The translations under genes and the position numbers were made by a program. 64,000 nt of DNA from Antedon mediterranea. Lineage: Eukaryota; Animalia; Echinodermata. Under the pieces are notes generated by a model that was given only the letters and a program-made list of their open reading frames with translations, was not told the DNA's origin and did no database searches. The stretch is from positions 31,406,912 through 31,470,911 of the forward strand of contig NC_092675.1 in NCBI RefSeq assembly GCF_964355755.1. Reading direction: 5' to 3'. Positions 1 to 64,000 of this stretch are shown piece by piece (position 1 is the first letter of the stretch; each line of letters starts with the position of its first letter).

Positions 1-705
1 GACATCATGATCCTCATCATTGGATACCACCAGGAGGCAGTAATCTTGTACTTTATCACCTCTTGTTGACCTAGAAATCTCCACAGATCCTGTAGGAAGT
101 GCTTTGTTCGTGATTAACATGTTACCCAGCTGTATGCTCGTCTAATTTGGAAAGGAAGACAACTTGTTCCATCACTTTAAACAAATCCCAAGGGGACTAA
201 GGCTTTATAACATTGTGAGTTTACATGTGTGCAACAGAAAAGGGCTGATGATTGCCGATCAATAAATCCTTTATGGTCAGTATGTGATATAGGGAAAAGG
301 TAAAAATAACTTATAAACCCAATTGAACTGCCTACATATATTATTCTATTCCTTGAGCCTATTTGTCTGCTTTGTTACACTTAAATAAAAAAATATACTA
401 AAAAAAAAACTTGAGCAGTTTGCCAATCACTGCCATGTCAAAATTGCTGTCACTACCTGTCTATTTGAAATATAGTTTTGAATCATTCAATGTGTTTATC
501 ATTAACAAGGTTCAGACATATTAAACCCTAATGATGATGTGAGAATCTAAACCATGATGTATTAAGCACATTTCTTGTCAATAATATTAGTTCTTCCCAC
601 GTTCGAGATATTCTTGAAGGAGGTATACAGGGGTGGGACCAGCCTCCTTAGAAATACATGAATGCAAACTTTTGTTTGAATAGATTTAGAAGCAAACACA
701 AGTTA

Positions 706-23970
<23,265 letters not shown>

Positions 23971-25692
23971 CTTTCATAACCATAGTTTTGTACTATTGTA
24001 TTTTAAATAAATTTCTTATATTTCGATTTATGTAAAGCATTTAACACACTTTTATTTGATTTATATAGGCCTATTGTGTTTTTAAGTTCACCAGTGTAAC
24101 TTTATTAAAAGTACGTTCAAATCACCGTCGTTAATACGTTGTGAATGTGAAAATTTATGATAATTAATTTTTAATTCTATTATTGTGTAATAATAGCAAG
24201 GCACTTAGATTTGTTGGCACACTATATTATTAGTGATGAATTAAAACGATATATTTGAACATTATTATAAAAGTTCATAACATCCATTCCCTACAACTCA
24301 GTGAATACGTTTATTCCCTTAATGTATTCATTCATCGGAATTAATCATTGATTTGGTGTTTTACTTTAATTTTATTCCTCATATTGAGTTGTGTACCAAG
24401 ACAAACATTCGTAATGTATGCTCTAGGAAGCAATGAGATAAGGATAAATAATATTCTTATCTCAATACAGCGTGTATAATACGAATTGTATCACGCTACG
24501 CACATTATGTAAATGTATGCACAAAAACAATTCGATTATTGAGATTTAGTTTCAAGTAATACCAAGAGAAAGCTTCGTCTTAAGTTATTATCAAATTGTA
24601 CTTAAGCAGTGTTGCTTTCTAAAACGAGATGGTATACATCGATATCTAAGTTCCAGCTTATCATAATCATGGAGAAATAAATTAAAGAGACAACCGTTAA
24701 ATAAAGCCGCGTCTCATAATAGCAAGTTAAAGCCGAACTAAAAACCATTCAATAGAAATACATGCGTAAACATTATCTATACAATGCATCTACTTGAATA
24801 TTTGAATAATGAGAAGATCATTTTTATAAATTAAAATTCATTGTATGATAGCGAACTGTTTGATGCTTATTTTCATGATATAAGTTACTGTAATTATGAA
24901 TGATTGATTGGTGTTAAGTCTGTCAACACTTTGACTGTAGAGGTCGCTCGTTCAAAAAGCCTGTTGTAATAGATGTCCTATATTTTATGACACGATCGAT
25001 TTGTGGCTCGCAAAATGAAGAACAATCGGCAGATTTTAATAATTATTTAAAATATCTATGACTTTAATAGTAAAACAAACATTACTTGAAAAAAAGCCTT
25101 TTCGGTACATAAGATAGCCTGCGCTATTGTCAATTGAGCGTTCCTATTAGTATTGAACGTTTCGATCTGTAAGTAGGCCTAACTGAGATTTTAAAAAGTT
25201 TAGTTTATGATCAAGTATAATGGAATAACTTATACAACCCAGAATCTTCTGGGTAGAATTTCTTGAAAACGTGATGGATGGTTTGCTGATGAGAAGGTAT
25301 ACAGTTTGTGAATGCGATCTAACGGTAGAGAAATCCGACTCATTCAACTTCAACACTTGGCACCCGGCGAATAATAAACAAAAAAAATCACTCACACATT
25401 TTGAAAGAAAATGAACAAATAAAACACTACGTCAAAGTAATAGACTAAAGTTTATCCAAAGAGCAGAAAAGACAAGTTATAACTAAGTGTCTAAAGGATA
25501 GAATGCAGAAACGTGTATGTTTCTCTAAACGTGACAGTAGGGAAACTTTTGTAAAATATTTGTGCATTTATTAACATTCTTATATTTAATTCATGTTTTC
25601 ACTTAGTGAATATTATCTAAATGTTGTCTAATGACCTTACACTGAGGTTCTTGATGAAAACATTTTAACAGACAAAAGCTTTTTGTATCTTA

Positions 25693-26504
25693 GGGCCTGT
25701 TTCTGCTGCAACTGCTCAAAATACGGTATAAAAATACGGTATAAAATACGGTATTTTTTATACCGTATTTTTTAGTACCCCGTTTCTGCTAACAATACTT
25801 CTTGGGTGGTCGTGTTAAATTTCATCTTTTTTTACCCAAATTGCCATTCATTTATTTGATCGATAATTAAAAGTCGCAATAAAGGAAGTTTTACGTCTCA
25901 CTTTCAACAGCCTAGTAGTGATAGAGATGTTGTGAGAGCACAGAAAACATCGTAATGGGGACAATTAATTCGTTCCCTCCCCGAGTTATTGTATTTTGCA
26001 ATGTTGTACTGCTTTCGCAGGCTCTTCAGCTTTGAGTTTACTTGCTTTGGAGACAAGTTTATTCCATACTCCTGCTTTATTTTTTTAGAAATGTCTTTAT
26101 AAATGTGGTTGTCCCTTTTATTACCTTTTAGTTGGTCAGACATTTTAGCTTCCCCACACACATTTATTTAGTAAAACTGTGACGTATTCGCTCCACATTT
26201 TCGCCGAATATATCTATACATGTGTGTAAACAGCTAACAGCGACATAAAATAAAAACACGAATGGTGACCTTTTGTCATGTAAAAAAAAAATACGGTATT
26301 TTTTATTGGCAGCAGAAACGGGTACAAAAAATACGGTATAAATTTGTAAATACCGTATTTTATCCACAAATTTTGTGGGGAAAATACGGTATATTTTTTA
26401 TGAGCGCAGTTTCTGCTGCCAAAAATATACCGTAGGCCTATATATACGGTATTCAAAAAATACCGTATAATATACGGTATTTAGTTGGGAGCAGAAACAG
26501 GGCC
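25693..26504 (-). mobile_element. Harbinger-like non-autonomous element, copy 2, with a Myb/SANT (trihelix)-like ORF fragment at 25904-26161
   Basis: Same TIRs as copy 1; peptide NHIYKDISKKIKQEYGINLSPKQVNSKLKSLRKQY...CPHYD resembles the Myb/SANT protein of PIF/Harbinger elements; TSD not preserved. Confidence 0.8.
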
Positions 26505-26950
26505 ATGGAACAATCATCATCATCATCATCATCATGTCCATATATGTCCTTATTTCAAAAAGTTCCATAAAAAAAAGAGGGTTCAGCAAGAAAGAAAATA
26601 CTTGATTAAGGTTCATTGTGTAAGTACGGCACTATGTTGTCTTAGACCTACTAGATAGTATAATTTACACAATATAGGCACTAATTTCATCATTATTCCT
26701 GTTTATTCACTTCAAAGGCTTCTTTTATGAGTATAATCTACACAATTTATTATAGGTTGTATACATTTATTAATTAAATATTGTAGGCTTCAGGTTTTTA
26801 TCTATTTACAAAACCACTTTAAAAGGCTTCTTTTATTTTTATTTATTTCAGCCGTCCTGTATATTTCAAAATTTGACCCTATGAAATGAATACAATTTTT
26901 TTTTTAAATTTTTTTATTTATTTATTTAACTCAACTCTAAACAAAGATTA

Positions 26951-27032
26951 AAAACAGCAGTTAGTATGTGATGTCTTGCACTGATGAAGGCTAGTGTTGC
27001 CCGAGAGCTCTGCTATTTTACTCTGCTGTTTT
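26951..27032 (+). ncRNA. Degenerate minimal type I hammerhead ribozyme motif (Penelope/retrozyme-like repeat remnant)
   Basis: gca-CTGATGA-aggc(tagtgtt)gcc-cGAGAgcTC-tgc with outer pairing aaaacagcag/ctgctgtttt; the core GAAA reads GAGA. Confidence 0.5.
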
Positions 27033-27656
27033 ATTTTATCATTTTGATTTAGCTTTTTCTGCTCATCTTATTTGGTATCTCCATTGAGATCCAGTCACTG
27101 CATCATAATTTTCTCAGTGATTTGCTTTTGGATTTATATATGGGATATTAAATATCTTAACAACATAGTAATCATGAACAGGCTTGGTCGGTTCAAGAAC
27201 GATTCCTTTTTTTATTTATAATAATTTTAATTTGATTTACATCTGTTTGGCCAACGCACCTCATGCAATTTAATTTAAATATCCATAGATTTATTTATTA
27301 AACATTATTTAAAGATGGTAAATAGATTTGCTGTTTCTTTAAAGTCTTTTAGTAACCTTTCTTGATTCCATCATCTATTCAACTTTATGTTTATACCATA
27401 ATACAATGTAGTGTAGTAGGATACAAGTTATTATATTTGTCAAACACTGTATTTGACTGTTGTTTCTTTAATATCTGTCTTATTTGTTATTTTTCCAATC
27501 ACATTATAAAGAATTCTTGATCTATATGTATTTCACAATTTGACAACTTCTTATCATGAGCTGTTTATCAAAAATAAATGGTATTTCCCTCATGGAATTA
27601 TTAAATTGAATTATGGAAACGATATATAAATCATCATTTAATTCAGCTCGTTGTCC

Positions 27657-30600
27657 TTATAATTTAGCCTTGGGTTTTGGTAGAATTTGTTGTAGTTTCA
27701 TTGCTGTCGCCATGTTCCCTGCAATTTTTAGTTTTCCAGAAAAGAATGCCTGTAATAAATAAAGCATATTAGACAAAATGATTAGTTTAAAAAAAAAGCA
27801 CAGGCAAACACAACCACACAATGTTGTCAGACAGGATTTGAACATGCGACTTCACACTGACAAGGTGAGCGTCATAACCATTAGACCACATAAGCTTCAC
27901 GATCAAATACGTGTAGGATACAATCTATCACACAGTGAGTAGTAACACTGTATTTCAATGTACTACAAAAGTAGTGTGTTCAATCTATTACACAGTGAGT
28001 AGTAACACTGTATTTCAATGTACTACAAAAGTAGTGTGTTCAATCTATTACACAGTGAGTAGTAACACTGTATTTCAATGTACTACAAAAGTAGTGTGTT
28101 CAATCTATTACACAGTGAGTAGTAACACTGTATTTCAATGTACTACAAAAGTAGTGTGTTCAATCTATCACACAGTGAGTAGTAACACTGTATTTCAATG
28201 TACTACAAAAGTAGTGTGTTCAATCTATTACACAGTGAGTAGTAACACTGTATTTCAATGTACTACAAAAGTAGTGTGTTCAATCTATCACACAGTGAGT
28301 AGTAACACTGTATTTCAATGTACTACAAAAGTAGTGTGTTCAATCTATCACACAGTGAGTAGTAACACTGTATTTCAATGTACTACAAAAGTAGTGTGTT
28401 CAATCTATTACACAGTGAGTAGTAACACTGTATTTCAATGTACTACAAAAGTAGTGTGTTCAATCTATTACGTATCAAAATAATGTACCAACATGTAACA
28501 CATGCAGTAGCATACTTAATTTGTTGCCATAATAAAGGTAATAAACTTACAGATTGTGGCTGAAGTTTACCAAGTGCAAGGTCAATCAGGTCGCCGTCTT
28601 TTACTGTAATAGTACAATCAGCTTTCTCTGAAATAATCAAAGTATGATCAATTAAAATATATTTCCAAGCAACTGTAAGATTAGTCAGTGGCCATGAGAA
28701 ACTTACCATAATCAAATATAAACAAAATGTAATGTAATTTAAAATGATTAATAATAATTTACATTGAGGGGAAAGTTTGTTTAGACTCTAGAAAGTTAAC
28801 TATCGTAGTGTGCAACTGACTATCATAGTGTGCAACTGACAATCATAGTGTGCAACTGACAATCATAGTGTGCAACTGACAATCATAGTGTGCAACTGAC
28901 AATCATAGTGTGCAACTGACAATCATAGTGTGCAACTGACAATCATAGTGTGCAACTGACAATCATAGTGTGCAACTGACAATCATAGTGTGCAACTGAC
29001 AATCATAGTAGGCAACTGACAATCATAGTAGGCAACTGACAATCATAGTGTGCAACTGACAATCATAGCGTGCACCTGACAATCATAGCGTGCACCTGAC
29101 AATCATAGCGTGCAACTGACAATCATAGCGTGCAACTGACAATCATAGCGTGCAACTGACAATCATAGCGTGCAACTGACAATCATAGCGTGCAACTGAC
29201 AATCATAGCGTGCAACTGACAATCATAGTGTGCAACTGACAATCATAGTGTGCAACTGACAATCATAGTGTGCAACTGACAATCATAGTGTGCAACTGAC
29301 AATCATAGTGTGCAACTGACAATCATAGTGTGCAACTGACAATCATAGTGTGCAACTGACAATCATAGTGTGCAACTGACAATCATAGTGTGCAACTGAC
29401 AATCATAGTGTGCAACTGACAATCATAGTGTGCAACTGACAATCATAGTGTGCAACTGACAATCATAGCGTGCAACTGACAATCATAGCGTGCAACTGAC
29501 TATCATAGCGTGCAACTGACTATCATAGCGTGCAACTGACTATCATAGCGTGCACCTGACTATCATAGCGTGCACCTGACAATCATAGCGTGCACCTGAC
29601 AATCATAGTGTGCACCTGACAATCATAGTGTGCACCTGACAATCATAGTGTGCAACTGACAATCATAGTGTGCAACTGACAATCATAGTGTGCAACTGAC
29701 AATCATAGTGTGCAACTGACAATCATAGTGTGCAACTGACAATCATAGTGTGCAACTGACAATCATAGTGTGCAACTGACTATCGTAGTGTGCAACTGAC
29801 TATCGTAGTGTGCAACTGACTATCGTAGTGTGCAACTGACTATCGTAGTGTGCAACTGACTATCGTAGTGTGCAACTGACTATCGTAGTGTGCAACTGAC
29901 AATCGTAGTGTGCAACTGACAATCGTAGTGTGCAACTGACAATCGTAGTGTGCAACTGACAATCGTAGTGTGCAACTGACAATCGTAGCGTGCAACTGAC
30001 TATCGTAGCGTGCAACTGAGTATCATAGCGTGCAACTGACTATCATAGCGTGCAACTGACTATCATAGCGTGCAACTGAGTATCATAGCGTGCAACTGAC
30101 TATCATAGCGTGCAACTGACTATCATAGCGTGCAACTGACTATCATAGCGTGCAACTGACTATCATAGCGTGCAACTGACTATCATAGCGTGCAACTGAC
30201 TATCATAGCGTGCAACTGACTATCATAGTGTGCAACTGACTATCATAGTGTGCAACTGACTATCATAGTGTGCAACTGACTATCATAGTGTGCAACTGAC
30301 TATCATAGTGTGCAACTGACAATCATAGTGTGCAACTGACAATTATAGTGTGCAACTGAATATCATAGTGTGCAACTGACTATCATAGTGTGCAACTGAC
30401 TATCATAGTGTGCAACTGACTATCATAGTGTGCAACTGACTATCATAGTGTGCAACTGACTATCATAGTGTGCAACTGACAATCATAGTAGGCAACTGAC
30501 AATCGTAGTGTGCAACTGACTATCGTAGTGTGCAACTGACTATCGTAGTGTGCAACTGACTATCGTAGTATGCAACTGAGTATCGTAGCGTGCAACTGAC

Positions 30601-33600
30601 TATCATAGTGTGCAACTGACTATCATAGTGTGCAACTGACTATCATAGTGTGCAACTGACTATCATAGTGTGCAACTGACTATCGTAGTGTGCAACTGAC
30701 TATCGTAGTGTGCAACTGACTATCACAGTGTGCAACTGACTATTACAGTGTGCAACTGACTAACATAGTGTGCAAATGATGATCCACTCTATTAAATAAT
30801 ATACTTACTTTTTGATCCATATTCCACACTTCCATTTCCATTCTTAACATCTACAATCCATTTTCCTTTCTTTCCTCCAGGCCCATCAAGTATATCAAAT
30901 GCAAACACTGACTTAACCTTGCTCACATATTTTGCACCATCCTAAATAAGTAAGTTGTATTTATGTATTTAAAATATTGTACATTAAGATTCAGTTAATG
31001 GGTTGTTGATAAAAAATGAATGGCAAAATTACTGTCTAATTTCAATGCATTATAAAATGAAAGATTAAGGATAATATTTTTCACTGAGGTACTGTACATT
31101 TGATAAATACAAAACCCCAATATATATTCACCTTTTCAAGATTTCTTTCAATTTCATCAAAGACAGCGTCACATTTGAATCCTGTTGAGGACGCAGTGTG
31201 GTACATGCGTACACCAGTACTAAAATAACAAATGAACAACTTGAATTTTTTCTACTTCTATTGACTCAATCTACCCAGGTAGTTAATACTGAATTTGGTG
31301 GGTAGGAACCAAGTAAATTATTTTTGAGAAAACATTTATTTTGTAGCAAAACTACTCTATACCTTTTATAAATAGTAATTTGAACTGCTTTGTTGTATGT
31401 TTATATATCAATAGTGTATATCCTTTATACTGCTTTGTTGTATGTTTATATATCAATGTGTATATCCTTTAATAGATTGTATGTTTATATATCAATAGTG
31501 TATATCCTTTAATAGATTGTATGTTTATATATCAATAGTGTATATCCTTTAATAGATTGTACAAATGTACATGCATAGACAAATCTGTATGTGTAGACAA
31601 ACTAGGCAAATTATCTGACAACTGAATATAAAAGTTATTTGATGCCAGCATCTACTAGCCTCAGGTTTTAGGATCTATAGATTAATTTGTACAGGGACAC
31701 AAAGCACTTTAGTTGCCTATGCTTCACTGCTTTCTGCAAGCGATAGGTGCCTAGAGAATGGACAATAATAGTTCAAGAGTGCAGGTTTTAAGCTCCTTAT
31801 TAGTATGAAAAGAAAATATTTCTTCCTGTTTAGATAAAGAGGGTATAAAAATGAAAGGAAGTGGGCCATCAAATACTTTGTACATACCACTTTTTAAGAG
31901 CATCCATACCAGCAAATCATATACTAGTGATTATTGGTGGTAGCTAGTTCAAATGTAGCTAGTTTATAAAAAAGAAGGAGATTCAACTAGCTTGTCTCCT
32001 TTGATGTATTCATTGCAGCCGCCGAATGTTTAACAGATAAGGGAGTAATTATAAACGGTATCGCACATAAGCACTGCGTGGCGTACAAGGTCAATATGTC
32101 ACGAAAAGGTCGTATAATTAATTGTAAAACCGGAAGCAAACCACTTGACCTCGAGCACATGAGCGTCGTGTGCAAGCGCGCGGCAGTGCAAAAAAGCAAC
32201 ACTGTATTCTTTTATTCAATGGAGGTTATTCTACAAAAATTGATGTGATGGAGTTTGATGAGTTGTTAACAAAAGAATTATTAGCAGAATTTGAAGAAAT
32301 AAATACCGAAGTAGGCACCGAAGAAGTGAAAAATATCTGTATATGTAACTGTCCATCGACGGAAGAGACAATAGCCTGCAACGGTAAAGATTGCGAAGTC
32401 AGATGGTTCCATACGAATTGCGTGAGTTCAGGCCTAGCCGCCGAAGAAACGTGGAAGTGCGACAAGTGTATTATTGGTTCTGAGCCTAGTGGGCCAAGCA
32501 ATTATACGAACGCTAGTAGGCCCAGCGAATCAACTACTAACAATAAACCGGAAAAAGGTAAGTATTAATGAGCGTAGATGGTATAGGCCTAGGCCTAACT
32601 AATTAATTACTCTAATAGAAAATAAGGCTATTTACTACCTAGGCCTTGGCTAGTACTACTGTACATTTTATAATTATTCATGGATTTTGCTGTTGACACA
32701 TTTTCCAAATAATTAAATTTAAAATTACCGAAATACAGGGAATAGATATTTCAGCCCTACGTCGCCCACTACATTGATTGTATTTTGCACAGGAAATTAA
32801 AATATTAGGGATAGTCGGATTGAATTTAACTTTTTAGGGGAAAAACATTTTAATTTATGATTTATTTTAAAATAATTCACAGCTGCAAAAAAGAAGCCGA
32901 TAAAATGGAAGAGCCAATATCTACTTGAAAATGCATTAGCTGATTCTTTGGAAATTGTTAATCACTCATTTAACAAAGTTCTTGAAGACCCTATGCTGCA
33001 GTTAAATCCAAAGATGGCAACAGCAATAAACAATGCAGTGGTCGAGTTGCGGTCAAAAGACATTCAGGATGTTGCAAACAAACTTGTCAATACTTTATGG
33101 GAGACAGCAACTGTAGCGAACACTAAAAGAACTGCATCAGAAGGGTTAGACGCAGTGTGTAGAAACTTTCATACTTTTCGCATAAATGAAAACTCAAATC
33201 AATTTTTAGGTTTAGTTGACTGTGATATTGCTGCAAATTTTTTATTCCAAATGGCAAGCGAGGCAATTGTAGAAGAGTTGTTGTTAAGGCAAATTGGGCC
33301 ATATGAGAATGCTGCTGCAAATGAACCGCCACAGGTAGAGGTAACCAAGGAAGAGCAACAAACATTAAGATACATGGCTGGCTATATTCCGCATAAATTA
33401 CTACGCTTTTACAGAAGATTTCCAAATAACAATCTAGCTAATTTATCTATTGATGTATTAAGGAAATTAGAAATTGAAGACAACAATGATAAAATGTCAT
33501 TTTTAGATTATAGTAAAGACTGGATTACAAAAATTAACAGAGGAGGCCTATTTAAAATAAATAATGATTCATTTTTATTTTTTAGGCGGCTAGAATGCGA

Positions 33601-36600
33601 GGTAAAACCCATTTTGTCCTCCACAAAAATTACAGAACTTTGTGGTTTAAATTTAAAGGACAAACTTACTTCAGCCCTTGACTCGCCTGTCATTAAATTA
33701 GCATGGGAACGGTTGATTGGGGATAATGTTAATGAGGTAGTAGTGTCTACTTTATTTAACAAAGTTATTGGATGTTATATAGACATCAGATGTAAGGCTT
33801 TTACCACCGTATATATGATGGAAAGAAAAAAGAAAGATGCATCAGTCGGAAAGAAGGGTGAAAAACCCTTAAGAAAGAAACTTAAAAATAATGACTTAAC
33901 TTAAAGAATTTCCAATTTATTCACAATATAAATATTTTCTATACAGTTCATTAAATACATAAAAGGTGTTCATGAAATTATTATTATATTTCTACTTTAT
34001 TATTTATGGTTTTCGTTCTTTTTGGGAATGGGGTACTGTCTATGCTAAATCCAGACTTCCTGGTGTTGGAGTGGATTGAACCAGTTACACTTCTGGCTCC
34101 TGCAACTTGTAGTGTCAATGCATTATGTTGGAATTGATGAACTGTTGGGTTTTCATTTCTTCCTCCACATCCTCTCTGTTTGCTAAAGTATTCCTCAAGA
34201 GGATCTTGGTTTAGTTTTTCACTCAACACATAGTCCACACCATCAGTAGCAAGCAATTCCTTTGTAAGTTTCACAAAAGAGTTAACTGTAGAGGAACACA
34301 ATAAACATTAATTGTAATAACATTTGCTTTAATATAGTTTTTAACAATACAATCATTAGGAATAACAGGATTTGATGACGTGCCAGGCTAGAAGACAGGG
34401 GTCGCAAGCCCTGGTTTATATTTACTTTTTAATACACTGAAAGATAAAGAACTTATTAGATTGTGCTTTTGCAACCTATGATCTATCAAACAATCTATAG
34501 CTAAACATAAATGAAAAGAAAAAAAATAACCTGTTATTCTTAGTCCGTCAAGTGTTTCACGACTTAGGCACATCCTTTTCTTTTCTGCTGCTGTTGTATT
34601 TGGTGTTTCCAAACATTGATTCTCCCATGTATTAAGAAAGCCGAGGAAATCGTCTACAAGCCACTAAAAGCCAGTAAAAATGATTTCATGAGTAACCATT
34701 GAAAGATGGGCTAGCCCATTCCATGAATAAAATATTCAATATACTACCTGAATGCAAGGATGGATTGAAAAAATGCATGTCGCATGATACCTTATCAACC
34801 AATCAAATGGCAAGGATACACTTAGGTGTATACCCCAAATTCACTGGGGTAAGTATAAATCTTGGCTGAACTTTTCAGTTAAATCATGGCGGTATAAAAA
34901 TATAACTCCATGGGTAAACCGATCTTCATGTTTGGTTGACTATAGGTGTATTAGGATAATTTATATGAAATTCTTTAATAATTTGAAAAACAAATCTGTA
35001 CCTTTAATCTTGAATCATCCACACTTCTGTATTCTAACAGGTTCTCATTTATGTTGTTTCTTCGTCTCTCAACACGACTAACATTAAGACAATCAAAAAA
35101 CTTGTTCATGTACTTTATGAAGTGGATTAGACTTTTTGTGTCATGTCTGCCTTGAATTTCCAACGCATGGGCAACACTGCTGCTAAGGATCTAAGATAAA
35201 TGGAGAATGATAAAAACTTTAAAAAATGTATTTGCCTAGACAACAAGAAAGAAGTCAATTTAAATTTACATTGGGTCTCAGATTACTAAAAACTAAACAA
35301 ACAAACTAAAATTACCTGGACAGCTAGTTTAACTTTCATCCTTAAGCTTGGCGTAAGGTATAAATGTTCGTGGCGTATTTTGTGGAGTTTTCTTAGGCCA
35401 CTACCACATCCAATATCTTCTTCTACCAAGGTGAGCAACTGATTCCACTTTAGATCTTGATGATTAAACTGCAAAAAAAAAGAGGAAAAAAAATGAAGAG
35501 CTTGCCACTGTAGCATAAAGTTGGGGGGGGGGGGGGCGGAATTGTGTTTTCACTAGTAAAAACTGGTATGAAAAAAAAATATTAAAATGTATAACTCACA
35601 TGCAAGTTTCTTGATTTTGAGTTAAATCCAGAGTTTTCGAGATTATTTCTTGTAGTCTTTAACAAGTGTGGAGTGTCGCAAATGAAATAGATATTCCTTT
35701 TCGTATATGGACTAATGGTTGAAAAGACAACTTCTGAAGAAACAGATGTTCCATGCTGTCTGTAAAATTTTCGATTTGGACTTGCACCATCACATACGAA
35801 AGCACAAACTCTGAATCCTGCATACTCTAGCCAAGTCACAGCTTTCCATATGATCCAATATAAATTGTAACTCTTGCAGCCATGAGTGGGGAAATGTGCG
35901 AATGTTTCATGTAAAGGCATAAACATGCCCCGAACCATCAGAGACAACATGTGTGATGCTTCCTTTGGTTGTTTATTTTTGTCCAAGTCCAACTCTCTTG
36001 CAAAATTGTCCATGGCTTCGTTCATTGATCCCATACTGGAGAATCCAACAAGATTACCCGATTTGCTAGAATACACAAGACCTGCGTTTATCTTCATTTC
36101 ATCAAAACTTAATGAAACAATTTTCCTAAAATTAGGTAACGCATCAAAATGTATATCATGCTTTATCCGCAGGATAACATCAGGATTAAAACCAGACTTT
36201 GCATCAGTAAAATGTGTGTAGTTCCTTAGGGTATTTTCATGTGGCAATGTCAAGTAACCAGAGTTCCTAATAATACGGTAAGCTGCAGTAGACTTCATGT
36301 GCAACGCTAAGCAAAAACGAATTATTGCTGGGTGCCAACGACGACCTGTTGCAGATGATTTATTGGCAGCCACTTGTTCATCCCATAGTAGTCTTTGTGG
36401 AGAACCTTCCTTAAATTGTTCTGACACAGTTTCTGTATGTGTTGTCATTATTGTCTTTAGAGCTTCAGACATTGTTTCTTGCAATGGACTAGAATCATCT
36501 TCAAATGACTTCCTTACTTTTTCTTTAAGGTCTTTAACCATTTTCTGTAAGTTTTTCCTGTCATTTGACACCAACATCAACTTTTTCCTTAACTGATCAT

Positions 36601-39600
36601 TGTTTAACTGATCATTTCGTGCATGAGAACTAATGTCTACTGCTTTTTGATCATTAATTCTTGACCTTTTAGACATTAACGTTGTTCTATACATTGTGCA
36701 TACTTCACAGCGATTTCCCTCAACAAATATACAGCAGTTCACGTGCCTTATTGTTCTTTCACCATTTGTGTCCTCTTCCATTGCCACTGTTGATCCAGAA
36801 ATACTATTAAACACTGCTAGGTTTGATGGTGATTGCTTGCGACAAAGTTGGATGAACTCAGTGTTTCCACAGCAAATTGCAGATTTCCATATCCATGTCA
36901 ATAAACATTCTGCATTATCTTCTGTCAGAATTTCAGGAAATTTTGCACATCTATTTGTAGAATCCTTCAACAAAACATTTACTTTCCATGAGCATGTGGC
37001 ATAAATATGCACACAAACAATAGGAAGATCATTAATTATCTTAATGAATGTGACTTTGTCGGTTCCAAGTTGTGCTACAAAGCCAAGATTCTTCCCAATT
37101 GCTAGAATTTTGTTGAGATTGATCAATGGAACAGAAAATGCACATACAGAACAATTATCATCGGAATGTTCAGCAAATGGCAAAAGATGAATTGATATTT
37201 CTTTGTCTTTTTTCTTATTGCGGAAAGTCCGCCAACGATGTAATTTCATCTTACAGCAGTTGCAGATGAAGTTGGGATGGATGCCATCTACATCTTGCAA
37301 CACATCAACTCCTAATGAAAGGTTGATATCTCTTGCATAGCACAACTTGGATTTCAATAGATTTATTTTAGAGCAGTTTTTTTTACCACATAATCTACAG
37401 AGATCCTGGAGGCAACATTTGTGCCGTTCCATTTTCTACAATTTCCTGAAATTAAATTAATTTAGAAATTATAAAAAAAATCATTGGCATTTAAAAAAAA
37501 TGTACTTATTGCTAATATTGTAAAATAAAGTTAAATTACCTGGTATTACCATTAATTATTCTGTATATTTTGGTTACCAATTCAATGTTTGCAAGACATT
37601 TATGATATTTAAATATCTTAAAATTCTTATGTAACTTGCAGTTTACCAGATTTAATTTTGGCCTATGGTAGGTTAAAAACTACTAAAATTTAACAAAAAC
37701 AAACCATATTAACCAACTAGTTGTACTGTAGTCTAGGCCTAGACTTAGTAGTGTAGAGGCCTAGCTAGCTAGTTTAGTAGTACTAGTAGCCTTACTTTAC
37801 TTTACTTAGCCTACTCTGTCTTACTAAAATGTGTTCACCATTGTATTAAAATTATAATATAAATTAGCCTATAACTATAAATTATATTAATAACAATGTT
37901 GAATAGGTTCACGAATCATAATATCAAACAAGAAGGATACTCTAGGCCTAGCCCCAGCATTATCTTCCTAACCCGTTGATTACGTCACACTTGATGAACC
38001 AACAAGCGACTCGCCGAGAAAAAAGCCCTATGTTGCAATGCATGTAGAGAAAATATACACGCGTGTACACGGTCGGGATTTTCACGGTTTGACACCTAAA
38101 TTATTAAATAATATTTACTAAAAAAAATCATTTTCCGACGTTATCGTGTTATCGATATATAATATAAAAACCATAAAATCTTAAACTTACGGTTATTTTG
38201 GTAAATATTACTCGATTTTCTTCTAATAAAATGTAATGGCTTTCTAAATTCAATATGGTTTCGGATAAGTTAAACTCTGACCCCACAAGCCCTCTCTAGA
38301 AGCAAATACAACCAAAAAAGTGTTTAAAATACATGTTCGGGGCGACTTAAATGCTAAGGGGCCTTGTAACAAGCGTATGAACGACCGGCTGCACTGACAA
38401 CGATGAAAGGCGACGTCCCGCGTGGCAGAGCGGAAGGCGGCTTTTTTGAACTCATTTAAGCGAGCCAATCAGCGTCCGAGGAAGTCAGTCATAGTTCATA
38501 TAGCACACAGCATTTTAATCTCTATTAGCTAGTTGAATCTCCTTCTTTTTTATACCTCCATGGTTCAGCAAAGGTACTGGTGGTAGGATAAGACTGATAC
38601 TAAAGGTCACAGGACTTAAGCAAACCTTTGTACATAATTGATAGGGTTTAGCAAATACAGTACATATGTCAAGGATGATGATGGATAACATACTATATAG
38701 AGGGCACTAGTAGCAGACCATGATTGTAGGAAAATTATATGGTTTACAAAATATGAGAAGCTTTTAATTTAAAGCCAAAAAGAAGATGGTGAAATATGCA
38801 TAAGACAAGATACTAACTTTTGTAATTGCTCAATTTGGTATGGCAATAATACACATATTACAGTATAATAAAAAAATGAAATCACTGAAATATTAATGCA
38901 ATATTAAATAAATGCATCGTCAGCTATGAAAACAGAGTTCAAATCATTCTTGGCATCCAAACAGTGAACTTTGTCATCAAATCAATTTAATTGCTTTAAA
39001 TAATTACCTGGTATTTGGGAAGCCAAGTTTATATAGTCCAACGACTACAGCGCCCCCAAGTCCGATATTATGCTGCAATGCTAGCTTAGCATTTGGTACT
39101 TGTCGTTTACCAGCTTCGTTCCTAAGTTGCCAACATAACTCAGAACACTGAGCAAGACCTACAAAAAAACAAATGTGCAGAACTAAATTTTACATGAGTA
39201 CTATTATTAATATAAGTCATTAGTGGGTACTACACTATCATCTTGGTCAAGCAATGTTAGTATACACACATGTACTGTAGGAAAAATTTACATTTACATC
39301 AGGGGTTAAAATTCTATAAATTAGTTGGCAGCATAAACTCTAAACCACCCGATATTGTGTGTATTATTCAGTTTAACAGAAAGGGCAGTGTAGGAATGAT
39401 TATTTTTAAATTCACTTTGTTGTTAATATATGCTAGTAGTGACTCTAATTAGCTTAGATCATAAAGTAGTTTTTTAGTTTTGTTGTGCGACAGCACAATT
39501 TATTTCAATACGGTCAAGATAAATAAAAATGATTGTCGAAAATAAAACCGTAAATAAGGTCAAACCAAAAGAAAACAATTTTTCTTGTCCTGTTAGACCT

Positions 39601-42600
39601 TATACTTGGTAAAAATACAGATAGAAACGTAAATAAGTTTATGTTGTAAAATAATAAACACATATATAGATGTGAATTTATAAGTAAAAGAGACATTCAT
39701 AAATCTTGCTAATAATGAGTGATTGCTTAAATCTATGGAAATATTTGAAAAGGACAAAACAACTCTAACTATCTGTACAATTCATCCACCATTGTCCACA
39801 AATACAAGCCAACTTAAGTACAGCTGCTTATGTTATATCCGGTATTAAAGTGTTGATGTAATACATGTCACATTACATTAAGTTTACTTCAAATAGTTGG
39901 CATCATATCAAACTATACCAAACCGTACCCCATACTAACTTTATTTATTCTATTGCTTCTAGTTGAAAACTTAACACAACCTTTTATCTTTATAAATTCT
40001 ACTTATTTTTTAATTTAATTTAAATTGTTACATGTTTATGTCTTGTCATATTGTATTTTTGTGAGAGTCCCTAATGATCAGCTTCGGCTGGATGCACCAC
40101 CCTCTTAAAATATATAAAATATCAAAATAAAACAATATAAATTAAACCAGTCATTGCAGCTACAAATAGCACATAGTAACTGAAGTTGGATTGGATCATG
40201 ATGAAGAATATCATTGCTAACAAATTAAGTATGCTTATTTAGTTCAGAAAAATCACTATGATTTCCACCAACAAAGTAACCATGGTTTCTTTTGTATAGA
40301 ACATTACATTTTCAGCACATAATAAAGTGACAAACAAGTGACAATGTGGTGCTCATCTTGGGTTTAGTTGAATCATTGAGTATGATACCATAAAGTTCAA
40401 ATTTAACTAAAGGACAATGTTATCTGTTCATCTAGTGTCTCACTGACTACGGTCTGACTTAAGTTCAAACTCACAAAACCAAAGGACATTGTGGTAGTCA
40501 TCTCCTGTGTAATTGACTTATTGAGTGTGACTTAAGCTGAAAATCAAAGGCATTTCAGTGGTTCATTGGAGCATAGAGATATTATAATATCTCTATGATT
40601 GGAGGTTCAGTTAAACAGTGTTACTTTGGGATAAAAAAAAAAAACTAATTTTGTTGTTTTGAAACTTTCGATATTGTGTGTTAATACAATATTTAACTCC
40701 TTTGTATCCACAATCTTTAAGAAGTTGATTAATTTGTGAACAAACTGTAATTAGTAGAGTTTACGTTCCTGTACCAAGTCATCAATTCAAATTGACCTAA
40801 CCTAATGGGTTGGCCGAATCAACCAAGTCTGATTCACTTCCGGATGGTAGTAAACACACAAGGCTTGGATGGCCTAAGCCACAAGTTAATTAAGAATCTT
40901 AAGTCTAGTTTCTTAATTGAAACGTCAACTATAATGTGCAAAAGGGTCAAGGACATGATAGTTAGTTTTTTTAGCTTGACATCTTCGACCCACTTTCCCT
41001 CGAGTGTACACTTATTCCGGCATTCACTTCACTTTCTTTTTGCTTCAGTCAATTCAAGCTGTTAAATAGACTTATTAGTTTATTCTTAATTTGTTAATAG
41101 ACACTTCATAATAATTCCATTAGAAATGAACCTGTATTTATGATTTGGACCTATTTGTATTTATTTACTGAGCACTATTTATGATAAAGACCTATTTGAA
41201 TGTGTCAGGATCCTTAAAAGTATATCTTTTGATGTTATTAACTGTATTTTTAAACCTGTAACATTTGAATTAAACAAATGTAAATATTTATGTAAACACT
41301 AAATAAATGCATTACATTTTAGTTACTATTGTTCATGAATATAATTTAATAACAAATATAACATCCACACAAATGCTTAGATGAAGGTTATCGGTTCCAT
41401 GACCTTTAAATCCTTCATTTTCATTGGTTAATATATAATCATAACTAAATTTATATCACAAAAATTATCCTAAAACAGTTGACAGAAAATTAACATTGGC
41501 CTACATATATCCCAGATATTTAAATTAAATCACAACTATAGTTAGTTTTTTCATGTATTTTTCATTTTAAGTTGATTTGAAGCAGAAGACAGATTTGTTA
41601 AAATGTTGGTTTGACAGCTCTGATTCACCAACTGTACAGTAAAGTATAGGGACAAAAGGGGTTATATATATAACACTGGTTTTTTAACTTATGGGTCGAC
41701 TATAAAGAGGAAAAGAAGTGGTAGGGAAGCATTGTGTCCATCCATAGTAAATAGAGTACAAACTGACCAATAATGAATTCTAACATACCTGTCGCATCAA
41801 GCGGGTGTCCTTTGGAAATAAGTCCTCACAAACTGACCAATGATAAATATTAACATACCTGTCGTACCAAGCGGGTGTCCTTTGGAAATAAGTCCTCACA
41901 AACTGACCAATGATAAATATTAACATACCTGTCGCACCAAGCGGGTGTCCTTTGGAAATAAGTCCTCACAAACTGACCAATGATAATATTAACATACCTG
42001 TCGCACCAAGCGGGTGTCCTTTGGAAATAAGTCCCCCACTTGGATTCACAACATATTTTCCACCATACGTGTTGTCTCCTCTGTCAATCATATTACCTGC
42101 TTCACCTGAAATAAATCAAGTATATAAAATATAGGAATTAGACAGATAATAAATAGTTAGAAAAGTAAAATTCATATCAGGAGTAACTTGCTTGCAAACT
42201 AGTATGATTTAAACAATGTAAAATGTATTATCCTTGTGATATATAGAAATTAGATTGTTGGAGGTAGTACAATTTATGATAGGAGTCAGAATGCCAGCAA
42301 ACTTGCTAAAATAATCTCATTAAAAATGTGTATCCAAACAATGGATGGACAAAACAGTTATGTCTAAATCTTAAGATCTGTCTACAAAGTTTATGTGACA
42401 AAAAATGTGATGCGCCCATATATGGACATGGTGGTGTCATATCACTCCCATATATGGGCTTTTTTTTGTCAAACTAGTTGTATAGACAGAGCCTAAAGTA
42501 CAGTATGTACTCTAGGATATACACCTGTGTCCATTTTATTGATGTTAAATTGTTAAAAGGTCAGTAGTTCAGTTTGATGCCTCTCAACTGGGCCAAATTG

Positions 42601-45600
42601 TTAATAAGAATGTAACTGCTATTAATTAATTAATGAGACTTAAATTAATCACTGCCGATATAATTTAGTTGGATGTGAGTCATAAACAAATACTTATTTA
42701 TACTGCCAGTTATGATAATTAATGTTTCTTATTTGCTAAACAAATTTACTTTATTAGATATTGTACTCTCATAAAATATGTTGTTGATAGTATTCCAGTA
42801 GATTTTTAAATAGTTGAATGAATGTAAATATTGAAATAAGGTGATCTCAATTTAGTGTGATTCTTATCCAACCAAGTACCACAAATTAAAAAATTGTTTA
42901 AGCCTCTTTAATTAAGATCCAAATTATAAACAGTATTTAAGCATACCTAAGTATAAAAAAACCTATATTATATAAACACCACATGCACAGAAATATACAA
43001 ATTGCATGAACTTAGATTGAAGATGAGAAATGTACAATGATAAGTAAGGAAGGAAAAGAGTCATCTGGGGGTTGAACTAAATATGCTGATGTAGTACAGT
43101 GATACAGTAAGCAATTGACTCATGGCATACCATCATCATAATATATATAAATATGTTGATATAAAAAACACAGTTTATAAATAAAAGTTCTTTGATGTCA
43201 ATTAAAAAAATATGATGTAACAATTATCTTTATATTGTCTTCAAAAGATACCAGTTTGAAAATAAAATGTAATAAAAATATATTTTTTTGTTTGATCAAA
43301 AATTAGTATAGAAGTTAAATGTAAGTGAAAATTATTAAATAATCAATAAATCAGTTTCCATTAATTAAACAATGAAAACACATAAAAATAAATTAATGCT
43401 CAAAATCTCCCTAAAAAAAAACCGTGTTGGGCATATCGCAGGATTAAGCAACTTTTAAATTGAATACTCAGTAAAGTTAATACAGTCAGTAGAAATCAAA
43501 ATGTTTATTTAATACCGACAGTTTATAGGCAATTTTAAATTCTTTTTAATGTAATCATTTTACAAATAAAGTGTTGTCTTGATGTTCTTAAATGTTAAAA
43601 AGTTATTAAATTTACAACAACTTTTTAGAAACAAAATGTGGGGTAACCTAAGGGGAAGGGTCCCATGGGCAGCAGCGTACCAGCTGTTTGTGGTCACTCA
43701 GTCTAGTTTGCAGGGCATAATCATGACATTAGGTCAAGATCGCAGCTTAATTTGGGATACATATTCAACATGATGATATGATAGCACAGACAGGCAGCTT
43801 GGAACAGACAGTAGTTACATTTCTAGAAAGATACTTAAATAAAAGAGATGATACAAAGCAATAGCACATAGTCCAAGTGCTTCATATGTGATTAGTGAGA
43901 TATAATGCATTGTGGATAATTGTCATCACTTGTAACCTACCAGGAGCACATAGTCCAAGTGCTTCATATGTGATAAGTGAGGTATAATGCATTGTGGATA
44001 ATTGTCATCACTTGTAACCTATCAGGAGCACACAGTCCAAGTGCTTCATATGTGATAAGTGAGGTATAATGCATTGTGGATAATTGTCATCACTTGTAAC
44101 CTACCAGGAGCACACAGTCCAAGTGCTTCATATGTGATAAGTGAGGTATAATGCATTGTGGATAATTGTCATCACTTGTAACCTATCAGGAGCACACAGT
44201 CCAAGTGCTTCATATGTGATAAGTGAGATATAATGCATTGTGGATAATTGTCATCACTTGTAACCTACCAGGAGCACACAGTCCAAGTGCTTCATATGTG
44301 ATAAGTGAGGTATAATGCATTGTGGATAATTGTCATCACTTGTAACCTACCAGGAGCACATAGTCCAAGTGCTTCATATGTGATAAGTGAGATATAATGA
44401 ATTGTGGATAATTGTCATCACTTGTAACCTACCAGGAGCACATAGTCCAAGTGCTTCATATGTGATTAGTGAGATATAATGCATTGTGGATAATTGTCAT
44501 CACTTGTAACCTACCAGGAGCACACAGTCCAAGTGCTTCATATGTGATTAGTGAGATATAATGCATTGTGGATAATTGTCATCACTTGTAACCTACCAGG
44601 AGCACATAGTCCAAGTGCTTCATATGTGATTAGTGAGATATAATGCATTGTGGATAATTGTCATCACTTGTAACCTACCAGGAGCACATAGTCCAAGTGC
44701 TTCATATGTGATTAGTGAGATATAATGCATTGTGGATAATTGTTATCACTTGTAACCTACCAGGAGCACATAGTCCAAGTGCTTCATGTGTGATTAGTGA
44801 GATATAATGAATTGTGGATAATTGTCATCACTTGTAACCTACCAGGAGCACACAGTCCAAGTGCTTCATATGTGATTAGTTCATTTGCAGCAAAGCAATC
44901 ATGTAATTCCACTACTTGCACATCTGTTGCAGAATATGGGGTCTTCTGAAAAAGTTTCTCTGCTGCCTTTTTTGTCATGTCATACCCAACCTTTATTAAA
45001 AACAAACATTATCATTATTTATCAGAAAGAATAAACAACTTTGACTGTTAAAAAAAAAGAATCTCTGTATGATACCATTTTTTCTAGAGTTATTTATCAT
45101 TCAAAACTTACTACTTTCATACAGCTATTTTCTTCAAATGTGCTGGGAAGATCAGTTGCCATCTCCATACCAACTATTTCAACTGCCTTCTTTTGCAATC
45201 CATTTCTTTTCACAAATTCTTCACTGCAAACTATCACAGCTGCACTCCCATCTGAAGTTGGACTAAAACGAGTAAGCAAGAAGCATTAATGTTACATAAT
45301 GTACACTACACAAGATTCCCCAACTTACAAAGACATGTGCTCTTATGAAGCATCAGATACCTACAAAGACATGTGCTCTTGTGAAGCATCACATACCTAC
45401 ATTAATATCCTAAAGAAGGACACAGATTGAGAGGCAAAGATTGCATACATCAACATTTAAATTACATACAGATATTTTAAATAATAAAAAATAAACAATT
45501 TTTAAAAGAATTAAAAATCATTCTTACCAACATTGTAGCTTTGTTAGTGGTTCATGTACAACTGGAGAACTCTGAATCTCTTGCATAGAATATTCTTTTG

Positions 45601-48600
45601 TAAACTGAGCATATCTGAAATAGAATAAAAATATACTAATTGTTTAAACTATTAAAAAAATATAACAACTTTTTATTATTAGTTCAATGTTTATGGTTCT
45701 TAAACTACACTATCAAAAAAGTGTGATGTGCCCAAATATGGTAGTGATATGCTCAAATATGGTAGTAATATGACATCGTCATGTCCACATATGGGCACAT
45801 TACATTTTTTGTCAAATCAAGTTTGATAGTGTAGAGAGAGCTTTATTTGCTATTCTAACAAACACATGCTAACAAGTACAAACTTACGGATTATTAGTTG
45901 AATGTTTATGGTTCTTATAGGCTATTTTAGCAAAATGATCTGGATTTGTACCTGAAAGAAAAAGACTATTTTATTACTGTTAGTGTTACTGCCAATAATG
46001 TAAGAAAAAGACTATACTATTACTGTTAGTGTTACTGCCAATAATACTGTTAGTGTTAGTGCCAATAATGTAAGATTACAATATACAGTAATAAGATATC
46101 CTCGGCCAACTGTAATACTGTCAACACATATTATGCTGATGATGGTATAAAAAAGACAAAAACAAGTCACTGAAAGATCACCACATCCTGTTTAGTTTCA
46201 GAGGGAACAACATCTTTTTAAATGACTCAAAATAATGAATTGCTATAATAATAATGCATCAAGTTTTCTAAACTTTAGGGGTAGGTATATGGACATAGGA
46301 CACTATAAAGCATCATTGTGTTGTCATACAGTATGTCCCTTTGCTGACCCATGTGGCCCTTCGTAAACTTGTTTATGTATGTATTTTAGGTGTGCTGCCA
46401 TATAACCCATATATAGACATCCATTGATGACATAAAATAACAAAAAATATAATCATAAATAATGTATGTCTTTGAATTTGGATAATACACAATAAATTTG
46501 GAGGCGCAAGGGACCTAAGACCATGGGCCTAGAAATCCTGAATCAGCTACTGATTCCATGTCATTTTAGACATTAAGGGACCTATGACCATGGGCCTAGA
46601 AATCCTGAATCAGCTACTGATTTCATGTCATTTTAGACATTAAGGGACCTAAGGCCATGGGCCTAGAAATCCTGAATCAGCTACTGATTTCATGTCATTT
46701 TAGACATTAAGGGACCTAAGACAATGGGCCTAGAAATCCTGAATCAGCTACTGATTTCATGTCATTTTAGACATTAAGAGACCTAAGACCATGGGCCTAG
46801 AAATCCTGAATCAGCTACTGATTTCTTGTCATTTTAGACATTAAGGGACCTAAGGCCATGGGCCTAGAAATCCTGAATCAGCTACTGATTTCATGTCATT
46901 TTAGACATTAAGGGACCTAAGACAATGGGCCTAGAAATCCTGAATCAACTACTGATTTCATGTCATTTTAGACATTAAGAGACCTAAGACCATGGGCCTA
47001 GAAATCCTGAATCAGCTACTGATTTCATGTCATTTTAGACATTAACTGAGGGACCTATGACCATGGGCCTAGAAATCCTGAATCAGCTACTGATTTCATG
47101 TCATTTTAGACATTAACTGAGGGACCTATGACCATGGGCCTAGAAATCCTGAATCAGCTACTGATTTCATGTCATTTTAGACATTAAGGGACCTATGACC
47201 ATGGGCCTAGAAATCCTGAATCAGCTACTGATTTCATGTCATTTTAGAAATTAAGGGACTTATGACCATGGGCCTAGAAATTCTACTGATTCCATGTCAT
47301 TTTAGACATTAAGGGACCAACAATGATTTGGTAGAAGGGTTAAGTAGGTCAACGGGATGTGAATCTTCAACTGTTCATATTTACCCCATTAATTAGATAG
47401 GAAGAATAATGGGGTAATTGGAGACATAACAGGACCTTACCAAATCATCTTTACCCTAGAGATGCTAATTTGAGGGTAAGTAGGTCAGACGGAAATAATG
47501 AGATGTTAATCATCCATACAATCTACCCTAGAGATAGTATTTTGGGGGAAATGGTGACTGGGTCACTTGGGACATAAAGGAACCTTAACCATTCATTATA
47601 ATATTAATTTGGTATATATATATATAGTTATATGGGTCAGTATTAGGATTCTTCACAACCTTATCCTGAAATACAGTAGTGTTGTTTGTTAGTATATATA
47701 GTTCACTAGGACAACACTAAATTGCATGAAGATGTCTCTGTCATAACATCTGTGTTAATATTACATTTTAATTAATTATCTATATTGAAGACCTTTGGAT
47801 TAATTTATAGCAATTACATAATAAGCGATTGTTATTCTGTGACGGTGTATCTTGCTGCGACTAGTAAAGGTTGAATGTTCTGATGATCGTGGCCATAATT
47901 TTAATCGTCAAAAACATGATTGTTGTTGGTGATTGTTTGCGTCTCTGAACCCTGACTCGGGGCCCTACGTGGACCCAGCTTAGCCTTATTCGCTTCACTC
48001 GCAAGGTAAAGTACTTGACTACTAGTTGACTCCCCCATATTTTATTAATAATGTTAGTTTATTTAATGTAAAGTTTAAACTACTAAAAATTAAAAAGGTA
48101 CATTTTTAAAGCTTTGTGAATAATGCTCCAGATTATTAGTAAAATCTATCATTAAATACTACATTTTCCAGCTTGTTAGGTCACACACTAATGACAAGCC
48201 ATTGGAAATATTAGAATTAAACTAATTATATTCTATAATGAAAACCATACTAAACAAAATATTAAAATTTGGAATGAAAATATAGAATATAAACCACAGA
48301 TGACAGCTAGCTGTACTGTTGATATTAAAAATCATGGATTGATTATAGCTAGCCTTAGTTTGGAGCACGTCTTTAGTAATGAAACAGCATTTGACAGGGG
48401 AAGTAGTCATAGAGCTGTCCCAGCGCTCACTAGGCAAGAGTAGGCCTAGGGTTCAACCAGATGTGAAGGCCCAAGAGACTACCTAGGACATTGACAGTAA
48501 ACGTAGAGCCAATATAGGGTGCATACTTATTTAAAGTTGAGACTGGCTTAGTCAGAGGCCAACTAAATATTGAGTAAATTACCAAGTTCAATATCTGCCC

Positions 48601-51600
48601 CAAAGGAAAATACTCATTAATATTGTCCATGATTAATGAACTGGATATTAATGTCACTTTTTTATATTTAATGTTTTCTTTCTAAATTTAAATCAAGAAA
48701 ACAGAAGTAGGTGGATGGTTGGAAGGAAGACCCAATATTAATTAATTATATTTCTAAAGTAATATAGTCAATGTTTGTGGGCTATATTAGGATATGGAGG
48801 AAAGATTAGGAGGGTCATAAGAGTTATTAATACACAGACAGAGAGTTTTTGTAATAAAATAAACAATATCATAAATGGTAGATATGTAGAACCTATATTG
48901 ACAATCCAGCTTTGATTTCATTATTATAACTACACTATAAAAACAACAGATTCTCCAGTGTGTAGCTCCTTCAACTAGTAACACACGTCCTTGAATGATA
49001 CCCACCTTTAAATAGACCATGGAGGAAAAAATAAACAAATAATTTTTTCCTCCATGAATAGGCCTAGACTAATTATAAATAATTGCAAAGGGCATTATAG
49101 CATAGCATTTTACCTTTATTCAAATCTTGTATATTTGTTCCTCGATATTTGAATAAACCAACTGAATTTATTTGATTTAAATTTAAGAAAAAATGTTTAG
49201 CATTAATAAATTATAATGGTTTGAGTAGAACATAACTTGACATGGTTGATAAGGACAAAGTAAAATTGATGTCCAAATACACATTATGGTGGAAATCAAT
49301 CAATGCATGCAGGGCACTTAATTCAAGGAAAAACAAGTGCAAAGTCAGGATGTTCCTCATCACCCCCTCCCCATTCCAAACCCTTCTATGCTGACTGTGC
49401 CTCTTCATTTCCCAGTTCAAACACATCAGATCTGTGCTGGAAGTGTCTAGGGAAATAGGTACTTAAATACATAAACATGGACAGAGCGACAGTGAGGACT
49501 TGCACAGGCACTCAAGATAGCAGAGCAGGTCAATGACATTTTCAATATTAAATAAAGGAAACAAAAATGAATAACATTTATTTATTTTTTATGTAATAAA
49601 ATAAAACAGATCTTGGTGAGTAGGTTACGATACATGTAAAACAAAAATGACACTAATAAGTACAAAAATGGTCATTCAACTTTTGAGTAGGAAATCATCA
49701 AAGAGCGGAAAAAAATGTTTAACACAAGAGGGCAGCATCAATGTTTCCAAGCACATTTTGGCTTTTCATCAATCAATAGAATAGATAGAGAATACATTAA
49801 CATAAAACTGATATTATAAACTTATAACCTACCATATTTTTTCATATGTTCACGTCCAGCATTTCCAAACATTTGTGCTGCCATAGGACCACCAGAAAGT
49901 TCTTCAACATTCAACATGGTAACCAAGTGATTATCCAGGGGGTTTGTGCGGTCAGTGTACTAAAAAATTGTTAAAAAAGTAGTTGATGTGAAAGAAATAA
50001 AATGATGAAAAAAGAACTGAAAATGTTTATAGTTATATTAAACTTTTTTTCTTTTGTATTAAATATTTTATCATCAACATTACAGGTTCTATCATGGCAA
50101 TGACACAATGTATATACTTATATTTTATTAATTGTTTATGGCCCAATTTATACAGTTTGTATACTGTAGGTTAGGAGAATGTTGAAGCATGCTGGTCTTT
50201 GTCAAATATGTCAAGTATGTCCAACCTGCTATGGATACACCATATATTAGTGTAAAAAAAAACCAAAAAAAAAAACCCAGAGTATCCAAGCATTTTAGAA
50301 ACATTTTGACATTTGTTATGAATATGCTGGCTAAATCTTCATAAGGTGGGTCATTACTTGATTACCTTCACGCCCAAGGAACCTCTTTCCATTTTCTCAA
50401 ATCCAAGTGCTAAGACACATTCACTTATGCCACCTTCTATAAACTGCTTTGCCATGAATAATGCCGTAGAACCAGTAGAACAGTTGTTATTGACCTTTAG
50501 AAAACAAGAAATCATAGTCAATTAAGAATATCAACAAAATATTGGGCTAAATTTTGCTTCTCAAATACTACTGGGTTGAAATTTAAATATAATTGCTTGC
50601 CTACTGTAGAAACATGAAAACATATGTTTGGAAACTCACATTGTAGATAGGAATACCAGTAAGGCCTAGCTGGTAGACAGCTCTTTGACCACAGGTAGAA
50701 TCACCATAGCAATATCCAACACAAGCTTGCTCTATTTTATCATAACTAACTCCTGCATCTTGAAGAGCTTTTGTGCCTGCTTCCAAAGCCATTTGAGGAT
50801 AATCAAAGTCTTCTCGTCTGCCTGGCTTTTCAAACTAAACATAAGCAAGCAAGACTAATGATGACAAGGTATATAATAGTTAATACAAACATGTGCACAA
50901 TTAAGGTCCTATGCAAATAAATACAAACCATTAGAACACTAAACATTTCCCAGTATACTTAAATGTTTGAGGTCTGTGGAATGGTGAAGAGGCTCGCAAT
51001 ACATATATCACTATGTAGGTTAAAATCATGTCTGGGAATTTTAAATATGTTTAACACACAATTAATGCTAAAAGGTGTAAAACATGGTTTATGTCAGATT
51101 GTTCATTACCATTATTGCTTTCTATAATTAAATACCAAAGTTTATCATTAAATTTTGAACAGTAGCCTGCATTTGGTTTTTTATCAGTGATAGCACACTT
51201 TATCAAGTTTTACTAACATGTGATTGTGACTAACCATTTGAAATAAAAAATTACAATTCACTCTCTGGTATTGGTGAAGTTGAAAAAATAAAAGAACTGA
51301 GATATTGTATATACTGCTCCTAGAGTAAATTGAGTGTTGACAAAGTGCGAGGCAGCGAGGCACGCCAAATATTTGTGAGACATCATTTTATCATTTCCAA
51401 AAGTGCGAGGCATGCGAGTTATACCCCTTTCACACCAAAACTCCGGAGTGTCTCCGGAGACACCCCGGAGTTTATGACCATTCAAAACGTCGAGAAACTC
51501 CGGAGATACCCCTTTCACACCAACCTAGCAACACCGGGGTTTATAAAATAAAATTGTAAATGTCACCCTCTATTTTGTTTGTTTACATAGTGACGATCAT

Positions 51601-53614
51601 TAGAATCATTTTAATTAATAATATTTTTAATTTAATAATTACTTTCAAAAGTCTCAGAAGTAATATAATGTTTTTATTGATCTACTTATTATTTTCTAGA
51701 CCCGCTATATATTTTGTACAAATATTTAAAGTATTTTATAATAAACTAAAGCAATGAGTGATCGTGCGAGGATGACCTTTTGACCCGAAAACTCCGGAGT
51801 TTGATGTTGGTACCTTTCACACCAAAACACCGGGGTGTCCCCGCAGTTCGCTCTCCGGAGAATGTTCAGCTGTTCAACCCCGCAGTTTTAAACTCCGGAG
51901 TTGCTTGATTTTACCTTTCACACCAAACAGCGGGGCGTCAACTCCGGAGTGTCTCCGGGGTGGGGTGTCTCCGGAGTTTTGCTTTTGGTGTGAAAGGGGT
52001 ATTAGACAATAGTTAAATCTCATGCTTATTTCTGTATTAAACGCCTTGATGTATTGATGCTTCCATATGGCACTTATTTCACGAACACAGGGCGCTTGTT
52101 GACACTGGTGTCACATCACTGTAGTGGGCAACCAAAGTTTATCTTCCACTATTTTTGGTTAGTAAAGTGTAAATGAGGGATGGCCTCCAAGACTTGTAAG
52201 AACAGGTGTTAAAATGAGAGAAGAGAGGAGAAGCTCACGGCCATGCTTTATTTGCACATTTTCGCAGCATCGATTTATTACTTGTGCATAAAATCCGATA
52301 GCAAAAGGCTTATCGCAAAATAGCTTGTTGTCGTGAGGAACGTCATTGCATAATGCATGGTGGGATCATGGAATTGGGGGAATAAATAGAATTTCTGTAA
52401 ACACAATTAAATAATGTGTGTGCGCGCGCGCGTGTCCATATTTCCGTCCCATCATGCACTGTATACGCTATTTACGATAATGCCTAACCTTACCATGGCA
52501 TTACGTACCTCTCACAATGACGAGAGGTTACTGCACTGGTTAGAGTAGGGGGATCCAGTTAGCTTAGCTTAGCCTTTAGGTAACCTCCAGAGACAATCAA
52601 ATCATTCGTCCTAGCCTAGCTAATAGGCCCAGCGCTAATGCAGTTTCGTACCCACCCCTTAAAATTACTCAAAATTGTTTCAATACGCCCTAGGCCCTAC
52701 CTAAAATAGGCGGTCACAGTGCATTTCGGCCGCCAATCATTTCGGCCGCCGGTTATGGAACGCCCAAATTCATGAAACTCCAAAAAGGACAAAATATGGC
52801 ATGATCATTTCGGCCGCCAGGTATGGCGCGCCAAATTGAAATAGCCAGAAATAACTCATTAACTGTACAGTATTACAGTGAAAAAAAATAACTTTATCAA
52901 GTCTATGGAACGCCACAGAGAACTATGGTCATTTAAACTAGAGATCAGTTGTGCAATAATGGGCTAAATACATTTTGTTTTTGCAGTAGGCATAGATTTA
53001 AAGTTATATTATTAGTTACAGTATTTTACCGTCTGAATATTTTGGTCAAAATGAATATTAATTTAATGTTTATTTTTTTATTTATTTTACAAGTCCCGAA
53101 GATGCGTGTGCTTTGTAAAATGTGTTTCTTTTAATATGAATCAAGTCAAGTGTTTTTGACTGGCACATAAAAAAACTAAAACTTCAGCATCACCTCCTTC
53201 TTATTAAAAAAATATCATTAATATTCACTGTAGTGATGGCAATGTGCACGCTATAATATCGTTGCTGTTTATGGAATTGAAGACCGCCGATTCGGCTTAA
53301 TAATACAGTATTTAGTAAAATATTAACATTTTAACACACATGGCGTGTCATACATATTCAAGAATAATTACAATTCTGGCGGCCGAAATTAAAAATACAT
53401 ATTTTGTCCTTTTTGGCGTTTCATGAATTTGGCAATTCCATAACCGGCGGCCGAAATGATCAGACACCAAATAGGCTAGGCTAGGCTAGGCCTAGCCTAT
53501 TACACAATCAATCAAAAACAGTAAAAAGAACTACCAACACAAATCTGGAATTTAGTTACATTATACCTTTGTCATTCCTACTCCTACAACGTAAACTTTG
53601 CGTGATGTACTCAT
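27657..53614 (-). CDS. SCP2: Sterol carrier protein x/2 (peroxisomal thiolase + SCP2 domain), complete, ~532 aa; exons 53614-53567, 50834-50640, 50494-50366, 49959-49833, 45951-45888, 45614-45528, 45262-45112, 44990-44843, 42105-41998, 39158-39008, 31219-31132, 30941-30809, 28627-28551, 27749-27657
   Basis: Exons total 1599 nt in frame with GT-AG junctions. Motifs: [27 protein letters not shown] (catalytic Cys), [61 protein letters not shown], and C-terminal PTS1 AKL. Confidence 0.96.
27826..27899 (-). mobile_element. tRNA-like pol III head (SINE remnant or tRNA pseudogene) in last SCP2 intron
   Basis: Minus strand has A-box-like tggtctaatgg and B-box-like gttcaaatcc at tRNA spacing; cloverleaf stems are poor. 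Confidence 0.4.
27921..28471. repeat. 60-bp minisatellite, ~9 copies
   Basis: Unit caatctat(t/c)acacagtgagtagtaacactgtatttcaatgtactacaaaagtagtgtgtt; explains the periodic ORF 27935-28483. Confidence 0.97.
28797..30776. repeat. 20-bp minisatellite, ~99 copies, filling most of SCP2 intron 12
   Basis: Unit (a/t)atc(a/g)tag(t/c)gtgcaactgac in perfect register. Confidence 0.98.
31385..31560. repeat. ~41-46-bp tandem repeat, ~4 copies
   Basis: ttgtatgtttatatatcaatagtgtatatccttta repeated. Confidence 0.85.
32248..33904 (+). CDS. Transposon ORF2, ~443 aa: ING-like PHD finger plus helical domain resembling the P-transposase C-terminus; exons 32248-32557 and 32883-33904
   Basis: C4HC3 pattern [27 protein letters not shown]; G|gtaagt donor and cag acceptor join in frame; motifs [12 protein letters not shown] and [10 protein letters not shown]; basic tail [12 protein letters not shown]. 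Confidence 0.85.
33984..37432 (-). CDS. P-element/THAP9-type transposase with RAG1-like N-terminal Zn domain, ~869 aa; exons 37432-35600, 35468-35316, 35190-35002, 34663-34531, 34285-33984
   Basis: Exons total 2610 nt, open, GT-AG. Motifs: [28 protein letters not shown] (D), [10 protein letters not shown] (D), [51 protein letters not shown] (E). Confidence 0.92.
40565..40604. mobile_element. 26-bp perfect palindrome with 7-bp direct repeats (probable P-type excision footprint)
   Basis: attggag-catagagatattataatatctctatg-attggag. Confidence 0.7.
41758..42034. repeat. 70-bp tandem repeat, ~4 copies, made of the SCP2 exon 9 3' end and its splice donor
   Basis: Each unit contains the [12 protein letters not shown]-coding 37 nt plus gtatgttaat on the minus strand. 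Confidence 0.93.
42372..42495. mobile_element. Short degenerate MITE (related copy at ~45700-45845)
   Basis: ctgtctaca ... tatagacag ends; internal tgtgatg.gccca.atatgg shared with the 45.7-kb copy. Confidence 0.5.
43863..44880. repeat. 82-bp tandem repeat, ~12 copies, made of the SCP2 exon 8 3' end and its splice donor
   Basis: Each unit contains the [12 protein letters not shown]-coding 37 nt plus gtaggttac on the minus strand. Confidence 0.95.
46508..47318. repeat. 67-bp minisatellite, ~12 copies
   Basis: Unit aagggaccta(a/t)gaccatgggcctagaaatcctgaatcagctactgatttcatgtcattttagacatt. Confidence 0.96.
49011..49063. mobile_element. 39-bp CATGGAGG...CCTCCATG hairpin with near-perfect 7-bp TSD (probable P-type footprint)
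   Basis: aatagac-catggaggaaaaaat-aaacaaata-attttttcctccatg-aataggc. Confidence 0.65.
51422..52001. mobile_element. Harbinger/Tourist-like MITE
   Basis: TIR tacccctttcacaccaaaa / ttttggtgtgaaaggggta, TTA TSD, many internal ctccggag palindromes. Confidence 0.85.
52712..53468 (+). mobile_element. MITE with GGT...ACC ends and 8-bp TSD, copy 2
   Basis: Near-identical to 21541-22316; TSD aaataggc on both sides. Confidence 0.87.
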
Positions 53615-53912
53615 ATTTGGTTCTAATGTTCTTACAGTGGTGGAAAGTTTCCGAAAGTTAGGCCTAAAACGAATTATGTTATTTACCAAAACAAGACCCC
53701 TGAATATCATATTATTACGGTGGTAAATGTAAACGAGATAGAAAGAGGGCGCTAACTAAAATACACTAAAAAACAGAGCCTATTATTTTATTAGATTGTT
53801 ACTTCTTATTATTATTTATTACAACCAATCATTATTGTAAAAAATATGAAAACACTTTAAAAAAAACATTTTTTGAAATTATTTATTAAAATTTAAACAA
53901 ATAGAGAGAATA

Positions 53913-55308
53913 CTACGGAAGCCCGTTCGGGCCACAAGATAACTATATTTTAAAAGCTGTTATCTGGCGGCCGCCACTTAATTATCTGTGGCAATTCCAT
54001 AACCAGCTGTTATCTGGCGGCCGCCACTTAATTATCTGTGGCGGCCGCCACTTAATTATCTGGCGGCCGCCACTTAATTATCTGGCGGCCGCCACTTAAT
54101 TATCTGGCGGCCGCCACTTAATTATCTGGCGGCCGCCACTTAATTATCTGGCGGCCGCCACTTAATTATCTGGCGGCCGCCACTTAATTATCTGGCGGCC
54201 GCCACTTAATTATCTGGCGGCCGCCACTTAATAATTAGTACATGTCCCGTTCACGTGACATGTACGTGCATTGGATATGAGGCGATGTTGCATATGGAAC
54301 GCCATCGCTGCCTCCGGCAGCAAAATTTAATTCTATTCGGCTCTTTTACCATTCGGCGCATTTCTATTCGGCCCATTTACCTTTACGTTCGGCTCTTTCA
54401 GCATTCGGCTCTTTTTTATTCGGCCCATTTACCATTACGTTCGGCTCTTTTTGATTTTTTTATACGGCGCAATTAAATTCTAACCTTTTACATGGGGTCA
54501 AATGGAAGAAAATCAACGGCTGGAAATGAGTCTATGAAAAGTTTACAAAACATATAGATGCAGCATGTAGAGTGTTTGGTTGGTTGAATTAAATGAATTT
54601 GAAGGCTATTTCAATATGACTAATCATTTTATTGACATGATTAATGTGTTAGAGAACTTGCAATTGTCCCACCTTATTGACTATTTTGAAAGAGAAAAGG
54701 TTTGATTTATGGCCTAGGCTAGCTAGACCTAGTCTAGTGTCCGCCTAACTTTTAACAATAATAATTTACTCTTTCTCTCTCAAAATTTGTAAAAAGATGG
54801 ATTAATTTTAGGTTATTCAACACATCTTTAATCGTAAATATGGTAAATGGGCCGAATAGAAATGCGCCGAATGCTAAAAGAGCCGAACGTAATGGTTGTA
54901 AAAGAGCCGAATAGAATTAAAGTTTGCTGCCGGAGGCAGCGATGGCGTTCCATATGCAACATCGCCTCTGATCCAATGCACGTACATGTCACGTGAACGG
55001 GACATGTACGTATTAATTATTAAGTGGCGGCCGCCAGATAAATAAGTGGCGGCCGCCAGATAATTAAGTGGCGGCCGCCAGATAATTAAGTGGCGGCCGC
55101 CAGATAATTAAGTGGCGGCCGCCAGATAATTAAGTGTCGGCCGCCAGATAATTAAGTGTCGGCCGCCAGATAATTAAGTGGCGGCCGCCAGATAATTAAG
55201 TGGCGGCCGCCAGATAATTAAGTGGCGGCCGCCAGATAATTAAGTGGCGGCCGCCAGATAACAGCTTTTAAAATATAGTTAACTTGTGGCCCGAACGGGC
55301 TTCCGTAG
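53913..55308. mobile_element. Foldback-type element with long inverted arms containing 22-bp tandem repeats
   Basis: Ends ctacggaagcccgttcgggccacaag / cttgtggcccgaacgggcttccgtag, aata on both flanks; ~11-12 copies per arm of ggcggccgccacttaattatct; arms ~450-500 bp. Superfamily not assigned. Confidence 0.88.
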
Positions 55309-56270
55309 AATACATTAGCCAGGCTAGGCATCGGCATATTAGGCTACACATTTCTATTTATTTGTTCCTAATTTTCTGACATAAGGTGTCCACATAGTGC
55401 GGCCAATAACCTACACACATTCATAATACTGAATTACAATACAATATCTTGCATGAATCGGACATTTCGCTACCAATGTAGTAGCATTGATTAACAAAAT
55501 CAAAATTTAACAGTGTGGCGTGTTGACTGCGAATGATAATACTATCTTTCCCACTACACCTGCACAACATTGCATAACAACGCACGACATACCAAACCAA
55601 AGATTTACCAAAACTGAGCTGAGCAAAGACAATTTGAAAAATAGAGCTGCATAGGTTCCCGCCCGAAAAAATGGCACTTTACATGATTTGAAATTATATG
55701 AAACAAATTATTTAAGGCTCACTTTTATGGACAATAGAGCTTGTCCCCCCGGAAAGTGCACATTTTCATTGAAATTCAATAGTAGGTCTACTAGCCCACC
55801 ATGGTTGGGGCAGAGTTAATAATGGAAATAGAGCCCAGAATTGCACTCATACTTATACTTATTATTATACATAATCACCTATAATAATTATGATAAAATT
55901 TCAACTATCCAGATGCGAATTCAACATTTTAGGTAGGGTTTTCTACTTTAAAAACTCGACTTATATGCGAAGCCTAGGCATAGCGCGGCGGCGGAATTAG
56001 TCTAAGCTTCGAAAGAATTGGTCTAGAAATGGCATCTTTTCAAATGTTCTATATTTGATCTTATTTCACTCTCCATTAACCCCATAAAACCATCGGAGAC
56101 AAACTATCTGTTTATTATAGGTGCGGCCATACAACTACCGTATCATAAATGTTTATTCATAACAGTACAATATCTTGCATGAATCGGACATTTCGCTACC
56201 AATGTAGTAGCATTGATTAACAAAATTAAAATTTAACAGTGTGACGTGTTGACCGCGAATGACTAACAAT

Positions 56271-56498
56271 TGTCGTATTCGATTGGGAACTTTCGTTGTC
56301 AACGTAAAGATTCGTTGAGCACTTTTTGTATTCGAATTGTAAATTTGTGCTCAACAGAAAGTCATTCGAATAGAAAACGTTGACAACGAAAGCTTTTTCG
56401 CTAAGAACAATCTCAACGCTCAAAATACTCCGTTAAAGAAGTACTGAACTCAACGGAAAAACTGTACTCAACGGTGAAAGTCTAAATCGAATACGACA
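56271..56498. mobile_element. MITE with TGT...ACA ends
   Basis: TIR tgtcgtattcgatt / aatcgaatacgaca; absent at the equivalent position in the other unit copies. Confidence 0.7.
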
Positions 56499-56571
56499 AT
56501 TACCATCTTCCTTATAATACACCTGCACAAACTCATTTGCATAACAACGCACGGCATACCAAACTGTTTAA

Positions 56572-56750
56572 AGCGTGGTTCCCACTAGCGACGAAACACA
56601 AGGACGTAACGCAACGCAAGTGAATTGACCAATCACAAGCGATGGCTTATTCGCTTGTGATTGCTAACTGTCTATAACTTCGCTTGTCATTGGTTAAAAC
56701 GCTTGCGTTGCGTTTACGTCCTTGCGTGACGTTCTAGTGGGAACCAAGCT
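56572..56750. mobile_element. Harbinger/Tourist-like MITE
   Basis: TIR agc.tggttcccactag / ctagtgggaaccaagct, TAA TSD; empty-site equivalent accaaactgtttattatagagctgcaa at ~59503. Confidence 0.8.
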
Positions 56751-57040
56751 TAAAATAGAGCTGCAAGGTCTCCGGAAATGACATCTATTATTTTTTCAAA
56801 CATGTAGAATCTTCAGTACCTCACCATGCTTGGCGCTGAGCAAATACAATTTTGAAAAATAGAGCTGCATAGATAGGTTTCCCGGCCGAAAAAAATGGCA
56901 CTTTACTTGATTTTAAATTATATGAAACAAACTATATAGGACTCACCAGGACAATAGAGCTTGTCTCCGGAAAGTGCACCTATTCTTTGAAATATGAAAT
57001 GAAATATTAATTGTCTCCAGTATTAGCCCACCATGGTTGG

Positions 57041-58226
57041 TGGTTGGTAGGATAAATGACAGATTAGATGAACATGTCCCTGTAACACAGGCCGCGTATC
57101 GCAGAGGACGAAGCACTACCGAACATGTACATACATGCAAAATGTTAGCAGAAAAGGCAATTGCGTCATCTAACTACGAAATAATATTACTACTACTTGA
57201 CATGACCAGTGCATTTGACACGGTGCGGAGGAATACTCTATTCGACATACTGACACATATTACAAGATGATGAACTACACATGTTGAAAGTTTTGATAAA
57301 CAATGTAAAATTAAGCGTTCGAATTGGAAAACAGACAGGAAAATTGTTTACTACTACACTAGGAGTACCACAAGGTGACTGTATGTCTCCGATACTGTTC
57401 ACACTATACCTAGCAAAGGCACTCGAATCAGCAAACACAACACCACTACCCCTACAACAGCTTAATATCCAGATGCAGTATGCAGATGACATTTCATTTA
57501 TTAGCGACTCAAAAGAACACATAACTAAAATAAAGAAAAATGTAACAGAGAAATTAGCAGAATTCAATCTAAAGATAATCTAAAGATAAACGAAAGTAAA
57601 ACAGAAGAATACCTAATAGGAAGAAACACCGATAGTAAATGGGAAGAATGCAAATACCTCGGTAGTAACTTGGACACAGAAAAAGACATTAAAAGAAGAA
57701 AATCACTAGCAGCTATGGCAAATAACAAGCTGAAGTCGTCGCTAGAACACAAAACGATGTCTATAGACGTGAAATCCCGTTTGTTTGACGCATACATAGC
57801 AAGTATTTCCTTATATAACAGTGAACTCTGGGTACTAAACAAAAAATTACAAGAGAGTATAGATATATATCACAGGAAAATGTTGCGAAAGATGATAGAT
57901 TTAACAGATAGAGTGTGTAACACGAAAATATACGAGATAACAAAACAAGAAGAATGGAGTAACAGAATTAAACGAAGGAGACTAAAATGGTATGGACACA
58001 TAATTAGATTACCGGATGATACCCCAATCAAACAAACAATGAAGGAAACTAACAGGAAAGTAAAACGACCCGTATGAAGACCAAGAAATAACTGGATGAA
58101 TCAAATAAAGAAAGACTTACAAGGACACAAACACAATAACAAACCATCCTGCCATAAACAGTAAAAAATGGAAACAAATTGTGGAAAGCGTAATGTCGGA
58201 AGACGGAAAACGTTAGCAACAACAAC
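57041..58226 (+). pseudogene. 5'-truncated RTE-like non-LTR retrotransposon (reverse transcriptase, frameshifted)
   Basis: RT motifs QAAYRRGRSTTEH, LLDMTSAFDTV, GVPQGDCMSPILF, YADD, KYLGS, RRRLKWYGHI; frameshifts near 57265 and 57580; (caa)n tail; ggttgg duplication, with empty site at ~55800. Confidence 0.9.
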
Positions 58227-58829
58227 GGTTGGGGCAGAGCTAATAATGAAAATAGAGCCAAGAATCTTATACTTACACTATACATAATCACCTATAATAA
58301 TTATGATAATGTTAAAATTTCAACTATCAAGATGCGCGCTTCAACATTTTAGGTGGGGTTTTCTACTTTAAAACTCGACTTCGTATAAGGCCTACCCCGG
58401 CGGCTGAATTGGTCTAACCTTCGAAATCGGTCAAGAAATGGCATCTTTTCAAATGTTCTATATTTGATCTTATTTCATCCTCCATTAACCCCATAAAACC
58501 ATCGGAGACAAACTATCTGTTTAAAACATGTTTATTCTGAGAACGGTGCTACACACCAACTACCATAACAGTTTATTCATAACATTTTACAATACTATAT
58601 CTTGCATGAATCGGACATTGTACCAATTTAACAGTGTGGCGTGTTGACCGCGAATGACTAACAATAACATCTTTCCCGCTACACCTGCATAACAACACAC
58701 GGCATACCAAACCGTTTCGTACACCTGCGATGAAAATATAAAATTCAATTTCTTTTAAAATTGAGGGCGGCAAACATAAAATTTATGAAATCGAATACAG
58801 GTTGAAAAAAAAATTAAATAAAAAAAAAG

Positions 58830-59078
58830 ATTTTAAATGTGCTCTCCCTCCCTCAGCACTAAGGCCCTGCCACAGCCCTTTGAGGTCGTTTCCAGCACAT
58901 CACCAGATGCATTGATGTTGTCGCCTCATGATGTGTGGTGGAAAGGGGACGTATAATCTGTGAACCCCAAACACAGTGGCCGCATGCCTTTAACTCTATT
59001 CCACCGACCAGCGTGGGAATCGAACCCACGACATACGTGTTGTCAACGCGACGCTCAGGTCAACTGAGCTAACTGGTC
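58830..59078 (-). mobile_element. tRNA-derived SINE-like element
   Basis: Minus strand gaccagttagctcagttg (A box) ... gggttcgattccc (B box), followed by a non-tRNA body and a T-rich end. Confidence 0.6.
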
Positions 59079-61038
59079 ATTTTGGTTTTAACAAGGTTAA
59101 TATGATATTTATGATGAAATGATGAATTACGTAATACACGTATAAATAGACTACTATCATCTGTTCAGTCATGTACTAAATGTGTGGCCTAACGGGTAAT
59201 GCTCAGCTTTGGGTGCTCTCAGCTCTAGTAGATTGGGTTCGAACCTCTACGTATATTATTTTTTTTTAAATAAAAAATAAATAAAAAAATAAATTAATTA
59301 ATTAATGAATATTGTTTTTGAAAGAGAGATATTTTGAGGGTTGTAAATGTCAGGCTTAAACAATCTTTTAATTAACAACATCAAAATTTAACAGTGTGGC
59401 GTGTTGACCGCTAATTATTAACATACCATCTTCCCCCGCCCGCCGGTCTTTCCCATAATACACCTGACAAACTCATTTGCATAACAACGCACGGCATAAA
59501 GTACCAAACTGTTTATTATAGAGCTGCAATGTCCCCGGAAATCTATTATTTTTTTAAACAACGTGTATAAGAATCTTCAGTACTAAGAAAAGACATTTTG
59601 AGAAAGAGCTTCATAAGTTCCCGCCCGCGAATAAAATGGCATTTTACATGATTTGAAATTCTTGAACAAACAAATCATATGATCCTGAATCTACACTAAT
59701 ATACGAACTTTGAGTACCATATTAATTAATAGATAATAGGCCTACTTTGTAATTACATTAAGAACATAATAGAATTTTAGACCAAGGACGTCTACGACCC
59801 AATAGTAGGCCCTATCAGATAACATTATTACTGTATTTGTTAAAGTTGAATTGAACGACCTTTTGTCACGAACGAGGAGTCGAATATATCTTTTCTTATG
59901 CATATTGTATGCTGATGGCAATTTTCCGTTAAATATTCTCCAAAAATTAGATATCAGACTATTAATAGGCTATTTTGGATATTTTTTCCATAGAAAAAAG
60001 ATGATTTCACTTATAAAAAACAAAATAAACAATTAAATTTAACCAAAAACAGATAATGTGACTATATGTTTCAGGTAAATTATTTTCTTGCCGATCCTAT
60101 TTTTGGTCAAAGTGAATAACTATTATGTGACATTAAAATAACATATTCAATAATAAATAGGTGGGCTGATCCTGTAGACTTATATAATTTTGTTTAATAT
60201 TTCAATTTATATGTGCAATTTCCGGGTACCTGTAGCAGGTCTATTTGGCTTATTACTTTTTGGCAATGATGATTGTTTATGTTTATGCTGTTTTTGTTGG
60301 CAATAAAGTAAATTATAACTTCCGTGGACGTTTCAATTTCTCAGCTCAGCCCCAACCATGGTGAGGCTGAGGTCTAATGAGTCTTATATATTTTGTTTCA
60401 TATTTCAACAAATGTCAAAACATCATTAGAAAGAGAAGATTGTAACGGCCTTGTGAAAAACACCAATATGGTGATTCAAGTGTTGCATCCGTTTTTAAAT
60501 AAAGTTGTTATTATTATTATAGAAGTATGTTAAAATTAAATACAGTAAGCAATTGGAACATCTAAGTGAACATCTAAGGCGGTCTTAGTACGGTTACCCC
60601 TGCAAAAATAATTTGTTGAAATTTATTAATTTATATAGGCAATTTTTGTCACATAATAGTTTTGGTTTATGTACTGTTTATTTGGTCTGTTTATAAATGA
60701 AATCACTTTGTTTTGTGTTTTTCTACAGAAATGAATAACTTTATTGAAACTCAAAATGGCCTCAATTCAAAGTCGGATTTATTATTCTTAATTTTTCATG
60801 TTTCTTTGGGGACAATACAATTTTAATATTTTCTTATCTGAAATTATTTAGTGTATCTTCTACATCTGGAAAACCATGGTCATCTTTACATTTTTTATAT
60901 TAGGCAACAAAATAAATATGAAAAAAAAAAAGTTTATATTAATTAACAGACTGAATTTTATTAGTGTCTATAATATTTCTTTGCATCTACTATATAACTT
61001 CTTGTTATTTACAACAAAACAAAATTTTTTTTTTTACT

Positions 61039-61195
61039 TTTTACATTATTTAGGATATTATTACAGTATAACCATTAACAGTAACATGTGTTTTACATTA
61101 TTTAGGATATTATTACAGTATAACCATTAACAGTAACATGTGTTTTACATTATTTAGGATATTATTACAGTATAACCATGAACAGTAACATGTGC
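61039..61195. repeat. 52-bp tandem repeat, 3 copies
   Basis: ttacattatttaggatattattacagtataaccattaacagtaacatgtgtt repeated. Confidence 0.9.
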
Positions 61196-62473
61196 TGAGT
61201 TTTTAAAGACTGCCCAAACATTTTTCAGTTTAGACGTTTTTTAACGTTGCTAAATACAAGCGTTTAGAAAGATTGTCAAGGGTTGGTTACAGCCTTCTAG
61301 ATAGTCTGGGCTCCAGACGGAGTTTTGTAAAAATATAAATATTTTTGCACATATGGCGTTTCATACGTGTATTACTTGAGTTTGGATTTGGTTTGTATTT
61401 TCAGACAAAAATCGCGGTCGAAATAAAAACAAATAAATAAAAAAAAGACAATAAATACAGACTTGGGGCAAGTCTACCTTCTAGACTGTGGTAGTAGAAA
61501 AGGCTGGAGACGATTCAGAATAACTAGGCTACAGTATTAGCAAATTACTGTACACAATTAAGGTAAAAACTGCGACAAATATCTGGACCCTAAAACAGAG
61601 GCCAATAAAGATTTGATTTGACTTTGCTACTCACTGGATAAACTTTATATTTGAAAACTTGGAATCAAATTTACAATAGGCTACAATACAAATGTTCATA
61701 TAAATAGTAAACTACAGTAATCTGTATTAAAGTAGATAGTGTATTATTATCACAATGTTTTACTTCCAAACCATACAACTCACCAAACCATAGTGAATAT
61801 TGTTCTACAGGAGGCAATTAGAATTACAACTATTATATTACAATTATGTAAATTTACTGTTAAAAACACAGAAGCTATGCAAAGAAGTTTGGAAATTCCT
61901 GGAGAAAAACATCACAGCATAATGATGATGATGATACAGTGTGGGCAAATATGATATAACATCAATACAAATATTTATAGTATCCAATGAATTATAAGTA
62001 GATGGAGTGGAGCTAAAAGACACCACAAAACACTTAACTGATACTCCATAGTGTGCTTTATACCAACTACTAACCGTAAAACCAAATTCATCACGGTAAA
62101 AAGTTTAATTCTAGTTTAATTTGATTTATAGAATAAAAGACAAATTTGAATACAAACATTCGACACTAGCACCAAGACACGGTTTAAGTTAATCTTCAAT
62201 GCCATTACTCAGTTACTTGCTATTTAAGTATTTATATTATACCACCATGATTTCCTTTCCATAAATATGTAAAGTTGGTGCTGAAAACTGTAATTAACTG
62301 TCTTCAATAATCATAAAGATATGTACACTTTTCAAGTCTATGTCCACAAATGTATCCAACAATATTTCTAAATTTACAGACCTTCTATTTTTCTAAAACT
62401 ATTCCAGAATACATGTTGGTTTCAAAGGGTGTACAGTATTCAAATGCATTATAAAGGTACAGGTTGCAAAGCC

Positions 62474-64000
<1,527 letters not shown>

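Follow-up and report, generated by a model that had tools for sequence, protein, structure and literature searches.

What does a second, convergent gene do for a transposon that already encodes a transposase? The question is raised by a locus in the window, the 64,000-nucleotide stretch of contig NC_092675.1 of the echinoderm Antedon mediterranea analysed here. An earlier note, made from the letters alone, had described a bipartite transposon with a RAG1/RAG2-like architecture on a P-superfamily core. Its 28-bp inverted repeat around two intact, spliced, tail-to-tail genes with stop codons 79 bp apart was reproduced (Table 1), and both gene models are letter-identical to RefSeq proteins of A. 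mediterranea (XP_071952173.1/XP_071945700.1 for the transposase, XP_071952175.1 for ORF2). RefSeq has the same transposase sequence twice, at loci that lie on separate contigs, with the ORF2 accession 2 or 6 numbers off, and the ORF2 copies of these two loci are 99.6% identical.

Table 1. Features of the two-gene element, in window positions.
Feature	Position	Strand	Basis
Left TSD remnant, 3 bp	31962..31964	+	Empty-site joint; full 7 bp deduced from TSDs of relatives
Left TIR, inner 28 bp	31965..31992	+	Inverted-repeat search; outer 8 bp absent in window copy
ORF2 exon 1: acidic N-terminus and ING-type PHD finger (residues 31-74)	32248..32557	+	Intron joint in run X5
ORF2 exon 2: extra helical domain (~115-250), probable P-transposase CTD (~255-421), basic C-terminal tail	32883..33904	+	
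Inter-stop gap of the convergent genes, 79 bp	33905..33983	.	
Transposase exon 5: C-terminal RNase H segment including catalytic Glu800; stop 69 residues later; CTD absent	33984..34285	-	
Transposase exon 4	34531..34663	-	
Transposase exon 3: GTP-binding insertion domain	35002..35190	-	
Transposase exon 2: GTP-binding insertion domain	35316..35468	-	
Transposase exon 1: RAG1-NZD/Chapa zinc domain over residues 1-100; another region with Cys residues; coiled coil; P-type HTH; RNase H bearing Asp444, Asp548 and DxxH 586-589	35600..37432	-	
Right TIR, 36 bp, 5'-CATGG on minus strand	38527..38562	-	Inverted-repeat search and contig ends
Right flank, presumed 7-bp target site	38563..38569	+	Empty-site joint; length deduced from relatives

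The 28-bp repeat (31965-31992/38527-38554) is 100% complementary and is the top inverted pair between 28000 and 42000, where the next-longest of the 25 pairs listed are 71-84% complementary. The element ends at 38562, 8 bp outside this repeat, with the terminus 5'-CATGG. The same 8 terminal letters close short non-autonomous relatives at three different flanks, and loose contig ends lie behind 38562 in one run. The left end of the window copy does not carry these letters; left-end contigs of three runs have 2 unmatched letters ahead of 31965, and no contig among those listed spans the left junction of the window copy. An empty site, in which 31964 is joined to 38566, occurs in two runs, and runs of both A. 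mediterranea and a second organism show the empty site. Compared with it, the window copy keeps only a 3-bp direct repeat (31962-31964 = 38563-38565). This repeat and the short left end suggest that about 12 bp are missing, 8 from the TIR and 4 from a 7-bp TSD. The empty site in runs of two organisms and the identical transposase at two RefSeq loci are signs of recent activity. A Kolobok-like TA or TTAA target with termini at 31965/38554 was considered and rejected because the real end is 38562.

P-superfamily elements have TSDs of 7-8 bp and TIRs that begin with 5'-CA. The window copy starts in this way at its right end, as do three complete relatives from metagenomes (L036, L081/L082 and L084), all with CAT. 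In these three, both genes lie within 32-50-bp CATAG TIRs flanked by 7-bp TSDs, which is the convergent co-occurrence that the earlier note had proposed to look for. Most long loci yielded no TIR/TSD pair; L016 has a 45-bp inverted repeat without a TSD.

The transposase gene (five exons, four GT-AG introns) encodes 869 aa on the minus strand with no internal stops; the run contigs listed include no spliced transposase joint. Pfam families PF12017, PF21787 and PF21789 score above cut-off, and PF21788, split over two exons, scores below it. The sole PDB match of the full-length protein is 6p5a_A (E 1.2e-19). Its catalytic residues are D444, D548 and E800, with the DxxH motif at D586-x-x-H589. 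Judged by its sequence, the protein is a P-superfamily transposase, with P homology, the GTP-binding insertion and DxxH.

Classical P transposases and THAP9 carry the CTD and RNase H in one polypeptide. Here the stop falls 69 aa past E800. Relatives end similarly: 15/63 transposase homologues have the Glu motif and a stop 55-88 aa beyond it, and 53/58 loci having a stop place it 50-79 aa after the motif, with a maximum of 106. The C-terminus of the window transposase and its relatives falls about 55-90 residues past the catalytic Glu, exactly without the CTD.

ORF2 (plus strand, two exons, 443 aa) appears to contain the missing part. The AlphaFold model of its exon 2 is all-helical (pLDDT 89). 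Against 48,161 chains it matched 6p5a_B, residues 617-734 of the Drosophila P transposase, over 118/118 residues with an rmsd of 2.2 Å and Z 12.2, slightly below the level of about 13 at which the structure tool advises caution for helical proteins. This was the only match above Z 8, the next being at Z 7.1. Foldseek again returned 6p5a_B (probability 0.99, E 0.22). Sequence comparisons agree, with E-values that are weak individually: the ORF2 family profile matches 6p5a_B at E 0.043 across both family motifs, and PF12596 is found in 6/97 family members (best E 0.0019). The two motifs, Y-x-A-G-Y at 267 and RGGL at 323, correspond to CTD consensus regions 1 and 2 (10.64898/2026.08.31.747927) and occur in 141/150 and 130/150, respectively, of the best 150 of 1071 homologous clusters. 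Those clusters (E<=0.001) form a stand-alone family, the best 150 all being at most 535 aa. A word-indexed protein search with ORF2 returned only itself, or two proteins, and the ESM Atlas gave no usable match. The C-terminal half of ORF2 is very probably the P CTD.

At the opposite end of the transposase the first 100 residues, and only these, resemble RAG1, a homology overlooked in the earlier note. They match mouse RAG1 101-217 at E 9e-11 and 21wb_A at E 4e-12, and the ligands H4, C12, C15, C57, C60, H89, C94 and C97 align with mouse RAG1 H102, C110, C113, C175, C178, H206, C210 and C213 (8/8). Matches to zf-AD and RAG1_imp_bd were obtained in 10/10 N-terminal domains and to THAP in none. 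For the domain model (pLDDT 82), Foldseek puts the ZAD of Pita, a related domain, in first place (probability 0.47, E 1.2), with no RAG1 chain among the matches listed. The transposase appears to begin with a RAG1/Chapa zinc domain in place of THAP. THAP is present in other CTD-less relatives (L034, P0205). As carriers of the NZD/Chapa domain, PMC4411706 and preprint 10.64898/2026.01.24.700457 name Chapaev/Transib-type elements only.

Linkage of the two genes was examined at 80 metagenome loci collected via the transposase, in the direction from transposase to ORF2 only. The partner gene is found at 26/80 loci, representing 23/71 clusters at 90%. It is on the opposite strand in 26/26 and convergent in 25; at L009 it lies upstream and is divergent. 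Where the downstream sequence reaches 1.5 kb or more, the partner is present in 18/22 loci, and where it reaches 2 kb or more in 14/16, a few duplicates included. It is absent at L011, L024, L034 and L071 despite at least 1.5 kb of downstream sequence, gene gaps elsewhere reaching 4.3 kb. Another transposon is inserted in this downstream stretch at L024. At L083 it was not seen in 1.4 kb, and the downstream ORF there is unrelated to ORF2.

Linked loci occur on every main branch of a transposase tree from which ten near-duplicate loci were removed, THAP-led members were lost to the motif filter and a canonical P outgroup was absent. Transposases of linked elements diverge down to 25% identity. 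Transposase and ORF2 distances correlate (15 pairs, Mantel rho 0.42, p 0.0002), to which shared host ancestry may contribute. No transposase relatives were found among viral contigs. Bacterial and archaeal labels of L081-L085 are not read as prokaryotic occurrence; the site where L081 is inserted has a TTAGGG run, and the bins likely contain animal DNA. Within the P superfamily the element falls in a widespread lineage with a split transposase, and the bipartite convergent transposon on a P core described from the single locus is borne out across diverged elements.

The N-terminus of ORF2 is more variable. The description of ORF2 as a PHD-finger protein applies to residues 31-74 and not to the rest. 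The PHD exon is of the ING type (E 3.9e-9). In ING-type fingers the H3K4me3 cage consists of Tyr, Met and Trp (PMC4225485). The window-copy PHD has Ile30, Thr41 and Asn45 against Tyr, Met and Asp in ING and retains only Trp53; two of the three cage residues are missing. Aromatic-Met-Trp cage residues are retained in 2/8 family PHDs. A pattern search of the 24 ORF2 homologues of at least 400 aa found a PHD in 7, a C2H2 finger in 7 and neither in 10. The PHD appears to be one of several interchangeable N-terminal fingers, and binding of H3K4me3 by the window copy is doubtful. Because the finger is swappable and the cage degenerate, the earlier proposal that the PHD reads histone marks for targeting is possible but little favoured.

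These observations suggest, with a probability of roughly 0.7, a P cut-and-paste transposon in which a CTD-less transposase is accompanied by a convergent gene for a protein of predicted CTD fold, which likely docks on the enzyme as a subunit of its own, likely with a role in tuning target capture and integration. The gene structure, the P-type ends, the conserved linkage, the absence of a CTD from the transposase and the homology of ORF2 to it are shown. In the P complex as reviewed in PMC7776569, a flexible disordered linker carries the CTD, which reaches a site between RNase H and GBD in another subunit and touches both transposon and target DNA. That position makes supply in trans feasible. 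ORF2 probably binds its own transposase and works as one of its subunits.

ORF2 might instead be CTD-derived and mainly a brake, one that binds transposase or ends, represses transposition and makes the element self-limiting. Drosophila has deleted P elements that encode repressors. A deletion derivative seen in two runs joins 34358/34360 to 37850; it has lost exons 1-4 of the transposase, while the side with ORF2 is left untouched. A spliced ORF2 contig of run X5, possibly RNA, extends to 34263, antisense through the last transposase exon. In cell assays, CTD deletion left excision and integration by the Drosophila P transposase unimpaired and raised human THAP9 integration by about 60% (10.64898/2026.08.31.747927), suggesting that ORF2 may be dispensable or inhibitory. 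A brake is nonetheless unlikely. ORF2 stays intact in cis across elements whose transposases differ down to 25% identity, it keeps the basic tail, which points towards target DNA in the P structure (PMC7776569), and added tethering fingers fit targeting better.

The layout could also mean that ORF2 is a captured chromatin reader, a counterpart of RAG2 that directs the element to H3K4me3 through its PHD. The convergent genes within TIRs, the ING-type PHD, the family members with cage residues and the RAG1 zinc domain on the transposase all accord with this. The conserved core of ORF2, however, is the all-helical P CTD and kelch repeats are absent, a PHD is present in just 7/24 of the longer homologues, and no RAG2 chain is among the 29 PDB matches of the PHD exon. 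RAG-like transposons have a 5-bp TSD and CAC termini (PMC7204232) as opposed to 7 bp and CAT here. A RAG2-like reader is therefore very improbable. The earlier note had rightly set ORF2 apart from RAG2; of its RAG-like architecture the convergent layout in TIRs stands, the partner being the transposase's own CTD on a separate gene, not a PHD reader of foreign origin that joined an already complete transposase. A further reading is a host gene caught by chance or a second element nested between the TIRs, and the upstream partner at L009 and the loci without one lean that way. Against this, all 26 linked partners share one strand relation, both genes lie within one TIR pair and one TSD in three relatives, no inner TIR pair was found in the window element, and the domains of the two proteins are exactly complementary. 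Chance capture or nesting can be considered negligible.

No description of a two-gene split P transposase was found in the literature searched, Repbase and Dfam lying outside that search. Tentatively, and somewhat against the odds, the element may represent an undescribed ancient P lineage of cnidarians, molluscs, echinoderms, hemichordates and lancelets. Its two-subunit transposase would pair an NZD-headed catalytic chain with a separately expressed CTD subunit whose swappable chromatin- or DNA-reading fingers steer integration. Such a lineage would have reached a RAG1/RAG2-like machine independently, would be a third carrier of the RAG1 NZD and its possible donor, and possibly represents the pre-fusion state of single-gene P/THAP9. 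A 2026 preprint describes the P/THAP9 CTD as functionally uncharacterised; here it occurs naturally as a separate gene, kept next to the enzyme in very diverged elements, so that its role is open to omission, titration and finger swap. Such a natural split, with tethering placed on a modular subunit, also offers an obvious scaffold for targeted gene insertion. With an NZD on a P core, a third lineage joins RAG1/RAG1L and Chapaev, so far the only reported sources of this domain, which bears on RAG1 assembly, and about a thousand "uncharacterized" invertebrate proteins of the ORF2 orphan family gain an identity.

Among known systems, the Drosophila melanogaster P transposase (PDB 6P5A/6PE2) and THAP9 share with the window transposase the HTH, the RNase H split by a GTP-binding insertion, DDE and DxxH. 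The elements also share the CTD fold, 5'-CA(T) termini and short perfect TIRs. They differ in that the CTD is here on a separate convergent gene, which also encodes an exchangeable zinc finger and one more helical domain, and in that the classical THAP is replaced in this branch by a RAG1-type zinc domain. Relatives of the window element have 7-bp TSDs, whereas Drosophila P has 8 bp (PMC7776569). GTP-dependent cleavage with a 17-nt stagger is a further trait of the classical P/THAP9 group.

RAG1-RAG2 and ProtoRAG/RAGL likewise have a convergent gene pair inside TIRs, a partner that may bear a PHD and an NZD at the start of the transposase. Their core is Transib rather than P-type, and RING is absent here. 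The RAGL partner consists of a six-bladed kelch and a PHD, whereas ORF2 is helical with an ING-type PHD and no kelch among the 25 Pfam families listed of 41. The RAG-like layout is convergence, with homology in the NZD only. Chapaev shares the N-terminal two-zinc Chapa/NZD with its eight ligands and differs from the P-superfamily core found here. Two-gene DDE transposons with accessory genes include KolobokP, Kolobok0/KolX, Harbinger and ISL2EU. KolobokP also has a transposase followed by a downstream gene on the complementary strand (PMC9587614). The accessory proteins of this group are nucleases, helicases or KolX, whereas the partner in the window element corresponds to a domain that other members of its superfamily carry within the transposase chain.

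The window carries a genuine, recently active P-superfamily element, which belongs to a widespread variant with a split transposase. The 28-bp inverted repeat described in the earlier note is real and perfect, and the two intact, spliced, convergent genes that it claimed were borne out by exon-by-exon translation, which met no internal stops and placed the stop codons 79 bp apart. All five introns of the transposase and its partner, ORF2, are GT-AG. Each model is letter-identical to RefSeq proteins of the crinoid Antedon mediterranea. Two RefSeq loci, each on its own contig, encode the identical transposase (XP_071952173.1, XP_071945700.1), and two ORF2 proteins, 99.6% identical to each other, have nearby accessions (XP_071952175.1, XP_071945706.1). 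A contig of sequencing run X5, guessed to be RNA, skips the ORF2 intron exactly, with 28 letters on its short side. For splicing of the transposase, the evidence consists of canonical sites, the RefSeq model and the alignment of intronless relatives across the junctions.

Contigs of two runs carry the empty site, with 31964 joined to 38566. In a second organism the same site is also empty and the element is present elsewhere. The right end lies 8 bp beyond the 28-bp repeat, so the terminus reads 5'-CATGG, and short derivatives terminate on the same letters. The left end of the window copy is without its outer 8 letters, and the direct repeat is reduced to 3 bp. Given that relatives have a 7-bp TSD, some 12 bp would be missing here, through either deletion or assembly error. 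The element likely sits in an intron of an SCPx/SCP2 gene.

Features of the window and of related loci (window coordinates unless a locus is named; L-numbers are transposase-related loci, mostly from metagenomes, L081-L085 from a genome collection)
Feature	Position	Strand	Observation
Element	31965-38562		right end 38562
Inverted repeat	31965-31992 / 38527-38554		28 bp
Transposase		-	869 aa, five exons
ORF2		+	443 aa, two exons
MITE family of the element	31975-32017		very short, non-autonomous; left end common, closing with terminal CCTCCATG-like letters; three different flanks
Internal-deletion derivative	34358/34360 to 37850		without transposase exons 1-4; two runs
Joint in second organism	32254-32955		would take out the PHD exon of ORF2
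Dispersed repeat	34785-34829		short, in transposase intron 3; up to 40 contigs leave per run
Thiolase C-terminal exon (PF22691)	39007-39159	-	flanks element
Short exon	~31170-31230	-	flanks element; no Pfam match; presumably part of SCPx/SCP2 gene
Foldback-like	54010-55261		ten 22-bp units and eleven inverted 22-bp units, ~0.8 kb apart
Exons	1531-1926, 23430-23992	-	presumably ZSWIM-family gene
LINE reverse-transcriptase remnant (presumed)	57241-58074
Minisatellite, one of several	28802-30779		99 x 20 bp
DDE_Tnp_4 and YqaJ genes	L024:2531-4129		downstream of transposase; presumably ISL2EU-like
LINE-like remnant	L020:6129-6794		separates transposase and partner
Divergent partner	L009:4371-8617		upstream of transposase
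Complete two-gene relative	L081/L082:6640-12401		two copies on a single contig, in TTAGGG run; TSD GTTAGGG; contig filed under a bacterial bin

Pfam identified a P-type HTH, the N- and C-parts of RNase H and a GTP-binding insertion in the transposase. In the PDB its only match (E 1.2e-19) is the Drosophila P strand-transfer complex, chain A, with whose acidic motifs Asp444, Asp548 and Glu800 align. The stop follows 69 residues past Glu800. Similarly, 15/63 database homologues end 55-88 residues after the Glu motif, the remainder being mostly single-exon calls, and of the 58 loci that have a stop, 53 terminate 50-79 residues past it (maximum 106). The C-terminal domain (CTD) of P and THAP9 transposases corresponds to Drosophila 567-751 (10.64898/2026.08.31.747927, available text). 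Judged by sequence, this domain is absent from the whole group of homologues and loci examined.

Four methods name this same domain, the one that the neighbouring gene is without, for ORF2 exon 2, and both its motifs equal the CTD consensus in the available text of 10.64898/2026.08.31.747927; ORF2 very probably carries the CTD. The predicted model, from 97 sequences, is all helical (pLDDT 89) and superimposes over all 118 residues on chain B, the CTD, of the P structure (rmsd 2.2 Å) with Z 12.2. This Z is close to the range where helical folds call for caution, yet no other among 48,161 chains exceeds 8. Foldseek gave prob 0.99 and E 0.22, a profile search E 0.043 with both motifs covered, and PF12596 was found in 6/97 family members; each match is modest alone. 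At 50% clustering, relatives of exon 2 number 1071, and none of the best 150 is longer than 535 aa. Names obtained for 16/19 looked-up clusters were from echinoderms, a hemichordate, lancelet, mussels and a sea anemone.

The linkage of the two genes, which unlinked partners could have refuted, withstood a test that started from the transposase and took the 80 top-ranking loci out of its 453 metagenome matches. An ORF2 relative is present in 26/80 (23/71 clusters at 90% identity), always on the opposite strand and never on the same one; 25 are convergent. The exception, L009, is either a variant layout or a neighbouring copy. Most loci without ORF2 are short contigs: where the downstream sequence reaches at least 1.5 kb, 18/22 have the partner, and where it reaches 2 kb, 14/16 do, duplicates included. 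No partner was found in the other four with at least 1.5 kb (L011, L024, L034, L071) or downstream in L083; in L024 another transposon is inserted there. In a tree of 55 sequences, every main branch contains linked loci. Across the 15 pairs that remain after dereplication, transposase and ORF2 distances correlate (rho 0.42, p 0.0002), and 9/15 share their nearest neighbour for both proteins; common hosts could partly explain the correlation. Complete relatives (L036, L081/L082, L084) hold both genes within 32-50-bp TIRs that start CATAG, with exact 7-bp TSDs. L016 has, inside both ends, hexamer runs similar to the TTAGGG run at L081/L082, and a telomere-repeat association of L081/L082 and L016 is possible.

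Beyond the CTD, ORF2 has an acidic start, a finger, a basic tail and a further helical domain without clear match. The finger of the window copy is an ING-type PHD (E 3.9e-9) in which Ile30, Thr41 and Asn45 replace the Tyr, Met and Asp of ING. The ING cage consists of Tyr, Met and Trp (PMC4225485, in part) and is retained in 2/8 family PHDs. By pattern, 24 homologues of at least 400 aa include 7 with a PHD and 7 with a C2H2 finger; Pfam found PHD in 6 and PF00096 in 6 of the 33 longest.

In the P structure, as far as the available sections of PMC7776569 describe it, the CTD is attached through a disordered linker and lies between the RNase H and GTP-binding domains of another subunit, and its basic helix touches transposon and target DNA. 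These properties suggest a module that could be supplied in trans. ORF2 would then be a separate CTD subunit of the transposase, with its finger as a putative tether. In cell assays, CTD-less Drosophila transposase is still active and CTD-less THAP9 gives ~60% more integration (10.64898/2026.08.31.747927, in part), which makes a modulator of target capture more likely than an absolute requirement. The THAP9 increase also favours the main rival, that ORF2 represses transposition.

Among the matches listed for the open full-text literature, including the available parts of PMC10824691 and PMC7204232, none describes a P element with two genes. An earlier Repbase annotation of the layout is conceivable, and proteins of this kind may figure in preprint supplements as CTD or NZD (RAG1/Chapa N-terminal zinc domain) matches. 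The accessible text of PMC9587614 lists accessory genes for Kolobok only.

A profile of ten transposase N-terminal domains, all of which (10/10) contain RAG1_imp_bd, had RAG1 as its top match (21wb_A, E 4e-12) and matched mouse RAG1 101-217 with E 9e-11. All eight RAG1 NZD ligands (10.64898/2026.01.24.700457, in part) are matched: H4, C12, C15, C57, C60, H89, C94 and C97. The motifs seen in part of PMC1131882 are also present, one with Ile for Phe. A fold search with the domain model matched the ZAD of Pita weakly (prob 0.47). The NZD profile matches 30/63 homologues and 10/85 loci, mostly on one tree branch, and THAP-led examples exist among other CTD-less members. L033, L034, L041, L059 and the homologues P0204-P0206, in the same CTD-less group, are THAP-led or have a THAP tail. 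Sequence comparison indicates that THAP and NZD have been swapped within the CTD-less lineage. Only Chapaev/Transib-type elements are named as NZD carriers in the available text of PMC4411706 and 10.64898/2026.01.24.700457. The RAG1/RAG2-like layout proposed in the earlier note holds as a resemblance of convergent gene pairs, but one that arose by convergence rather than homology, ORF2 being unrelated to RAG2. Judged by sequence, the NZD of the transposase and that of RAG1 are one domain of true common ancestry.
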